From Chthonomonas calidirosea (GTDB lineage: Bacteria; Armatimonadota; Fimbriimonadia; Fimbriimonadales; Fimbriimonadaceae), in the NCBI GenBank assembly GCA_945859975.1, contig CAMAPH010000015.1, forward strand, positions 1 to 62,196: a stretch of DNA of 62,196 nucleotides. The letters are read 5' to 3'. How positions within the stretch are numbered: position 1 is the first letter of the stretch; each line of letters opens with the position of its first letter. Positions 1 to 62,196 of this stretch are shown here, piece by piece. The position numbers and the translations under genes were made by a program. Under the pieces are notes generated by a model. It was given only the letters and a program-made list of their open reading frames with translations, had not been told where the DNA came from and did no database searches.

Positions 1-264
1 TGCTACGCCGCTGGCGTGACCACCCACAACTACGTCGCCCCCGCCTTTGGAACCGCGACCAGCAACTTCTACCAAGAGGTTTACAACGTCCAGCAAATCA
101 AGAGCGCCCCGTTCAACCAGTCCCTGCTCAACCGCTTTAAATCCAACGGCCCCATCACGATGCGCGTGATCAACCAAAGCCGCGAATACCCCTTCAATTC
201 CGGCACCCTCCAAATGAGCGGCAGCGTAAAGTGCCGCGTTAAAGTGATCTACACGTACTATTAA
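1..264 (+). CDS. Hypothetical protein, 5'-truncated by the window edge
   Basis: Frame is open from base 1 to TAA at 262-264; beta-rich C-terminus ending VKVIYTYY. Confidence 0.6.
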   Translation, partial: CYAAGVTTHNYVAPAFGTATSNFYQEVYNVQQIKSAPFNQSLLNRFKSNGPITMRVINQSREYPFNSGTLQMSGSVKCRVKVIYTYY

Positions 265-336
265 GGGGATTCCTGCCGAGTGCTCTCCTCGTAATTGTAG
301 AGTTTTAAGAGATGCTAGTAGACTTGACCGATCGGT

Positions 337-1497
337 ATGCTGATAAAACAAATTTCCGTCCGTGGGCTTCTGTCGTTTGGCTCGGACGGCATCACACTTC
401 CGCTGACCGATCTAAATGTGCTCATCGGTCCAAACGGCTCTGGCAAGTCAAATTTTATTGAAATTATATCTCTCTTAAAAGCTAGTTGTCTTAGTTTGCC
501 GGCCCCGATGAAGGAAATGGGTGGCGTTCGCGAGTGGTTTTGGAAAGGTCCATCAAATGAGGAAGCTCAAATCGAAGCTTTGATCTTGAACCGACCCCAT
601 GCTCAAGATCTTCGGCACCGTCTAGTCCTTGGCAGGGATGGCGATCGATTTCAAGTTGCAGACGAACAAGTTGAAAACGAGACTCCATACGGCGGTCAAA
701 GTGTTCCTTACTACTTCTACAATTTTCGTCGTGGTTACCCAATTCTGAAGGCCAATACGGAGGCCGAAGACACTTTCCCCAGAGAGAACATTGTCCCGGA
801 AGAATCTATTTTATCTCAAGTAAAGGACCCCGGAGGACGTTATCCAACGCTCACGCGTGTACAACAGGCCTATGGTTCAATTCGGCTTTTCCGAAATTGG
901 CAATTTGGTCCGTCAGCCCTTCTCAGAAGGGAGCAGCCCACAGACAATCGGAACGACTTTCTAAGCGAAGGTGGAGAGAATCTAGCATTAGTATTGTCAA
1001 AGATAAAGCAGCGGATTAAGCCGGAGCTGCGAACTGCACTTCGGGAACTGTTTAGTGGAATTGATGACATCGATGTAGTCGTCGATAATGGCGCAGTACA
1101 GCTTTTCCTTGAAGAAAACGGTCGAAGTATCCCTTCAACCAGATTATCTGACGGGACGCTTCGATTTTTGTGCCTTCTGGCGATTCTGCTCCATCCTGAT
1201 CCACCTGGCCTTGTTGCCATCGAAGAGCCCGAACTCGGTCTTCACCCTGACATCCTTCCGTACCTTGGAAAGCTAATCAAGAATGCATCTAAGCGGATGC
1301 AACTTGTAATAACAACTCATTCTCAGATCCTTCTGGACGCTTTCTCGGAAAGTCCAGAAGACGTGATCGTATGCAGTCGGGGAGACGGAGAATCGAGGTT
1401 TGAGCGCTTAAGTCAAGCGCGCCTAGCAGACTGGCTTAACGACCACACGCTGGGTGAACTCTGGAATATGGGAGAAATCGGAGGAAATCGCTGGTGA
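337..1497 (+). CDS. AAA/ABC-family ATPase (AAA_21/COG4637-like)
   Basis: Walker A GPNGSGKS, signature LSDGT, Walker B/D-loop IEEPELGLHP, H-loop ITTHS, C-terminal LGELW..G.IGG. Confidence 0.9.
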   Translation: MLIKQISVRGLLSFGSDGITLPLTDLNVLIGPNGSGKSNFIEIISLLKASCLSLPAPMKEMGGVREWFWKGPSNEEAQIEALILNRPHAQDLRHRLVLGRDGDRFQVADEQVENETPYGGQSVPYYFYNFRRGYPILKANTEAEDTFPRENIVPEESILSQVKDPGGRYPTLTRVQQAYGSIRLFRNWQFGPSALLRREQPTDNRNDFLSEGGENLALVLSKIKQRIKPELRTALRELFSGIDDIDVVVDNGAVQLFLEENGRSIPSTRLSDGTLRFLCLLAILLHPDPPGLVAIEEPELGLHPDILPYLGKLIKNASKRMQLVITTHSQILLDAFSESPEDVIVCSRGDGESRFERLSQARLADWLNDHTLGELWNMGEIGGNRW

Positions 1498-2117
1498 AAA
1501 ACGTTAAGGTCTACGTTGAAGGTGCGACCCGAGGTAAGAGAAAGAACAAGTCTGTCAATATTGAGTTTCGCAAAGCTTTTCATTTACTAAGCGAGAAGGT
1601 TGGAGTAGCCCACGTTCCGGAGTATGTGCCGTGCGGTGGTCGAAGTCAGACTTGGGATCTTGCTTGGGACCGTTTTCTCAAACGCGAACAGGACGAAATC
1701 ATTTTTCTTCTCGTTGACAGCGAAACTCGAACGAACTTCGGACCGAAGGACGCTTGGAAATTCCTGGCAAGTCAACCGTTGGAGCCGTGGACAGAGTTAG
1801 ACCAACGCAACGCACGTTACGTGTTCCTTATGGTCGTGATGATGGAGACTTGGTTGCTCGCTGACCCGGACGCACTGGCCCGTTACTTCGGAGATGGTTT
1901 CCGCTCGAATCAAATTCCAAGCTGGCCAAAACTTGAGGAGATCGAAAAGGACTCCATCCTTGAGACCCTGTCTAACGCGACCCAAGAATGCCGAAAGCGT
2001 TACAAAAAGGGCGAGAGGTCCTTCGAAGCGCTTGCCGAAGCCGATCCCAACGTCATCGCCCGAAAGTGCCCTCACGCGGCTTACTTTTTTCAACGACTAG
2101 TAGAAGAGTGCACTTAA
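1494..2117 (+). CDS. DUF4276-like (TOPRIM-related) protein
   Basis: N-terminal VYVEG, LLVDSE, METWLLADPDAL, C-terminal IARKCPH; GTGA overlap with the ATPase stop. Confidence 0.75.
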   Translation: MKNVKVYVEGATRGKRKNKSVNIEFRKAFHLLSEKVGVAHVPEYVPCGGRSQTWDLAWDRFLKREQDEIIFLLVDSETRTNFGPKDAWKFLASQPLEPWTELDQRNARYVFLMVVMMETWLLADPDALARYFGDGFRSNQIPSWPKLEEIEKDSILETLSNATQECRKRYKKGERSFEALAEADPNVIARKCPHAAYFFQRLVEECT

Positions 2118-2132
2118 CCCAAAGCGGCTTAA

Positions 2133-3221
2133 CTACGCCTTTGCCGGAGCTTCGCTCAGGCGCGTCAAGTCCCGCCGCGTCATCGCGATGATTGAGCTCT
2201 GCTGGGCGACCTGACCCGCGATGTGACGGAAACCTTCTGCCTGTTCCGTGTGCGGATGCGTGATCATGCTCGGAACACCGGCATCCCCGGCCTTGCTTAT
2301 CCGCGGGTCGAAGGGAATCCGACCCAGGAATGGCACCTTAAGCACCTTCGCTAGCTCGTCGCCATCGGTCCCGTGGAACATCCGGACTTCCTTGCCGGTG
2401 TCCTCATCGATGTATGGCCCCATGTTTTCGACCACGCCCAAAATCGGCGAGTTCAATCGCTGGAACAACTGGACCGCCTTTCCGGCAATGTTAGCCGCCA
2501 CGTTGTGCGGAGTCGAGACAATCAGAACCCCGGTCAAAGGCACCAACTGCGCCAGCGACATCGGCGCGTCTCCCGTTCCCGGCGGCAAGTCGACCAGCAA
2601 GTAGTCCAACGTGCCCCAATCAACATCTGCCAAAAGTTGCTTCACCGTGCCCGCGACCATCGGCCCGCGCCAAAGAACCGCTTGGCCCTCTTCGAGCAAG
2701 AATCCAAGCGACATCAATTGAACGCCAAACCGCTGAATCGGAATGATCTTGTTGCCCTTGGTATAAGGCCGCTCGTCCTGCGCGCCCATCATGAGCGGGA
2801 TACATGGACCATATACGTCGGCATCCATCAGCCCAACGCGCGCGCCGGTCTCAGCTAGGGCGATCGCCAAATTCACGGTGACTGTGCTCTTGCCTACGCC
2901 GCCCTTGCCCGAAGCCACCGCAATGATGTGCTTCACATCTGGCACCAGATCGCCTTCTTGAATCTGCCGCGCCCGAACTCGCGCGGTCATCGTCACTTGA
3001 ACGGAAGTAACGCCGGGCAAAGCCGAAACGGCCGCTTCACACTGCGCCTGTAACTCTTCCTTCACGGGACAAGCAGGCGTGGTGAGCTCAACGGTAAAAG
3101 CGACGCTGGATTCGGAAATGACAACGTCTTTCACGAATCCAAGCGTCACGATGTCGCGCCGGAGGTCGGGGTCCTGTACGGTCTTTAGTGCGTTCAGAAC
3201 CTCGGCTTCGGTGATGGTCAT
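2133..3221 (-). CDS. mrp: Mrp/ApbC Fe-S cluster carrier ATPase
   Basis: N-terminal DUF59 (DPDL..DIV.LG, TTPACP), SGKGGVGKST, DADVYGP, WRGPM, DLPPGTGD. Confidence 0.95.
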   Translation of the reverse strand: MTITEAEVLNALKTVQDPDLRRDIVTLGFVKDVVISESSVAFTVELTTPACPVKEELQAQCEAAVSALPGVTSVQVTMTARVRARQIQEGDLVPDVKHIIAVASGKGGVGKSTVTVNLAIALAETGARVGLMDADVYGPCIPLMMGAQDERPYTKGNKIIPIQRFGVQLMSLGFLLEEGQAVLWRGPMVAGTVKQLLADVDWGTLDYLLVDLPPGTGDAPMSLAQLVPLTGVLIVSTPHNVAANIAGKAVQLFQRLNSPILGVVENMGPYIDEDTGKEVRMFHGTDGDELAKVLKVPFLGRIPFDPRISKAGDAGVPSMITHPHTEQAEGFRHIAGQVAQQSSIIAMTRRDLTRLSEAPAKA

Positions 3222-3293
3222 AACAGGATGGTACCTACGCCAATCGGGGACGGGTCGTCGGCGTAGGCCCTATCACTGCAACCAAACGAGACC

Positions 3294-3854
3294 TCAACCA
3301 AGCGCCGGCGTCAGCTCTTTCTTGAGCATCGCCCTGGCTCGGAACAGCCAACTCTTCACGGTGCCTTCGGGTTTGTCCAACCGGTCCGCAATCTCGTTGA
3401 CCTCCATGTGATTGAAGTGCCGCATCTTGATGATCTGCCGGTAATGCTCCGGAAGCTTCTCAATCGCGTCGGTCACCTGTTCGTGCTGAACGGCTTCGGT
3501 AGCCGCTCCGTCCACGTCCAAGCGATGGTCCGCGAGCAAGTGCTCAAACATTTCCAAAGGCTCGCCCTCTCGACGTCGGCTTCGAATGCTGTCGATGCAG
3601 CAGTTGCTGCAGATTCGGCAGAGCCAGGGTCGCAATGGGCGGTTTGGATCAAAGTCTTTGATCGCTCGGAAAGCCTTCACAAAGGTTTCCTGAACGACGT
3701 CGTGCGCATCATCCGTGTTCCGGAGTTGTCGCATCGCGAGTGAGTTCAAAGATGGACGGTGTAAGTCCATCAGTAGCTCGAAGGCAACTGTATCTCCCTC
3801 AGTTGCACGCAACGTTAAATGCTGTTCCCACGTCAGTACGCGGTTGGTATTCAT
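3294..3854 (-). CDS. ECF sigma-70 factor
   Basis: Region 2 DAHDVVQETFVKAF..WL.RI; region 4 EIA..L..PEGTVKSWLFRAR. Confidence 0.9.
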   Translation of the reverse strand: MNTNRVLTWEQHLTLRATEGDTVAFELLMDLHRPSLNSLAMRQLRNTDDAHDVVQETFVKAFRAIKDFDPNRPLRPWLCRICSNCCIDSIRSRRREGEPLEMFEHLLADHRLDVDGAATEAVQHEQVTDAIEKLPEHYRQIIKMRHFNHMEVNEIADRLDKPEGTVKSWLFRARAMLKKELTPALG

Positions 3855-3924
3855 CTGTTTTCGGGTTGTTTCCTCGTCCCCTACAAGAAATAGTGTAGGG
3901 CATAGGAGACCCCCAAAACATGAA

Positions 3925-3952
3925 ACCGGGACGATATGACTATCGCCCCGGT
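3925..3952 (-). terminator. Probable intrinsic terminator after the anti-sigma gene
   Basis: Hairpin ACCGGGGCGATA-gtca-TATCGTCCCGGT followed by TTCATGTTTT on the minus strand. Confidence 0.5.
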
Positions 3953-3980
3953 CTGTCGCACTTAAGCGCAGGAATTCGCC

Positions 3981-4817
3981 TTATCTTCCGGTAATGCAAA
4001 TGAAGTTGCCGTCTCGCTGGTCAACCGAGACAGGCTGCGACTTCAAAGCCGCCGTCGCACACTGGTAAGCATCTGTTTCGGACAGATTCCAATTGATCGG
4101 GAGTTCCACGCTCGGCGCGGTCACTCGAACCGGCACTCGGTAGTGATCGGCCAAAGCTTTCGCGAAGTCGGCCAAATTGCCCGTGCCCTCACTCGCCTCT
4201 CGCGTCGTGGATCCCGGAATGTAGACCCGCTCCGGAACTTCCGAACCTTCAACCTGAATCACAAACTCCGCGGCGAACGCGTTGCTGTTGCTGAGCGGAG
4301 AGATCACAGAACCGTTTTCTGGCGTGATTCGGCGCTTGTCAACCATCAGCGCTCGGTTGTCCGAAGTGTTGTAGGTCACAACGACCTTGTCGTTCGTGTA
4401 GGCGAAGGTCAGCTCGTTCTTCGGCTTAACTGGCTTCGCGCCAAAGTTAAACAAATCTCCGGTGGCTACCGATCCGCCCTTAGAAAGCACTCCCGCCGCC
4501 GCACCAAAAAGAACTGCTCCAGCAACCCCTGCCAAGGCAAGGTTTCGGAACCAGCCGAGCCATGCCGGGACAGACGCCGTTCGCTTTTCCTGCGCTGCTT
4601 CCAACCGCGTTGCGATCCGGTCACTCAAATAGATCGGAATCTCAATTTCTTCGTTTGGCAACTCCGCAAGCGTGGTCATCATCAGCGCGAACTCTTCGTA
4701 TTCCGCCTGAATCTGTGGATTGGACTTCAGCGCCTGCTCGAAGCTCTGTCGAAGGCCAGCCTCGAGCTTGCCCTCAAAGTAGTCGCTGAAAAAATCTCTC
4801 GCTTTGGAAACGTTCAT
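3981..4817 (-). CDS. Putative transmembrane anti-sigma factor
   Basis: Follows an ECF sigma gene; zf-HC2-like N-terminus without Cys/His (FSDYFEGKL), one TM helix, extracytoplasmic C-terminal domain. Confidence 0.7.
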   Translation of the reverse strand: MNVSKARDFFSDYFEGKLEAGLRQSFEQALKSNPQIQAEYEEFALMMTTLAELPNEEIEIPIYLSDRIATRLEAAQEKRTASVPAWLGWFRNLALAGVAGAVLFGAAAGVLSKGGSVATGDLFNFGAKPVKPKNELTFAYTNDKVVVTYNTSDNRALMVDKRRITPENGSVISPLSNSNAFAAEFVIQVEGSEVPERVYIPGSTTREASEGTGNLADFAKALADHYRVPVRVTAPSVELPINWNLSETDAYQCATAALKSQPVSVDQRDGNFICITGR

Positions 4818-4853
4818 AACATCAAATGGAAAATTTACGTATTCTGTGACTCT

Positions 4854-5447
4854 CTACATCCGGAAAAGTTCCTCGTCTCTGGCCAGCAACTCTCGCAAAC
4901 TCACCCGTGCACGGTTCAAACGGCTCTTAACCGTCCCAATCGGTAGGTCTAAAGCCTCGGAAATCTCTTCATAGCTCAGCTGCTCGGCGTGATACATCAT
5001 GATCATCGCCTGCTGGTACTCCGGCAACTTCTTGAGGGCTTGCTCAATCCGCTGACCCCGCTCGCCGCGTTCCAAGCTGTCGTGAGGGGTCCCTTTCGGG
5101 TCCTCGTACTGACGCTCCATTTCGCCTTCGTCGGTCTGAACCCCGGCATCCAACGGCAACGTCTGGCGACGCGCTTCCCGCTTCCGTAAATCCAAGAAGC
5201 AGTTGGTGAGGATTCGGTACAGCCAAGTTGTGAACTGGCTGTTCCCCTTAAAGTTGGGCAGTGCGTTGAACACGCGGACAAACGCCTCGGCAACCACGTC
5301 CGACGCCTCTTCCGGGTTCCTGGTCAAGCGAAACGCAAATTGGTAAGCCCGAACCTCATACTTGCGCACCAACTCGTTCAGCGCGCTCTTGTCGCCATGC
5401 TGCGCTCGCTCAATGAGCATCAGGTCTTCGGAGGTTCTTTCGCTCAT
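4854..5447 (-). CDS. ECF sigma-70 factor (RpoE/SigW-like)
   Basis: EASDVVAEAF, FTTWLYRI, LSYEEISEALDLPIGTVKSRLNRAR. Confidence 0.92.
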   Translation of the reverse strand: MSERTSEDLMLIERAQHGDKSALNELVRKYEVRAYQFAFRLTRNPEEASDVVAEAFVRVFNALPNFKGNSQFTTWLYRILTNCFLDLRKREARRQTLPLDAGVQTDEGEMERQYEDPKGTPHDSLERGERGQRIEQALKKLPEYQQAMIMMYHAEQLSYEEISEALDLPIGTVKSRLNRARVSLRELLARDEELFRM

Positions 5448-5454
5448 GGTGAAA

Positions 5455-5973
5455 TTAGGAGAGGATCGTTTTCGGCGCTTCGCTCGTGGCTTCCTTTATC
5501 GCGCGCTCTTCCTCTTGCGACAGTGATCGCTCAGAGCTTAGCTTCAGAAGAGGCTTTGCGTAAACGCGACAATCCATCCGTCCAACAATCGAAGTCACCA
5601 ATGCACCGTTCCCGAGGTCGTCGTACAACGCCATCGCAAAGCTTTGACTGCCTCCAACGTCTTCGAACGCATCGTATTTTACGAGGCCCAAATGCCGCTT
5701 GGAAGTTCGCATTTTCGCCTCTAAATCAACGATCCGCAGTTCAAGCCCCCGAACGTGCTCTTGCAAATCGCGCCGCTCTTCCATATGTTCGGTCAAAAGC
5801 TCTTCAAGGTTCACTCCGCTCGGCGCTTTTAGGAGTTCGCGAAACTTTTTCGACATGGCGCCGATTCGAACTGTCGCAGTGATTCCAACAATCGTTCCGA
5901 TTACTGCGAACAGGATCGCCATTCCCGCCACTTGACCGGCAGGTTGCGATAGAATCTCATTCAGATCAAGCAT
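5455..5973 (-). CDS. DUF4446-like membrane-anchored protein
   Basis: N-terminal TM helix; GLVKYDAFEDVGG.QSF, YAKP, LSQEE motifs. Confidence 0.8.
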   Translation of the reverse strand: MLDLNEILSQPAGQVAGMAILFAVIGTIVGITATVRIGAMSKKFRELLKAPSGVNLEELLTEHMEERRDLQEHVRGLELRIVDLEAKMRTSKRHLGLVKYDAFEDVGGSQSFAMALYDDLGNGALVTSIVGRMDCRVYAKPLLKLSSERSLSQEEERAIKEATSEAPKTILS

Positions 5974-6093
5974 GGATGATGCGCCATCGTCCGGCGAACG
6001 TTCAGTATATCGGACGACTCAGATTTGAGGGAAAATCCCTTCCTTTCCCTTGGAGCACAGGAGAAAGTTGTCGTAGCATCAATGGAGACACAC

Positions 6094-6540
6094 ATGGAAA
6101 TGCCGAAGAAACGTTCTATCACCGGTTTTGGGGTCTTCCTCATTTTCATGCTCGTGATCGTGCTCTGGCTCTACGGCAACGTCAAAATCGTCGTTATCCA
6201 AGGCACGAGCATGGTCCCCACCTTTCAACCGGGGCGCAGACTCGTAGTCACCGACGCCTACTGGCTCTTCGGAAAAATCCAGCCCGATGACATCGTCGTC
6301 GTGAAAGAGTTCATCAAAAAGGAAGGCGGCTACTTTATCAAGCGCGTCAAGTTTGTGGAAGGCGAGAAAGTTGAACGCGCCTACTGGCCAAAGGCTTATC
6401 CCATCAAAAGCCCGGACTACACCGTCCCGAACGACATGTTCTTTCTGCTGGGCGACAATCGCGACTACAGCGAAGACAGCCGTTCCTTCGGGCCGATCAA
6501 GGAAGATCTTGTGATCGGCAAGGTGCTGGTGTGGCGATAA
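6094..6540 (+). CDS. lepB: Signal peptidase I
   Basis: GTSMVPT catalytic Ser, IKRV Lys, GDNRDYSEDSRSFG; start placed at the ATG after GGAG. Confidence 0.92.
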   Translation: MEMPKKRSITGFGVFLIFMLVIVLWLYGNVKIVVIQGTSMVPTFQPGRRLVVTDAYWLFGKIQPDDIVVVKEFIKKEGGYFIKRVKFVEGEKVERAYWPKAYPIKSPDYTVPNDMFFLLGDNRDYSEDSRSFGPIKEDLVIGKVLVWR

Positions 6541-7013
6541 AACGCTTCCCATGCGGACAATACGGAAGACAGAAGCTCCAGTTCTTTGCGGCCCCCTATC
6601 GCCCACCGATCCGGGCTTTTGCCGCGCTCGTCTTCCCCTGGCAAGACGGCAAGGTACTCGTCTGCGACATCGCCGATCGCGGCTGGAGCATCCCGTCCGG
6701 ACGTGTTGAGCCGTTTGAATCTGCCATCGATGCCGCCCGAAGGGAAGCCGTCGAAGAAGCAGGAGCCATGCTCGCTGACCTTCAGTACATCGGCTGTTAT
6801 CACATCAGCGAGCGCCAAGAAGTGCGCTGGGCCGAGTGTTTCGTCGCCCGCGTCGATGGTCTAGTCGACATCGTCATGCAGCAAGAATCGCTCGGCCGAC
6901 GCCTCTGCACCCTGGAAGAACTCGCAGGGATCTATCACCTGTGGAATGACCTCACCGAGCAGGTCTTCCTTCATTCCCGAGAAATCCTCGAGCGCCGAAA
7001 CCGCTGCGGCTAG
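6531..7013 (+). CDS. NUDIX hydrolase
   Basis: Nudix box SGRVEPFESAIDAARREAVEEAG. Confidence 0.85.
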   Translation: MAIKRFPCGQYGRQKLQFFAAPYRPPIRAFAALVFPWQDGKVLVCDIADRGWSIPSGRVEPFESAIDAARREAVEEAGAMLADLQYIGCYHISERQEVRWAECFVARVDGLVDIVMQQESLGRRLCTLEELAGIYHLWNDLTEQVFLHSREILERRNRCG

Positions 7014-7759
7014 AGGTTAATCTTGGTGAGAGCCGGAAACTCCTTCGGCGACTTTTCGATCTTCGTCTTTGCGTTCCGGATTCGATTACCGTCATCCGGG
7101 TGCGAACTCAGAAACTCCGGTGGCTTGCCACCCTTTGAACTTTGTTTGAGCGTCTCGAACAGCAACACCATTCCGTCTGGGTTGTAGTTCGCCGCGACCA
7201 GCATGTCAAATCCCATCGAGTCCGCCTGATTCTCGTGCTGCCGCGAGTATTTCAATGAGTAGAAAGTGGCCAGCAGGTCGGTCGCATTGAGCACGTCTCG
7301 ACGACCTCCAAAGAGGCTCAAGCCGAGGAGAAGCACGTTCGCCTTGTTGGCGTCTCGCTGCGAATAAGCCCAGTGCTCCCGACGAACGTGCGTGATTTCG
7401 TGGGCCATAACCGCGGCCAACTCATCTTCGTACTTAAATTTCTCTAGCAGTCCGGTGTAGAAGAAAACCGGGCCGCCAGGGAGTGCAAAGGCGTTGACCT
7501 CCTTTGACTCAATCACGTCAAAGCTGTATTCCCACGGCTGCTCTTTCTCGCTGAAGGTGCTCAGAATCCGTCGCCCCACCCGCTTCACGAGCTGCACCCT
7601 TGGATCAGAATCGGGGAGAACTTTTTCCTTCTTCCGAACTTCTGCCGCCGCTTGCTTGCCGAGCTTCATTTGCTCCGCCTTGGAGGGTTTGAACATATCC
7701 GCCGATGCGCTTGCAGAAAGTGCAACGCTAAGAACAACTGCGGACATAACCGGCTTCAT
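7010..7759 (-). CDS. M48 family metallopeptidase, secreted
   Basis: Signal peptide; VNAFALPGG, HEITH, YSRQHENQAD, FLSSHP. Confidence 0.92.
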   Translation of the reverse strand: MKPVMSAVVLSVALSASASADMFKPSKAEQMKLGKQAAAEVRKKEKVLPDSDPRVQLVKRVGRRILSTFSEKEQPWEYSFDVIESKEVNAFALPGGPVFFYTGLLEKFKYEDELAAVMAHEITHVRREHWAYSQRDANKANVLLLGLSLFGGRRDVLNATDLLATFYSLKYSRQHENQADSMGFDMLVAANYNPDGMVLLFETLKQSSKGGKPPEFLSSHPDDGNRIRNAKTKIEKSPKEFPALTKINL

Positions 7760-7845
7760 CCTTCTTTAGACGCGCAATTCAGGAAACCGGTTGCCACAAC
7801 GGGCACTAGGACTCCTTTCTGATTCCGATTCGGTTCTGTTACTAT

Positions 7846-8985
7846 GTGGCGAGCTCATTTGCCATGTCCGAATCCAAGCCCATTCAAACCTCCAGAAGCG
7901 AGTTCTTGGATCGGATCCGCGCATTTCTCACGATCCTGGTTGTTCTGCATCATTCGGTGATCATGTTCGGCGGCCCTGGCGGCTGGTACTTCCGGTACGA
8001 AACGCCGGAAGGCTTCGAAGAGATTCTCTTCGCCACGATTTGTTCGGTCAATCAAGCCTTCTTCATGGGCTTCTTCTTCCTCCTCGCGGGTTACTTCACT
8101 CCGAAGTCGTTGGAGCGAAAGGGCATCGTCGCGTTCGTTGGCGATCGGTTACTGCGGCTTGGAGTACCGATCCTGATCTACGGTTTTCTGCTCGGACCGC
8201 TGACCATTGCCCTCGCCGGCACTGCGGACGGCGAGAACTTCACGTCCAACCTTCGCGACCGACTGGCCCGGGCCAGTTTCAACATCGGCCCGCTTTGGTT
8301 CGCAGAAGCTCTGCTGATCTTTTCGGCTTGCCTTATCGCCTTGCATTTGGCCGGCTTCCGAGCTCAGCCGGATTCCCAAACCCCAACCGATAAAACACTT
8401 TGGATTTCTGCACTGTTAACTGGACTCGCCGCCATCCTGATTCGCCTTGCGGTACCCGTCGGTGCCGAAGTCTGGAACATGCAGCTCGGCTATTTCGCTT
8501 CGTACATCGTGCTGTTCTTTACCGGGTGCTATCTCGCGAAGACCAAATTCTTGGAGGAAGTCCCGGCCGCTTTAGCCGGTCGCTGGGCCTGGATCGCCTT
8601 TGGCGTGACCCCGACGTTCTTCATTTACGCGTTGGTGAGTGGGGCACTAACGGGCGGCAAGTTTGATACCACTGGCGGCTGGAACGGCCCATCCATCGCC
8701 TACGCTCTCTGGGAGCCCGTGATCGCCTGGGGAATCATCTTGTGGATGCTCTATTGGTTCCGAGAAAGCAAGCGCCCTTCAAAGCTCCTCTCGACCGTTG
8801 CCCCAAAAGCGTTTGGAATCTTCATCCTCCATCCGCCTGCGGTGGTTGGCATTGGGCTACTCGTGCATTCGCTTAAGTTGCCAGCATCGGTAAGCGCGTT
8901 CCTGGTAACCGCCCTTGCCTTGGCTCTTTGTTACGCCGTTACTTCGGCGCTACTTCTCATCCCGGGCTCTAAGAGGATTCTTTAG
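7846..8985 (+). CDS. Acyltransferase-3 family membrane protein
   Basis: FLDRIRA...VVLHH, FFMGFFFLLAGYF, RLLRLGVP, GPLWF; multiple TM segments. Confidence 0.88.
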   Translation: MASSFAMSESKPIQTSRSEFLDRIRAFLTILVVLHHSVIMFGGPGGWYFRYETPEGFEEILFATICSVNQAFFMGFFFLLAGYFTPKSLERKGIVAFVGDRLLRLGVPILIYGFLLGPLTIALAGTADGENFTSNLRDRLARASFNIGPLWFAEALLIFSACLIALHLAGFRAQPDSQTPTDKTLWISALLTGLAAILIRLAVPVGAEVWNMQLGYFASYIVLFFTGCYLAKTKFLEEVPAALAGRWAWIAFGVTPTFFIYALVSGALTGGKFDTTGGWNGPSIAYALWEPVIAWGIILWMLYWFRESKRPSKLLSTVAPKAFGIFILHPPAVVGIGLLVHSLKLPASVSAFLVTALALALCYAVTSALLLIPGSKRIL

Positions 8986-9596
8986 AAAATCCTGCGGTAC
9001 AGCTTGATCGTGTACAGCGCTCCGGGCGGCAGGGAAGTCTTGAAAGCGGCCTCCGATTCCCAAGCGGCCAAACCGATGACTTCATCCGACAGCGTGTCAT
9101 TTCGGCCAACCTCTGCCCCAAGGTAGCCCGGCAGCATCGCGAGCTCGTCGAAGATTCGATCCAGCTCATCGACCAGTTCGTCGCCGTACCCTGGGTCGGA
9201 GTGCCGTACGCTCTTCGACAGGTACTGCCCAACCTTAGCGGAGAAAATTCCAGACCGCTTCTTGTGAATCACGGAAACTCGCGTAACATCCGCCGGGCCG
9301 CTCGAAATCACCGTCGCTTCGGTAAGCAGTTTCTTCGAAGCAACGAGCTCGAGCCCTTCCTCCGCTGCAGCAAGGCTCGCGTAGGCATAGGTTACGAGGT
9401 GCTCGGTTGGCTGATCAGAGTCTCGCCAGAGCCCAACTCCCATGTAACCAGGAACCTTTTGCAGAGCCGGGTCAATCGTCTGGTAGTAGCGCAAGGCTGA
9501 GCTCCAGTCATTCTCTACCAACGGCATCTGAGCGAGCACGAGGATCGGGTTCACCGTTTGATTTTGACGGAAACTGCGTAAACAAAGTAGTCCCAC
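8982..9596 (-). CDS. Tandem ABM-like (dimeric alpha-beta barrel) protein
   Basis: Two repeats with (V/L)PGY(M/L)G and WESEAAF; true start may be a downstream GTG/ATG. Confidence 0.6.
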   Translation of the reverse strand: MGLLCLRSFRQNQTVNPILVLAQMPLVENDWSSALRYYQTIDPALQKVPGYMGVGLWRDSDQPTEHLVTYAYASLAAAEEGLELVASKKLLTEATVISSGPADVTRVSVIHKKRSGIFSAKVGQYLSKSVRHSDPGYGDELVDELDRIFDELAMLPGYLGAEVGRNDTLSDEVIGLAAWESEAAFKTSLPPGALYTIKLYRRIF

Positions 9597-9645
9597 CGGC
9601 CCAGCGAGCGTTGACTTTCAGATTTCCTCACGTAACATCCCCGTT

Positions 9646-10341
9646 GTGGATCCATTCATCACCGCCCTGCGGCTTTTTGGCAGAGACAAGAAGCTTCGCA
9701 AACTCTGTACGGTGCCCCTGCTCATCGGCATCGTTCTATTCGGATTTGTGTCGTATTCCAGCTTTAACTTCTTCGTGCCAAAAATCGCTGGCTTGGGTTT
9801 GCCAGGTTGGCTAGCCACCATTGCCTACTTGGTGGTTTGGTGGACGATTGCTGGCGCCGTGTTCAGTACCGTGTTGCTGAGTGTGGCTGGCTGGGCGTTT
9901 GATGCAATCGCTCGTCGAACCGACGAACTCCTCGGCGTAACGCCTAGATCTGCCGGCTTTTCCGCCGGCGACGGATTCAAAGACAACCTGAAGCGATTCG
10001 CCTTCGGAATGTCATTGAGCTTCGTTGGACTCATTGCCGGAATCTTCCTCCCGGTCATCGGAAGCGTGGCCGTCTTCGGCTTCCTGAGCCTGCTCGACAC
10101 CACCGCGCCAGCCATGCAGCGCCGCGGAATCGGCCTCAAGCAAAGCTTCAAGATCGGACCGAAACTTCCGAACGCCCTCGCGTATGCCGCGCCGATCGGC
10201 ATGTTGGCAACTCTGCCGGTTGTCAGTGCCTTGCTGATGCCGCTTCTCGTCATCGCTGGTTCCGTCCTCGTAGCGCGAACGAATCCCACGCCGCAAGACG
10301 CTCTTTCGAACGCAACCTCAAACGATTTGCGTAGAATCTAA
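9646..10341 (+). CDS. EI24/CysZ-like membrane protein
   Basis: Hydrophobic; 'PLLI', 'FDAIARR.DE', 'PAMQRRG' pattern typical of the family. Confidence 0.65.
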
Positions 10342-10343
10342 TC

Positions 10344-11525
10344 GTGCAAACCCGACCAGACGTCCGTGGCCGTTTCGGAGCTTTCGGCGGACGATACGTT
10401 CCAGAAACGCTCGTCCCCGCGCTTGATCAGCTAGAAGCGGAGTTCGAAAAAGCCTGGTCGGATACTGCCTTCCGCGCCGAGTTCCAGCGATACCTGCATG
10501 AATACGTTGGTCGCCCAACGCCGATTACTGAAGCTCGCCGCCTCAGCGACGAGCTAAACCTCCATGTCGTGGTGAAAAGGGAAGACCTCAACCACACCGG
10601 CGCGCACAAGATCAACAACGCCCTCGGCCAAGCCCTCCTCGCCATCCGAATGGGCAAAAAGCGCATCATTGCCGAAACCGGTGCCGGACAACACGGCGTG
10701 GCTACTGCGACTGTTTGCGCTCTGTTCGGACTGGAGTGCGAAGTCTATATGGGAGTCGAAGACACGGTTCGGCAAGAACTGAACGTCTTCCGCATGAAGC
10801 TCCTCGGCGCAAAGGTGAACCCTGTCGACAGCGGCACCAAAACGCTGAAAGACGCCCTGAATGAAGCGATGCGCGACTGGGTGACAAACGTTAACGACAC
10901 CCATTACATCATCGGCACCGCCGCCGGTCCCCACCCGTACCCGTACATGGTGCGTGAATTCCAGCGCGTGATCGGAGACGAATCCCGCGAACAGTACTTG
11001 GATCGATACGGTCGACTTCCAGAACTCGCTATCGCCTGCGTCGGCGGCGGATCGAACGCGATCGGTTTCTTTAGCGGTTTCATTAACGACCCCGAAGTGA
11101 AGCTGCTTGGCGTAGAAGCTGGCGGCCTGGGTCTAGATTCCGGCCAGCACGCCGCGCCACTTTCGGCAGGCAGCCCCGGTGTTCTTCATGGCAGCTACAG
11201 CTACCTGATGCAAGATGACGACGGCCAAGTCATCGGAACGCACTCCGTCTCCGCCGGACTCGATTATCCGGGCGTTGGCGCGGAACATTCTTTCCTGAAA
11301 GATGCCGGCCGAGCTGAATACATCGCCGTTTCAGATGAAGACGCGCTGGAAGCCTTGCAGCAGGTTTCTCGAAAAGAAGGGCTCATTCCGGCCTTCGAAA
11401 CCGCCCACGCGTTTGCGCCGCTATGGAATCCAGAAATCGTCCCACCCGGAACGCGCGTGCTCGTCAATATGTCCGGCCGCGGCGACAAGGACATGGGCAC
11501 CGCGGCGAAAATTCTTAAGCTTTAG
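10344..11525 (+). CDS. trpB: Tryptophan synthase beta chain
   Basis: [23 protein letters not shown] (PLP Lys), [34 protein letters not shown]. Confidence 0.98.
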
Positions 11526-12028
11526 TTCGTGGCCGGGAGGTAAGTCCAGTCGCCCGGCTGTGGCGCTGGCAAGATGTTGACGAGACGCGGTTCGGCAAGA
11601 CAAGCGCCGTGAACCGTCCGTACCGCAAGCGACTCCACTCCGGTGACGTCTATGACAAATCGCGTCACGGTAGGACCGTACAGTGGCTTGTCTAGAGCGA
11701 CAACGCCGTCGAGCTTGACGACGAGTCGGTTGTAAAAAGCGTTCTCAGAAAGGGTCTTAACGTCGCGAACCCCGGCGTAGCCGACTAAGTACTTGTGCTT
11801 TCGTTTGAGGTCGTAGACGACCTTGCAGTCTTCTTCGTCGGTGATGTTCACATTTGGATAGGTCTGATCCAGCTCGAATCCGAAATCAAAGAGCCGATCT
11901 CCCATCGCAAACTTGCTGTTCAATTTCCGGTAGTTCTTAACCTCAACCGGCGAAAGCGCGGTCAGAGACTTGCCCTCGGCAGCAACGGGAGAGAGGATCG
12001 CAACGGCACAGAGAACGGTTAGCATCAT
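11522..12028 (-). CDS. Secreted hypothetical protein, NPCBM-like
   Basis: Signal peptide; VYDL..K...L.GYAGV.D, IDVTGV pattern. Confidence 0.5.
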
Positions 12029-12062
12029 ATGGATTATGGCATCTGGCGTTCAATGGTCCATG

Positions 12063-12106
12063 AAAAAGTCGGCGATCCCTGTTACTGAGATCGCCGACTG
12101 GTTTTT
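12063..12106 (-). terminator. Intrinsic terminator, possibly bidirectional
   Basis: Stem AGTCGGCGATC / GATCGCCGACT with A and T tracts on either side. Confidence 0.75.
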
Positions 12107-12113
12107 CAAAAGG

Positions 12114-12305
12114 CTACTCTGGGGCAGCTTTTGACTTGTTTTCTTCTTGCTTCGTTTCCGTTCCGTCGCCTTTACCTTTCATCGGCCCATTGTAGTAGCC
12201 CGGAGCATCGATCTTTTGATTAGGATCAACATCTCCAGAACCACAACCACCTAAGCCAACGATAGCGGCTGTGACAAGAACTGTCGCAAAAGCTTTCGTT
12301 ACCAT
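12114..12305 (-). CDS. Small lipoprotein
   Basis: Signal peptide with LGGC lipobox; 4 nt after the prepilin-like gene. Confidence 0.7.
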   Translation of the reverse strand: MVTKAFATVLVTAAIVGLGGCGSGDVDPNQKIDAPGYYNGPMKGKGDGTETKQEENKSKAAPE

Positions 12306-12309
12306 GCTC

Positions 12310-13185
12310 TTACTGGTTCCAGTTGTAGTACTTCATGAAGTACTGGCCGGAAGCATTCTGCTGCAGGTATCGCTGGTTGTTGCCCTTAACAAACTTCACG
12401 TGGGAGTCTGTAAAGCCAACGTTGCCGCCGCCTTTGTACATCGATGCTGACTCACAACCGGTTGTAAGACCGAAACCACCCGTTGCGATAACGCCGGTGA
12501 AGCCGTCGGTAATGAACGCCGTCTCGGCTGGGCTGCCGACCTGCTGGAGGCTCATCGTGTGGTTCAAAGCAACCGTCGGGCTGTTCGCGGCACGTGGAAG
12601 ATAGCTACCCGCAAACGCATAAATCGGGTTTGATGGAGTTCCGGCCGTTGCGTCTGCTGGACCCCAAGCTTGTGGATTCCAACCGATGTTGTTTGCTGGG
12701 AACGTGATGCCGAAGTGTGAGTGGACCCAGCGAACAGGTACCCATGAATCGAGGGCTCCCGCGCCGTCGCAGTCATCCATGTTCGCGGCCTTTCGCCACT
12801 TCTCTTGGTCCCACGTTGGGCTGTTGTGAAGGCCGTTCGGCGGAACACCAACTGCTGTCGTACCCAGTCCCGGGCCAAGAACTGGCTTGCCGTTCTTCAG
12901 GTACGTGTCAAACGCCTGTGCCCACGAAACGATGTCATCGCGGTAGTAGCCGTTCGCTGGCAAGTTGGTTCGAGTGATGTAGCTGGGGAACACGTCCTCA
13001 GAGTCAGTCATGTAAAGGGCACATCCAATACTGATCTGCTTCTGATTGCTCAGAACCTGAGTAGCCTTGGCGGCTTCCTTCGCCTGAGCGAAGACTGGGA
13101 AGAGGATGGCGGCAAGAATCGCGATGATTGCGATTACGACGAGCAATTCAATAAGGGTAAACGCGCGTTTAAGCATGGTATTCAT
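12310..13185 (-). CDS. Prepilin-type N-terminal methylation domain protein (DUF1559/H-X9-DG-like)
   Basis: KRAFTLIELLVVIAIIAILAAILFPVFAQAKEAAK; C-terminal Y-KGGGNVGFT-DSHVK. Confidence 0.9.
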   Translation of the reverse strand: MNTMLKRAFTLIELLVVIAIIAILAAILFPVFAQAKEAAKATQVLSNQKQISIGCALYMTDSEDVFPSYITRTNLPANGYYRDDIVSWAQAFDTYLKNGKPVLGPGLGTTAVGVPPNGLHNSPTWDQEKWRKAANMDDCDGAGALDSWVPVRWVHSHFGITFPANNIGWNPQAWGPADATAGTPSNPIYAFAGSYLPRAANSPTVALNHTMSLQQVGSPAETAFITDGFTGVIATGGFGLTTGCESASMYKGGGNVGFTDSHVKFVKGNNQRYLQQNASGQYFMKYYNWNQ

Positions 13186-13349
13186 GGGGGCCGACAAGCT
13201 CGGCCAATCCAGAGTGGATAGGAACATACAACAGGTCAGATGCAATTCCAAGCCGCCAAAAGACTTATGCGTAAAATTGCTGAATATGCAGCAAAAAAAT
13301 GGACTGAATTTCTTGACTTTAACCTGAACTTAAAACATCAGAATCGAAG

Positions 13350-14552
13350 TCACTCCGCGCGAATCGCGGCGACTGGATCCATCTTTGATGCCTTGATCGC
13401 CGGGATCAACCCAAAAATCGCCCCCACGCCAACGCAAACCCCGATCGCCAGCCCGATAATTTCCGGCGTAATCATCGGCTTCACCGGCGTGTATTGCGCC
13501 AACAGGCCGCAAACAAACCAGCTAAACACAATCCCCACCGCGCCGCCGACGACGGAGATGACAACCGCCTCGGCAAGGAACTGGATGAAGATGTCGCGTC
13601 GCGTCGCACCCGTCGTCTTGCGAATCCCGATCTCCTTGGTCCGCTCGTTCACGCTCATCAGCATCACGGCCATGATGCCAACTCCCGCCACAAACAGCGC
13701 AATCGAAGTCAGTCCCGTAAGCAACCAGGTGAGAATGCTCATCAGCTTGTAGACCAAGCCAAGAATCTGCTCCTGGGTCAACACGCTGTACTGCTCCTGC
13801 GAGAGCCGCTCACCAAGCTTGCCTTCCAGGCTCTTGATCAGCGCCTTTGGCTCCGTCTCCGGCTCAATCTGGATCATGATGCGGTCCGTCTGCAGATTCG
13901 GCGTGATCGACTGAATGAACGGATAGGGAAGATAGACCAGATTCTCAAATCCACCCATCGAGAACAAGCTCTCTTCCGCCTTCTTGTCCTGCGTAACCCC
14001 GACTACCCGATAGGTTTTGCCGTTCACGACCACCGGTTGACCAATCGCCGAAGCGTCTCCGAACAGCTCACGCTTTGCAATGGACCCGATCACGCAAACC
14101 GGCTTCGAAAGCTCCTCCGTCTCAAAGCCCCGGCCCTCAATGAAGGTCGTCTTGCGCATGTTGAACCAGCTCGGTTCAGTCGCAACCAAAAGCGGGTTCG
14201 CGCGCTTCTTTCCGGAGCGAATTCCGCCGCCAACAAACGTAAACGGAATAGCGTCCACCACGCCTTTCACCGTCTCTAGGCGCTCTGTATCGGTCGGCTT
14301 CAGGTAGCTCATTCCACCCAGATTCGGGTTGAAGTTGCCAAAGTCGATCCGACCAGGAATGACCACGAGCACGTTGACGCCGAGGCCCTCAACTTGCCCC
14401 TTAACGTCCGCCTGAACTCCCGTAGCGATGCTTACGAGCAGCACAATCGCGCTGCAACCCACCATGATTCCAACCGCGCTCAGAATAGCGCGCTGCCACT
14501 GCTCCCGAAGACTTCTCAGAGCAGATAGAATGTTCGCGCTTACGATGGACAC
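13350..14552 (-). CDS. MacB/FtsX-like ABC transporter permease
   Basis: LSAVGIMVG, periplasmic domain, SVNERTKEIGIRK..GA, GLIPA.KAS..DP. Confidence 0.9.
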   Translation of the reverse strand: MSIVSANILSALRSLREQWQRAILSAVGIMVGCSAIVLLVSIATGVQADVKGQVEGLGVNVLVVIPGRIDFGNFNPNLGGMSYLKPTDTERLETVKGVVDAIPFTFVGGGIRSGKKRANPLLVATEPSWFNMRKTTFIEGRGFETEELSKPVCVIGSIAKRELFGDASAIGQPVVVNGKTYRVVGVTQDKKAEESLFSMGGFENLVYLPYPFIQSITPNLQTDRIMIQIEPETEPKALIKSLEGKLGERLSQEQYSVLTQEQILGLVYKLMSILTWLLTGLTSIALFVAGVGIMAVMLMSVNERTKEIGIRKTTGATRRDIFIQFLAEAVVISVVGGAVGIVFSWFVCGLLAQYTPVKPMITPEIIGLAIGVCVGVGAIFGLIPAIKASKMDPVAAIRAE

Positions 14553-14600
14553 AAGGGGATTCTACGTACCGTGATCACAATTTGACGGGCTAAAGCTGAA

Positions 14601-15896
14601 TTAGGCGAGAACCGCTTCTCGCCCGACCATGCTTCGTCCGTGTGCGATGTAGTAGTCGAACTCTTCTCGGAAGACCTTGACCATGCCCTTCACTGGCCAC
14701 GCTGCGGCGTCGCCAAGCGGGCAGAAGCTTCGGCCATCAATCTGGTCAGCAACCTGCACGAGCAAGTCCACATCACCTTCGCGGCCCTGTCCGTTCACGA
14801 TCCGCTCAAGAATCTGAACCATCCAGCGCGTACCTTCGCGGCAAGGCGTGCACTTTCCGCAGGATTCGTTCATGTAGAACACGGCGGTTCTCCAGCAGAA
14901 CTTCACAATGTCCGTGGTGTCGTTGAGCACCATGCACCCGCCCGAGCCGACCATCGAGCCCGAAGCCATCATTTCCTCGTAGCCAATGATCGCCTCTTGG
15001 GTTTTCGCGACGTCCAGAATCGGCATGGAAGATCCGCCTGGGATGCACGCCTTCATCGTTCCGCGCACGCCACCCGCAAGCTCAATGAGCTCCATCAGCG
15101 GTGTGCCGAACTCGACTTCATAGTTGCCCGGCTTGTTCACGTGACCACTTACCGAGAAAATCTTCGTTCCGCGTGAGTTCTTCGTGGAAGCTCCAAGGGA
15201 CGCCCACCATTCCGCGCCGCGGTCGATGATGTACGGCACGTTCGAGTAGCTCTCGACGTTGTGGATGAGCGTCGGCTTATCCCAGACGCCCTTGATAACG
15301 GGGAACGGAGCGTGCGGGAACTTGAGCCGTGGCATGCCGCGCTCGCCCATCAAACTGCTCATCAACGCCGTCTCTTCACCGCACTCATAGCTACCCGCGC
15401 CAAGGTGAATGTAAAGGTCAAAGTTGAACCCTTCGATGCCCATGATGTTCTTGCCGAGCAGGTTCGCTTTATAAGCCTCGTCGATTGCCTCTCGAAGATT
15501 CTTTGCCGCGTCCATGAACTCGCCGCGAATATAAACGTAACCGGCATCGCCCTGAACGGCATATCCGGCAATCGTCATGCCTTCAACGAGCTCGAAAGGA
15601 CACGTTTCTAAAAGCTGCTTGTCCTTGAAAGTTCCGGGCTCACCCTCGTCTGCGTTGCAGATCAAGTAGTGCTCGGTCTTCTTTTCCTTCGGCATGCCGC
15701 CCCATTTCAGGGCCGCTGGCGCGCCTGCGCCGCCTCGGCCGCGAAGGCCAGAAGTCTTGATCGAATCAACAATCGCCGACCGCTCCATGGCCACTGCTTT
15801 TTCGAGCCCTTTATAGCCGCCCTTGGCTTTATAGCCCTCAAGGGTTCGGAACGTGGGATCGTTGGTGTGCTCGAAAAGGAGTTTGTATTCAGCCAT
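14601..15896 (-). CDS. nuoF: NADH:quinone oxidoreductase subunit F
   Basis: SGLRGRGGAG, CNADEGEPGTFKD, GAGSYECGEETAL, ESCGKCTPCREG, FCPLGD. Confidence 0.95.
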   Translation of the reverse strand: MAEYKLLFEHTNDPTFRTLEGYKAKGGYKGLEKAVAMERSAIVDSIKTSGLRGRGGAGAPAALKWGGMPKEKKTEHYLICNADEGEPGTFKDKQLLETCPFELVEGMTIAGYAVQGDAGYVYIRGEFMDAAKNLREAIDEAYKANLLGKNIMGIEGFNFDLYIHLGAGSYECGEETALMSSLMGERGMPRLKFPHAPFPVIKGVWDKPTLIHNVESYSNVPYIIDRGAEWWASLGASTKNSRGTKIFSVSGHVNKPGNYEVEFGTPLMELIELAGGVRGTMKACIPGGSSMPILDVAKTQEAIIGYEEMMASGSMVGSGGCMVLNDTTDIVKFCWRTAVFYMNESCGKCTPCREGTRWMVQILERIVNGQGREGDVDLLVQVADQIDGRSFCPLGDAAAWPVKGMVKVFREEFDYYIAHGRSMVGREAVLA

Positions 15897-15916
15897 GGTT
15901 GAACGCCTAGATACTA

Positions 15917-16672
15917 CTACGAATCAGCCGCCGAGTTCACGTCGCCAGCGATCGGCTTCTGCAGTATCCGATATAGAAACGGACCTTTTTCGCGAGCATA
16001 TCGAACGTGCCACCCGAAATCTGGCGTCGCAGACAGCCAAACCGTCCGGTCAGATCTCGGATGTCCGGTCTCTGCACGATGCCGCTCAGAAAACGTCTGC
16101 ACTGCCACAAGGGCCCCGGGCTTGGCCGACTCCGCAAGCCGTGTCCACAGCGGCAAATCGAAGAAGCGAACGAAAAGATAGACCTGCGCCTGCGGAATGT
16201 CGTAGTCACCACGCACGTCAGCGCACTGCCAATCGACCGGGTGCACCCCTGGCGCAGTCGCTTCAAGGCTCCGCGCACGGTCAATGCAGTCGGACAAAGA
16301 ATCAATCCCGGAAACTCGCCAGCCCAGCGAGGCCAGGAAAACCGCATCTCGCCCACCCCCGCATCCGAAGTCAACCGCCGTGTCGGGCTCCAAGTGCTTC
16401 GCGATCATGGCAATAAGCGGGGAAGGAGCCCATGCCCGTAAAGACCGTTGATCAGCAAGCCGATCTGGGCCGCTTCGAACCACATACCCAAGCGACCGCA
16501 ACTGTGCCTCTAACTCCTTTCCGGAGGCAGCTTGCAATTCACCGGAAGCCATCCAAACCGGCCGACTCGGCTCCGGCAACTGGCTCTTCCATCGTTTCAG
16601 GTCACCAGGATCGACCACGGTGCCAAATCGCGCTGGATCTGTGGTCAGCCACAACGATCGGACAAGGCCCAT
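15917..16672 (-). CDS. Class I SAM-dependent methyltransferase (TehB-like)
   Basis: AVDFGCGGGRDAVFLA..GW.V.GID motif. Confidence 0.8.
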   Translation of the reverse strand: MGLVRSLWLTTDPARFGTVVDPGDLKRWKSQLPEPSRPVWMASGELQAASGKELEAQLRSLGYVVRSGPDRLADQRSLRAWAPSPLIAMIAKHLEPDTAVDFGCGGGRDAVFLASLGWRVSGIDSLSDCIDRARSLEATAPGVHPVDWQCADVRGDYDIPQAQVYLFVRFFDLPLWTRLAESAKPGALVAVQTFSERHRAETGHPRSDRTVWLSATPDFGWHVRYAREKGPFLYRILQKPIAGDVNSAADS

Positions 16673-16674
16673 AC

Positions 16675-17211
16675 CTACGAGTTTGAAGCGAGATGATCTT
16701 TGCTGAGCAACCAGGAAACGTATTCACCGGCCCACATCCCGATCTCATCCTCTGCGGCGTATCCCGCGCCATACCGCAGGAAACTCGAATGCGGCATTTT
16801 GCAGAACGCAGCCGTTCGCTCAAATGGCTTCAGAAATTCTGGGCCGTGATACTTTCGGCTGCCGGTTGGAGCATATTCGTGCTCGCCTGCCCCAAGCGAA
16901 ACCGCCTGCAAAAATGGCTTTCCTTCTAAAGCGTAGCTCGGGCCATACGCCCAGCCGTGGGTCAGAACCGTATCGATCCACTTCTTCATCAGATACGGCG
17001 CGCCGTACCAGTACATGGGATGCTGGAACACCAAAACGTCGGCCGATTCGCAAACCGCGTGCTCTGCCGCGATGTCGATATTGTCGTCGGGATACAGGTC
17101 GTACATGTCCCGCACCACCGCTCCAGCCCCCCGTGCGGCATCTGCCAAAGCCCGGTTCACCCGAGAATCCAGCAGGTTCGCGTGGAAGACATTCACAACA
17201 ATTCGCATCAC
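16675..17211 (-). CDS. Flavodoxin-fold NAD(P)H oxidoreductase (KefF/KefG-like)
   Basis: SRVNRAL, D.YDLYPD, FQHPMYWY, KKWID.V...GWAYG. Confidence 0.88.
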   Translation of the reverse strand: MMRIVVNVFHANLLDSRVNRALADAARGAGAVVRDMYDLYPDDNIDIAAEHAVCESADVLVFQHPMYWYGAPYLMKKWIDTVLTHGWAYGPSYALEGKPFLQAVSLGAGEHEYAPTGSRKYHGPEFLKPFERTAAFCKMPHSSFLRYGAGYAAEDEIGMWAGEYVSWLLSKDHLASNS

Positions 17212-17272
17212 TTAAATGTTTGGTCCTGGGTGCGCTTAAAGGTGTCCCGCAAAAATGCGAGTAAAGCTCATA

Positions 17273-18364
17273 TTACACGTTGAACCGGAAAAGCATCACA
17301 TCGCCTTCTTGCACGATGTACTCTTTTCCTTCGCTTCGGACCAAGCCCTTTTCCTTCGCCGCGTTCATCGATCCGTGAGTCACCAGGTCGTTGTAGGCAA
17401 CCGTTTCGGCCCGGATGAAACCGCGCTCGAAGTCGCTGTGGATCACGCCCGCCGCTTGCGGCGCGGTCATGCCCTTCGTAATCGTCCAGGCTCTCGTCTC
17501 TTTGGGGCCCGTGGTGAAGTAGGTCTGTAGTCCGAGCAAGCTGAAGCTCGCCCGGATCAAGCTCTGCAGCCCGCCTTCCTTCACGCCAAGCGATTCCAAG
17601 AAGTCTTGTCGGTCCTCGTCCGACAACTCAACGAGTTCCGATTCAACCTGCGCGGAGATCGTGATCGTTTGCGATCCTTCAGCAGCAGCGATTTTCTCAA
17701 CCTGACGCACCCAATCATTGCCGGTCGCAAGGTCATCCTCGCTGACGTTGGCAGCGTAGATGATCGGCTTCTTGCTCAGCAGGCCAAGCCCTCGAATTCC
17801 GTTCTCTTCATCCTCGGTCAGCGGAACCAGGCGGGCCGACTTGCCATCGTTCAGGGCCGGAATGATCTTCTCCAGCGCATCAATCTCGTACTGCGCTTCC
17901 TTCTTCGTCTTCAGGTCCTTGCGGGCACGCTCAATCCGTCGCTCCGCCTGGAAGAGGTCGGATAGCACGAGCTCTAGATTGATGATCTCAATGTCCCGAA
18001 CCGGGTCTACCGAACCTGCGACGTGAATGATATCGTCGTTTTCGAAGCACCGAACCACGTGAACAATCGCATCGACTTCGCGAATGTTGGCCAAAAACTG
18101 GTTGCCGAGTCCTTCACCGGTGCTCGCTCCCTTGACGAGTCCCGCGATGTCAACGAACTCCATTCGCGCCGGCAGAATAGCTTCCGAACCGGAAATCTTC
18201 GCTAAAACCTCAAGCCGAGGATCGGGCACGGTGACCATGCCGACGTTCGGCTCAATGGTGCAGAAAGGGAAGTTGGCGGCTTGGGCTTGGGCGTTCGCTA
18301 CGACCGCATTAAAGAGGGTGGACTTTCCGACGTTCGGCAGTCCGACATTTCCGGCACGTAACAT
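17273..18364 (-). CDS. ychF: Redox-regulated ribosome-binding ATPase YchF
   Basis: GLPNVGKSTLFNA, NFPFCTIEPN, DIAGLVKGAS.GEGLGNQFL, TGS domain ending FRFNV. Confidence 0.97.
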   Translation of the reverse strand: MLRAGNVGLPNVGKSTLFNAVVANAQAQAANFPFCTIEPNVGMVTVPDPRLEVLAKISGSEAILPARMEFVDIAGLVKGASTGEGLGNQFLANIREVDAIVHVVRCFENDDIIHVAGSVDPVRDIEIINLELVLSDLFQAERRIERARKDLKTKKEAQYEIDALEKIIPALNDGKSARLVPLTEDEENGIRGLGLLSKKPIIYAANVSEDDLATGNDWVRQVEKIAAAEGSQTITISAQVESELVELSDEDRQDFLESLGVKEGGLQSLIRASFSLLGLQTYFTTGPKETRAWTITKGMTAPQAAGVIHSDFERGFIRAETVAYNDLVTHGSMNAAKEKGLVRSEGKEYIVQEGDVMLFRFNV

Positions 18365-18406
18365 AAGGCGAGTGGAGTGTACCGGGACACGCCCGGTCCC
18401 CCGGCC

Positions 18407-19279
18407 TCAAATGCCGTTGTCGCCGAGAATCCGCAAGATCTCGCCGTCACTTGCCGCCGCGACGTTCATACCCTTTGGAACCTTCGGACGGCGGAAATGA
18501 ACGTAGTCAAACTTCGCGATCAGGTCCGGGTTCCCGGTCTTGATCACCGTTCCGTTGTGTTGCTGCGCGGACAGCTTGCTCGCACTCGGATAGTCCGTAT
18601 AAACCGTCATCCCAACCTGCAATGAGTCCGGCATATCCGGTCGCTGGTACCGCTTGTGAACCATCCATTCGCCATGCTGCTTGTGCAAGCAGACGATATT
18701 CGGCCCGATTTTTGCAATCTGCAAATAAGCTTCGCCGCCGGCTGCGGGAATCTTCTCCAAGTCCGACTGTCCGCCCGAGGTGGTTTTGACTTCGAACTGA
18801 TAGTTGCCCGATTGGTCCGCGCATCCCAAGCTAAGGAACACGTAATTCTCGCGTCCACCCTGCCAAGTGCGGGCGTTATCCGTTCGAGGCGTCCGAATCA
18901 TTAAGCCGCCGAGCGAAAACAAACTGTGCGGCGCGTCATTTCCGGCCCGATTTGTAGTCTGGAGCTTTGTGGTGACGATAAAGTCGCCCGTGACTTCCTT
19001 GTAAACGAGTGGCCCGCGATAGTCCATGTACCAAGTACTGGTGTACGGGATCATCGTAAGCCACCCAGCATCCGCCTTGAAAGTCTGCAGTTGGTCCGCG
19101 TTCCAACCCTCGGTGACGTCTACATGCTTCCAAGCACTCAACGCGCTTGAGGCATCAAAGTCATCGGAAAGACCGCCTAGCTCCGGCGCCGGACCTTGTT
19201 CCACCGTGGTCGAAGCAATCTCCGAGTGGCAACCCGCCAACATCACCCCGACAATACAGAGATAAGCGATCTTCTTCAT
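18407..19279 (-). CDS. Lipoprotein with probable ConA-like beta-sandwich domain
   Basis: MKKIAYLCIVGVMLAGC lipobox; YKEVTGDF..T, GGLMIR, LQVGM. Confidence 0.65.
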   Translation of the reverse strand: MKKIAYLCIVGVMLAGCHSEIASTTVEQGPAPELGGLSDDFDASSALSAWKHVDVTEGWNADQLQTFKADAGWLTMIPYTSTWYMDYRGPLVYKEVTGDFIVTTKLQTTNRAGNDAPHSLFSLGGLMIRTPRTDNARTWQGGRENYVFLSLGCADQSGNYQFEVKTTSGGQSDLEKIPAAGGEAYLQIAKIGPNIVCLHKQHGEWMVHKRYQRPDMPDSLQVGMTVYTDYPSASKLSAQQHNGTVIKTGNPDLIAKFDYVHFRRPKVPKGMNVAAASDGEILRILGDNGI

Positions 19280-19334
19280 TGAATTCACCGTTTCATGTCG
19301 CAGACCGACGGCGACTTTATCATAACACCGAGAG

Positions 19335-20786
19335 CTAGCCGACGGTAACCGAACTTTGTACACGGGCTCCGCCACCCACGGCATTCACCCGAATCACCCC
19401 TGAAGTCGCGGTGACCGTTCCTTGAACTTCGGCAAACATTGCGCCCGGCGCCACGATTACGTTCGTTGGCAGAGTGATCCCTGGCGAACTCTCAAGTTGC
19501 AGTGGCATGCCACCGGGTCCCGCGCCAAACTGCAAATCGATTCGGAACGTAACGGTTTGTCCGTTTACGGGCGTCGACGCGTCTGGGGTGATCGACTTGA
19601 GGTTTGAAACGCCGACGAGCCGAGGTCGGCTGGCGGAGGTCGTCATCGCAACTACATTGTTATAGCGGTCAAAGCCGAAGTATCCAAGCTGTCCGACCCC
19701 GGTCATCGAGAAGTTTGTCGAAACAGAAGGTAGTGCTAGCGAAAAAGCAAAATCGCTACTTGTAGACTGTTCCGCGATCCGTCCGTTTTGGTCCCAAGTG
19801 ACCGCAACCGCCGGATACTCGTCCACGATCGTAAAGTCTGGATTCACCAAGAACCGCCGATTGTCGATCCCGACGATCGCTTGGATGAAGTACTGACCAT
19901 TCGGGAGTCTCGTCGCATTTCGAACTGACCCGGCAAAAGGGACGGTCGGGCCGAGCCCGTTGACGGTGTCCGCTCGTCGAACAAGGCCACCGCCGAAGAT
20001 CAAAACGTCCTCAAGCGTCGGAGCAACCCTCGCCGTTGGCACTGACAAGATGAAATCCACTACGTACGGCAATGAAAACTTTTGCCGCATATCCCCGGCG
20101 CGATTGAACCGCATCAAGTAGTTTCCGGTGTCATCGTTCTGCACCGGTCGTCCGGAAAGCGAAGTCCAAAGATTCCCCTGCGCATCAATGTTTCCGGCCG
20201 TAAATCGATCGCCTTCAAACGGTCGGAAATTCCACTCGACGCCAGTCGTTGATCGGAACCATACGTTCGGATAGTCTTCGCTATCAAAGCCTGTGCTGAC
20301 ATAGGAGATCCCACCGCCCGCAAAATACGTCACGCCTCCTGTGTTCTGCACGTCCCAGAACGAAAAATCGGCCCTTGGGCTCGCCGCGTATTCCGCGAGG
20401 GAGCCATCGGTCCGAACCTGAATCAATCGGTTTCCAACCGTCGGGTTATCGCCATCGTAGTCCTGCTGGACCAGCGCAACCGTGCTGAGATTGTTTAGAC
20501 TCCTCGCGCCAGAAACCCCATCGCGAAACAGTCTGGAATCCTTGTTAGCCCGGATCAATCGACCCGTGGTCGTGTCGTAAGTCGCCAAATGGAACTTGTT
20601 CGCGAAGTTCGATTTATAAGTGTAAACCGTTGCGAGCTGACCGTTCACGCTTAGGCTTCCCAAAAACGAGGCAATTCCATCGTGCAGCGGCACGTTGTAG
20701 CTTGGAGTTAACACGGTTTGAGCAAAAGCTTGTGCCGTGATAGTGGCGACTAAAGCGCCTGCCAACAATAATCTTGCGTTTTTCAT
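19335..20786 (-). CDS. Secreted hypothetical protein (paralogue 1)
   Basis: Signal peptide; beta-rich; C-terminal Ig-like 'GAGPGG..L.S.PG.TLP..VIV.PGA' module; similar to the next gene. Confidence 0.75.
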   Translation of the reverse strand: MKNARLLLAGALVATITAQAFAQTVLTPSYNVPLHDGIASFLGSLSVNGQLATVYTYKSNFANKFHLATYDTTTGRLIRANKDSRLFRDGVSGARSLNNLSTVALVQQDYDGDNPTVGNRLIQVRTDGSLAEYAASPRADFSFWDVQNTGGVTYFAGGGISYVSTGFDSEDYPNVWFRSTTGVEWNFRPFEGDRFTAGNIDAQGNLWTSLSGRPVQNDDTGNYLMRFNRAGDMRQKFSLPYVVDFILSVPTARVAPTLEDVLIFGGGLVRRADTVNGLGPTVPFAGSVRNATRLPNGQYFIQAIVGIDNRRFLVNPDFTIVDEYPAVAVTWDQNGRIAEQSTSSDFAFSLALPSVSTNFSMTGVGQLGYFGFDRYNNVVAMTTSASRPRLVGVSNLKSITPDASTPVNGQTVTFRIDLQFGAGPGGMPLQLESSPGITLPTNVIVAPGAMFAEVQGTVTATSGVIRVNAVGGGARVQSSVTVG

Positions 20787-22264
20787 GGTTCAACCGTCAC
20801 TGAGGAATAGAAAGACTTGCCCGCCGCTTTCGCTCGAACTCGAATCGTTCGCGCATCGGTTGCTGTGACGGTTCCGTCCACCGTGAAGCTGTTGGCGCCC
20901 GGCGGGACGATCACTTCCGTCGGCAACGTCAAGCCCGGTTGCGAGTACAGAAGAACCCGAAGTCCGCTCGGCGGTGCATTAAAGTTCAGGTTGATTTGGA
21001 AGGGAACCGTTGCGCCCGGTGCCACCGGAGCCGCCGGTCCGTTTAGCTCCTTCAGATTGGAAACTCCAACCAGCCGCATGCGCCCCGAGAGATAGGTCGT
21101 CAGAACCAGGTTCTGGTACCGATCAAAATTCAAACTGTTAATCGATCCGACTCCCGGCACCGAAAACACGGTGGGTTCGGCACCCGTCTCGATCTGGAAT
21201 CGTGCCTCGTCTGCCGCCAAGGGAGTGATGCTTCGAACAACGCGGTCGAGGCGATCAACCGTAGCGTTGCCGTTTGGATAGCTCGCAGCGATCGTGAAGT
21301 CCTGATTAACAATCGCCGTTCGAAGGCCGATCCCAGGGGTATCTAGCCTCATGAAGTACTGCCCATTTGCGAGTTGGTGGAAAGAGTAGATCGTGTGATC
21401 GAACGGCACCGGACTTCCGAGTCCGGTGATTAGGTCCGCGCGTCGCACTTCCCCTTGCGCGAAGATCAGCGCGTCTTCACGATTTGTTCCTGGGGTCACC
21501 GAGCGAACCGTCTCAATAAAGCGAATGGCACCATTCTGCAAGGTGAACTTCGCCGTAACCTGGCCGCCCGAATTGAGTCGGACCAGCCAAAGATTCTGTG
21601 GGTCGGTCAGCTCCGGCTTGCCGAAAAACGCGGCCCAGGTATTGCCTTGGTTGTCAATGGCTCCAGCGCGGAACTCGTCGGAAGAGTCGAAAGGGTCTCC
21701 TTCCCCCGGGCGATAGTGCCACTCGGTGCCGTCGTTCGATTTCACCCAAAGGTCTGGAAAACCGCTGTCTGGGTCGTCGATTCGAAGCGTCTCGCCACCG
21801 GACAGAATCCAGCGCCGTCGACCACTTTCGGCTACATCCCAAAAATTGAACTGAGCGCGATCTGACATTTCATGCCGAATCACTTGATCGGAGGGTGTTA
21901 TCTCCAACACTCGGGCTCGGCCGGTGTAATCCAAACCGTCCGGGGACTCATAGGCTGCGAAAAACCGACTGCGACTCGGCAATTCTCGTACGCTGGTCAT
22001 CGAGCCGGGATAGTAAATCGCATCGATGACTTGATTCAAGAGCGTGCCCGAAGTTGTATCGAACGTGCTCACGAAATGCTTTCGGCTGTAGTTCGACTTG
22101 TAGGAGTAAACCGTCACTCGCTGACTCAGAAGGTTGACCGAACCGATGGTCCCCCGGAAGTCGTCGTGCAGAATGCGCGTGTAATTCGGCGTCAGCGTTG
22201 TTTGCGCCTGGCCGATCGTGGCAAAAGCGATTAGAAAGCACGCCTGGACAATTCGATTCTTCAT
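20783..22264 (-). CDS. Secreted hypothetical protein (paralogue 2)
   Basis: Shares TVY(S/T)YKSN, F.FWDV, NGQYF, FDRY.N, RLVGVSNLK with 19335..20786; ATGA overlap. Confidence 0.75.
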   Translation of the reverse strand: MKNRIVQACFLIAFATIGQAQTTLTPNYTRILHDDFRGTIGSVNLLSQRVTVYSYKSNYSRKHFVSTFDTTSGTLLNQVIDAIYYPGSMTSVRELPSRSRFFAAYESPDGLDYTGRARVLEITPSDQVIRHEMSDRAQFNFWDVAESGRRRWILSGGETLRIDDPDSGFPDLWVKSNDGTEWHYRPGEGDPFDSSDEFRAGAIDNQGNTWAAFFGKPELTDPQNLWLVRLNSGGQVTAKFTLQNGAIRFIETVRSVTPGTNREDALIFAQGEVRRADLITGLGSPVPFDHTIYSFHQLANGQYFMRLDTPGIGLRTAIVNQDFTIAASYPNGNATVDRLDRVVRSITPLAADEARFQIETGAEPTVFSVPGVGSINSLNFDRYQNLVLTTYLSGRMRLVGVSNLKELNGPAAPVAPGATVPFQINLNFNAPPSGLRVLLYSQPGLTLPTEVIVPPGANSFTVDGTVTATDARTIRVRAKAAGKSFYSSVTVEP

Positions 22265-22454
22265 TGCAATACACCACCCACGAATCGGTGTTGAACCCTC
22301 CGATACCTCTACATCCTAGCTGTTCATCTCTCCGCTGACAAGCCCTATCAACGAACGTTTGAGGAGAATCTTTAAAGGTCCATACTCGTTCCCCGCTTTG
22401 AGCCGAATCGATCCCTTGCTTGACGTTCGACCCCCATTCTTGGTAAGACCAACT

Positions 22455-23123
22455 GTGCTCGCCTCTCTCTCGGCTCTCCTCATTCTCCAAACCGGTCCCA
22501 AACCGACTCCGTTGTTCAACGGCAAGGACCTCACGGGTTGGACCATGGACGTGCCCGAACTCGACAAGAATCCGGAAGGGACAAAACCGTTCATCGTTCG
22601 AAACGGTCTGCTCGTTAGCCTCGGAACCCCCGGCGGGCATCTGATTACCCGACAGGCCTACGCAAACTACAGGTTCACCGTCGAATACCGATTCTCGGCT
22701 AAGCCCGGTAACTGCGGCGTCCTCGTCCATGCCAGCAAACTCCGCCGACTTTACGGCATGTTCCCGCAAAGCATGGAAGTGCAGATGCAAAGCGGCGACG
22801 CGGGCGACTTCTGGTGCATCGGCGAAGACATCGTTGTTCCCGATATGGAAGCCCGCCGCGGACCAAAGGACAACTGGGGCGTCGACGGCGACAAAGCTCG
22901 TCGAATCAAGAACCTCACCGACGGCACCGAGAAGCCGCTTGGCGAGTGGAACAAGATGATGGTCGAGTGCATTGGCGACCGCGTCACCGTTTGGGTGAAC
23001 GACGTGAAGGTCAACGAGGGCACCAACTGCACCGCGAAGTCCGGCAAAATCGCCATCCAAGCCGAAGGCAGCGAAGTCGAGTTCCGCAAAGTGGAACTCC
23101 AACAGCTCCGCGTATCGCTCTAG
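22455..23123 (+). CDS. DUF1080 (3-keto-disaccharide hydrolase-like) protein
   Basis: PLFNGKDLTGW, GNCGV, EKPLGEWN, G.IAIQAEG.EVEFRKV; start uncertain (GTG 22455 assumed). Confidence 0.88.
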   Translation: MLASLSALLILQTGPKPTPLFNGKDLTGWTMDVPELDKNPEGTKPFIVRNGLLVSLGTPGGHLITRQAYANYRFTVEYRFSAKPGNCGVLVHASKLRRLYGMFPQSMEVQMQSGDAGDFWCIGEDIVVPDMEARRGPKDNWGVDGDKARRIKNLTDGTEKPLGEWNKMMVECIGDRVTVWVNDVKVNEGTNCTAKSGKIAIQAEGSEVEFRKVELQQLRVSL

Positions 23124-23803
23124 CGCTTCTCGAAGACCAGCAAATGCTGCCACGGCAGCATCGTTTTGTTCTCGACAAACTTCAGCGGAAAGAAGGCCAT
23201 TTCTTTCCGCACCTGAGCTTCCGTCATCTTGTGAAGCTCCTTGATCGGCACGTTCTCGTCTTCGCCGCGATACTCAACAAGCACCAGCTTTCCGCCCCGC
23301 TTCAGGCCCTTCACCATGTTCGTGACCATCTCGTATGGGTAATCGAACTCGTGATACACGTCCACCAGCAGCATCAAGTCGGCGCTGGCCGGGGCAATCT
23401 TTGGGTCCTTAATGGTGCCAAGAATCCCTTTCACATTCTTGGTTCCTTGCTTCGCCGCCTTTTGCGCGATGATGTCGAGCATCTCTTGCTGAATCTCGAC
23501 CGCTAAGACTTTGCCTTTAGGTCCGACAAGCTTGGCCATAGGGAAGCTGATCGTCCCGCTCCCGGCACCGATGTCGGCCACGACCATCCCCGGCTTTAAG
23601 CCGAGATTCCGGATCATCACGCTAACCGCCTCTTCCTTCTCTCGCTCGGGCCGATCCAACCACCCCGCCGCCTGGTGCCCCATGACCTGCGCAATCTCCC
23701 GCCCACAATAAAACTTCCCGATCCCGTCGAAACTAGCCGGCGCCGTCGTATATCCCGGCCGCCCCTGCAAAACCAACCCCGCCAACAAGATCGTAAGTGA
23801 CAT
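23120..23803 (-). CDS. Class I SAM-dependent methyltransferase
   Basis: GREIAQVMG, VADIGAGSG, VDVYHEF, LPWQH. Confidence 0.88.
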   Translation of the reverse strand: MSLTILLAGLVLQGRPGYTTAPASFDGIGKFYCGREIAQVMGHQAAGWLDRPEREKEEAVSVMIRNLGLKPGMVVADIGAGSGTISFPMAKLVGPKGKVLAVEIQQEMLDIIAQKAAKQGTKNVKGILGTIKDPKIAPASADLMLLVDVYHEFDYPYEMVTNMVKGLKRGGKLVLVEYRGEDENVPIKELHKMTEAQVRKEMAFFPLKFVENKTMLPWQHLLVFEKR

Positions 23804-23882
23804 GACTACTGGAGTCTACGACGTTGCGCTCGGCTTGAGCCATTCAAGGCAACGCAAAGCCATTCGAAGCGCTCCCAAGGTT

Positions 23883-23956
23883 TGGCTGCCCGACATGGAT
23901 TCGAACCACGATTAACTGAGTCAGAGTCAGTCGTCCTACCATTAGACGATCGGGCA
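23883..23956 (-). tRNA. tRNA-Gln(CTG)
   Basis: Minus strand TGCCCGA...ACTGA-CT-CTG-AC-TCAGT...GGTTCGAATCC...TCGGGCA-G-CCA; 74-nt cloverleaf with encoded CCA. Confidence 0.96.
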
Positions 23957-23985
23957 AGGCAGAACCTAGAGGATACCACACCTCA

Positions 23986-25566
23986 TCATTTCGACTTCAA
24001 CTTGATCGGCCCCAGAGCGGGATCTTTGGTCCCCTTCTTCTGCGTCAGTCGGTCCTTCGAAGCGTTCGGAGGGAAGCCGTTGAACTGTCGCCAGAGCTCG
24101 AAGCCGAGCGGAACCGTGTCCAACATGATCCAGCCGTAGCTCTCCGCTCCGGGGCGCAATAGCTCACTTGATGGCCAAAGCGCATCTTTCCGGCCCGTCG
24201 GTAGCGTGTGCTGTTCCGGAGTGATGACCACCCGGTATCGCGCTGTTCCATCGTCAACGGGATCGATCACCGAAATTCTGCCGCCGAAGGTTCCCATCGC
24301 CGCGCCCGGCATGCCGGTGATCTGAACCGCCGGCCAACCTGCAAATTGCAACCGAACCGGTCGTCCCACTTGAACCCAAGGGACATCGTTATCGGTGACA
24401 AAGAGTTCCACCGCGCGTTCCGCTGTCGTCGGCACGATTGTTGCGAGCACGTCTCCCGACTTCACAATTGTCCCGCCGCCAACGGTGGTCAACCGCGCGA
24501 TGCGTCCCGCGGTCGGAGCACGCACAACCTGCTGGTCGGTTCGAAGCCGTAAGTTTGCAAGTTCATTTTCAACTTTCTGAATTTCCCCGCCATTCTTGGC
24601 GAGGCTCTCCCGGGCCGACTGAATATCCGCCCCAACCCGGCTGATCGCTGCCGCCGTGTCGTTCGTAATCCGGCTTAGGTTAAGCGTGGCATTCGTAACA
24701 TCCCTATCGGCCACCGCAAGATTCGCTTTGGCTTGGTCAACGTTCGCCATCGCTCGCTCGACTTCCAGTTCGGCTTGTGTCTCGCCGAGTCCACCGAGTT
24801 TCAAATCGCGTCGCGCAATCTCAAGCGACTTCTCGGCCCGGACAACCTCGGTCTCGGATTTCACCATGTCGTTCTCGAGAAGTTCCAAGTCCTGCTTCGA
24901 GCGGAGTCCTTTGCCTTCCAAATCGCGAACTCGGTTCAGTCGAAGGCGGACGGTGTCACGTTGCTGCTTTGCGGCCTGAACGGCCTGCTCTCCCTGAACA
25001 ACTCGGTCTGCCTGAATCCGCGCTCGCTCCGAAGCGCTTTGGCGCGCGACCTGGGTCGCAATCGCGAGCGACTTTTCGGACTGACGGACAAGCTGCTTCG
25101 CTGCCTCCACTCGCGATCGAGACTGGCCAACCGCTTGTCGAGCTGCATCGATCGCATCCTGACGGCTCTGTCGTAGTTCCTCTCGCTGTTGATTGAGTTC
25201 GGTAACCCGGGAGTTCGTCTCGGTCTGGGCCAGTTGGGTGAGGTCTCGTTGCTCCGCCAATCGCGCCGTAAGTCCGCGATCTAGGAACTTGCTGTCGACA
25301 TCTTCCAGCACCGCAAGCACATCGCCCTTCTTGACGATCTGCCCCTCCTGAACTCGCCACTCCTTGAGTCGGGCCGGAATCGGTGCTTCTACTGACTGCG
25401 GCCGGTCCATGGCGTTAAAGACAATCACTTGCCCAGTGGCCTCGACCGTCTGCTGCCAAGGCATAAACGCTAGCCCAGCGATCAAACCGACAAAGCCGAG
25501 CAAAATGCCAACGATCCTTCGGCCCACTTTGCGTCGCTTCACGAGTTCTAACGATTGAAGTCTCAT
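23986..25566 (-). CDS. HlyD-family membrane fusion protein
   Basis: N-terminal TM, PWQQ, lipoyl half-motifs (VQEGQIVKKGD; VVRAP..G), long coiled coil, VRLQFAGWPA, PLGFELWRQFNGFPP. Confidence 0.92.
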   Translation of the reverse strand: MRLQSLELVKRRKVGRRIVGILLGFVGLIAGLAFMPWQQTVEATGQVIVFNAMDRPQSVEAPIPARLKEWRVQEGQIVKKGDVLAVLEDVDSKFLDRGLTARLAEQRDLTQLAQTETNSRVTELNQQREELRQSRQDAIDAARQAVGQSRSRVEAAKQLVRQSEKSLAIATQVARQSASERARIQADRVVQGEQAVQAAKQQRDTVRLRLNRVRDLEGKGLRSKQDLELLENDMVKSETEVVRAEKSLEIARRDLKLGGLGETQAELEVERAMANVDQAKANLAVADRDVTNATLNLSRITNDTAAAISRVGADIQSARESLAKNGGEIQKVENELANLRLRTDQQVVRAPTAGRIARLTTVGGGTIVKSGDVLATIVPTTAERAVELFVTDNDVPWVQVGRPVRLQFAGWPAVQITGMPGAAMGTFGGRISVIDPVDDGTARYRVVITPEQHTLPTGRKDALWPSSELLRPGAESYGWIMLDTVPLGFELWRQFNGFPPNASKDRLTQKKGTKDPALGPIKLKSK

Positions 25567-27323
25567 TACTTACCCCCTCCAATCCGGGCCGTACCCGCTC
25601 TGAGGTTTGCCGATAGAAATGGGAACAGTTCCGAAAAGACGGACTTTGCGCTTTGTGCAAGTTGCGTCGGCGAGCCCGACTCGACAATTTGTCCTTCTGC
25701 CATCACGTGCACCTTGTCTGTCCGCAAGATCACGTCCGGTTGGTGAGAGATATCGATGATTGTCCACGGGTTACTAGCTTCGAAGATGTTGTCCAAAATG
25801 CGCTGGGAAATCCGCTCGTCTATTCCGGTAAGTGCCTCGTCCAAAATCAGCAATCGTGGCTTTCCGAGAATGGCCCGAGCGATCAACAAACGTTGCAGCT
25901 GTCCTCGCGAAATGTTTTGGCCACCACTCACGAGCTCCGCTTGAAGCCCACCCGGAATCGCGGCGAGATCATCATCGAGCTCTGCCGTGGTTACGGCCCA
26001 GCGAAGGTCCGCGCTTGAGATCTCATCCCGGCCAACCCGAATGTTCTCCTCAATCGTTCCATGGAAGACATCGGGTTCATATCCCGCAAGTGAGACCTGT
26101 GCGCGAAGCCGCTGCAAGCATGCTTCGCGAATATCCACGTTATCAAAAATCGCGTCTCCCATCGATGGCGACTGGAATCCGCATAGGACGGCGGCCAATG
26201 TCGATTTGCCTGCACCGCTTGCCCCGACCAAACTCACTCGATCCCCGGCGTGGATCGTGAGGTTCAGGCCGTTGAGCACCTTGTGCCCGTTGTCGTACTC
26301 AAAGTGCAAGTTCTTGAGCTCCACCAGAGCTCCCGCAGGGTGAAGCGCCGGCAACTCCTTCCCACCGTCTCGCTCAGTTTCCAGTTCGGAAATCACCGCA
26401 ACCTTATCAAGACCAGCCAAAAGGTCGAAGTACTTTTCCGACTGTCGAATCAGTTTTTCTAACGAGGCAAGGGAAGTGGTAACGATGATCTGAGCAGCAA
26501 CAAGCTGACCAACCGTCAGTGAGCCGTTGAGAACCAACCAGCCACCTGTTCCGAGTACACCCGCCGACGCGAGGGCCGCGAAGGCAAAGAATCCGCCAAG
26601 TTGCCGACGGTTCACCCGGAAGTGAGAGCGCCGCGCAAGAATGTAATTCGTGACCAGCTCATCGGTTTTCGAGGACAAGGATTCCCGATTCGCGTACAAC
26701 TTAAGCGACAAATGACATCGGGCAATATCTTGTAGCCACTCGGCCACGATGTACTTCTGCTTGCTCTCGTAGAGACTGCTCTTGATTCCTCCGTAACCCA
26801 ACAGGATCGTGCCACCGAAGAACAGCACAAGTACGGTTACTGCGGAAAGGAGTAGTCCCGGATTGTAAATGCCAAGCACCAGCACCGTAACGATGGTCTG
26901 GATGAAAGCCGTGAAACCATCGAGCAGTAACTTACTGAGCGCTTTCTGAATCGTGATGACATCAAAGAAGCGATTCACCAACTCGGGCGCATAGTGCGTT
27001 CGCATTGCCGCTGCGCGCACGTTGAGCATGCGGTCGGCAAGCGCCAAAGCCGTATGAGCAAACACCCGCTGCTGCACCGTCTCAACCACGCCGTACTGCA
27101 AAAGCTGCACCATGCCTGCGACACTTAATCCACCTAAAACCAAGAAGGAAAGCAGTACAACCGGCTGAAGAAACATTCCTGCCGCAATGGTATTCACCAG
27201 CGACTGGGTCGCCAGCGGCACCGCAAGCGTCATCACAATGACAACGAGGGTGTAAGTGGCAAGCAGACAAAGGTCCGCTCGCTCACGAGAGACGAGTCGG
27301 AGAAAACGGGTTACTGGTTTCAA
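25566..27323 (-). CDS. ABC exporter, fused TM + ATPase (type I secretion-like)
   Basis: ELVNRFFDV in TMD; Walker A GASGAGKS; signature ISRGQ; LLILDEA; ISH. Confidence 0.92.
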   Translation of the reverse strand: MKPVTRFLRLVSRERADLCLLATYTLVVIVMTLAVPLATQSLVNTIAAGMFLQPVVLLSFLVLGGLSVAGMVQLLQYGVVETVQQRVFAHTALALADRMLNVRAAAMRTHYAPELVNRFFDVITIQKALSKLLLDGFTAFIQTIVTVLVLGIYNPGLLLSAVTVLVLFFGGTILLGYGGIKSSLYESKQKYIVAEWLQDIARCHLSLKLYANRESLSSKTDELVTNYILARRSHFRVNRRQLGGFFAFAALASAGVLGTGGWLVLNGSLTVGQLVAAQIIVTTSLASLEKLIRQSEKYFDLLAGLDKVAVISELETERDGGKELPALHPAGALVELKNLHFEYDNGHKVLNGLNLTIHAGDRVSLVGASGAGKSTLAAVLCGFQSPSMGDAIFDNVDIREACLQRLRAQVSLAGYEPDVFHGTIEENIRVGRDEISSADLRWAVTTAELDDDLAAIPGGLQAELVSGGQNISRGQLQRLLIARAILGKPRLLILDEALTGIDERISQRILDNIFEASNPWTIIDISHQPDVILRTDKVHVMAEGQIVESGSPTQLAQSAKSVFSELFPFLSANLRAGTARIGGGK

Positions 27324-28696
27324 TTTAATCCTCCTTCTGCTGCGCGAAGCGCGGCTTTCGCAATGTGGAACTCGGCGATGACATCAACGAGCCGCGCGGC
27401 GGTTTCGGCCGTCCCGCGCTCTCGCTGGTTGAGCAAGAAGAGCGTCCCATCCCCTTCCTGGAACCGAATAAGTTCACCCAACTCCAACTGTTGGGCCAAC
27501 TCTAGTTCGGCAACGTTGGCCTGAACCCGTTCGTAAGCCCGCCGAAGGGCCGAGGACGCATCTTGAACTTCCGTTTCAATTTCCCGCTTGAGCAACGCTT
27601 CGTCTTGCCGGATCTTTTCAAGCTTTTGTTGGGCCTGCTCAATTTGACCATCCGCCGTTTGTTGGCGAAGCGGAATGGAGTAGAACACCCCCGCCTTTAC
27701 CGTCGCGCCAACTGAGTTTCGGCCGGTATCAATTCCTGGCGAAACAACCACATCCAAACTCGGGCGTCGCTCATTCTTTGCCAGTGCCAAGCTCTGCTCA
27801 ATCACCTTGGTTTCGGCGCTAATTATTCTCGCTTCTGGACGTTGAGCTACGGCTCGAGAGAATGCGGCTTCCAATTCTTCCGCAGTTGGAAGCGCAGGCT
27901 TTGGCAGGCTGCCTGGTGTTCCGATAGGCCCGTTCCAAAGAAAAACGTTGAGTTTCAACAAAGTCTTTTCAATATCTCGCTCTGCCTTTACGAGGCCGCC
28001 TTCGCGTCGACGCACCTCAGTCTCAGCTTCAACGGTATCGATCTTCGGCAAATCGCCACGTTCGTAGCGCTCTCTAATCCCGTCCGCTCGAACCTTCGCA
28101 ATGTTAAGAAGGCGCGCCGCAATCTCTCTTCTCTCGCGTGCCGCCACCCATTCCCAAAACGCCTCACTAGCCTTGAGGCGAACGTTCAGCCGGATCAGCC
28201 GAGCCTCTTCGGTCGCCTGGCCAAACTCAAGATTCGCGACTGCCTCGGCAATCGATTTCTGGTTGACCCCGTTTCCGCGAAGCAAAGGAAGCTTGACTCC
28301 GACAAAGTACTCGCCAAGCTCACCGGTAGAACTTCCCGGCGATTTCACCGAGCCAAAGTTCAATCGCGATCCGGCAAAAACCTTTGCGCCCGACCGCGTG
28401 GTCTGCTCCACCGTGGTTTCCAGCATCTGGGTTGAGAGCGCTTTGCCCCGTGTGCTGGAACTGTTGTAGCGCAAGGCAGACGTGTCCACCATGAGCACTG
28501 GGTCAAAGGCACCGCGCTTCTCCTTGGTCTTTGCGGCGGCAATTTCTACCGCATTTTGTGCCGCACGCAGCTTCGGAAAACCTTGCTCGACCTTGTCCAA
28601 AAACGTCTCAAGGGTTACGTTTTGGGCAGGGAACAGACTATGAATGATGAAGAGAAACGATTCAAATCTCAAAGATGAAGGACCTCCAATGCTCAC
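27320..28696 (-). CDS. TolC-family outer membrane protein
   Basis: GAFDP, LPLLRG, GD.TLFLLNQRE; OEP-like helical repeats; start may be TTG ~28672 after GGAGG. Confidence 0.9.
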   Translation of the reverse strand: MSIGGPSSLRFESFLFIIHSLFPAQNVTLETFLDKVEQGFPKLRAAQNAVEIAAAKTKEKRGAFDPVLMVDTSALRYNSSSTRGKALSTQMLETTVEQTTRSGAKVFAGSRLNFGSVKSPGSSTGELGEYFVGVKLPLLRGNGVNQKSIAEAVANLEFGQATEEARLIRLNVRLKASEAFWEWVAARERREIAARLLNIAKVRADGIRERYERGDLPKIDTVEAETEVRRREGGLVKAERDIEKTLLKLNVFLWNGPIGTPGSLPKPALPTAEELEAAFSRAVAQRPEARIISAETKVIEQSLALAKNERRPSLDVVVSPGIDTGRNSVGATVKAGVFYSIPLRQQTADGQIEQAQQKLEKIRQDEALLKREIETEVQDASSALRRAYERVQANVAELELAQQLELGELIRFQEGDGTLFLLNQRERGTAETAARLVDVIAEFHIAKAALRAAEGGLN

Positions 28697-28699
28697 GCA

Positions 28700-28734
28700 T
28701 AAAGAGCGGCCGAACTAGTCGGTCGCTCTTTTTT
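28700..28734 (-). terminator. Hairpin forming the riboswitch expression platform (probable terminator)
   Basis: AAAGAGCGACCGA-CTAGT-TCGGCCGCTCTTT between aptamer and tolC start; short U-tract on the minus strand. Confidence 0.6.
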
Positions 28735-28735
28735 G

Positions 28736-28822
28736 GAAGGTCTCGCACTCAGATGCGCCGCCGGGGTTTCCCCGTGTTGACGACGACGCAGATTTCCTCG
28801 TTGAAACCGGCTACTCCCCTTC
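28736..28822 (-). ncRNA. yybP-ykoY (Mn2+-sensing) riboswitch aptamer
   Basis: Minus strand GAAGG-GGAGUA-GC ... GGUUUC/GAAAUC ... GCGUCGUC-GUCAACAC-GGG GAAA CCC-C-GGCGGCGC ... GC-GAGA-CCUUC: P1, L1, P2 and P3/L3 match the family consensus. Confidence 0.88.
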
Positions 28823-28876
28823 TAATTCAAGACAAACGATTCGTGAATCAAAAGAGTTCCATGAATATGGACTTTT

Positions 28877-30169
28877 TTAGCCAGTTTCGCGCAACTGAAG
28901 CTCGGTCAAGTAAATCGGCCGCGCGTTGCCTTCCAAAATTCCTTTAGGAACGATGACCCTCTGAACGTCCGGCAGACTCGGGACTTCGAACATTGCCTCT
29001 TGCAGAATCTCTTCTAGCAACGCTCGCAGCGCTCTTGCCCCGGTTTTGCGACGAATCGCTTCTCGGGCGATTTCTCGTAACGCCGAAGTCTCGACAGCGA
29101 GTTCTACGTCCTCAAGTTCAAAAAGATGCTTGTACTGCTTGATCAGCGAGTTCTTTGGCTCCGTCAAAACTCGGATCAGATCGTCCTCCGTGAGCGGATT
29201 TAATGCCGTAATCACGGGCAACCGACCGATGAACTCCGGCAGGAATCCGTATTTCACCAAGTCGTCTGGGACAACGTCCGTCGGCACGATGTCTAGCGCC
29301 TTTTCCGGTGCGTTGCGGAAACCCATCACGGCGCCTTGCTGCCGCCGCCGAACGATTTCCTCAATCCCCTCAAAAGAGCCGGCACAAATGAACAGGATTC
29401 CGGTCGTGTCGATCTGGATGAATTCCTGGTGCGGATGCTTACGCCCGCCATTTTGCGGAACGTTCGCGATCGTTCCTTCAAGGATTTTCAGGAGTCCTTG
29501 TTGCACCCCTTCGCCGCTCACGTCTCGGGTGATCGAAGTACCGCTTTGCGACTTCCGTGCGACCTTATCAATCTCGTCGATGTAAACGATCCCGCGCTCC
29601 GCGAGCTTTTTGGGGTCGGCTCCGTTGATGCTCTCCGCCTCTCGGTAAAGCCGGACCAAAACATTCTCAACGTCTTCGCCCACGTAGCCAGCTTCGGTGA
29701 GCGACGTTGCGTCGGCAATGGCAAACGGAACGTGCATCATCCGCGCCAAAGTCTGAGCAAGCAAAGTTTTGCCCGTTCCGGTCGGGCCCATGAGAAGGAT
29801 GTTGCTCTTCGAAACCTCGGTTCTCCCCGGTGTCGAGTCGAGGGTTCGTTTGTAATGGTTATAAACGCCGACGGCTAAGGCTCGCTTCGCCGCGTCTTGC
29901 CCCACCACGTAGGTGCTCAAAAATTCAACAATGCTTCTCGGCTTTGGTAGACGCGCTTTAGTGAATTCGGGATCAAGGGTCGGGGTCGCAGGGAAGGGAT
30001 GAGAATCGCTATTGCGAGCGCGGGTGCCTTCCTGATCAACGATCTCCGTGCATAGCTGAACGCAATCGGAGCAAATCGCCCCATAGAGTCCGGTAATCAG
30101 CCGCGACACTGAGTCCTTTGATCTTCCACAAAGGGCGCAGAGGTCGCGGCGATCTGGTGCCTGCATCAT
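28877..30169 (-). CDS. clpX: ATP-dependent Clp protease ATP-binding subunit ClpX
   Basis: C4 zinc-binding domain, [47 protein letters not shown]. Confidence 0.96.
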
Positions 30170-30179
30170 CGTGCCTTGA

Positions 30180-30764
30180 TTATCGGTTGGACGGTCGAAT
30201 TACGTTATCCACGATCCCGTAATCCTTCGCTTCGTCCGAAGACATCCATCGGTCACGATCGCAGTCGATTCGAACCTGCTCTGGATCCTTCTTGGTGTGC
30301 TCACCCAAGATGATCATGAGCTTGTCCATCAGCGTGTTGGTTTCTTTGACCTGAACATTGATGTCCGCCATGGTTCCTCGGAATCCGGAGGAGACTTGGT
30401 GAATCATCACGCGGGCGTTTGGCAACGCGCTTCGCTTGCCGTCCGCACCCGCGGCCAAGAGCACCGCGCCCATGCTCGCCGCGATTCCGACGCAAGTGGT
30501 CGCAATCGCTGGCTTCACCAACTGCATCGCATCGTAGATTGCGAGTCCGGCATAAACCGATCCGCCGGGCGAGTTGATGTAAAAGTCAATGTCCTTGTCT
30601 GGGTCTTCCTTTTCGAGGAACAAAAACTGGGCGACGATCAGGTTGGCGACATAGTCGTCAACTTCCGTGCCCAAGAAGACGATCCGGTCTTTGAGAAGCC
30701 TCGACCACAGGTCGTAGCTTCGCTCACCGTTCTGCGTTTTTTCGATAACGTACGGAATTCCCAT
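30180..30764 (-). CDS. clpP: ATP-dependent Clp protease proteolytic subunit
   Basis: [35 protein letters not shown]. Confidence 0.97.
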
Positions 30765-30877
30765 CTGAATGCAGATTACTCCGCGCTGAACTTGGGAGTT
30801 CGCAGGACCAATGCCGAGTAGGACCTTGGATCAGTCGCATCCAACGGGATCTCCCGCAAGCTTGAACCTTTAGTCTC

Positions 30878-31456
30878 TCAGCATTCCTCGACAAACCGTT
30901 CAATTCGAGGATCAGGAATGAGCCACATTGCCGCTAGAGCAGCGTAGATCACCATCGAAATCCGCGAGTCGTACGGCGACACCAGCACGCCGAGAACGTA
31001 GCCAACAATGGAGCTACGTCCTTTCAGATCGTTTCCGATCGCGCGGGCCAGGAGCGAGTTCGTTCCCTGTGAGCGAATGATCACCGTTTGAAGAATCCAG
31101 TAAGCCACCCCGCACATTCCCAAAGAGACGCCATACAGTTGAGTTGGAATTGCCGCAAAGTTCGACCGACCAAGCCAACTCGTTGTGAAGGGTACGAGGG
31201 TCAGCCAGAACAGCAGATGCATATTTGCCCACAAGATGCTTCCGTTTACACGGGTCGACAGCTTCATCATGTGGTGATGGTTGTTCCAGTAAATGCCGAC
31301 GTGGATGAAACTGAGAACGAACGAGAGAAACACCGGCCAAACCGACTTCAGCGCTTCCCAGGATGTTAGTTCCGGTGCCTTGATATCAAACACCATGATG
31401 GTGATGATGATCGCTAAGACCCCGTCACTAAACGCTTCAAGTCGACCGTTATTCAT
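30878..31456 (-). CDS. TMEM175-family K+/H+ channel
   Basis: RLEAFSDGVLAIIITIM signature, YWNNHHH, LVPFTT, W.IPD.RIE. Confidence 0.93.
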   Translation of the reverse strand: MNNGRLEAFSDGVLAIIITIMVFDIKAPELTSWEALKSVWPVFLSFVLSFIHVGIYWNNHHHMMKLSTRVNGSILWANMHLLFWLTLVPFTTSWLGRSNFAAIPTQLYGVSLGMCGVAYWILQTVIIRSQGTNSLLARAIGNDLKGRSSIVGYVLGVLVSPYDSRISMVIYAALAAMWLIPDPRIERFVEEC

Positions 31457-32204
31457 TTGGGTTTTGGAGATAGTCTTTCATTTCTCCGGAGGCAACGTCC
31501 ATCACGCAGAATCGTCTTGGCTGGCTGAATGAGCCGAGCTCGACATCACCGTTGTTCTGAATTGCCCCCATTAAAATGACGTACCGACACCGGACCTTCG
31601 TGGCCTTCACCAATTCGAGAATCCGCTCGTCAATTGCTTCATAGATCACTTCCGTTGCTTCAAAAATTCGGTTTGGAGCCCCAAGAATCCGATCCTTCTG
31701 CCTCAACAGAATCTGTTCAAGCGTGTTCATCTGGTAATCAAGCTCTTGCAGTTGGCCCGGTATAACTTCGTCCCGTTCCAGTCGGCCGAGCGCCGCCCGC
31801 GCGGCGCCGCAACAGCCCGTCCGGGCCGAATGACCGTGTCGCATGATGCTGCCAAGTTCACCTTCCGAAGAGATTCCGATGTGCGGTCCGTAATAAATGA
31901 ACATCGCGCCGTCCTCCGGTGCGTGACTTGCGAACGCGCCCATTCCCGTGAGGCCAGTGAACGGAAACCCGTCCAATCCACCCATCTTGAACGGGCCCAG
32001 AAACTCCTTTGCCCGCGCTGGGTATTGAATACTGTTGACATCATCGCTGCAGATGCTATCGGCTGACATCACTTGCGATGGTTCTAAGTCCAGCTCCATC
32101 TCCACAAAGTCGATGAGCCGATTCACCGCGTCAATTGTCGTTAAGGCACCCGGATAGTGCTGACGAATAATTTCAAGCTTCTCACGTTTTTTCATAAAGT
32201 TCAC
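31449..32204 (-). CDS. LCIB/LCIC-family (theta-type) carbonic anhydrase
   Basis: SICSDDVN, F.MGGL.GFPF.G.TGMGAF.SH.P, YGPHIGI, CCGA (Cys/His/Cys zinc ligands), DYQM. Confidence 0.85.
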   Translation of the reverse strand: MNFMKKREKLEIIRQHYPGALTTIDAVNRLIDFVEMELDLEPSQVMSADSICSDDVNSIQYPARAKEFLGPFKMGGLDGFPFTGLTGMGAFASHAPEDGAMFIYYGPHIGISSEGELGSIMRHGHSARTGCCGAARAALGRLERDEVIPGQLQELDYQMNTLEQILLRQKDRILGAPNRIFEATEVIYEAIDERILELVKATKVRCRYVILMGAIQNNGDVELGSFSQPRRFCVMDVASGEMKDYLQNPNE

Positions 32205-33199
32205 AAAAGGATGTCGTGGGTTGGCCGAATCGCCGGTGGCAATTCTGTTTCCCCAATCATCTCCAACATATCAATTTCCATTGCCCGTTGCAACTGAGCC
32301 ATCGGAACATCGTTCGGACCACCCTCAAACGGATTTTCAGTACTATCGCCCACCTGCTCCAAAGTAGTAAAGATCCAGGAAACAATCACGCTGAATGGAA
32401 CCACTAGCCAAACGCAGTAGGGGTTGTTCGGTGCCAATGCGCTGAACTCTTTCAGGAGTCCGAAGGGAAGCAGGGTTGCGAAAAGCTTCACAAACATGCC
32501 GTTCGCGGTCGCAAACTGACGAGGATACGGAGTGTTCTTAATCCGCTCGGCTCGACCCTGAGCATTGTAATGGCTGGTGATGGCCTCCTGAAGCGCGACG
32601 TGCCGAACCGAGTCCAGCTTGCCATCGGCCGCTAGCCGTCCAACGAGCGTCGACTGCAGGCCCATAATCTGCGTCGCCCGGTTCTTTGTTTTCAGGACGC
32701 CCGCAAGTTCTTCTTCCCCCAAAAACTTCGCCAGCTCCACTTCCACTGGCGTCACCATCTCCGGCACTTCGAACCAGCGCTCGCGATACTCCTGGTTCTG
32801 CGGCTCCACCATGCTCTCCCATGCTCGGGGCTCGCGAAGCTGATACCGCAAGGCCGCAACCCAGGCCAAATGCCGCCGAACCAAATCTCGGACCAGCTCC
32901 GGATCGTGCGGAAGGTAGCCCTTCGTCATTGCCGCCCAGGCCCGACTTGCATTCATGATGCTGCCCCAAATCTGCCGGGCTTCCCAGGCTCGATTGTAGC
33001 TCTGGGTGTTCTTGAAGCCGACAATGAAAGCGGTAGCCGTACCGAGCATCGCCACCACGGGCCAAGGAATCGCCAGCCACTTCCAACCCAGCCAAGCATA
33101 AAGCGCGACCGGAACGAAGCTGTGCACCAGCAGAATGAGCGCCCTCCGTCGGGTCCACAGCATGACTTCTGCAATCCGATACCGCCGCCCCGTGTGCAT
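32201..33199 (-). CDS. Bestrophin-family anion channel
   Basis: FIVGFKNTQSYNR.WEAR.IWG.I.N.SR, ERIKNTPYP, ENPFEG..NDVP. Confidence 0.93.
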   Translation of the reverse strand: MHTGRRYRIAEVMLWTRRRALILLVHSFVPVALYAWLGWKWLAIPWPVVAMLGTATAFIVGFKNTQSYNRAWEARQIWGSIMNASRAWAAMTKGYLPHDPELVRDLVRRHLAWVAALRYQLREPRAWESMVEPQNQEYRERWFEVPEMVTPVEVELAKFLGEEELAGVLKTKNRATQIMGLQSTLVGRLAADGKLDSVRHVALQEAITSHYNAQGRAERIKNTPYPRQFATANGMFVKLFATLLPFGLLKEFSALAPNNPYCVWLVVPFSVIVSWIFTTLEQVGDSTENPFEGGPNDVPMAQLQRAMEIDMLEMIGETELPPAIRPTHDILL

Positions 33200-33223
33200 G
33201 CCGCAATTATGTACAGAATCTTA

Positions 33224-33300
33224 GGAGTGCGACAGTTCTACTGCCCCTTTTCGCAACTCGCAAACTCACCCAAGGTCGTACCGCAGCGGCTCTGCCGCAG
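33224..33300 (+). repeat. Composite REP-like element, copy 1 (degenerate)
   Basis: GGAGTGCGACAGTTCTACTGCCCCTTT ... GGTCGTACCGCAGCGGCTCTGCCGCAG. Confidence 0.8.
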
Positions 33301-33312
33301 CCACCCGACCCT

Positions 33313-33407
33313 GGAGTGCGGCAGTTCTACTGCCGCTCTTTGCAACCCGCAAACACGCCGAAGGCCGTAGCGCGGCGGCTCTGCCGCCGCATGAGAATCA
33401 GTTGTAG
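33313..33407 (+). repeat. Composite REP-like element, copy 2
   Basis: GGAG-T-GCGGCAG-TTCTA-CTGCCGC ... GTAG-C-GCGGCGGC-TCT-GCCGCCGC ... TCAGTTGTAG. Confidence 0.85.
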
Positions 33408-33415
33408 CCTTCGAA

Positions 33416-33799
33416 CTATCGCGAACCGTCAGCAGTACCGAAAGAGCAATCCGCTCCAGCACACTGAACACGGTAGGTCCGGGATAAGAAGGGAGGCAGC
33501 TTATCCCGTGCATGAAAGACCGCCACGTTCTCGCCTTGCCGATCGTACGAGATTTCAAACCTCTCCCGCCTTTCCGGTCGTTCAAAAACTTCGCGGGTGT
33601 GCTCATGGATCGAGTCGAGAAGATCCGAGTAGCTTTCCGGCAACCAGCGATTCTCCACCCAATACTTCTCGGCATGAATCACTAAGAGCCCGAAACTTTG
33701 GTTTACAAAAGACTGCCACCGGAAGTACCGCTCGAACCCGAAACATCCTAAAGTCAGGACGGCGAAGATAATCAGCCCATTGCGTAGTTTCAAGTTCAT
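33416..33799 (-). CDS. Small membrane-anchored hypothetical protein
   Basis: AAGG-ATG start, N-terminal TM helix; lies between REP-like copies 2 and 3. Confidence 0.6.
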   Translation of the reverse strand: MNLKLRNGLIIFAVLTLGCFGFERYFRWQSFVNQSFGLLVIHAEKYWVENRWLPESYSDLLDSIHEHTREVFERPERRERFEISYDRQGENVAVFHARDKLPPFLSRTYRVQCAGADCSFGTADGSR

Positions 33800-33814
33800 C
33801 CTTCGATCCACTCT

Positions 33815-33910
33815 GGAGTGCGGCAGTTCTACTGCCGCTTTTTTGTAACTCACGTTTTCACCCAAAGTCGTACGGCGGCAGCTCTGCTGCTGCACTAGAC
33901 TCAGTTGTAG
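33815..33910 (+). repeat. Composite REP-like element, copy 3
   Basis: GGAGTGCGGCAGTTCTACTGCCGCTTT ... GTCGTACGGCGGCAGCTCTGCTGCTGC ... TCAGTTGTAG. Confidence 0.85.
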
Positions 33911-33921
33911 TCAGGGTTTGA

Positions 33922-34416
33922 CTACTTCAGCTTCCGGTACGCCTTCACGACCGAATCATCGTTGACCGCATTTTCCAACAATTCCCCAAGCATTTCCTTG
34001 TAGTCAGACGACACGACGAGCACGCGGCCCCGGTACCGAAAGAACTGAAAGAAGCGCCCTTCGACTTCAATCAGATTTGAACTCAAAGTGTCGATTCGTC
34101 CGTCGTAGCGATTGGCGCGGACGATGCGTGCAAGCAAGGGCTGAACCTCTTCTTCATCAAGGAAGGCAACGATCCCCGGTCGGTCACCGTCGATGTCAAC
34201 AACGGACTTCACGGAGATCGTTGTCCGCAATTGCTGGGCCAATCGCTTCTCACATTGCAGACGGTGCTTTTCGGTCGGATTCGGAAACTTTGCCTCACGA
34301 GCAATCGGCACAGCCCAAATGAGCATTCCCAGGCCAATAGCAATCATCACTCCAAAGTCAGTCCAGGGAAGCCCGAAGAACGATGACTTCTTTTTCACGC
34401 TTTTGATACTAGACAT
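33922..34416 (-). CDS. Membrane-anchored hypothetical protein, family A copy 1
   Basis: TM helix then PTE.HR...E, ISV.SVV.ID.DR.G.VA.L, RF..F..Y...VLVV shared with 35155..35715. Confidence 0.75.
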   Translation of the reverse strand: MSSIKSVKKKSSFFGLPWTDFGVMIAIGLGMLIWAVPIAREAKFPNPTEKHRLQCEKRLAQQLRTTISVKSVVDIDGDRPGIVAFLDEEEVQPLLARIVRANRYDGRIDTLSSNLIEVEGRFFQFFRYRGRVLVVSSDYKEMLGELLENAVNDDSVVKAYRKLK

Positions 34417-34488
34417 CCTCAATCTCAATCTCACTAGTTGATTCGGTCTTCCTTGCGGATTGCAAATTTGCCGAACCTTTGATCATGA

Positions 34489-35049
34489 TCAATCACTCAT
34501 CCTGTAGTTCTGGGATTCGACCAACTTGCCGTTCACAAAGGTCCTTTGGCAAAACAGCGGTCCAGACGCAAACATAACGCTCCAATAGCTGTAACCTTGG
34601 ATCAGCGTCACTCGACCGCTAAACGACTTTGTTACGGCAACGCTCCTCGCGTCATAATGCTCTTTCAGTCGGAAACAACGCCAGTCTTTTGCATCGTAAT
34701 TGTTCCCCGGACCAGCAAGCGTTCCTTCAAACTCACTGGTCCAAGATTGAATCGGCCCGGGTCCATTTTCATGCGTGCTTACGAAGAGCAAGCCCTCTCG
34801 CTTGCCATTACGGTTGAGCTGTTCATCTTTCCGGACAACTTCCATCGGCGTGATCCGAATGTCGATCGGATCGGTTTCCGTCAGATCAAGCGTGCCAGTC
34901 TTGTCAAATTGTTCAACGTATCCCTGCATCGATAGGGGGATTGGGCGCCATAGAACAAATACGGAAAGGGCAACGCAACCAACGGCTCCAACGACCATAA
35001 CTCCGCAGCATCCGAGTGCCACCTTCCGGTTCTGTCCCTTTCGCTCCAT
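34489..35049 (-). CDS. Membrane-anchored hypothetical protein, family B copy 1
   Basis: AGGGGAG SD; TM helix; QFD.TG, AVTKSFSGRV, RTFV.GKLVES shared with 35770..36312. Confidence 0.75.
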   Translation of the reverse strand: MERKGQNRKVALGCCGVMVVGAVGCVALSVFVLWRPIPLSMQGYVEQFDKTGTLDLTETDPIDIRITPMEVVRKDEQLNRNGKREGLLFVSTHENGPGPIQSWTSEFEGTLAGPGNNYDAKDWRCFRLKEHYDARSVAVTKSFSGRVTLIQGYSYWSVMFASGPLFCQRTFVNGKLVESQNYRMSD

Positions 35050-35108
35050 TTTGCTCCCCTTGTTTTAGCAACATCCTCAGAAGCGTCAGAGTGCCACGAT
35101 CGGATCTT

Positions 35109-35203
35109 GGAGTGCGGCAGTTCTACTGCCGCTTTTTGTCACCCCCGAGTTCACTCAAGGTCGTAGCAAGGCGGCTCTGCCGCCGTGTTGACCCAGTTCG
35201 TAA
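35109..35203 (+). repeat. Composite REP-like element, copy 4
   Basis: GGAGTGCGGCAGTTCTACTGCCGCTTT ... GGTCGTAGCAAGGCGGCTCTGCCGCC ... CCAGTTCGTA. Confidence 0.85.
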
Positions 35204-35715
35204 GCATTCATCCACTGTCGTCGAGTTGAGCCCAGTTGCGATTTCTTCCAGTACGCCGCATCCAAATGTCCACGGCTCTCGGCCGCGTCTCGCAAGTCAT
35301 CCAGGTAACCCCGATAACTGCACCAGACCACCAGGACCTCTGCTTTGTACTTCTCAAACCTGTAAAACCGCGCTCCGGTGCGGAAAAGGTTCTGGCCTAG
35401 TCGTTCAACTTTATCTCCGCTCAAATTCGCTTGATCAATGCGCGAAACAACGGTTTCAACGTTGTCATCTTCCAACAAGGCGACCATTCCGGACCGATCA
35501 AGATCGATGTGAACAACTGACTGAACCGAAATCGGAACTCCAAAATCCCGTCGCAGGTCCTGCTCAAGCCGTACTCGGTGAGATTCTGTCGGGATAGGAT
35601 GGTCAATCTCCGCCATCCACCTCGCGATCCAAACGATAGAAGCGACTCCAATGATTGACATCGCAACCAAGGCAATCCAGCCCGGATCCATGGCGCCAAA
35701 CCTGCTCCGACTCAT
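35155..35715 (-). CDS. Membrane-anchored hypothetical protein, family A copy 2
   Basis: Paralogue of 33922..34416; C-terminus extends into REP-like copy 4. Confidence 0.7.
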   Translation of the reverse strand: MSRSRFGAMDPGWIALVAMSIIGVASIVWIARWMAEIDHPIPTESHRVRLEQDLRRDFGVPISVQSVVHIDLDRSGMVALLEDDNVETVVSRIDQANLSGDKVERLGQNLFRTGARFYRFEKYKAEVLVVWCSYRGYLDDLRDAAESRGHLDAAYWKKSQLGSTRRQWMNAYELGQHGGRAALLRP

Positions 35716-35769
35716 CGCATTTGACCTAATGCCGTCAGTCTGCAAGCGCTCGGCCCATTGCTTCGAGCA

Positions 35770-36312
35770 TTAGTCCGCAATGTAGTCATCCGATTCCACC
35801 AACTTGCCATCAACAAAAGTCCGCCAGGAACAAAGGAATCCGCCCGTGAAACACATGGTCAGAAAGTCTGGTCTTTCCATAATCAAAACTCGCCCGCTGA
35901 ACGATTTGGTTACCGCAATGCTACTAGAGTCAACTTGTGCCTCCATCCGATAACACGTGAGGTCTTGGATACGCCCTGGGTGCTTTCCACCCGTGTCCGG
36001 CTCCTCCCATCGACCGCTTCGTAAGTATGAGAGTCTCGGATTCGTGTCTCGCCTATTTAGGCAGATGAAGTCCCCTTCCTCGCGCGTGATGTTCGCTAAT
36101 TTTTCATCGCTCACGACCCCTAGCGGCGTTATTGTCAATGAAACGGTTTCGGTCCCATTCAAAACGAGAATGCCCGTTTCATCAAACTGTTTTATGTACT
36201 CCTTAGCCGCCGCACCGGGTGACGGATAGTAGAGTTGAACAGCAATCGCAATGGATGCGATGAGCCCGATGCCAGTCAGAACTTCACGCCTTCCGAACTG
36301 CTCCTGCATCAT
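35770..36312 (-). CDS. Membrane-anchored hypothetical protein, family B copy 2
   Basis: Paralogue of 34489..35049. Confidence 0.72.
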   Translation of the reverse strand: MMQEQFGRREVLTGIGLIASIAIAVQLYYPSPGAAAKEYIKQFDETGILVLNGTETVSLTITPLGVVSDEKLANITREEGDFICLNRRDTNPRLSYLRSGRWEEPDTGGKHPGRIQDLTCYRMEAQVDSSSIAVTKSFSGRVLIMERPDFLTMCFTGGFLCSWRTFVDGKLVESDDYIAD

Positions 36313-36480
36313 CGACCTTCTCACAGAAATCTTAACGCGCGAGGCTTGATTCCAGTGCCACATCTTTGGGGCCCGGCGGCTCGGCCACCGCATTCCAACC
36401 AGGTCGTAGCCAGCAACCGAGTCCCACCGCCTCCCGCTATAGCCTCCAGACCCCGTTTGCCGGTAACCTTCCGGCCACAG

Positions 36481-37560
36481 ATGGCAAAGGGAAGAGTAGG
36501 GATTCTAACGAGCGGTGGCGATTGTAGTGGGTTGAACGCAGTCATTGCCTCCGTCGTCAAAGTAGGCATCCCGATGGGATACGAGTTCGTCGGTTTTGAG
36601 CGTGGCTGGGAAGGCGTGTTGTCGCCCATCACCTGCCGACCCCTTGGACTCAATGACGTCCGCGGCATCAGCTTCATCGGCGGAACGATTCTCAAGACCA
36701 CCAACCGCGGCCGGTTCGGCGGAAAGGTCGGCGCCGGCGGCGTTCGACGAATCCCGGACGACATCCTCGAGATGGCCAAGGCGAACCTTCAAGAAGTTGG
36801 GATCGACGCTCTCGTCGTCATCGGCGGAGACGGCACCTTAAACGCCGCTCTCCAGCTCGAAGAATTTGGCGTAAAGATCATTGGCGTCCCCAAGACCATC
36901 GACAACGACCTGATGGCGACGGACCGAACCTTCGGCTTCTCGACCGCCGTGCAAGTCGTGACCGACGCGCTGGACCGAATCCACACCACCGCCTCTAGCC
37001 ACAGCCGTATCCTCTTCCTCGAAACCATGGGCCGCCACGCGGGTTGGATCGCCCTTCGCGCCGGCCTTGCCGGTGGTGCCGATGCCATCCTCCTCCCTGA
37101 ATTCCCCTTCAAGGTCCACGACCTCATGGAGTTCCTCCGCTACCGACAAGAGCAATACGGCTCTTCCATCGTCGTTGTCGCCGAAGGCGCGATGATCGAC
37201 GACCGACAGGTGATCCAGGCGGGTGGCAAGTCCAGCGAAGTGCTCCTAGGCGGAGTGTCCACCGAAGTCATGCGAACACTAGAGGAAATGGCACCGGGCG
37301 AATTTGAAATGCGCGGCACCGTGCTCGGCCACGTCCAGCGTGGCGGAACGCCAAACCCCGCCGACCGAATCCTCGCCAAAGCCTACGGCGTCGAAGCCAT
37401 CAAGGCCGTTGACCGAGGCGAAAGCGGCGTCATGGTTGCCTACCAGAACCAGGAGATGTGCACCGTGCCAATCGCCGATGCCTGTGGACAGCTCAAAACT
37501 GTGCGGAACGACACCATGGAGTACGTCACCGCCCGAGACCTCGGCGTCTTCATTCACTAA
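36481..37560 (+). CDS. pfkA: 6-phosphofructokinase
   Basis: ILTSGGDCSGLNAVI, GGTIL, IGGDGT, PKTIDND, ETMGRHAG, LGHVQRGG. Confidence 0.95.
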   Translation: MAKGRVGILTSGGDCSGLNAVIASVVKVGIPMGYEFVGFERGWEGVLSPITCRPLGLNDVRGISFIGGTILKTTNRGRFGGKVGAGGVRRIPDDILEMAKANLQEVGIDALVVIGGDGTLNAALQLEEFGVKIIGVPKTIDNDLMATDRTFGFSTAVQVVTDALDRIHTTASSHSRILFLETMGRHAGWIALRAGLAGGADAILLPEFPFKVHDLMEFLRYRQEQYGSSIVVVAEGAMIDDRQVIQAGGKSSEVLLGGVSTEVMRTLEEMAPGEFEMRGTVLGHVQRGGTPNPADRILAKAYGVEAIKAVDRGESGVMVAYQNQEMCTVPIADACGQLKTVRNDTMEYVTARDLGVFIH

Positions 37561-37570
37561 TCGGAAAAAC

Positions 37571-37610
37571 AAAATAGCCCGGCGGAGTTCATTTCCGCCG
37601 GGCTATTTCT
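37571..37610. terminator. Bidirectional intrinsic terminator between pfkA and tig
   Basis: 15-bp stem AAATAGCCCGGCGGA / TCCGCCGGGCTATTT between convergent genes. Confidence 0.88.
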
Positions 37611-37620
37611 ATTTTGCAGC

Positions 37621-39018
37621 TTATTCTGCGGCTTCTGTTTCCGTCGTCTCAGCAACGGCTTCTTCCGCTGCTGGAGCGTCTTCTGCCTTCTTCTTAGAGG
37701 ACTTCTTCTTTGGCGCTGGAGTCACTTCTTCCGCCGGAGCTTCGGTCTCTCGAACGTCGGCTTGGCTCAGAAGAAACTGTCGAACCTTTCTCTGAATCGC
37801 GCGGAACTGAAGTTCCTGGAAATCGCCATTGCGCTCAAGGGCTCGGTAAAGCTCTTCCGGCGAAATGTTGTTCTCTCCCGCCATTCGAGCAAGCTCCTGC
37901 TGAACGTCACCGTTCGTCAGGTTCAGCTTTTCCTTGGCGTAAACGTTCTGAATCACGAACGCCCGGAGAATCTCCGTCTTCGCTCGAACGCGCCATGCTT
38001 CGACGAACTCTTCGATCGTCATTCCCTGGTCGCGGGTGTACTGCTCCAGACTGATTCCGTTCTTCGCCTGTTCCTGAGCGGTCTCAGAAATGCGTCGGTC
38101 GGCCAAGTTCTCCCACATGTTGTCGGAAACTTCGATCGTGCTCTTGGTCACCATCGTGTCCAGCAACTGGTCGGTCGCCATCTCGAAAGCCGCTTCTTCC
38201 TTCACGATCTGAAGGCCCGAAGTCACTCGCTCTCGCAAGTCTTCGAGGTTCTCCGTCTGAAGCGAAGCCGCAAACGCGTCGTCAAGGTCGGGCAGCTTAA
38301 CTTCGGTGAGCGAAGAAACCGCAACCGTCGCCGTCACCGTCGTACCCGCCCACTCCTTGTCCGAGAAATCGGCAGGGAAGGTGAGTTCGGCGTGCTTGAT
38401 CTCTTCAACCTGCATGCCGAGGATCAACTCGTCCAGCTGAGGGAAGCTCTTGCCCACGATGACCATGAAGGTCTTGCCTTCTGCCGCACCGTCTGGCTTG
38501 ATGTTGAGAACCGCAATGTCCGTCGCCCGAACTTCTCGCGAAGTCACGGTCTCGCGGACCGAGCGTCGGCGTCGCATCTCTTCGATCTGAAGGTCAACCT
38601 CTTCTGGGGTGACTTCCGAAGGTGCGTGAACCACGCTGAGTCCGGTGTAGTCGCCAAGCTCCACACGTGGAGGCAACGGAATCTTTGCCGAGTACTCCGC
38701 CGTTAGGGTGTCCTGATCAATCGACTTCACTTCGACCGAAGGCTGAGTGTTTGGGTCTGGCGTCAGCGATTCCTGCTTGATTGCCGCGTTGAGCGTGCTC
38801 ATCACGAGTGCGCGAGCGGCTTCTTCGTACAAATCCTCTTTGTTGACAAGCGGCTCGAGCATGGCTCGTGGCGCTTTGCCAGGGCGAAAGCCGGGAAGCT
38901 TCACCTTTTTGGTCAGGTCGCGGAATGCGCGGTCAAAACTGTGCTTAACCTGCTCGCTCGCCGGAACGATAGTAAGGCGAACGGTGCAAGGGTTTAGATC
39001 CTCTCTGGTAACGGTCAT
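37621..39018 (-). CDS. tig: Trigger factor
   Basis: Ribosome-binding motif PGFRPGKAP, FKBP-like domain (LTFP.DF), LDDAFA. Confidence 0.92.
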   Translation of the reverse strand: MTVTREDLNPCTVRLTIVPASEQVKHSFDRAFRDLTKKVKLPGFRPGKAPRAMLEPLVNKEDLYEEAARALVMSTLNAAIKQESLTPDPNTQPSVEVKSIDQDTLTAEYSAKIPLPPRVELGDYTGLSVVHAPSEVTPEEVDLQIEEMRRRRSVRETVTSREVRATDIAVLNIKPDGAAEGKTFMVIVGKSFPQLDELILGMQVEEIKHAELTFPADFSDKEWAGTTVTATVAVSSLTEVKLPDLDDAFAASLQTENLEDLRERVTSGLQIVKEEAAFEMATDQLLDTMVTKSTIEVSDNMWENLADRRISETAQEQAKNGISLEQYTRDQGMTIEEFVEAWRVRAKTEILRAFVIQNVYAKEKLNLTNGDVQQELARMAGENNISPEELYRALERNGDFQELQFRAIQRKVRQFLLSQADVRETEAPAEEVTPAPKKKSSKKKAEDAPAAEEAVAETTETEAAE

Positions 39019-39084
39019 AGCGCAAAAAAGGCGGCGCACAGCGCCGCCAGCGGAGCGGTTTAAGCTGAGAGTGTACCTACAGCC

Positions 39085-39312
39085 TCAGAACCATTCTTTC
39101 TTGTTGTAAACGTAAGTTGCGGCAAAGTCCTCATCCGTCTTCGTGAGATAGATAATTCCCTCAACAAGCCCGATGATCGAACCCACACCGCAAAGGCCCA
39201 GCAACAACTGGATGATGCCCGCGGTTGTGTAGCCCAAGTAGAACTTGTGAATGCCCAAACCACCGAGGAGAATGGCAAGAATGCCGGCCGGAATCTTCTT
39301 TTCTGCGCCCAT
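39085..39312 (-). CDS. TM2 domain protein
   Basis: KIPAGILAILLGGLGIHKFYLG...EGIIYLTK.DEDF...KKEWF. Confidence 0.9.
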   Translation of the reverse strand: MGAEKKIPAGILAILLGGLGIHKFYLGYTTAGIIQLLLGLCGVGSIIGLVEGIIYLTKTDEDFAATYVYNKKEWF

Positions 39313-39358
39313 GATCAGTACAAAGACCGCTGTGAGGTGTGATGCGTTGCAAACTTTT

Positions 39359-40258
39359 TCAAACGTGGGCCCTAATCGCCCCGCGAATCTCCGAAAACTT
39401 CGGCACAAACCCCGACCGATTCAACTTTTCCGGCATTGCTCGAACGCTGTCCAGCACCAACTCAGGGTCCGGCGCACCAAAAAGGGAAGCCAACTTTAAT
39501 CCGAACTTCGGAGCCGGCGGACTCCAAGGCCGCCCGACCGCCGCCCGAAGTTCCTCCATAAAATCCCCATTCCGAACCGGATTCGGGCTCACCGCATTGA
39601 TCGGTCCCTCCAACGGCTCCCGCAGCGCGTGCACAAACATACGCGCTGCATCGCTCACCTCAACCCACGCAAACCATTGCTGTCCATCACCCTGCGCACC
39701 GCCCAAAAAGCTCCGGGTCAGCTTCGCCAAAGTAGGGATGGCACCGCCATCCTTGCCAATCACCACCCCAAGCCGCATCGCGCCTCGCCGAATTTGCGGC
39801 AATGGTGCAGAAAACATCGCGGCCTCCCAGGCGCAAACAACGTCAACCAAGAACCCGGTACCTGGGGCATCTTCTTCCGTCAGAACGGCGTCGCCGCGAT
39901 TGCCATACACTCCAACTCCCGAAGCGTTGAGCCAAACCTTCGGCGGCTGCTGCAACTGGGCCAACGCCTGCGCCAGCACCGAAGTGCTCTCGACGCGCGA
40001 ATCCAAAATCTTCTTTCGATTGTCTGTGGTCCATGGCAAGGAGATGCTTTCCCCAACTAAGTTGATCAATCCCGCCGCGCCATCAAGTCCGGCCGCCCAA
40101 GGCCCCAGGTTCTTGGCATCCCATTCAAGGTCAGATTTCGAAGAACGGCCTAGGATGAGTGGGGTGTAGCCGGCCAGTCGCAGTTCGGACGCAATCGCGC
40201 GGCCCAAGAATCCGGATCCACCGGCAATAACAACTCGAGAACCGCTCGCGTCTGGCAT
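39359..40258 (-). CDS. TIGR01777/YfcH-like NAD-dependent epimerase
   Basis: GGSGFLG, INLVGESI, SRVEST, GFL..V..AWE, G.G.QW..WV, GPINAVSP.PV.N. Confidence 0.9.
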   Translation of the reverse strand: MPDASGSRVVIAGGSGFLGRAIASELRLAGYTPLILGRSSKSDLEWDAKNLGPWAAGLDGAAGLINLVGESISLPWTTDNRKKILDSRVESTSVLAQALAQLQQPPKVWLNASGVGVYGNRGDAVLTEEDAPGTGFLVDVVCAWEAAMFSAPLPQIRRGAMRLGVVIGKDGGAIPTLAKLTRSFLGGAQGDGQQWFAWVEVSDAARMFVHALREPLEGPINAVSPNPVRNGDFMEELRAAVGRPWSPPAPKFGLKLASLFGAPDPELVLDSVRAMPEKLNRSGFVPKFSEIRGAIRAHV

Positions 40259-40296
40259 AGGCGGTTCTACGACAGAACCGCCCAAATTAGAGCCAC

Positions 40297-41202
40297 CTAT
40301 AGGGTCACAATGCTCGTGCGGCCCGAGGTCGGGTCAGTAAACCGCAGCTTTTTCGGAATCGCATTCTTTGGCAGCAAAAACGGCAGTCGAACCGTGGCGA
40401 CACCTTTCCCACGCAACGGAACCGACACAATCTCGCCCTCAAGCGCGGAAAGTACGTACTGGTTCCAGCTGTGCTCTTTCCCCTTGTCATCAATAATCGC
40501 CGCACTAAGAACGCCACTGTCGATGGTTTGCTCCTCGTTCAAAACGTTTCGGAACTTCACCGCGGCAAGTATAAAATGTTCATCCAGCGCAGCCGCCATA
40601 TAAAGGTTCGGTGACTGCTTCGTAACGGTCGTTTCTTCGAGCGAGATATCCCAACCGCCAACCGGCAACACCTGCTTCCGCGTGCCAGAGACCGTGTCAA
40701 ACGCCTGCTTGCCGTTCTCTCGAAGATAAGGGCCCTGTGCCTTTTGTAAAAATGGAGTGAGATCCACCGTAGACCGCCGACCGTTTACCAGCATGGAAAG
40801 CTTTGGAGAATCCATATCGTTCGGCACTTCCAAAACCACCGTATCCGCAAGGAATTTCCCCGGCAGCAAGTCGTCCGCATAGTTGTCCAGGAAGCGGGCA
40901 GCCGATTCTCCAACGACGGTAGATTGTCCTGCGTTGGTCACCGAGAACGTCACGCTGTCCCGACCATACTGTTCCGGCCCAGCGCCCGAGTTTCGAACGG
41001 TGTAGTTCACCACAAGGAACTTTTCCCCCTTCGGAGCCATGGCCCAACCGTCCTTCAAAATCCGCCGGACGGCAAACTGAGAAGAGGTGATCTGGATGTC
41101 GAGCGACTTTGCCCTGCGATCGAACGACGAGGTGAACGTTGCATCGGCTCCCTTAAACCCGATGACCAGGAGCATCATTGCTCCGAGTGATGTTAATTGC
41201 AT
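40297..41202 (-). CDS. Secreted protein with two DUF4352-like Ig domains
   Basis: Signal peptide; KGEKFLVVNYTVRN and FIL..VKFRN repeats. Confidence 0.55.
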   Translation of the reverse strand: MQLTSLGAMMLLVIGFKGADATFTSSFDRRAKSLDIQITSSQFAVRRILKDGWAMAPKGEKFLVVNYTVRNSGAGPEQYGRDSVTFSVTNAGQSTVVGESAARFLDNYADDLLPGKFLADTVVLEVPNDMDSPKLSMLVNGRRSTVDLTPFLQKAQGPYLRENGKQAFDTVSGTRKQVLPVGGWDISLEETTVTKQSPNLYMAAALDEHFILAAVKFRNVLNEEQTIDSGVLSAAIIDDKGKEHSWNQYVLSALEGEIVSVPLRGKGVATVRLPFLLPKNAIPKKLRFTDPTSGRTSIVTL

Positions 41203-41344
41203 TCGTAATAAATCCCCAAAACTAAGCAACCAAAACAAAAAATGCAAAGTTAAGTCCCCCTTAACAACGGGTTATCCATTATTGACGAAACAAGCGCAAA
41301 ATGTGTTCCAATTTCTCTCTCACGGTATTCTGTGACAGCGCGGG

Positions 41345-43870
41345 ATGCATTTTGCCCTCGGCGCAGCGACTTCTACCGTGGCAGAGAATCCGAATTACAC
41401 CATCGTCAACGTTGATGAAGAGCTAGGCCGCTCTTACGTGAACTACGCGATGTCCGTCATCATCGCGCGCGCCCTCCCCGACGTCCGGGATGGCCTCAAG
41501 CCGGTTCAGCGGCGAATCCTCTATGCTATGAGGGACCTGAACCTGAACCCAGATCGCGGCCACGTCAAGTGCGCCAAGATCTGCGGCACCACCAGCGGCG
41601 ACTATCACCCTCACGGCGAAGCGGTCATCTACCCGACCCTCGTTCGGATGGCCCAGCCATGGTCACTCCGCTACCCTCTCATCGACGGGCAAGGCAACTT
41701 CGGCAGCATCGACGGCGACTCTCCCGCCGCCATGCGATACACCGAAGCGCGCCTCATGCCGCTCGCCGTCGAGATGATGGAAGACCTCGATCGCGAAACC
41801 GTCGAGTGGATCAGCAACTACTCCCAGTCCACCCTCGAACCGACCGTTTTCCCCGGCAAGTTCCCGAATTTGCTTTGTAACGGCTCCCAGGGCATCGCCG
41901 TCGGCATGGCCACCAACATGCCGCCGCACAACCTCACCGAGGTTTGCAACGCCATCCTGCTCCGCATCGACGAGCCCGCCTGCACCCTCGACCAGGTGAT
42001 GGAAGTCCTCCCCGGACCCGACTTCCCAACCTACGGAATCATCATGGGCGCGAAGGGAATCCGCAGCGCCTACGAAACCGGCCGCGGATCGGTCGTGATG
42101 CAGGCCAAAACGATGATCGAGCTCGGAGATTCCGGCAAGTCGGTCATCGTCGTCACCGAAATCCCGTACCAGGTCAATAAAGAGTCGCTCATCAAGAACA
42201 TCGCCGGTCTCATCAAAGACCGCAAGTTCGATGGCCTCCTCTCGGTTCAGGACTACTCCGACAAGCGCGGAATGCGCATCGAAGTTGAAGTCCGCCGCGA
42301 TGTCAACCCGAACCAGGCGCTCAACTACCTGCTCAAGCACACCAGCCTTCGCACCACCTTCGGCGCGAACATGCTGTCGCTGGTAGACCTCGCGCCGCGA
42401 ACCAGCCCGCTGCTGGTTCTGCTGGATCAGTACATCATCCACCGGCGCAACGTCATCGTTCGCCGAACCCGCTACGAGCTTTATCGAGCGTTCGAAGAAC
42501 TCCACCTGAACGAGGGCTACCAAATCGCCCGCCGCTTCATGGACGATATCGTCCGCGTCATTCGCGCCAGCCGCGATGCCGCCAGCGCGCTGGTTGAACT
42601 CGTTACGACCTTCAACTTCAGCCCGTTCCAAGCCACTGCCATCCTGAACATGCCGCTTCGGCGACTCACCCAGCTGGATCAGGCGAACCTTGAGAACGAC
42701 TTCAAGGCCGCTGCCCGACGGGTGCAGAACCTCCTCGACATCCTGGAAGACCCCGAGCGACTGAAGAAAGTCCTGCGCGACGAAGTCGTCTACATTCGCG
42801 ACAAGTACGGCGACGAGCGACGAACCAAGATTCAGCCGCGCGAAGCCGGCGATTTCTCGGAAGAAGATCTGATTCCAGACGAGGAAGCCATCATCTCCAT
42901 CAGCCGAGATGGTTACATCAAGCGCGTCTCCATCGATGCCTACCGCCAGCAAAAGCGCGGCGGAAAGGGCGTCAACAACACGATGAAGGCCGATGATGAA
43001 CCGGCGCACCTCTTCCAGGTCAGCACCCACCACACCATCCTCTTCTTCACCGATCGCGGCCGCGTCTATCGGCTCAAGGCGTACGAAATTCCCGAATCCG
43101 GTCGGTACGCCCGAGGCATGCCCATCATCAACTACATCCAGATCGTCGGCGGAGAGCGCGTCACCGCAACCATCTCCATCAAGGATCTGAACGTAGAGGG
43201 CTACCTCGCCATGATCACCCGTGGCATCGGCCAGCGCCATGAATCGGAAGTCAAGCGAACTCCACTCCGCGACTTCGCCAACATCCGCAGCAACGGCATC
43301 AAAGCCTTCGACATCGACGAAGGCGACGAGCTCGGTTGGGTGCTGCGAACCAGTGGCAACGACGACATCATCCTCATCACCCACAACGGCCAATCCATCC
43401 GCTTCAACGAAACCGGCGCAACTGCCCGGTCCCGTGCGGCTGGCGGCGTCAAAGCCATGGTCTTTAAGGCTGGCGATGCCGATGAACAGGTTGTCACCGC
43501 TGCCGTAGTTGATGAGTCGCTCACCCTCCTTGTGGTTAGCGAAAACGGCTACGGAAAGCGAACCCCGCTGAGCGATTACCGACCGCAGACCCGCGGCGGC
43601 ACGGGAATCCTCACCATGAACTGCACCGATAAAACCGGCAAGGTCGTTGGTGCAGAAGTCGTCGAACCCCAGGACAAGCTCTTGGTGATGACCATGAACG
43701 GTAAGGGCATCCGCGTCCGCGTGAAGGAAATTCGCGAAACCGGCCGCGTGGCCCAGGGCGTGAAGCTCATCGACCTCGCTGCCGGAGACCAGGTCCGCAG
43801 CATCGCCCGCATCGTGCAAGAAGCCGATGATGGCGAAGGCGACGAAGTAGAAGCTGCTTCGGGCGAGTGA
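41345..43870 (+). CDS. gyrA: DNA gyrase subunit A
   Basis: [28 protein letters not shown], GyrA-box QKRGGKG, C-terminal pinwheel repeats; start may be GTG 41378. Confidence 0.97.
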
Positions 43871-44919
43871 TGTTTAAAGTAGGTGCGGTTGAAATCCCGA
43901 ATCGGCTCGTGCTCGCGCCGATGGAGGATGTCACCGCCCTCCCCATGCGCCTCATCGCCAAGCGCATCGCGAACCCCGGACTCATGTTCACGGAGTTCGT
44001 TAGCGCGATGGCGAACCACTACAACCCCTCCCGGGCGCGCAAAAAGATGCGCATCCACCCAGAAGAGCGGCCCCTAACCATCCAGATTTTCGGCGGCGAA
44101 CCGGAAACCATGGCCGAAGTCGCCCGCACCGCCGAAGAGATGGGCGCGGACATCGTGGACATCAACATGGGCTGCTGGGTGCCAAAAGTCTGCCGAACCG
44201 GTGCCGGCGCCGCCCTCCTGAAAGACCCCGTGCTCGCCGAGCAGATCGTCTCGTCGGTCGTCCGAGCCGTCAAAGTCCCGGTAACGGTGAAGGTCCGCGC
44301 CGGCTGGGACTACAGCCTCTTCGCCGCCCCCGACCTCGTTCGCCGCTTCCAAGACGCCGGCGCGCAGATGATCACCCTCCACGCCCGCTTTGCCAAACAA
44401 GGCTTCGAGGGCCAAGCCGACTGGGACCTCATCAAGTCGCTCCGCGAGCTCGTCACCGTCCCGCTCGTCGGCAACGGCGACGTCAAAACCCCCGCCGACG
44501 CCATCCGCATGCTCCAAGAAACCGGCTGCGACGGCGTCATGGTAGGCCGCGCCGCCATCTCCAACCCCTGGCGCCTCCGCGATATTCGGGTCGCCATGGA
44601 CTTGTACGAACGCGGGGAAGACTGGACCGTCCCCTGTCCCGCGCCGAGTTTGGAGGAGCGAATCCAAACCGCCCTCCACCACCTCCGCCTCTCCATAGCC
44701 CACGAAGCCGACTGCGACACCTTCGAAGAAGCTTTGTTGTCGCCCAATTACGCCCGAGCCGAACTAACCGCCAGCCGAGCCATCCGCGGCCAAATGCCGC
44801 TCTACATCAAAGGAGCGGTCGGGGCGTCGGTGGTGAGAGATCGACTGACCAAGTGCTCGAGCGTCGCGGAGTATGAAGATGTGCTGGGTGGGTTTCGGGC
44901 CGGGGCGGCCAGTACTTAA
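43867..44919 (+). CDS. dusB: tRNA-dihydrouridine synthase B
   Basis: LAPMEDVT, QIFG, DINMGC..PKV, GAALL, VTVKVR.GW, GNGDV, DGVMVGR. Confidence 0.92.
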   Translation: MMFKVGAVEIPNRLVLAPMEDVTALPMRLIAKRIANPGLMFTEFVSAMANHYNPSRARKKMRIHPEERPLTIQIFGGEPETMAEVARTAEEMGADIVDINMGCWVPKVCRTGAGAALLKDPVLAEQIVSSVVRAVKVPVTVKVRAGWDYSLFAAPDLVRRFQDAGAQMITLHARFAKQGFEGQADWDLIKSLRELVTVPLVGNGDVKTPADAIRMLQETGCDGVMVGRAAISNPWRLRDIRVAMDLYERGEDWTVPCPAPSLEERIQTALHHLRLSIAHEADCDTFEEALLSPNYARAELTASRAIRGQMPLYIKGAVGASVVRDRLTKCSSVAEYEDVLGGFRAGAAST

Positions 44920-45067
44920 GCCTTTCGAGACCCTAGTCAAAATATTTGACCTCATTGCGAAAACTTACGATTGCTAAAAATTTTGAAGATTTTTAAATGT
45001 TTCTTTTGTTTTGACAAAAACCACTTGGCATTTGACATGAGGTGTTGTATATGTATCTCCAGTTGCC

Positions 45068-48000
45068 ATGACTTGGTTCCGAAATTACCAACGTTTGCTC
45101 GCTCTATTTTGCGTGGCCCTGCTTTTTGTTTCGCAGACCGCGACAGCGGCATTTTCGCTGGGGGAAATCTCGCTGAAGGAATTGCAAGCCCTTCGGCGGC
45201 ATCCGGGTCACTTCACGCAGGCACCTACCCGCGTTTACCTTGGCAAGAATCCAAAGCGAGAACCGCTAACTCGAGGCATCTGGACGCAAAGACAGCTCCA
45301 GAACGCAGAGTTTGACGCGCAAACCTTGTTCGCTACGTTGTTCGCGGCGACTCCGCCGCCAGGACACACAACAGCAGTCAACCCGGGTTCCGGTGGTGCG
45401 TACAACTGGGAAGGAAGTCGCCCAAGCGTCGGCGGTGGATCTGTCAATACCGGCAATGGCAACAAACTAAGCACCGTGCCGCTCACTGGTTGGGATGTGC
45501 GAGGCGGGATGGCGGTGAATTTCACCTTGTTCCACAACAGCCAAAGCAGCTACAACGATGAACTAGGCCACGGCTGGACGTGGACGTATGACATCTACAT
45601 CAACGATGACGACATCAACAACCCCGTTGTGCACTGGGGCGATGGCCTCTCCGTTCCGTTCAGTTACACCGGAACGGTTCCAACCGGCGTGGATTACAAC
45701 TACACGTCGCCAACCGGCGTCTTCGACAAGCTAACCAAGAAAGCTGACGGGACTTGGACCATTACCAAGAAGAGTCAGATCAAGTACCAGTTCAATGCGG
45801 CTGGATTCTGCAACAAGATTCAGGACCGAAACAGCAACCAAATCACGCTCACCCTCAACAGCTCCAACTACGTAACGAAGGTCACGGACCCGACGGGCCG
45901 CGAACTGAACATCATACTTGATGGCAGCAATAACTTCACCAGCATCACCGACCCGCTTGGCCAGGTTTGGGAATTCACGCGTGATGGCAGCGATGATCTG
46001 ACCGAAGTCGAGTTTCCTCCTGTTAACAGCGTCGTTTACACCGAGAACTTCACGTTCAACGCGACTCACGACATCCTGACCCGGACCGACAAGCGCGCCA
46101 AAGTCTGGACAACTACCTATAACACCGGCGGCGTGGTTGCGACCGAAAAGAACCCGCTGAACCAGACCACGACATACACCTACACCAGCAGCGCAACCAC
46201 CATCACCGACCCCATCGGCGAAACAGTCACCCACAACTACAGCAGTGGCCTTCTCGCCAGCGAAGTGGATCAGTCTGGTTTTAGCATCGCTAGGACCTAC
46301 AATGGCAGCTTCCTGCCGACCGCAACAACGGACAAGCGTGGCAAGGTCTGGAGTTTCACTTATGACTCCGTTGGCAACATCCTCACCAAGACCAACCCAC
46401 TCTCCAAGGTAACTACTTACACCTACAACACGACGAACGATCTGCTCACCAGCATGAACCCGCTGAGCCAGACCACGACGCTAACCTACGATTTGAACGG
46501 AAATCTGTTAACCATCACCGACCCGCTCAGCCGGGTGACGGAGATGGCTTATGACGGGAACGGACTCCTTACGAGCGTCGAAAACAACCTGGGGGAAGTC
46601 ACAACTCTCGCTTACAACAGCAATGGTCACCTCACCAGCACAACCGATCCACTGAACCACACAACGAGTCTTGGCATTAGTACGCTTGGCTGGACCACGA
46701 GCACGACCGACGCAACCAGCAACGTCACGAGCTACACCTATGACAACTGGGGTCGGCTCTCGACACTGACGAACCCCGACACATCTACCATCACCTACTC
46801 CTACAACGCAAATTCGGACCTTCTCACCGAAACGAATGAGCGCAGCAAAACCACGACCTGTATTTATGATGATGCCGGTCACCTGACCACAAAGACGAAC
46901 GCCAAGAGCGAGATCGAAACCTACGCTTATAACGCTAGAGGCGACCGAACAAGCGCTACGAACGGACGCGGCAAAGTGCGAACCTACACTTTAACCGACC
47001 GTGGTGAAGTGGCGAGCCTCACTCTGCCGGACAGCAGTGTGGAGCAATGGAGCTACGACGGGAACGGCAGCGCAACCGCGTACACCAGCCCGCTCAGCCA
47101 GGTGATCTACTACACATTCGACAACGCATCTCGCCAAACCGGAGTCGACTATCCTGCAGGCACGGATACGACGTTCAGTTATGACGATGCGAACCGCCGC
47201 ACTGGAATGACTGATTCAACTGGTACGACCACTTGGACCTTTAACTCGGCGGGTGAATCCACCGCCCTTTCCACGCCGCAAGGAAGCCTCTCCTATACCT
47301 ACGACGGTGCAGGTCGGCAAAAAACTCTCGTTGAGAGTCACGGCACCACGACGTATAACTACGACACCGCTGGACGGCTCACCTCGCTCGTGAACGCTCA
47401 ATCTGAAACGACAAGCTTCACTTACGACAACGCGAACCGTCTGACCAAGCAGACCCACAACCCTGGCCAGTACACCGAAATGGCCTACAACAACCGGGGC
47501 TTGGTCAGCACGCTCTCGACCAAGAAGAGCGACGGCACCGTCTTTAGCACCGAAACATACTCGTACGACACGGGTGGAAACCTCACTTCGAAGGTAGTCA
47601 GTGGCAGCACCACTTCGTTCACTTATGACGACATAGACCAGCTCCTGACCGAGACGCGGTCCGGTGCAACGACGACGTACACGTACGACGCGAACGGCAA
47701 CCGGTCTAGTAAAGCCGCAGGCGGAGTCACCGAGACCTACGTCGTTGACGACGCCGACAAGCTGACCTCGATCACCGTTGGTGGGACCGCTGTCAAGACG
47801 TACTCCTACGACACTGCAGGACGAACAACTTCCGTCGTTACCTCCGCTGGAACAACGTCGCTCACCTACGACTACGAATCGCGCATAGCGCAGATTACGT
47901 ACCCATCCTCGGCCACTAATACGTTCACCTACAACGGTCTTGACACCCGTGTCGGCAAGGTGGATTCTGTCGGAACCTCGACGTATAAGCGAGATGGTGA

Positions 48001-48892
48001 TTACGTCACCGCGCCTGTGCTCGAAGACGGCACCGCAAAGTTCACGCCGGGAGTTTCAGACCGTCGAGGTTCGAGTTCGCGGTTCTACCACCCCGATCGA
48101 ATGGGCTCGGTACTGCGGCATACGTCGAGCTCCCAAGGTTCGACGGCCAGCCGGCAATACGACGCATTCGGAAACGTTGCTTCAGCCTCCGGCACCTTCG
48201 CCCTTCCCTTTGGGTTTGCCGGAAACTGGGGCTATCAAGAGGATGGTGACTCGGGGCTAAAGCTACTCGGGCACCGTTACTATGACTCTTCAACGGGCCG
48301 GTTTTTGACCAGGGATCCTATCAAGGACGGTCGGAATTGGTACGGATATGTTGAGAACAATCCGCTGAAGGCCGTGGACCCTACGGGCCTTGACATTTTC
48401 AGCGATATTCGAAAATTGGAAGGCAAAGGAATAGGTCGTGGTGTTTCGGACTGGATCAAAGGTGACCCAATCCTTTCGGATAAGGTCCATCGAGCGATTC
48501 CCAGATATTTAGGTATGTACCCCAAGGAGGATCAAGACAATGGGAGCGGTGGAGGTAGAGGTGGCGGTGGAGGCAGAGGGGGTAAAGGAGGTACCGGCGG
48601 TAAGGGAGGAAAACCTCCTAAGAATCCGGATTTGAACCCGGAAGAGCTACAAAAGCTCTTGGAAGATGAGGGATTGACTAAAGTACCACCTAAACCGGAA
48701 GGTGAAGGGTCAGGTAACGGTATCGACGAGCCTACTGCTCGGATCATTACTGGAGTTGTGATCCTGGTTCTTGTTGTGGCGGCCGCGGCCACCGCTCCCG
48801 CTTGGCTCCCAGCGGTAGCTGTTGCAGCAGTTGCGGCTGTTGTAGTTGGTCGAAGTGACGAAAGCAATGGTGGAGGAGGCTTCTCAGGATAA
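45068..48892 (+). CDS. RHS/YD-repeat protein with Sec signal and variable C-terminus
   Basis: Signal peptide; VNTGNGN/LGHGW (DUF6531-like); many YD repeats; core RYYD...GRFL.RDP; NPL..VDPTGL cleavage motif. Confidence 0.93.
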   Translation: MTWFRNYQRLLALFCVALLFVSQTATAAFSLGEISLKELQALRRHPGHFTQAPTRVYLGKNPKREPLTRGIWTQRQLQNAEFDAQTLFATLFAATPPPGHTTAVNPGSGGAYNWEGSRPSVGGGSVNTGNGNKLSTVPLTGWDVRGGMAVNFTLFHNSQSSYNDELGHGWTWTYDIYINDDDINNPVVHWGDGLSVPFSYTGTVPTGVDYNYTSPTGVFDKLTKKADGTWTITKKSQIKYQFNAAGFCNKIQDRNSNQITLTLNSSNYVTKVTDPTGRELNIILDGSNNFTSITDPLGQVWEFTRDGSDDLTEVEFPPVNSVVYTENFTFNATHDILTRTDKRAKVWTTTYNTGGVVATEKNPLNQTTTYTYTSSATTITDPIGETVTHNYSSGLLASEVDQSGFSIARTYNGSFLPTATTDKRGKVWSFTYDSVGNILTKTNPLSKVTTYTYNTTNDLLTSMNPLSQTTTLTYDLNGNLLTITDPLSRVTEMAYDGNGLLTSVENNLGEVTTLAYNSNGHLTSTTDPLNHTTSLGISTLGWTTSTTDATSNVTSYTYDNWGRLSTLTNPDTSTITYSYNANSDLLTETNERSKTTTCIYDDAGHLTTKTNAKSEIETYAYNARGDRTSATNGRGKVRTYTLTDRGEVASLTLPDSSVEQWSYDGNGSATAYTSPLSQVIYYTFDNASRQTGVDYPAGTDTTFSYDDANRRTGMTDSTGTTTWTFNSAGESTALSTPQGSLSYTYDGAGRQKTLVESHGTTTYNYDTAGRLTSLVNAQSETTSFTYDNANRLTKQTHNPGQYTEMAYNNRGLVSTLSTKKSDGTVFSTETYSYDTGGNLTSKVVSGSTTSFTYDDIDQLLTETRSGATTTYTYDANGNRSSKAAGGVTETYVVDDADKLTSITVGGTAVKTYSYDTAGRTTSVVTSAGTTSLTYDYESRIAQITYPSSATNTFTYNGLDTRVGKVDSVGTSTYKRDGDYVTAPVLEDGTAKFTPGVSDRRGSSSRFYHPDRMGSVLRHTSSSQGSTASRQYDAFGNVASASGTFALPFGFAGNWGYQEDGDSGLKLLGHRYYDSSTGRFLTRDPIKDGRNWYGYVENNPLKAVDPTGLDIFSDIRKLEGKGIGRGVSDWIKGDPILSDKVHRAIPRYLGMYPKEDQDNGSGGGRGGGGGRGGKGGTGGKGGKPPKNPDLNPEELQKLLEDEGLTKVPPKPEGEGSGNGIDEPTARIITGVVILVLVVAAAATAPAWLPAVAVAAVAAVVVGRSDESNGGGGFSG

Positions 48893-48953
48893 CTCTTCAG
48901 CTGCGCTGAGCAACTATAATTAAGATATCCGTATCCAGCCTTGCCAATGTAAC

Positions 48954-49004
48954 TACTCGTGACGAAAATTGATCAATGATATTGATCAATTTTCGTCACG
49001 AGTA
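48954..49004. repeat. Perfect palindrome with 24-bp arms and 3-nt loop
   Basis: TACTCGTGACGAAAATTGATCAAT-GAT-ATTGATCAATTTTCGTCACGAGTA; flanked by AGCCTTGCCAA (48937-48947) and TTGGCAAGGCT (49028-49038). Confidence 0.95.
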
Positions 49005-49048
49005 ATCTGTCGGGCTTAACTCGCGATTTGGCAAGGCTTTATTAAATT

Positions 49049-49996
49049 ATGAAAATCCAAAAAACAAGTATTGAGTTCGAACTGCTTTCGATTAATCCTG
49101 ACGAAGAATGGCCAGAGATGGGAACGGTCGAATTTCAACTCCAGGCACGTTCTCAATCTGGCACAATAGTCTTTACCGACGTTGTTACTTGTGACGTAGC
49201 GCATGCACTAGCATTCCTCTTGGGATTCCAGGTTTACGGAACACACGAGTTTTCTATAAGTGGCGGCGAAATAACGCCAAGACTTCGACTTAGTTCTCAT
49301 CTTTCTGCGATTGACTCAGATGTTTACGCGCAAACAAATGTAGGGAACAAGAACGATCAACTTAGAGTTTTGCTATATATTTTGCCGAGAAACAGCGCGA
49401 GTCCGTTGGAGGTGTTTGAACTTGATGGAAGTCAGTTTTTGAAACATTGTAGATCATTGGTCCTGCTCATTGTTAAAGGTGACAGTCCACTACATAACGT
49501 TCCTCAGAACCATGCTCCTATTCATGTAGAAAGTGTTGAAACTTGCACATCGGCTCGTATAAAGGGATTCAGTTTCGCAGCGAAAAACGAGCTAACTATA
49601 CTTGCAGAATTTGTTAAGCAATCAGGCAGCTTAGCACGTGCATGGACATTTCCACTAGAAGTATGGTTCGGACTTAGGTCATCAATCGCTCTATGCCTGA
49701 AGGCGAGAAGCAGCATGTCGTATCAGGTAGTCCTGAACGATCAGATTAGGTATACAATAAACCAAACAGCTACGCTGTTATCGTCAGAAACTGACTTGGT
49801 CATTATTTCTCCTTACTGGAGAGGGTCTGACCATTCTAAGCTAAAAATAAGCATGTACCAATTTGATGAAAGTCAGTTATATCCTGCAGAAATGCTGATA
49901 AATGTCAAGATGTTTATGCAGTTTCTCAGTCAAATTGAAAAGGTGATTGAAAATGTTTCGTTGCTTGATCATTATGTTACGGATGCGTCTGCATGA
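49049..49996 (+). CDS. AT-rich hypothetical protein (candidate RHS immunity/accessory)
   Basis: 315-aa ORF in AT-rich DNA directly downstream of the RHS gene; no recognisable motif. Confidence 0.55.
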   Translation: MKIQKTSIEFELLSINPDEEWPEMGTVEFQLQARSQSGTIVFTDVVTCDVAHALAFLLGFQVYGTHEFSISGGEITPRLRLSSHLSAIDSDVYAQTNVGNKNDQLRVLLYILPRNSASPLEVFELDGSQFLKHCRSLVLLIVKGDSPLHNVPQNHAPIHVESVETCTSARIKGFSFAAKNELTILAEFVKQSGSLARAWTFPLEVWFGLRSSIALCLKARSSMSYQVVLNDQIRYTINQTATLLSSETDLVIISPYWRGSDHSKLKISMYQFDESQLYPAEMLINVKMFMQFLSQIEKVIENVSLLDHYVTDASA

Positions 49997-50370
49997 GTCA
50001 CTTGTAACCACAAACGCCTTTCGCGCAAGTGAGCGATATATGTTCTTCAATAACGATTTCTTCAGATGTTTGACCACGTTACCATCGTCATCCGCCAGTA
50101 GCGGGATTTTCATCGTATTTATGAAACGGGGGAAATTGTTCGTCTATTCGACAAAATTCATTTTTCTTCTTCGTTTGTTAACGCCCCAGAAGTACTGGAT
50201 GCCATCGCTGTGGTTTCGTGCTCTATCCTAGACCTTTGCCCGGTTTGAATTGCCGTTACTGGCCACAACCCGTTTAATGAACGCTAAGTCCTTCGTTTCA
50301 CCATGCAACCCAGTTCCAGTACAATTTTGTCCGGACTAACGGAACGATGCGAGCCGTAAGTGCCTACCCA

Positions 50371-50729
50371 TCACGGCAGCGGCGCTTGCCGCGCCGCGAC
50401 CATGAGCCGGTACCAGTCCTCGCGGCTCAGCTCGATCTCCGTCGCCCGGACCGCCTGCCGAATCTTCTCCGGACGTGTCGACCCCACAATCGGCACGATC
50501 CCCGACGGATGCTTCAGCAGAAACGCCAGCGCAATCTCCGTCCGCGTGACCTCATAAGCCGCCGCCATCGAATCCATCAGTGCCAACAAATGATGCCGCG
50601 GCGACCCCGGCGGGACCGTTCCGCCTTCGCCTAGCCAGCCACCGCCGAGCGGACTCCAAGCCAAAGGCGTCATGCCCAAAGCCAGGCACTGATCCAGCGT
50701 TCCGTCGGTAATGCAATCCAACCGCCCCA
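50371..50729 (-). pseudogene. Orphan 3' fragment of aldo/keto reductase (duplicate of 59162-59520)
   Basis: Colinear 359-bp copy encoding GRLDC..DGTLDQC...AARQAPLP; similarity stops abruptly upstream. Confidence 0.9.
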
Positions 50730-50908
50730 CCAAAAGTTTGATTGACTTTTCTCCGCTTCGCCGAACTATAGATGTGCCCACCGAATTGCTCGAAGCGCAA
50801 AAAATTGCAGTCGACCCCCACGCAGGAAGTGTAAATAATAAATTCCGGAGGCTCCTACCGTGGACCGAAAGGTAGCAATCCAGAACCCCTTTGCTTGATA
50901 ATTCACCC

Positions 50909-52414
50909 ATGCGCCGGGAACCGTGGCCAAACACCAACTGCGAAATCCACATCGATGGAATCCGCCGAGCCCCCGCCCCCGACGGCCTACACCTCAACGA
51001 AATCAGCGGCAACCTAGCCATCACGATCTCCGGCCCCCGTCCGATCTCGACCCTAACTCTGGTCTGGAAAGTCGACAACTCGAACGTGACCCTCGTCCTA
51101 GGCGACGCCTGGGAACGAGGCTATGGCGACCTCCAATGGGCCCCAATCGACCCAGCTCGCACAATGCCTTGGTACGTCGTACTCCGCACTCCAACCGGAT
51201 TCACGGCCTTCGGCGCCAAAACCCGCCCCAACGCACTCGTAAGCTGGAACATCACCCAAACGGAAGTCCAGGTCACCTTCGACCTCCGCTCCGGCCGCCG
51301 CCCACTTGCCCTCGGCGAAAGGGAACTCGCGATCGGCGAGCTTGTGAATCTAGAATCTAAACCCGAAGAATCCGCCTTCGAATTCGTCGGAAGACTCTGC
51401 TCCGCCCTTTGCGAAAATCCCAGAATTCTATCAAGCCCCGTTTACGGCGCCAACGACTGGTACTACGCCTACGGCAACAACTCCCGAGACGGAATCCTCG
51501 CCGACACCCACCGAACCGCCACCTGGGCCGGAACTAACCCAAACCGACCCTACAGCGTCATCGACGCCGGTTGGCAAATTAACGGCGGCTGCGAAGGTGG
51601 CCCTTGGATCGGCAATGAAAGGTTCGGCAACATGGGGCACCTCGCGGATCAAATCCGCGAAGCCGGCTGCCGTCCCGGAATCTGGATTCGCCCCCTCCTA
51701 ACCCGAGAAGACGTCCCAACCCACTGGCTCATGCGTGACCAAACCCTCGACCCTAGCCAACCAGAAGCCCTCCAAAAGGCCGTCGAATGCATCGCCCAAT
51801 GCGCTGCCTGGGGTTATGACCTCATCAAACACGACTTCACAACCTGGGATTGCACGAGACTTTGGGGATTCGAAATGGACGCAACCCGGCATGCCGAAGG
51901 TGGAGATTTCGCCGACGACACTCGAACGTCCGCCGAAATCTACCTCGCCCTTTACGACGCAATCCGAGCCGCGGCGGGCGAATCGGTCCTAATCGGTTGC
52001 AACACCTGGGGCCACCTAACCGCCGGTACCCACGAGATCCAAAGAACGGGCGACGACACCAGCGGAAAAGAATGGGCACGAACCTTGAAAATGGGAGTAA
52101 ACACCCTAGCCTTTCGTGCCGTACAGCACAACCGCTTCTTCGCGGCCGATGCAGATTGCGTCGGACTAACCGATCAGATTCCGTGGCAGCTAAACTCGCA
52201 ATGGCTCCATGCCGTCGCCGCAAGCGGAACCCCGCTCTTTGTCTCGGCCAACGCCAAGGCGCTAACGCCAGAAATCGAAAGCGCCCTCGCCAACGCGTTC
52301 ACCCTCGCCGCCGAACCCATGCCGCTGGCCGAACCGCTCGACTGGATGGACACCTTAACGCCCGCTAATTGGAAACAGGGAAGCGAAGTCCAATCCTACA
52401 ACTGGACCCCTTGA
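50909..52414 (+). CDS. Clan GH-D glycoside hydrolase (GH36/GH27 alpha-galactosidase-like)
   Basis: NDWYYAYG, VIDAGW, PGIWIRP, LIKHDF nucleophile, RTGDD acid/base. Confidence 0.8.
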   Translation: MRREPWPNTNCEIHIDGIRRAPAPDGLHLNEISGNLAITISGPRPISTLTLVWKVDNSNVTLVLGDAWERGYGDLQWAPIDPARTMPWYVVLRTPTGFTAFGAKTRPNALVSWNITQTEVQVTFDLRSGRRPLALGERELAIGELVNLESKPEESAFEFVGRLCSALCENPRILSSPVYGANDWYYAYGNNSRDGILADTHRTATWAGTNPNRPYSVIDAGWQINGGCEGGPWIGNERFGNMGHLADQIREAGCRPGIWIRPLLTREDVPTHWLMRDQTLDPSQPEALQKAVECIAQCAAWGYDLIKHDFTTWDCTRLWGFEMDATRHAEGGDFADDTRTSAEIYLALYDAIRAAAGESVLIGCNTWGHLTAGTHEIQRTGDDTSGKEWARTLKMGVNTLAFRAVQHNRFFAADADCVGLTDQIPWQLNSQWLHAVAASGTPLFVSANAKALTPEIESALANAFTLAAEPMPLAEPLDWMDTLTPANWKQGSEVQSYNWTP

Positions 52415-52426
52415 GAGAGGCGCTGT

Positions 52427-55400
52427 TCAGCGTCCTCGATCTTCTGGCCGCAACCGGATCATCCGCCGAACAAAAGGTCCCAAGACGATTTCATCCCGCG
52501 GATCAGCCAACCGCCGGGTGACAAGGACATCGTCCAGCGTAACGTCTTCGGCATGACGAAGGTAGAAGCCAAACGCCGGGAAATGCTTCACCCCAAACCA
52601 GCCCGCATCGGGATAGCCAGATTCGTTTTCGGGAACTTGTACACGTACCGCATCTGCCGGAGCACCACCGGCTCCATCTAGCCGAATGAGGCGAAGATAG
52701 ATATCGCGCACCGGATGCCCCGGAATCCCCGCGATCATCGAGCCCCGCTGACCGTTTTCTGACCCAACTACATTCTCGATAACAATCCGCTTGATTTCTC
52801 CAACGACTGGCTTCGGAAGTCCGGGCATGGTTCTTCCCCGGCTACCGCGTCGAATAAAGATCGGCGAACCCGTACGGTTTATCGTAAGGTTTTCGCAGAT
52901 AATGTCCTGCACCATTCCGCCATCAACACTTGCCCACGTAATTCCCGTCGTGGCTTCTCCACCCGGATTACCTCCAAGCCGACAATTGCGGACCAATACG
53001 TTCCGAAATGCACCCTGCGTATCGGTCCCAAACTTGATTGCGTTACACCAGGTCGTGAACTCACAATTCTCAACAAGCACATTCTCCGTCGCACGTAATC
53101 CAGCCCCCTTAAAGCACATCGCATCATCGCCAGATCGCACGAGACAGTTCCGAACAATCACGTTGACGCAGCTATCAACGTCAATGCCATCGTTGTTACC
53201 ATTCACGCGGCTGTCCACCGTCACACCATCCAGAATCACGTTCGTGCAGTTCAGGTAGCTCTGCATCCAAGCCGCCGCATCCCGCAAAGTAATGCCTTGC
53301 ACAGCGACGTTGGAACACTCAATCACTCGAATCAAGAAGGGGCGTCCGGTGACTGCTGCTATAGTCGTTGGGCCGGGAAAGTTCTGCTTAGTGCCGCGAC
53401 CGTCAATCACTCCCTCGCCACGAAAGCCAATATTAACGCAACGCTCCGCATAGAACAAGGATTGGCGAAGGTCCATGTTGGAGTCCATCACCGTTTTCGT
53501 CAGCGGCAACCTATCAGGATAATCCGTGATGTTAGTGCTGCCTAAAAGCCTCGCACTCTTGCGTACCTCCAGCATAACGTTGGAGCGAAAGTCAATCGTC
53601 CCGGTAACAAAATCGCCGCCCTGAACAACCACGGTCCCCCCACCGGCCAGCGAACAAGCATCAACCGCCGATTGAATTTGACGGGTGTTGATGGTTTTGC
53701 CATCGCCCTTAGCACCGAACTTAGCAATGTCGAACTCGCGATCTGGCACGTTCCAAGGCCGCAAAGTACGCTGCAGCCGATCAGCCATGCTGTAAACCCG
53801 TGCTCGTGTACTATCAACCCAAGCGGGTCTGCTTGTCGACGATGCCCGAAACGTATCAGATCCGACTTTGCGGATCCGCCGCTCGGCTCCGTCCGGGAAT
53901 CGACAGTTAATCACTTGCGTTCGAGGAGAATCGCTCAAGTGCAAAATCGGCTCACCCCCGCCGTCTCCAACGGTAACTTGCTCCAGCTTCAAATCAGATG
54001 AGTCGCTTGCAACGATCGCACTCCGAAAGTCAGGCTTCTTCAGCGTAAACTCGATGTCCCGAAGGGTGACCCCTTGGGTGTGGCGCAAGAAGAACCCCCA
54101 AGCCGGAAGTTCAGCCCACATCGAAAACTCTGGGTAGCCGCGCTCGTTTTCTGGAATCGCATTCAGCTCTTCAAGCGGAACTCTTGCGTGGAGAGGGTCG
54201 GCGCCACCGCCATAGGAAATCTTGATCCTTTCTAGTTTCACGTCTTCAATGACATGCCCGGGAATTCCGGCAATCGAAGAAGGAATAAGATTGTGAGGTT
54301 TGCCAAGCTCCTTATGGTAATCCTTGGGCAACGCAGGTACCTCTACTTCAAAGTCACGAAGAACGACGCCGCGAATCGAACCCGGTGACCTCTTTTGGTT
54401 TCGATGCCCCAAGCGTACAAAAATCGCATTGCCCGTATTAACTGCTTTCAGCCTCTATACCGTGACGTCCTCAATTTCGGCTCCATCCACGCTTTGAATG
54501 GCCACGGCCGATCGGTAGGTATCCCGAACCTCAACGTTCGAAATGTATATGCGCTTAAACGCAATGTGAGATGCCGTTCCAAACTTGATTGCGCTCGCGC
54601 GCGATGCTAGCTTGATGCGCGAAACGACAATATCCTGACATCCCTTTCCAAAAGGTTCCGACTTCAGGCACAAAGCGTCATCGGCCGAATCGATATCGCA
54701 GTCATACATTTCCACCTTTTGGCAATCCACCAGATCGATTCCATCGTTATTCCAATATTGAGTACTCCGAACTTTCATTCGATGGAATTTCATCTCCGAG
54801 CAATCACGATAGCTCTGAACCCAATTTGCCGAATTCTTGATCGTCACATCGCTCACACGTACGTCATTGCACTTTCGAAACTCGATCACCTGCGGCCGAA
54901 CAGATTCAGAAGGTCTTTCGAAGCCATGGTAAACATGCTTCTCCAATTCTCCCTTCTCCATAAGGTTATGAGGATCAACCTCGGTTGGATTTCCAGTGGA
55001 ACCGATGAAGGAGAGCTTTTGCCCCCGCTTCACTCGCGGATAGAACTCCAAGAATTGCTTGCTGGCTTTGATGCGGTCAAATTCACGGACAAGTGCCGGC
55101 GAGTTCCCGTCGAGCGTTCCGAGACCGGTAATTGCAATGTCCTCCTGCCCGTCGGCCATGATCATGGCGGGCCAATTACCGCGCTCGTAGTCAGAGAGTT
55201 TCGATGAACCCAGTAGCCGAGCATCCTTTTCAAGATGAAGGGTGACGTGCGATTTCAAATGCAAGGTCCCCGTCACAAACGTGCCAGAAGGAAAGCGAAC
55301 GGTTCCTCCGCCGGCTGCATTTGCCTTGTTGATGGCTGCCTGAATCGCCTGCGTTTGAATCTTGGGTGAATCCATTTTAACGCCAAATGAAAGGACGTCA

Positions 55401-55471
55401 AATGTCTGCCGAGTAGGGACGCCAGCGGGAGACTGCGCAAAGAACGCGATCGAGAGGAGGGAAAGAATCAT
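52427..55471 (-). pseudogene. Tandem double GH28 (polygalacturonase-like) gene interrupted by an in-frame TAG at 54455-54457
   Basis: Signal peptide; two NNDGID/DDA.C.K/IKFGT sets; frame continues ...EDVTV*RLKAVNTGNAIFVRLGHRN... Confidence 0.85.
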
Positions 55472-55486
55472 ATAAATCGATCTTCG

Positions 55487-55506
55487 GTATCGAACCGGTT
55501 CGATAC
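55487..55506. promoter_or_regulatory. LacI-type operator-like palindrome 1
   Basis: Perfect 20-bp palindrome GTATCGAACCGGTTCGATAC in the divergent intergenic region. Confidence 0.7.
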
Positions 55507-55568
55507 TTAAGTTACCCGAACCGATATGCGCTGCTGGACACGAGCGCAAGGTCCGTAGTAAGATATCG

Positions 55569-55580
55569 CGAACCGGTTCG
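55569..55580. promoter_or_regulatory. LacI-type operator-like palindrome 2
   Basis: Second copy of core CGAACCGGTTCG upstream of the GH29 start. Confidence 0.65.
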
Positions 55581-55602
55581 ACATCGTTCCGGACGGGTAA
55601 AT

Positions 55603-57018
55603 ATGATCTCCAGCGCGGTCTGTCTGATGTTGCTTGGTTCGTGTTCGACAACGGCTGTGCCAAGACCTGTCCCGTTGTCTCAGCCCGGCCAACGGAAGCG
55701 ATGGGAAACGGCTCGCTACGGACTCTTTGTTCACCATGTCTACGGCGGCACGCTACAAGGAATGACCCCCAAGTCTGGTTCCGGCGGCTTTCCGGCGAAC
55801 ATCGATCAATTCGTTGAAAGCTTTGACGTTGACCGATTCGCAAACGCCGTGAAGGACATGGGCTTCGAATACGTGATTTTCACTGCGTGGCACTTCAACA
55901 TGAATGTGCTGTATCCAAGCCAGCGGATGGCAAAGTGGCGAGATCCCAGCCATGCAACAAGCAAACGGGACCTTCTGGGTGAGATCATCGCCGCACTTAG
56001 AAAACGCGGTATCATGGCGGCGCTCTATTCACACACCTTTGTTGGTCACGAGTTTCGACCCGATGGTTTAAAGCCGTACTACAGCTACGATCGGAAGGAT
56101 GGAGTAGTCACCGACGAAATGCGAAGAACGGGTTACTACCCGGCCGCTTCCGCCCCTTGGGGACCGCAACCGCCACCTCCCGAAACAATGCGATGGAATA
56201 ACTTCATCAATGATATCTATGATGAGATGGCTGCCCGGTACGGGTCCAGCGTGGAGGCGATGTACTTTGATGGCTCCTGGGTTTGGATGGTGGATCGACA
56301 ACGACTCTTCAACACCATCCGTCGACATAACCCCAACGCCGCGCTGATCGCCAACGGTACGGCCGAGCATGGCTACGAGTACTCGTCAAATGAAATCGGA
56401 TCACCCGAAGGCAAAGACTACGGGTTTGGAAAGGACGCAATTGGAGTCACCAACAAAGACGCACGCACGTTGCCGGGCTACCGGCGTCACGTTGCCCTGA
56501 TTGCGGGGGCCAACTGGTGGGCAGCCGCTCCCGGCGGTCCCAAATTTAACGTCGACGATATCATTCGGTACACCATTCTCCAAGCGGCTTCCTCTGCGGC
56601 AGGCGGAATTGGTTGGTCTTTCGGCACCTATGCTGACGGTAGTTTCGAAACGGGGCTGGAAGATCGCTTCCGGGCAGTTTGGCAAAAACTAAAGCCAATT
56701 CAAGCATCGATCCGAAACGTAGTTCAGAGCAGGGCGTATCCGACTCCTGAAAAGACGACGATCAATAGCCTCGGCGTACCGTTCGTTGCCACGGAGGATA
56801 AATCAGGACGGCGAACCTACCTTCACGTTCTAAAGCCAGGTAATAGCCAAACAATTGAACTGCCGACGGCAGGTGCCAGCATAAAGTTTGCGCGAGCATC
56901 CGTGCTGGGTACGCCAGGCAAGGTCAGCCTTGCCCCGAAAGGAAACGGCTGGGAACTCAAATTCAGCGGAAACTGGGACCCGATCGACACCGTGATCGTT
57001 TTGGAGCATGCAAGATGA
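55603..57018 (+). CDS. GH29-like alpha-L-fucosidase
   Basis: Signal/lipoprotein N-terminus; RYGLFVH, YVIFTAWH, RDLLGE, YFDG nucleophile. Confidence 0.75.
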   Translation: MISSAVCLMLLGSCSTTAVPRPVPLSQPGQRKRWETARYGLFVHHVYGGTLQGMTPKSGSGGFPANIDQFVESFDVDRFANAVKDMGFEYVIFTAWHFNMNVLYPSQRMAKWRDPSHATSKRDLLGEIIAALRKRGIMAALYSHTFVGHEFRPDGLKPYYSYDRKDGVVTDEMRRTGYYPAASAPWGPQPPPPETMRWNNFINDIYDEMAARYGSSVEAMYFDGSWVWMVDRQRLFNTIRRHNPNAALIANGTAEHGYEYSSNEIGSPEGKDYGFGKDAIGVTNKDARTLPGYRRHVALIAGANWWAAAPGGPKFNVDDIIRYTILQAASSAAGGIGWSFGTYADGSFETGLEDRFRAVWQKLKPIQASIRNVVQSRAYPTPEKTTINSLGVPFVATEDKSGRRTYLHVLKPGNSQTIELPTAGASIKFARASVLGTPGKVSLAPKGNGWELKFSGNWDPIDTVIVLEHAR

Positions 57019-59159
57019 TTGGACTCACCTCTCCCGCCCTGCTTCAGAGCAACGCTGATATCTCTACTCGCGTCAATGCCGCCAATATGAGCTGGGCAAC
57101 GGCGTCAGACGACTTCTACAATGCCGCCTTCTTGGGCGACGGCGTTCAAGGTGCGACCGCGCTAAAGGACACCCTGAATCCCTCTCACATTCGATTGCTT
57201 TTCGGGCATTACAAGGCGATCACCTATCGTTCGATTCCAAATTGGGAGTATTGCGAGTCCAGAGTTTTTGCTGGCAGCCTGATGGTCAAGCCAAGAGGTA
57301 CGGCGTCCGAACAGCCTACAAGAATGGATCTGAACCGAGGACTGGTCTCCGGAACTATTCAAACGGATCTGGGCGAAGTGAAATGGCGATCCTTTGCCGA
57401 AAGACGTCACCATGTTCTTGTGCTCGTCGCCTCCGGCACTGGGCAAGAGCGCTCACCCGAGGTAGCAGTTCGCCCGGAGTGGGGAATCACCCCACGAATT
57501 TACGCCGATAAAAGGCCAATTGAAGAAGTGGCGCAGTTTCTGCCGTCCAAGCCCAAGGTTGAAAAGGAGGGTGACTTCGAATTCGTGTTGAATCCGATGG
57601 CAACTCGAGGTGCCCATGTGGTCGCCTCATACTCTTCAAAGTTGCCAGATGGCAATCGGAGCATCATCGTTGCCGTTGGGACAAGCTCCGCCTCAGACCC
57701 AGCTGTAGCAATAAAAGAAGCAAAGGCAGACGCCCTCGAGCGAGTTACCGCAGCAAAAGACGAGGGGATCAAAAAGCTGGAGTCCCGGCACTACGCTTGG
57801 TGGAAAGCCTACTGGCAAAAGGGTGGAATTTCGTTGCCAGACGACCCGTACTGGGAGCACTTTTGGTACCAGCAACTGTACAAGTTTGCATCGGCTTCTA
57901 GCGATACCGATTCTCTTGTGATTGATACATGCGGGCCGTGGATTTGGAACTCCGGGTGGGCCGCCGTCTGGTGGAACCTAAACGTGCAACTTTCATACAT
58001 GCCGGCCTACGGCTCAAATCGCCTGGAGGTTGGGAGATCCCTTCTTCGAGGATTCGAACGCATGTCTGCTTCTGGCAATCTGCGGCGTAACGCGGGAGAT
58101 CAGCCTGGAATCATGATTGGTCGGTCAACAACCTACCTAGGTTCCGGGTCATGGGGCGACGAAATTTCGAATCTGACGTGGGCCCTGCACAATGTCTGGC
58201 GAGACTGGGCGAGCTCGCGGGATGAAGGCATTGCAAGACGGCTTTATCCATTGTTAAAGGAAAGCGTTGCTTACATGACTGGGCAATTGAGCTCCGGTCC
58301 AGATGGTCGATTGCATGCTCGGCCCGCGAGGTCTCCCGAATATAACGAAAAGACCCTTACGCCCGATGCCAACTACGTGCTGATGACGGTCGATTGGGGG
58401 CTACAGGCTCTGATCGAGCTAAACCGAGAGCTCCAGTTGAAAGACCCGGACGAGGAAGCTTGGAAATCGACTCTTCAAAAGCTTGCACCGTTCCCGAAAG
58501 ATGAACACGGATTTAGAGTCTCATCGGAGCTAGGCTTCGCGGAGTCCCATCGCCACTATTCGCACTTGTTAGCGATTTACCCGTACCACACGATTCATCC
58601 GGAACAAGGCGCAGAGGCACGTACCCTAATCGAGAAATCGGTGGATCGTTGGCTAGGATTGAAAGGGGGCCACGCCGGATACACATTCTCGGGTGGCGCG
58701 GCAATGCTAGCCACCCTCGGCAAAGGAGATCGAGCCCTAGAAACGCTGGACGAACTCAAACCTCGCCTCACGCCAAACACGATGTACCGGGAGGGAAGCC
58801 CGGTTGTCGAAACGCCACTCTCCGCGGTGGACAGCCTAAACTACTTCTTGCTTCAAAGCTGGGGTGGCACGTTGCGAGTATTTCCGGCGATGCCGGCTCG
58901 CTGGCGTGCCGCGGCATTCCGCGATCTCCGGGCCGAAGGCGCATTCTTGGTTTCGGCAAGCTGGCGGAATGGCCAGGTCGAAAACCTCTCAATCAAAAGC
59001 GAAGTAGGAGGGAAGTGTCGGCTGAGAAACCCTTGGCCAACTCTAGCCGTAGAGGTCCGCTCAGGCAACCGGGCCATTAAGGCCGTCTCCCTTGGTGCTG
59101 ACCTTGTTTTCCCGACGACGAAGGGTTCCACCTACCAAGTACGACCGTTAAGGACCTAA
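57015..59159 (+). CDS. GH95-like (alpha/alpha)6 glycoside hydrolase
   Basis: H..WW..YW, WWNLNVQLSY, SPEY, HRHYSHL, LLQSW, F.DLRAEGAFLVSA. Confidence 0.82.
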   Translation: MIGLTSPALLQSNADISTRVNAANMSWATASDDFYNAAFLGDGVQGATALKDTLNPSHIRLLFGHYKAITYRSIPNWEYCESRVFAGSLMVKPRGTASEQPTRMDLNRGLVSGTIQTDLGEVKWRSFAERRHHVLVLVASGTGQERSPEVAVRPEWGITPRIYADKRPIEEVAQFLPSKPKVEKEGDFEFVLNPMATRGAHVVASYSSKLPDGNRSIIVAVGTSSASDPAVAIKEAKADALERVTAAKDEGIKKLESRHYAWWKAYWQKGGISLPDDPYWEHFWYQQLYKFASASSDTDSLVIDTCGPWIWNSGWAAVWWNLNVQLSYMPAYGSNRLEVGRSLLRGFERMSASGNLRRNAGDQPGIMIGRSTTYLGSGSWGDEISNLTWALHNVWRDWASSRDEGIARRLYPLLKESVAYMTGQLSSGPDGRLHARPARSPEYNEKTLTPDANYVLMTVDWGLQALIELNRELQLKDPDEEAWKSTLQKLAPFPKDEHGFRVSSELGFAESHRHYSHLLAIYPYHTIHPEQGAEARTLIEKSVDRWLGLKGGHAGYTFSGGAAMLATLGKGDRALETLDELKPRLTPNTMYREGSPVVETPLSAVDSLNYFLLQSWGGTLRVFPAMPARWRAAAFRDLRAEGAFLVSASWRNGQVENLSIKSEVGGKCRLRNPWPTLAVEVRSGNRAIKAVSLGADLVFPTTKGSTYQVRPLRT

Positions 59160-59161
59160 CC

Positions 59162-62196: not shown

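Follow-up and report, generated by a model that had tools for sequence, protein, structure and literature searches.

A yybP-ykoY-class aptamer as the probable leader and proposed translational ON switch of an OEP-ABC-HlyD exporter operon in Chthonomonas calidirosea

On the sequence evidence given below, positions 28822-28736 of the minus strand of the analyzed DNA, a 62,196-nt stretch of a Chthonomonas calidirosea contig (hereafter, the window), are a genuine aptamer of the yybP-ykoY class in its P4-less, three-way-junction form. This aptamer of a Mn2+-responsive class probably serves a self-contained operon of OEP, ABC, and HlyD genes as its 5' leader, and we propose that it acts there as a translational ON switch. 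The riboswitch class is already known; the OEP-ABC-HlyD pump is a new class of target. In agreement with the original prediction, which knew of no characterized type I secretion-like pump under such control, no report linking a yybP-ykoY riboswitch with a HlyD- or TolC-type pump was found in the literature searched; the gene tables of the class-defining 2015 papers (Dambach et al.; Price et al.) lay outside this search and could list one. All window coordinates below refer to the minus strand.

The elements of the aptamer were found in the order P1.1, L1, P1.2, P2, P3.1, L3, P3.2, linker, the L1 3' strand GAGA, and the P1.1 3' strand. P1, L1, and L3 read as the original prediction had described them: P1.1 pairs GAAGG (28822-28818) with CCUUC (28740-28736), L1 opposes GGAGUA (28817-28812) to GAGA (28744-28741), and L3 is GUCAACAC (28781-28774). 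To these we added P1.2 (28811-28810 with 28746-28745), P2 (28808-28803 with 28796-28791), P3.1 (28790-28782 with 28762-28754), and P3.2 (28773-28770 with 28766-28763). The conserved L1 is present, with the 5' strand GGGGAGUAGC at 28819-28810 facing GAGA, and the AGA of this 3' strand is invariable in the class (PMC6649816). The expected one-sided bulge that begins with CGUCAACA between P3.1 and P3.2 was also found, as CGUCAACAC at 28782-28774, and the CGUCA of L3 was kept in 12 of 12 aligned copies. Both the L1 and L3 cores agree with the printed RF00080 consensus, and a combined L1/L3 pattern gave one match in the 3.1 Mb genome and none in the reversed control. A 7-nt linker, UCUGAGU, takes the position of P4, and the window aptamer, having no P4, does not form a four-way junction; the three-way-junction form has been documented for S. 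pneumoniae mgtA (PMC6649816). When the window was compared with the copy in genome G014, no differences were observed over the 87-nt aptamer, and nine were found over the other 154 aligned positions.

The original prediction had proposed a search with the Rfam covariance model RF00080, and here it fared badly: no match reached the gathering score of 45 bits at the site, none was detected at E<=10 in the 351 bases around it, and the whole-genome search gave none at 28822-28736. At E<=10, RF00080 did not match the TerC-linked copy of the window's own genome either, indicating that the negative result at the window site is uninformative, and that treating the absence of a covariance match as a refutation, as originally suggested, would have wrongly rejected the finding. 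The TerC-linked copy of G027 scored 23.6 bits with RF00080, against the cut-off of 45. This weak match was the key lead. When 41 relatives were searched with a BLAST-type DNA method, the only match apart from short ones, which were noise, was the near-identical copy of G014. Since MAFFT was unable to align the window and G027 copies structurally, a covariance model was built from the window and G014 copies with a structure written by hand. The modeling gave 13 clear copies across the order, and the window aptamer scored 123.1 bits with model R1 and 89.7 bits with R2; R1 matches under approximately 23 bits (L045-L055 and L057-L060), in which the motifs were absent, were dropped. In an alignment of 12 copies, fitted to the model's own structure, so that the pairing counts lean towards that structure, 90.9% of the cells were paired, compared with 70.2% in shuffles (0 of 500 reached 90.9%) and no more than 51.2% when the partners were slid. 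The pairing thus recurs in the copies of the order; both sides had changed in 16 of the 26 pairs, with covariation in P2, P3.1, and P3.2, while P1.1 and P1.2 were nearly invariant and, therefore, uninformative in this respect. The current Rfam model, then, misses the compact aptamers of the window's lineage, and surveys based on RF00080 will undercount the class and its targets.

Downstream of the aptamer, the three overlapping genes named in the original prediction, tolC, an ABC exporter, and hlyD, were confirmed by their Pfam domains. Gene 1 (27320-28672) encodes a TolC-like outer-membrane efflux protein of 450 aa (OEP, E 2.2e-36) and likely starts at TTG 28672, which was preferred because the other candidate, GTG 28696, reads GTC in G014. 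Gene 2 (25566-27323) encodes an ABC half-transporter of 585 aa with a transmembrane domain and an ATPase (ABC_membrane and ABC_tran), and there is a 4-nt overlap between the gene 1 stop and its start. Gene 3 (23986-25566), which shares 1 nt at its start with the gene 2 stop, encodes a HlyD-type periplasmic adaptor of 526 aa (HlyD_3 and Biotin_lipoyl_2). An OEP channel, an ABC half-transporter, and a HlyD adaptor are therefore united in one operon, as expected of type I secretion, and this arrangement of genes is preserved in 12 genomes of the order and in other families. None of the genes reached the curated subfamily cut-offs: gene 1 scored 54.5 bits with the NCBIfam TolC subfamily model (cut-off 225), gene 2 168-201 bits with the HlyB/PrtD/LssB models (cut-offs 510-726), and gene 3 97.9 bits with type_I_hlyD (cut-off 209). 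By NCBIfam, gene 2 came closest to the models of peptide/bacteriocin exporters and of type I secretion exporters, none of which reached its cut-off, and among solved structures, its best full-length bacterial matches were ComA and PCAT1; the only solved relative of gene 3 was the membrane fusion protein 8dck chain C (E 4.2e-6). Judged by these matches, the pump resembles a type I secretion system or a peptide exporter. As originally noted, no cognate substrate gene was found beside the transporter in the window flanks, which contain clpX upstream and tRNA-Gln and a methyltransferase downstream; across the other genomes, the neighbors are not conserved.

The assignment of the aptamer to this operon was borne out by the survey of upstream regions that had been proposed along with it. 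Adaptor orthologues were found in 12 of the 151 genomes of the order, and in nine of these operons, with protein identities of 42-55% across the orthologous operons, the aptamer immediately precedes the OEP gene (G000, the window's own genome, and G014, G091, G126, G133, G110, G002, G117, and G043), an arrangement conserved in nine species of two genera. The operon is kept and the aptamer absent in G012 and G019, and the remaining one of the 12 is cut by a contig end. In other families of the same phylum, which the names of the adaptor homologues give as Armatimonadota, the aptamer was absent from all 20 orthologous operons examined, three of which are cut before the OEP gene and one of which has no OEP gene in the examined stretch. 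This indicates that the pump is older than its Mn link, and it weakens the role in handling Mn, a Mn-chelate, or a Mn-dependent protein that the original prediction had suggested; together with G012 and G019, it also suggests that the core function of the pump is not tied to Mn. So the riboswitch appears to have been added to a pump of greater age, which is common in the phylum without it and would have been drawn into the Mn regulon only in the window's family, beside TerC and M48 (HtpX-like) genes. The phylum name follows the adaptor homologues; ClpX, at only 56-60% identity to five named Armatimonadota genomes, does not fix the taxonomy.

Most copies of the aptamer in the order precede these two kinds of genes. 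TerC-linked copies were found in G027, G114, G054, and G035, and in the window's own genome, where the aptamer of the window is unique apart from this sister copy (C12:23619-23711; 63.3 bits with R2), which has a Zn-ribbon ORF and TerC downstream. Both copies belong to the same class and have the same upstream GGAAC, 17 nt, CGTT box; unlike the window, the TerC-linked copy carries a textbook terminator overlapping P1. Its L3 reads UCAUCAC, compared with GUCAACAC in the window, and in the exporter-linked subgroup of G133, G110, G002, G117, and G043, GGGAGUAAC replaces GGGGAGUAGC. Moreover, P4 is present in four exporter-linked copies, which fold as four-way junctions; the P4-less model misaligned their 3' ends, and they were aligned by eye and by folding. 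These four copies point to one riboswitch class with an optional P4. When genome contigs were scanned with the pattern and analyzed by tblastn, an OEP or HlyD homologue was found in 0 of 120 loci among the matches listed (80 with full flanks). Generic ABC ATPase matches were present in four of the 120 loci among the matches listed, three of them upstream of the riboswitch; at locus L100, an ABC ATPase with 25% identity lies about 2 kb downstream of it.

Upstream of the aptamer, a promoter-like box was found at 28833-28860 (GGAAC at 28860-28856, a 17-nt spacer, and CGTTTG at 28838-28833), and this would put the transcript start a few bases ahead of P1. It may resemble ECF-sigma promoters. A box of the form G(G/A)AAC, 16-18 nt, (C/T)GT was observed at a similar distance upstream in 10 of the 13 riboswitch leaders examined, and a G(G/A)AAC-type box also lies upstream of orthologous operons with no riboswitch; genome-wide, the GGAAC, 17 nt, CGTT box showed no enrichment (42 matches, compared with 49 in the reversed control). 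The strong hairpin that had been described after the aptamer was recovered by folding at 28731-28701, between the aptamer and the ribosome-binding site; its stem is kept in G014 and G091, its loop and A-tract vary, and it is followed by UUUAUG only. Further downstream, the box UUGGAGGUC (28689-28681), with the Shine-Dalgarno GGAGG (28687-28683), is complementary to the P1/L1 3' strand GACCUUCCAA (28743-28734), and the minimum-free-energy fold pairs the two. The energy of this anti-Shine-Dalgarno duplex was -11.6 kcal/mol, compared with -6.3 ± 2.4 in shuffles, a modest margin, as 19 of 500 shuffles were as good. The probability that the Shine-Dalgarno is unpaired was 0.03-0.12 in the unconstrained fold and 0.19-0.63 with the aptamer enforced. 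Since enforcing the aptamer costs approximately 11 kcal/mol (-51.4 against -62.4 unconstrained), any switch must be kinetic or aided by tertiary contacts. A related box precedes a TTG start in four other genomes. In G126, a GGAGGUC box lies about 70 nt ahead of the likely ATG, and in G133, the Shine-Dalgarno-like AGGUGAU mismatches the P1 strand, indicating that the sequestration is not universal. RNA-library contigs from relatives about 90-95% identical (four runs from four studies) reach from the OEP gene across the hairpin and into the aptamer, every one ending at 28810/28811, with clpX on a separate contig; being contigs that may include DNA, that do not show true ends, and whose uncovered parts carry no meaning, they are a weak hint.

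The modeled pairing of the P1/L1 3' strand with the Shine-Dalgarno box of gene 1 suggests a translational ON switch. Without metal, the L1/P1.1 3' strand GACCUUCC would pair with UUGGAGGUC about 50 nt downstream, the intervening hairpin would keep both strands close, and ribosome loading would be blocked. Upon binding between L1 and L3, Mn2+ would lock P1.1 and free the box, and translation of the TolC-like gene would then begin at TTG 28672. Translational coupling would bring in the ABC and adaptor genes, as is predicted from the overlap of their starts with the preceding stops.

A transcriptional switch, in which the hairpin or the composite stem GACCUUCC/GGAGGUC is a terminator or Rho-entry element overridden by Mn, is in our view unlikely. 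It draws on the sister copies, since all those linked to TerC or M48 genes have a terminator with the P1 3' strand as its 5' strand and (G/A)AGGU(C/U) followed by a U-run as its 3' strand; the window box looks like such a 3' strand with the U-run decayed to CUUCAUCUUU, and the G126 box is far from its start codon. Nevertheless, a terminator scan of 28600-29000 gave no terminator-like site, the hairpin and the box are bridged by the RNA-library contigs, and the box overlaps the ribosome-binding region in the window and four other genomes, all of which argue against a transcriptional switch. It is improbable that the exporter-linked copies, with the same fold, have a different effective ligand, such as Ca2+ or some other divalent ion. 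In vitro, the mgtA member, with its three-way junction, binds Ca2+ tighter than Mn2+ (PMC6649816), and the small differences in L3 and the GGGAGUAAC subgroup would fit such a change; yet the activation of mgtA by Mn2+ is much stronger than by Ca2+ (PMC6649816), and L1 and L3 of the window agree with the Rfam consensus of the Mn family. Even less credible, to the point of being nearly dismissed, is that the element is a clpX 3' UTR or terminator structure, or a chance look-alike, and the pump is not regulated. Only 55 nt separate the clpX stop codon from the aptamer, no sigma-70-like promoter was found between them, and Rfam did not report the element. Against this, clpX is the upstream neighbor solely in the window's subgroup, and the aptamer accompanies the pump elsewhere; in five of the nine aptamer-bearing genomes, the leader is within a divergent intergenic region, and thus, it is not the 3' UTR of the upstream gene. 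Further points against a clpX element or a look-alike are the covariation, the uniqueness of the aptamer in the genome apart from the TerC-linked copy, and the RNA-library contigs, in which the aptamer is joined with the OEP gene but not with clpX.

As for what the pump carries, we tentatively predict a cargo, be it a peptide, a protein, or a component of the envelope, that is beneficial to export under Mn excess. Direct efflux of Mn2+ or a Mn-chelate by a trans-envelope extrusion system, under the same regulation, is a possible but doubtful prediction that we rank somewhat below it. Among ABCB-type exporters, some transport metal-thiol complexes, and metals are exported by tripartite RND pumps. 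In agreement with Mn extrusion, a search of the window's genome found no MntP match, and the targets named for the class in the reports consulted all export Mn or Mn/Ca or are membrane proteins that handle Mn, i.e., MntP, TerC/YkoY, YybP, and the P-type ATPases YoaB and MgtA (PMC8632737). Against it, the pump is closest in sequence to peptide, bacteriocin, and type I secretion exporters, its family occurs widely where the riboswitch is absent, and TerC is already encoded three times in the genome, once under the same riboswitch class. Moreover, a bare periplasmic ion can exit through porins.

A broader reading, attractive but rather doubtful at this point, is that the Mn riboswitch commands a secretion-and-envelope regulon of TerC, the HtpX-like M48 protease, and the type I secretion-like pump, which would be either the first ABC-type tripartite extruder of Mn or Mn complexes through the two membranes or a secretion route, gated by Mn, for an exoprotein that binds or requires Mn. 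If either were true, the reach of the yybP-ykoY class would extend beyond the export of ions across the inner membrane. TerC proteins have been tied to the metalation of secreted proteins (PMC10550928), which connects with the present finding, and the HtpX-like protease is a further target in sister genomes. Collectively, the arrangement offers a defined, testable case for asking what diderm bacteria push across both membranes under Mn excess.

Compared with known systems, the pump shares an ABCB-type half-transporter, a HlyD-type adaptor, and an OEP channel with the type I secretion and peptide exporters HlyB-HlyD-TolC, PCAT1, and ComA; it differs in the lack of an N-terminal peptidase domain, by Pfam, and of an adjacent substrate gene. 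We know of no riboswitch control in those systems. Heavy-metal RND pumps of the CzcCBA type are likewise tripartite, trans-envelope, and metal-induced, the last being a prediction here; unlike the window pump, their inner-membrane part is an RND antiporter instead of an ABC protein, and they are controlled by protein regulators and not by RNA. In the reports consulted, the Mn riboswitch is described as controlling one inner-membrane Mn exporter or Mn-handling protein at a time, and here it precedes a whole trans-envelope ABC machine. The E. coli mntP element is of the same yybP-ykoY class and has been described as a Mn-dependent translational riboswitch (PMC11647493); unlike the window aptamer, it has a four-way junction (PMC12153347) and controls the inner-membrane exporter MntP. 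The mgtA riboswitch of S. pneumoniae is the same in class and architecture, with P1 and P2 stacked, P3 docked via L1 and L3, a short linker in place of P4 (the A-rich UNAAA in mgtA, UCUGAGU in the window), and action as an ON switch of an export gene, predicted in our case (PMC6649816). The two differ in that mgtA combines a terminator with a single inner-membrane P-type ATPase (PMC6649816), whereas the window combines apparent Shine-Dalgarno sequestration with a three-gene trans-envelope ABC system.

The element at 28822-28736 on the minus strand reads, in order, GAAGG, GGAGUA, a branched middle part with GUCAACAC, GAGA and CCUUC, and folding placed a strong hairpin 3' of it, at 28731-28701; these yybP-ykoY-like parts and the hairpin behind them were present exactly as the original prediction had described. 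A pattern combining the conserved loops L1 and L3 matched once in the 3.1 Mb genome and never in the reversed control. When the window was aligned with the related genome G014, no difference was found in the 87-nt aptamer and nine were found in the other 154 positions. On the same strand, clpP (30764-30180) and clpX (30169-28877) precede a spacer of 204 nt, followed by three overlapping genes, in which Pfam recognized a TolC-like outer-membrane efflux protein (OEP), an ABC half-transporter (ABC_membrane and ABC_tran) and an HlyD-type adaptor, so that gene calls and domains agreed with the anticipated tolC, ABC exporter and hlyD. The operon's end is marked by a minus-strand tRNA-Gln (anticodon CTG, 23883-23956), 30 nt past the adaptor gene. 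The OEP gene likely starts at TTG 28672, with GGAGG ten bases upstream; a start at GTG 28696 is less likely because this codon reads GTC in G014, where the longer frame is not kept.

The Rfam cmsearch put forward with the original prediction, using RF00080 ('Manganese', 177 positions, cut-off 45 bits), failed to give a significant match to the aptamer at any of three search settings: there was nothing at the gathering score, nothing at E<=10 on 351 bases, and no match at this site in the whole-genome search. Across 41 related genomes, the model found one match, of 23.6 bits, in G027, with the same compact layout, a terminator reusing the 3' strand of helix P1, and a TerC gene directly behind. 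The model was equally blank (E<=10) on another copy, found ahead of TerC in the genome of the window itself. RF00080 thus has a gap in its coverage of this lineage, and its negative result at the window aptamer is uninformative. Compact copies of this lineage receive 23.6 bits or no score under RF00080, in which the GGGGAGUAGC region is drawn as unpaired and the 3' part is long and loosely defined.

We then relied on two covariance models of our own. The first, R1, was built from the window and G014 copies with a hand-written structure and run on 151 genomes of the order, where invariant cores were found in 12 loci of 11 genomes, or 13 copies with the G027 locus; matches below about 23 bits lacked these cores and were dropped. 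Twelve distinct copies were aligned by fitting them to the structure of the model, so that the figures lean towards it: 90.9% of cells were paired and 16 of 26 pairs had changed on both sides; shuffled alignments gave 70.2%, with 0 of 500 reaching the observed value, and sliding the partners gave at most 51.2%. Helices P2 and P3 covaried freely, and P1 and the loops were fixed. The second model, R2, gave two matches in the window's genome and no others: the window aptamer and the copy ahead of TerC (contig C12:23619-23711, minus strand, 63.3 bits; 2670-2762 of locus L202), which carries a textbook P1-overlapping terminator and then an 86-aa Zn-ribbon ORF and a 332-aa TerC gene. The window element adds a member to a known riboswitch class, and the target to which it is wired is of a new class.

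Three kinds of gene stood behind the copies. TerC was found in G027, G114, G054 and G035, commonly preceded by a small Zn-ribbon or Amphi-Trp ORF, and a second G125 locus (L056) had both small ORFs and no TerC within the fetched stretch. These Zn_ribbon_TFIIB (84-127 aa) and Amphi-Trp (86-103 aa) ORFs recurred between riboswitch and TerC (L039 1648-1902, L043 1655-1936, L056 1601-2255, L040 1645-1905 and L202 2355-2615) and may be unrecognised members of a Mn regulon. An HtpX-like Peptidase_M48 gene lay directly 3' of the riboswitch in four genomes of the family, G139, G138, G120 and, at its other locus, G125 (L037 590-1492(-), L038 1641-2489(+), L041 598-1449(-) and L042 540-1478(-)). The OEP gene followed in G000 (the window's genome), G014, G091 and G126. 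All three targets, TerC, M48 peptidase and pump, have to do with the envelope or with export. The window's genome holds three TerC genes, and no match to MntP was found in it. The only literature found joining the riboswitch and HtpX concerned co-purification with TerC; TerC proteins of B. subtilis are described as co-purifying with both the Sec holotranslocon and HtpX and as metalating exported enzymes (PMC10550928).

Adaptor orthologues (E<=1e-40) occurred in 12 of the 151 genomes of the order, all of one family, and the OEP-ABC-HlyD order was kept in 12/12 operons; the G126 operon, at 42% (OEP), 49% (ABC) and 46% (adaptor) identity, is orthologous to the window's. With filters off, R2 also detected the aptamer immediately ahead of the OEP gene in G133, G110, G002, G117 and G043. 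Four of these five carry a P4 hairpin and folded as four-way junctions, their real 3' ends extending past the R2 match, indicating that P4 is optional in this lineage. The proposed survey upstream of homologous operons thus returned the aptamer in nine of 12 within the order; it was absent from G012 and G019, and G001 could not be assessed because a contig end cuts it. G012 and G019 (loci L200 and L201) keep the operon and a promoter-like box; the aptamer's place, ~130 nt ahead of the OEP gene, is taken by a different leader of ~120 nt, which looks like riboswitch loss or replacement. Since clpX adjoins the pump only in the window's subgroup, and in five others the leader is part of a divergent intergenic region, the element belongs to the pump, and the regulatory link between them is well supported. 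Divergent from the operon in seven genomes is a conserved polytopic membrane protein of ~250-280 aa without a Pfam family, ending ...ERERLRKLFE(S/G)SL(E/D)... (L195 1344-2108(-), L196 1342-2094(-), L197 1359-2108(-), L198 3609-4358(+), L199 1359-2108(-), L200 3772-4611(+) and L201 3829-4641(+)); contig C33 of the window's genome encodes a homologue of 25-32% identity.

Next, the breadth of this link was assessed. Among 120 pattern matches listed across bacteria (80 with full flanks), none had an OEP or HlyD homologue in the fetched locus. Within the phylum, adaptor orthologues (E<=1e-80) were detected in 36 of 401 genomes, by family in 8/47 of f1 (the window's genome left aside), 17/23 of f16, 5/32 of f11, 3/7 of f10 and 2/27 of f8. 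The operon is kept in families outside the window's, with a variant in f11 (L234, L235, L237 and L243) where the OEP gene is divergent from the ABC and adaptor genes and does not lead the operon. Upstream regions were fetched for 20 operons outside the window's family (three stretches stop short of the OEP gene and in a fourth no OEP was seen), and no aptamer was found before them, either by pattern or by R2 with filters off (best 14.2 bits, E 0.26); their upstream neighbours vary genome by genome. The pump is thus an older self-contained module, and only in one family did it come under riboswitch control. Going by the names of homologues, the lineage falls in Armatimonadota, near Fimbriimonadaceae.

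Regarding mechanism, the main rival to translational control is a transcriptional switch, as in the sister copies terminators take the P1 3' strand as their 5' strand. The window counterpart, UUGGAGGUC (28689-28681), includes the Shine-Dalgarno (SD) sequence and has no U-run after it, and a terminator scan of the window leader found no terminator-like site. In minimum-free-energy folds UUGGAGGUC paired with GACCUUCC, a duplex of -11.6 kcal/mol vs -6.3 +/- 2.4 for shuffles, 19 of 500 of which were as good. The probability of the SD being unpaired was 0.03-0.12 in the free ensemble vs 0.19-0.63 with the aptamer enforced, which costs about 11 kcal/mol. The four P4-bearing relatives showed comparable pairing that covers the bases immediately ahead of the TTG start and runs into it, and G126 and G133 fitted this scheme poorly. 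Based on the SD pairing, its release on enforcing the aptamer and the lack of a terminator-like site, we favour a translational ON switch, in which aptamer formation would free the SD from GACCUUCC and the overlapping downstream genes would be translated by coupling.

Contigs from RNA libraries of relatives about 90-95% identical (four runs, four studies) extended from the OEP gene across the hairpin, reached the aptamer and all ended at 28810/28811, 11-12 nt inside it, with no loose ends, the clpX contig being the exception; these ends weakly hint at a transcript starting at the aptamer. In agreement, a promoter-like box (GGAAC, 17 nt, CGTTTG) lies at 28860-28833 on the minus strand. Its general form, G(G/A)AAC, 16-18 nt, (C/T)GT, precedes 10 of 13 riboswitch leaders at a constant spacing, and also riboswitch-less orthologous operons in another family (loci with the box: L195-L201, L230, L232, L238, L240-L242, L244 and L246), with no genome-wide enrichment (42 matches vs 49 in the control). 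We take its shape to resemble ECF-sigma promoters.

As for what is carried, the neighbourhood held no substrate gene, as expected from the original prediction. The nearest NCBIfam models of the ABC protein were peptide, bacteriocin and type I secretion exporters, all under curated cut-offs; ComA and PCAT1 were its best full-length bacterial matches among solved structures, where 8dck chain C was the adaptor's only relative. As with the ligand and mechanism of the pump riboswitch, we infer the cargo: export of a peptide, protein or envelope component appears a little more likely than direct efflux of Mn or a Mn-chelate.

No paper with both yybP-ykoY and HlyD was found in our search, which did not extend to the 2015 founding papers and their tables, where such a pump may be listed unremarked; a paper in which yybP-ykoY and TolC occur together gave no link between them. 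Targets named in the available part of a 2021 review are MntP, YybP, YkoY/TerC and the P-type ATPases YoaB and MgtA, with M48 (HtpX-like) peptidases not among them (PMC8632737). In architecture, the E. coli alx riboswitch lacks P2 instead of P4 (PMC12153347), and the S. pneumoniae mgtA riboswitch, which responds to Mn2+ and binds Ca2+ too, has a three-way junction with a short linker for P4, as does the window aptamer (PMC6649816).

Follow-up and report, generated by a model that had tools for sequence, protein, structure and literature searches.

A conserved bacterial bestrophin–LCIB gene pair, apparently inserted next to a resident TMEM175 gene

Three tightly spaced minus-strand genes

In the window, the whole stretch of 62,196 nucleotides analysed here, three adjacent minus-strand genes encode a bestrophin-family channel of 332 amino acids (32201..33199), an LCIB/theta-type carbonic anhydrase (CA; 31449..32204) and a TMEM175-family cation channel of 192 amino acids (30878..31456), the bestrophin gene being the first of the operon. 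The ORF list and the sequence confirm the tight junctions that an earlier note on this DNA had described, except that the first overlap is probably a 5-nt gap instead. There, the bestrophin stop codon TGA (32203-32201) is overlapped by a GTG at 32204, from which the LCIB-type protein would have 251 residues; because its homologues start at MKKRE, which corresponds to the ATG at 32195, 5 nt past the bestrophin stop, this ATG is the more likely start and 248 residues the more likely length. At the second junction, the LCIB stop codon TAA and the TMEM175 start overlap by 8 nt within ATGAATAA (31456-31449). A 22.8-kb contig of a different study (X2) covers positions 30000-33391 of the window at ~96% identity and a further contig (X4) bridges the LCIB/TMEM175 joint, so that the three-gene arrangement is no assembly artefact.

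Downstream of TMEM175, at a distance of 113 nt, the ORF list places clpP (30180-30764) and clpX (28877-30169) on the minus strand (together 28877..30764); no terminator-like site was called in between, and the two genes are possibly co-transcribed with TMEM175. The window ClpX is 51-54% identical to those of Verrucomicrobiaceae, Pedobacter, Sandaracinaceae and Kapaibacterium genomes alike. Upstream of the bestrophin gene, the sequence and the alignment with sister genomes delineate a conserved motif, TGTACATAATTGCG (33202..33215, minus strand), and next to it lie two tandem REP-like copies of ~85-90 nt each (33218..33389, plus strand; repeat families D1-D3), whose core pattern occurs 4 times in the window (0 expected). 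The promoter and terminator scan of the region gave nothing above the shuffle expectation, and the sigma-70 scan did not pick up the motif. Among the sequencing runs that contain the stretch, none is of RNA.

The family given to each gene in that note holds. The first protein matches Pfam Bestrophin_2 (PF25539; 7.1e-45, ~153-154 bits versus a cut-off of 27) and, among solved structures, best matches the Klebsiella bestrophin KpBest (4wd7; 3.6e-27 over residues 19-326). The second, proposed to be of the LCIB type with Cys/His/Cys ligands, matches LCIB_C_CA (PF18599; 1.4e-71, 240.8 bits versus a cut-off of 25) from position 2 to 223 of the 223-position profile, keeps the ligand positions and has a CA-like fold in its AF2 model. 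The third matches the TMEM175 family (PF06736; 5.6e-30, 104.1 bits versus a cut-off of 25), with CmTMEM175 (5vre) as the best solved match (2.2e-16). Like the bacterial and lysosomal TMEM175 proteins of known structure (5vre, 6w8n), it has the TM1 motif RxxxFSD (R5...F9 S10 D11), with GRLEAFSDGV aligning to GRIEAFSDGV of CmTMEM175, and it consists of a single 6-TM repeat as the bacterial members do.

The LCIB-type protein and its bestrophin partner

Among solved structures, the LCIB-type protein is best matched by 6kfs (3e-30), followed by the diatom theta-CA PtLCIB4 (5b5y, 3e-25), both at ~27-30% identity. Its putative zinc ligands are C52, H108 and C132, accompanied by D54 and H94, and all five residues are invariant in 20/20 and in 53/53 aligned homologues. 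In PtLCIB4 and 6kfs, the CSD...H...CC positions are the aligned counterparts of C52, D54, H108 and C132, and the alignment gives the same Cys-x-Asp...His...Cys spacing in PtLCIB4, where we take the site to be C46/D48/H102/C126. The first zinc Cys is followed by Ser both here and in the PtLCIB4 that was crystallised in its wild-type form, and presumably by Arg in CrLCIB; an S47R mutant of PtLCIB4 has also been deposited. In Foldseek, the AF2 model (pLDDT 83.3, pTM 0.86) gave TM scores of 0.79-0.84 with 5b5y and 6kfs and of 0.60-0.75 with CrLCIB/LCIC (5k5w, 5b5x), and ordinary beta-CAs came next in the ranking at E ~0.01-0.1. As it has no signal peptide, the protein is taken as cytoplasmic. In contrast to PtLCIB4, it lacks a targeting peptide, and its clade is bacterial and very tight, the members being 63-71% identical across phyla. 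Since the host genome holds two ordinary beta-CA genes elsewhere, the LCIB-type protein would be an additional, specialised CA.

The neighbourhoods of its homologues were surveyed in genomes and metagenomes, each set of loci being the 80 best matches to the window LCIB, mostly from Bacteroidota, phylogenetically non-independent and in many cases on truncated contigs. A bestrophin gene adjoins LCIB on the same strand, at 0-440 nt, in 57/80 genome loci (48 upstream, 9 downstream) and in 51/80 metagenome loci (30/44 when each flank had to be 1.1 kb or longer), which makes 108/160 overall, in several orders. The adjacency is seen in both gene orders and in three or more deep subtypes of bestrophin, and cultured carriers include Pedobacter, Emticicia, Runella, Spirosoma and Flavobacterium. 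TMEM175 stands next to LCIB in none of these loci (0/80 in genomes, 0/80 in metagenomes). The conserved unit is therefore two genes, bestrophin and LCIB, not three. With the pair so strongly conserved in bacteria, the earlier note's "bacterial echo" of the LCIB/BST pairing in algae does exist in terms of gene linkage; we found no earlier description of a bacterial bestrophin-LCIB operon in open-access PMC and bioRxiv full texts.

The linkage is not universal. Of the 80 genome loci, 23 have no adjacent bestrophin, and in 3/5 such genomes searched there are only distant bestrophins anywhere; LCIB can thus function without a bestrophin. A search for longer proteins gave no bestrophin-LCIB fusion (weak evidence), and a scan of long representatives showed a bestrophin domain in 0/34. 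The prediction of a 1:1 bestrophin-LCIB complex, run without controls, scored 0.00 and was counted neither way.

What distinguishes the linked bestrophins is the neck of the pore. According to the review PMC8496536, KpBest is the one characterised bacterial bestrophin; its neck is I62/I66/F70, it is a cation-selective Na+ channel, and its I66F mutant prefers Cl-. From PMC8496536 we also took an aromatic middle neck residue (I-F-F, versus the I-I-F of KpBest) as the mark of the anion type, which is a predictor and not a measurement. Mapped via the KpBest alignment, the neck of the window bestrophin is T54/F58/F62. All LCIB-linked bestrophins examined have the middle Phe (99/99, from 56/56 and 43/43) in a T/I-F-F neck, whereas in Bestrophin_2 proteins of the host phylum and genus that are not linked to LCIB this residue is I, L or V in 14/14 and Phe in 0/14. 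The LCIB-linked bestrophins are accordingly predicted by the neck residue to be of the anion type, selectivity depending on more than one residue. The earlier note had taken it as established that bestrophins conduct Cl-/HCO3-; for bacteria it is not, the one characterised member, KpBest, being a Na+ channel (PMC8496536), but the LCIB-linked members do carry the anion-type Phe.

In other respects the window protein resembles KpBest (4wd7/4wd8): it is of the same Pfam family, has about the same length and a TM2 neck of three hydrophobic residues, and is closer to KpBest (4e-27) than to 7ek1, the bestrophin-like protein of plant thylakoids (9e-6); the middle Phe of its neck is of the eukaryotic anion type. 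Its score of 153 bits on the Pfam model, compared with 215-302 for the unlinked bestrophins, places it in a divergent subfamily.

TMEM175 and the origin of the three-gene arrangement

In the genus, a TMEM175 homologue is found in 30/36 genomes, and LCIB in 0/45 genomes other than the host. Two sister genomes, G014 and G036, carry TMEM175 genes 100% and 88% identical to that of the window, in the same TMEM175-clpP-clpX order, without the pair. From blastn synteny, the junction alignments and the joint in a metagenome contig (X5), we delimited a segment of ~1.72-1.73 kb with bestrophin and LCIB (31471..33201, with no strand assigned to it) that is missing from G014, from G036 and from X5, where 31463 joins directly to 33483. 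Its 3' joint falls between 31470 and 31486, within the last codons of LCIB, and the REP-like copies border it on the upstream side. In independent lake metagenomes the site occurs in filled as well as in empty form. The motif TGTACATAATTGCG stops 2 nt short of the bestrophin ATG, and in G014 and G036 it lies ~45-55 nt upstream of the TMEM175 ATG; TGTACATAATTGCG (cf. TGTACATAAT) is a putative native promoter or leader start of TMEM175 that would now drive all three genes.

As judged from these alignments, TMEM175 is a resident gene of the lineage into whose 5' leader the pair (~1.7 kb) was inserted, and the three-gene operon is a lineage-specific, recent insertion beside that gene and not an ancient module. 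The LCIB/TMEM175 stop/start overlap sits at the insertion joint and is thus best seen as a by-product of the insertion. Loss of the pair from the sister genomes was considered and rejected, as G014 and G036 share the ancestral leader and LCIB is absent from the 45 other genomes of the genus. Naming a donor was dropped: the nearest LCIB-type proteins are 94% identical (P0001, a metagenome protein with the same termini) and then 71% identical (a Verrucomicrobia MAG), and a metagenome scan found nothing above 70%. Both proteins of the pair are on long branches (0.82-0.85), the bestrophin nested among Bacteroidota and the LCIB without a settled place in the tree, and the GC and GC3 of the two genes match those of host genes.

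The earlier note had treated bestrophin, CA and TMEM175 as one module with a counter-ion channel. As a three-gene module this does not stand, with co-occurrence elsewhere in 0/160 loci and TMEM175 present without the pair in the sister genomes; the role of TMEM175 beside the pair may therefore be accidental. The counter-ion idea survives in another form, since a canonical K+ channel of the Ion_trans_2 family (PF07885), unrelated to TMEM175, lies upstream of bestrophin on the same strand in 19/80 genome and 26/80 metagenome loci, many of them in Bacteroidota, with the filter T(S/T)IG(F/Y)GD in 18/19. In one locus (L070), a Na+/H+ exchanger directly follows bestrophin instead.

These K+ channels bear on the view that the three genes nevertheless form one evolved unit, with TMEM175 as the K+/H+ counter-ion partner dedicated to the pair: as unrelated K+ channels accompany the pair elsewhere, landing before a cation channel could have been selected. 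The tight junctions, the apparently single common upstream motif and the persistence of the joint, both in a lineage ~4% diverged (X2) and beside the LCIB of P0001, agree with this. Against it, the overlap is explained by the insertion, which is a single event, and the distribution of TMEM175 in the genus is that of a gene independent of the pair. We regard this view as improbable, if worth keeping in sight. We know of no TMEM175 tied to a carbonic anhydrase or a bestrophin, and the link seen here, in contrast to what is known of the family, stems from the recent insertion.

Possible bicarbonate export and its relation to known systems

The host genome is 95.8% complete, and run labels give its habitat as lake water. 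RuBisCO large subunit (PF00016) had no match in it, while a control search found the subunit in 5/14 reference genomes. The guess of a heterotrophic host in the earlier note thus holds, and for the same reason the pair is not a CO2-concentrating mechanism (CCM) of the algal type.

The reading that we prefer, although it falls a little short of probable, is that a mobile two-gene module, made of an anion-type bestrophin and a cytoplasmic LCIB-type CA and inserted before TMEM175, hydrates CO2 and exports HCO3- to balance pH and inorganic carbon. The LCIB-type enzyme would convert cytoplasmic CO2 to HCO3- and H+, and the inside-negative membrane potential would push HCO3- out through the bestrophin pore; the direction follows from the Nernst relation, by which a channel at -120 to -150 mV keeps the internal anion at ~0.3-1% of the external. 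A cation channel would carry the balancing current; in many Bacteroidota this would be the Ion_trans_2 K+ channel, and in the window the captured TMEM175 may take that part. As a net result (K)HCO3 would be exported and the proton kept, which would serve homeostasis of cytoplasmic pH and inorganic carbon in alkaline, CO2-poor water. Were the charge restored by respiration instead of K+ flux, no net acidification would result from the efflux of bicarbonate.

The pair could alternatively supply bicarbonate, with LCIB trapping CO2 as HCO3- for the carboxylases of anaplerosis and of fatty-acid and nucleotide synthesis at low CO2, and the bestrophin either letting bicarbonate in or acting as a gated valve for overflow. 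Bicarbonate supply is the very task of DAB-type and beta-CA systems in heterotrophs, and a lake-water heterotroph in which no RuBisCO was found fits this picture. The genome already has two beta-CAs, however, and an open leak would undo the trapping; uptake through the bestrophin is further disfavoured because a channel would not build up an anion against an inside-negative potential. We consider this about as unlikely as a single three-gene unit. Less likely still, the LCIB-like protein may be no enzyme at all and act as a CO2/HCO3--sensing or regulatory subunit of a channel for Cl- or another anion. An LCIB domain is fused to a cNMP-binding domain in two proteins (P0266, P0276), and a cNMP-binding regulator neighbours six LCIB loci. 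PMC5876011 reports no in-vitro activity for Chlamydomonas LCIB/LCIC, and on the question of which LCIB homologues are active it disagrees with two other secondary sources, PMC9614477 and bioRxiv 2021.03.04.433933. The invariance of all catalytic and zinc positions, the Ser shared with wild-type PtLCIB4 and the very high conservation across phyla argue against a non-enzyme. That the two genes travel on a mobile fragment as hitch-hikers with no functional tie, as horizontal movement and the lack of fusions might suggest, is very improbable given that the linkage occurs in either gene order, extends to divergent bestrophin subtypes and goes with a neck signature specific to the linked bestrophins.

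Under the preferred reading of CO2 hydration and HCO3- export, the closest known system is that of Chlamydomonas LCIB/LCIC and BST1-3, where both families likewise act in series, CO2 being hydrated on the N-side (stroma or cytoplasm) and the HCO3- formed there flowing passively through bestrophin to the P-side (lumen or periplasm). The proposed topology would match the algal stromal LCIB feeding thylakoid BST (the step is covered in PMC13655443 and PMC6708349), but without a RuBisCO to serve. The bacterium also differs in having neither a pyrenoid nor a lumenal CA as carbon receiver, and in carrying the genes in an operon. Another precedent is genetic. In DabAB and the SulP-CA fusions, a beta-like CA is genetically coupled to an ion-translocating membrane protein, in heterotrophs as well. 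The membrane partner here is a channel and not a pump or carrier, and the predicted direction is efflux rather than accumulation.

More broadly, and with clearly less confidence, an anion-type bestrophin and a theta-CA, often together with a K+ channel, may form a widespread, horizontally mobile bacterial "bicarbonate valve", powered by the membrane potential, by which metabolic CO2 leaves the cell as (K)HCO3 while the proton stays inside. Such a valve would be the prokaryotic counterpart, possibly the evolutionary source, of the algal stromal-LCIB/thylakoid-BST step with its K+ counter-ion pathways. If this is true, the F versus I/L/V neck would mark the HCO3-/anion-conducting bacterial bestrophins, giving a sequence-level prediction that a Phe neck means anion/HCO3- selectivity. 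The pair bears on the role of bacterial bestrophins, on LCIB-type proteins as working directional CAs and on bicarbonate transport by bestrophins in CCMs, and a conserved bacterial operon joining both families would offer a simple, genetically tractable system for these questions. The filled and empty sites in near-identical lake populations are a natural experiment, in which carriage of the pair may be related to pH and dissolved inorganic carbon.

Gene junctions and the LCIB active site

Three consecutive minus-strand ORFs of the window encode a bestrophin (32201-33199, 332 aa), an LCIB-type carbonic anhydrase (CA; 31449-32204, 251 aa) and a TMEM175 channel (30878-31456, 192 aa). These family assignments, made earlier by eye, were borne out by Pfam (Bestrophin_2, 7.1e-45; LCIB_C_CA, 1.4e-71 over the full profile; TMEM175, 5.6e-30), and PDB sequence searches concur, with matches to KpBest (4e-27) for the bestrophin, to CmTMEM175 (2e-16) for TMEM175, and to 6kfs (3e-30), the diatom PtLCIB4 (3e-25) and Chlamydomonas CrLCIB (3e-13) for LCIB; NCBIfam has no model for any of the three. 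The overlapping junctions are likewise real: on inspection the bestrophin stop TGA is overlapped by a GTG at 32204, and ATGAATAA contains both the LCIB stop TAA and the TMEM175 start. Since homologues begin at MKKRE, the ATG at 32195, the true LCIB start probably lies there, 5 nt past the bestrophin stop.

The proposed Cys/His/Cys zinc ligands also hold up. In alignments with PtLCIB4 and 6kfs, C52, D54, H108 and C132 occupy the CSD...H...CC positions, and the intervals between C52, H108 and C132 (56 and 24 residues) match those between C46, H102 and C126 in PtLCIB4, which we take to be its zinc ligands. H94 corresponds to H88, the residue mutated in entry 5b5z, and C52, D54, H94, H108 and C132 show no variation in two alignments of 20 and 53 bacterial homologues. 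A CA fold is present in the AlphaFold2 model (pLDDT 83, pTM 0.86), which superposes on PtLCIB4 and 6kfs with TM 0.79-0.84 and on CrLCIB and LCIC with TM 0.60-0.75, ordinary beta-CAs scoring far lower. The LCIB protein is predicted to be cytoplasmic, since no signal peptide was found in it.

Neighbours of bacterial LCIB and the bestrophin neck

LCIB homologues numbered 1773 at E <= 1e-5 among 90%-identity protein clusters, the top ones 63-71% identical and mostly from Bacteroidota, and a 50%-identity representative library gave 1183 at E <= 1e-3. Some of these representatives (P0244, P0266, P0276, P0297, P0301 and others) carry LCIB domains in tandem, in 2-3 copies, or in fusion with DUF1275, cNMP-binding domains, PAP_fibrillin or a Calx-beta-containing Na+/Ca2+ exchanger; a scan of 34 long representatives revealed no bestrophin-LCIB fusion.

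Of the 243 confirmed stretches from a pattern scan over 185,579 species genomes, the best 80 were used, with neighbours located by tblastn with the window proteins. In these loci, which are mutually related and many of them truncated, as are the best 80 matches from metagenomes, 57 of the 80 genome loci had a same-strand bestrophin at a distance of 0-440 nt from LCIB (48 upstream, the window order, and 9 downstream). In the independent metagenome set a bestrophin adjoined LCIB in 51 of the 80 loci, or 30/44 when at least 1.1 kb was available on both sides. TMEM175 stood beside LCIB in none of the best 80 genome and none of the best 80 metagenome loci, so the survey speaks against the earlier note's reading of the three genes as one unit.

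All neighbours were clustered, and among the 150 of 177 cluster representatives scanned against Pfam the only other recurrent partners, apart from the few cases given below, were an Ion_trans_2 K+ channel and a cNMP-binding regulator. The K+ channel (225 aa) occurred in 19 of the 80 genome loci, on the same strand every time, 17 of them ordered K+ channel-bestrophin-LCIB and two with the channel adjoining LCIB and no bestrophin; its filter reads T(S/T)IG(F/Y)GD in 18 of the 19, and the same channel was present in 26/80 metagenome loci. The regulator was near LCIB in six loci. One K+ channel-bestrophin-LCIB trio (locus L030) comes from a record labelled as a Vulcanococcus MAG and has a bestrophin that is nested within those of Bacteroidota; this cyanobacterial MAG may have received the contig by misbinning. 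At locus L070 a Na+/H+ exchanger directly follows the bestrophin. In two Spirosoma loci that lack a bestrophin, the gene immediately before LCIB, in the same orientation, encodes an H+-pyrophosphatase with a fused OmpA domain (L018:3116-5875 and L043:3066-5825); the L043 LCIB frame is split into two ORFs and may be broken.

Bestrophin often accompanies LCIB, but the link is not obligatory. Of five genomes searched in which LCIB has no bestrophin neighbour, two have an LCIB-type bestrophin elsewhere and three have only distant bestrophins. In one family of the host phylum, 4/6 sampled genomes carry a divergent LCIB subfamily that shares 30-37% identity with the window protein; it adjoins ABC permease and oxidoreductase genes (L202:4977-5714, L203:4965-5774, L196 and L197), and at these loci no bestrophin or other ion channel was found beside it.

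The earlier note took Cl-/HCO3- conduction by bestrophins as established, which does not hold for bacteria: according to a review (PMC8496536), KpBest, whose neck is I62/I66/F70, conducts Na+, the I66F mutant prefers Cl-, and eukaryotic anion-selective bestrophins have an I-F-F neck. Mapped through an ungapped KpBest alignment, these three pore residues are T54/F58/F62 in the window bestrophin. The middle Phe is present in every LCIB-linked bestrophin examined, 56 of them genomic (48 T-F-F, 8 I-F-F) and 43 from metagenomes, and in none of 14 unlinked Bestrophin_2 controls, which have I, L or V instead and come from the host phylum and genus, i.e. one phylum. The pattern points to a Phe neck signature specific to LCIB linkage, from which anion conduction is predicted.

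Acquisition of the pair next to TMEM175

A protein query of 61 relatives and a family query of all 46 genomes in the genus each found LCIB in this genome alone, and a close bestrophin was found in none of 60 relatives; 30 of 36 genomes searched within the genus have a TMEM175 homologue. Two sister genomes, G014 and G036 (93% and 80% nucleotide identity to the window), have a TMEM175 protein 100% and 88% identical to that of the window and no bestrophin-LCIB pair. Their clpX-clpP-TMEM175 region is collinear with the window up to 31470 and 31486, respectively, and beyond TMEM175 the alignment restarts only at 33224 and 33302. In both, the motif TTGTACATAATTGCG precedes the TMEM175 ATG by ~45-55 nt, and in the window it ends 2 nt ahead of the bestrophin ATG. 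The break in collinearity and the displaced motif thus show that most of the leader of TMEM175 has given way to ~1.72 kb with bestrophin and LCIB; the insertion joint is the ATGAATAA overlap, the final few LCIB codons being read from native leader DNA. Two precise losses in the sister genomes were also considered, but the leader common to both, together with the lack of LCIB in all other genomes of the genus, favours a gain in this genome. GC and GC3 of the pair resemble those of host genes, and in trees both proteins are on long branches, bestrophin nested among Bacteroidota and the placement of LCIB not fixed.

In X2, a lake-water metagenome from another study, a single 22.8-kb contig carries the full arrangement at ~96% identity, and in X5, from a further study, a contig with ~98% identity connects 31463 with 33483 through 217 letters of other sequence and represents the empty site. 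With filled and empty sites both found in lake water, the arrangement is real, polymorphic and young. That TMEM175, overlapping LCIB here and beside it at none of the loci surveyed, is a truly recruited partner seems unlikely; we regard the window as holding one recently acquired copy of the pair, with TMEM175 an incidental or opportunistic neighbour.

Repeat search detected four copies of an intergenic REP-like element (33218-33300, 33307-33389, 33810-33910 and 35103-35203), which is ~85-90 nt long and has two GC-rich hairpins; its 24-nt core has 4 matches against 0 expected. The copies flank gene cassettes that differ between the sister genomes, the bestrophin-LCIB insertion included. A two-gene unit is tandemly duplicated at 33922-35049 (170 + 186 aa) and 35155-36393 (196 + 207 aa); the copies are visibly paralogous, and no Pfam family was found for these small proteins. 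Since 33911-35107 is absent from G014 and 35186-36431 from G036, the region from tig to clpP is variable. The phosphofructokinase ORF (36235-37560, plus strand) has an ~85-aa N-terminal extension overlapping the neighbouring minus-strand ORF, and its real start is probably internal, as the Pfam match begins at residue 87.

Possible role of the bestrophin-LCIB pair

CA-coupled ion transport, as in algal LCIB/BST, is already a known idea, and it occurs also in DabAB and SulP-CA fusions. In algae, stromal LCIB feeds thylakoid BST channels, as described in PMC13655443. The bacterial pair would have the same topology, and at the level of gene linkage the algal echo heard by the earlier note stands; however, RuBisCO was not found in the host genome and two ordinary beta-CAs are encoded elsewhere in it, so the system is not a CO2-concentrating mechanism. 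Bacterial LCIB homologues are mentioned in bioRxiv 2021.03.04.433933; in open-access full text we came across neither a conserved bacterial bestrophin-LCIB(-K+ channel) operon nor the Phe neck signature of LCIB-linked bestrophins.

Gene linkage thus couples an anion-type bestrophin, often along with a K+ channel, to a cytoplasmic protein that has a CA fold and an intact active site. At an inside-negative potential of 120-150 mV an anion channel would let HCO3- out only (the equilibrium inside/outside ratio would be ~0.003-0.01), and because only efflux would be permitted, the pair would turn CO2 of the cytoplasm into bicarbonate that is exported and a proton that stays inside. With HCO3- expected to move outward and beta-CAs available elsewhere, a bicarbonate-supply module is a rather improbable reading of the pair, and it is more doubtful still that LCIB, its active-site residues invariant, is a CO2-sensing regulatory subunit. 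If the pair exports bicarbonate, K+ exit via a cation channel would make the process electroneutral and equivalent to K+/H+ exchange, which could plausibly help to keep pH balanced in lake water that is alkaline and poor in CO2.
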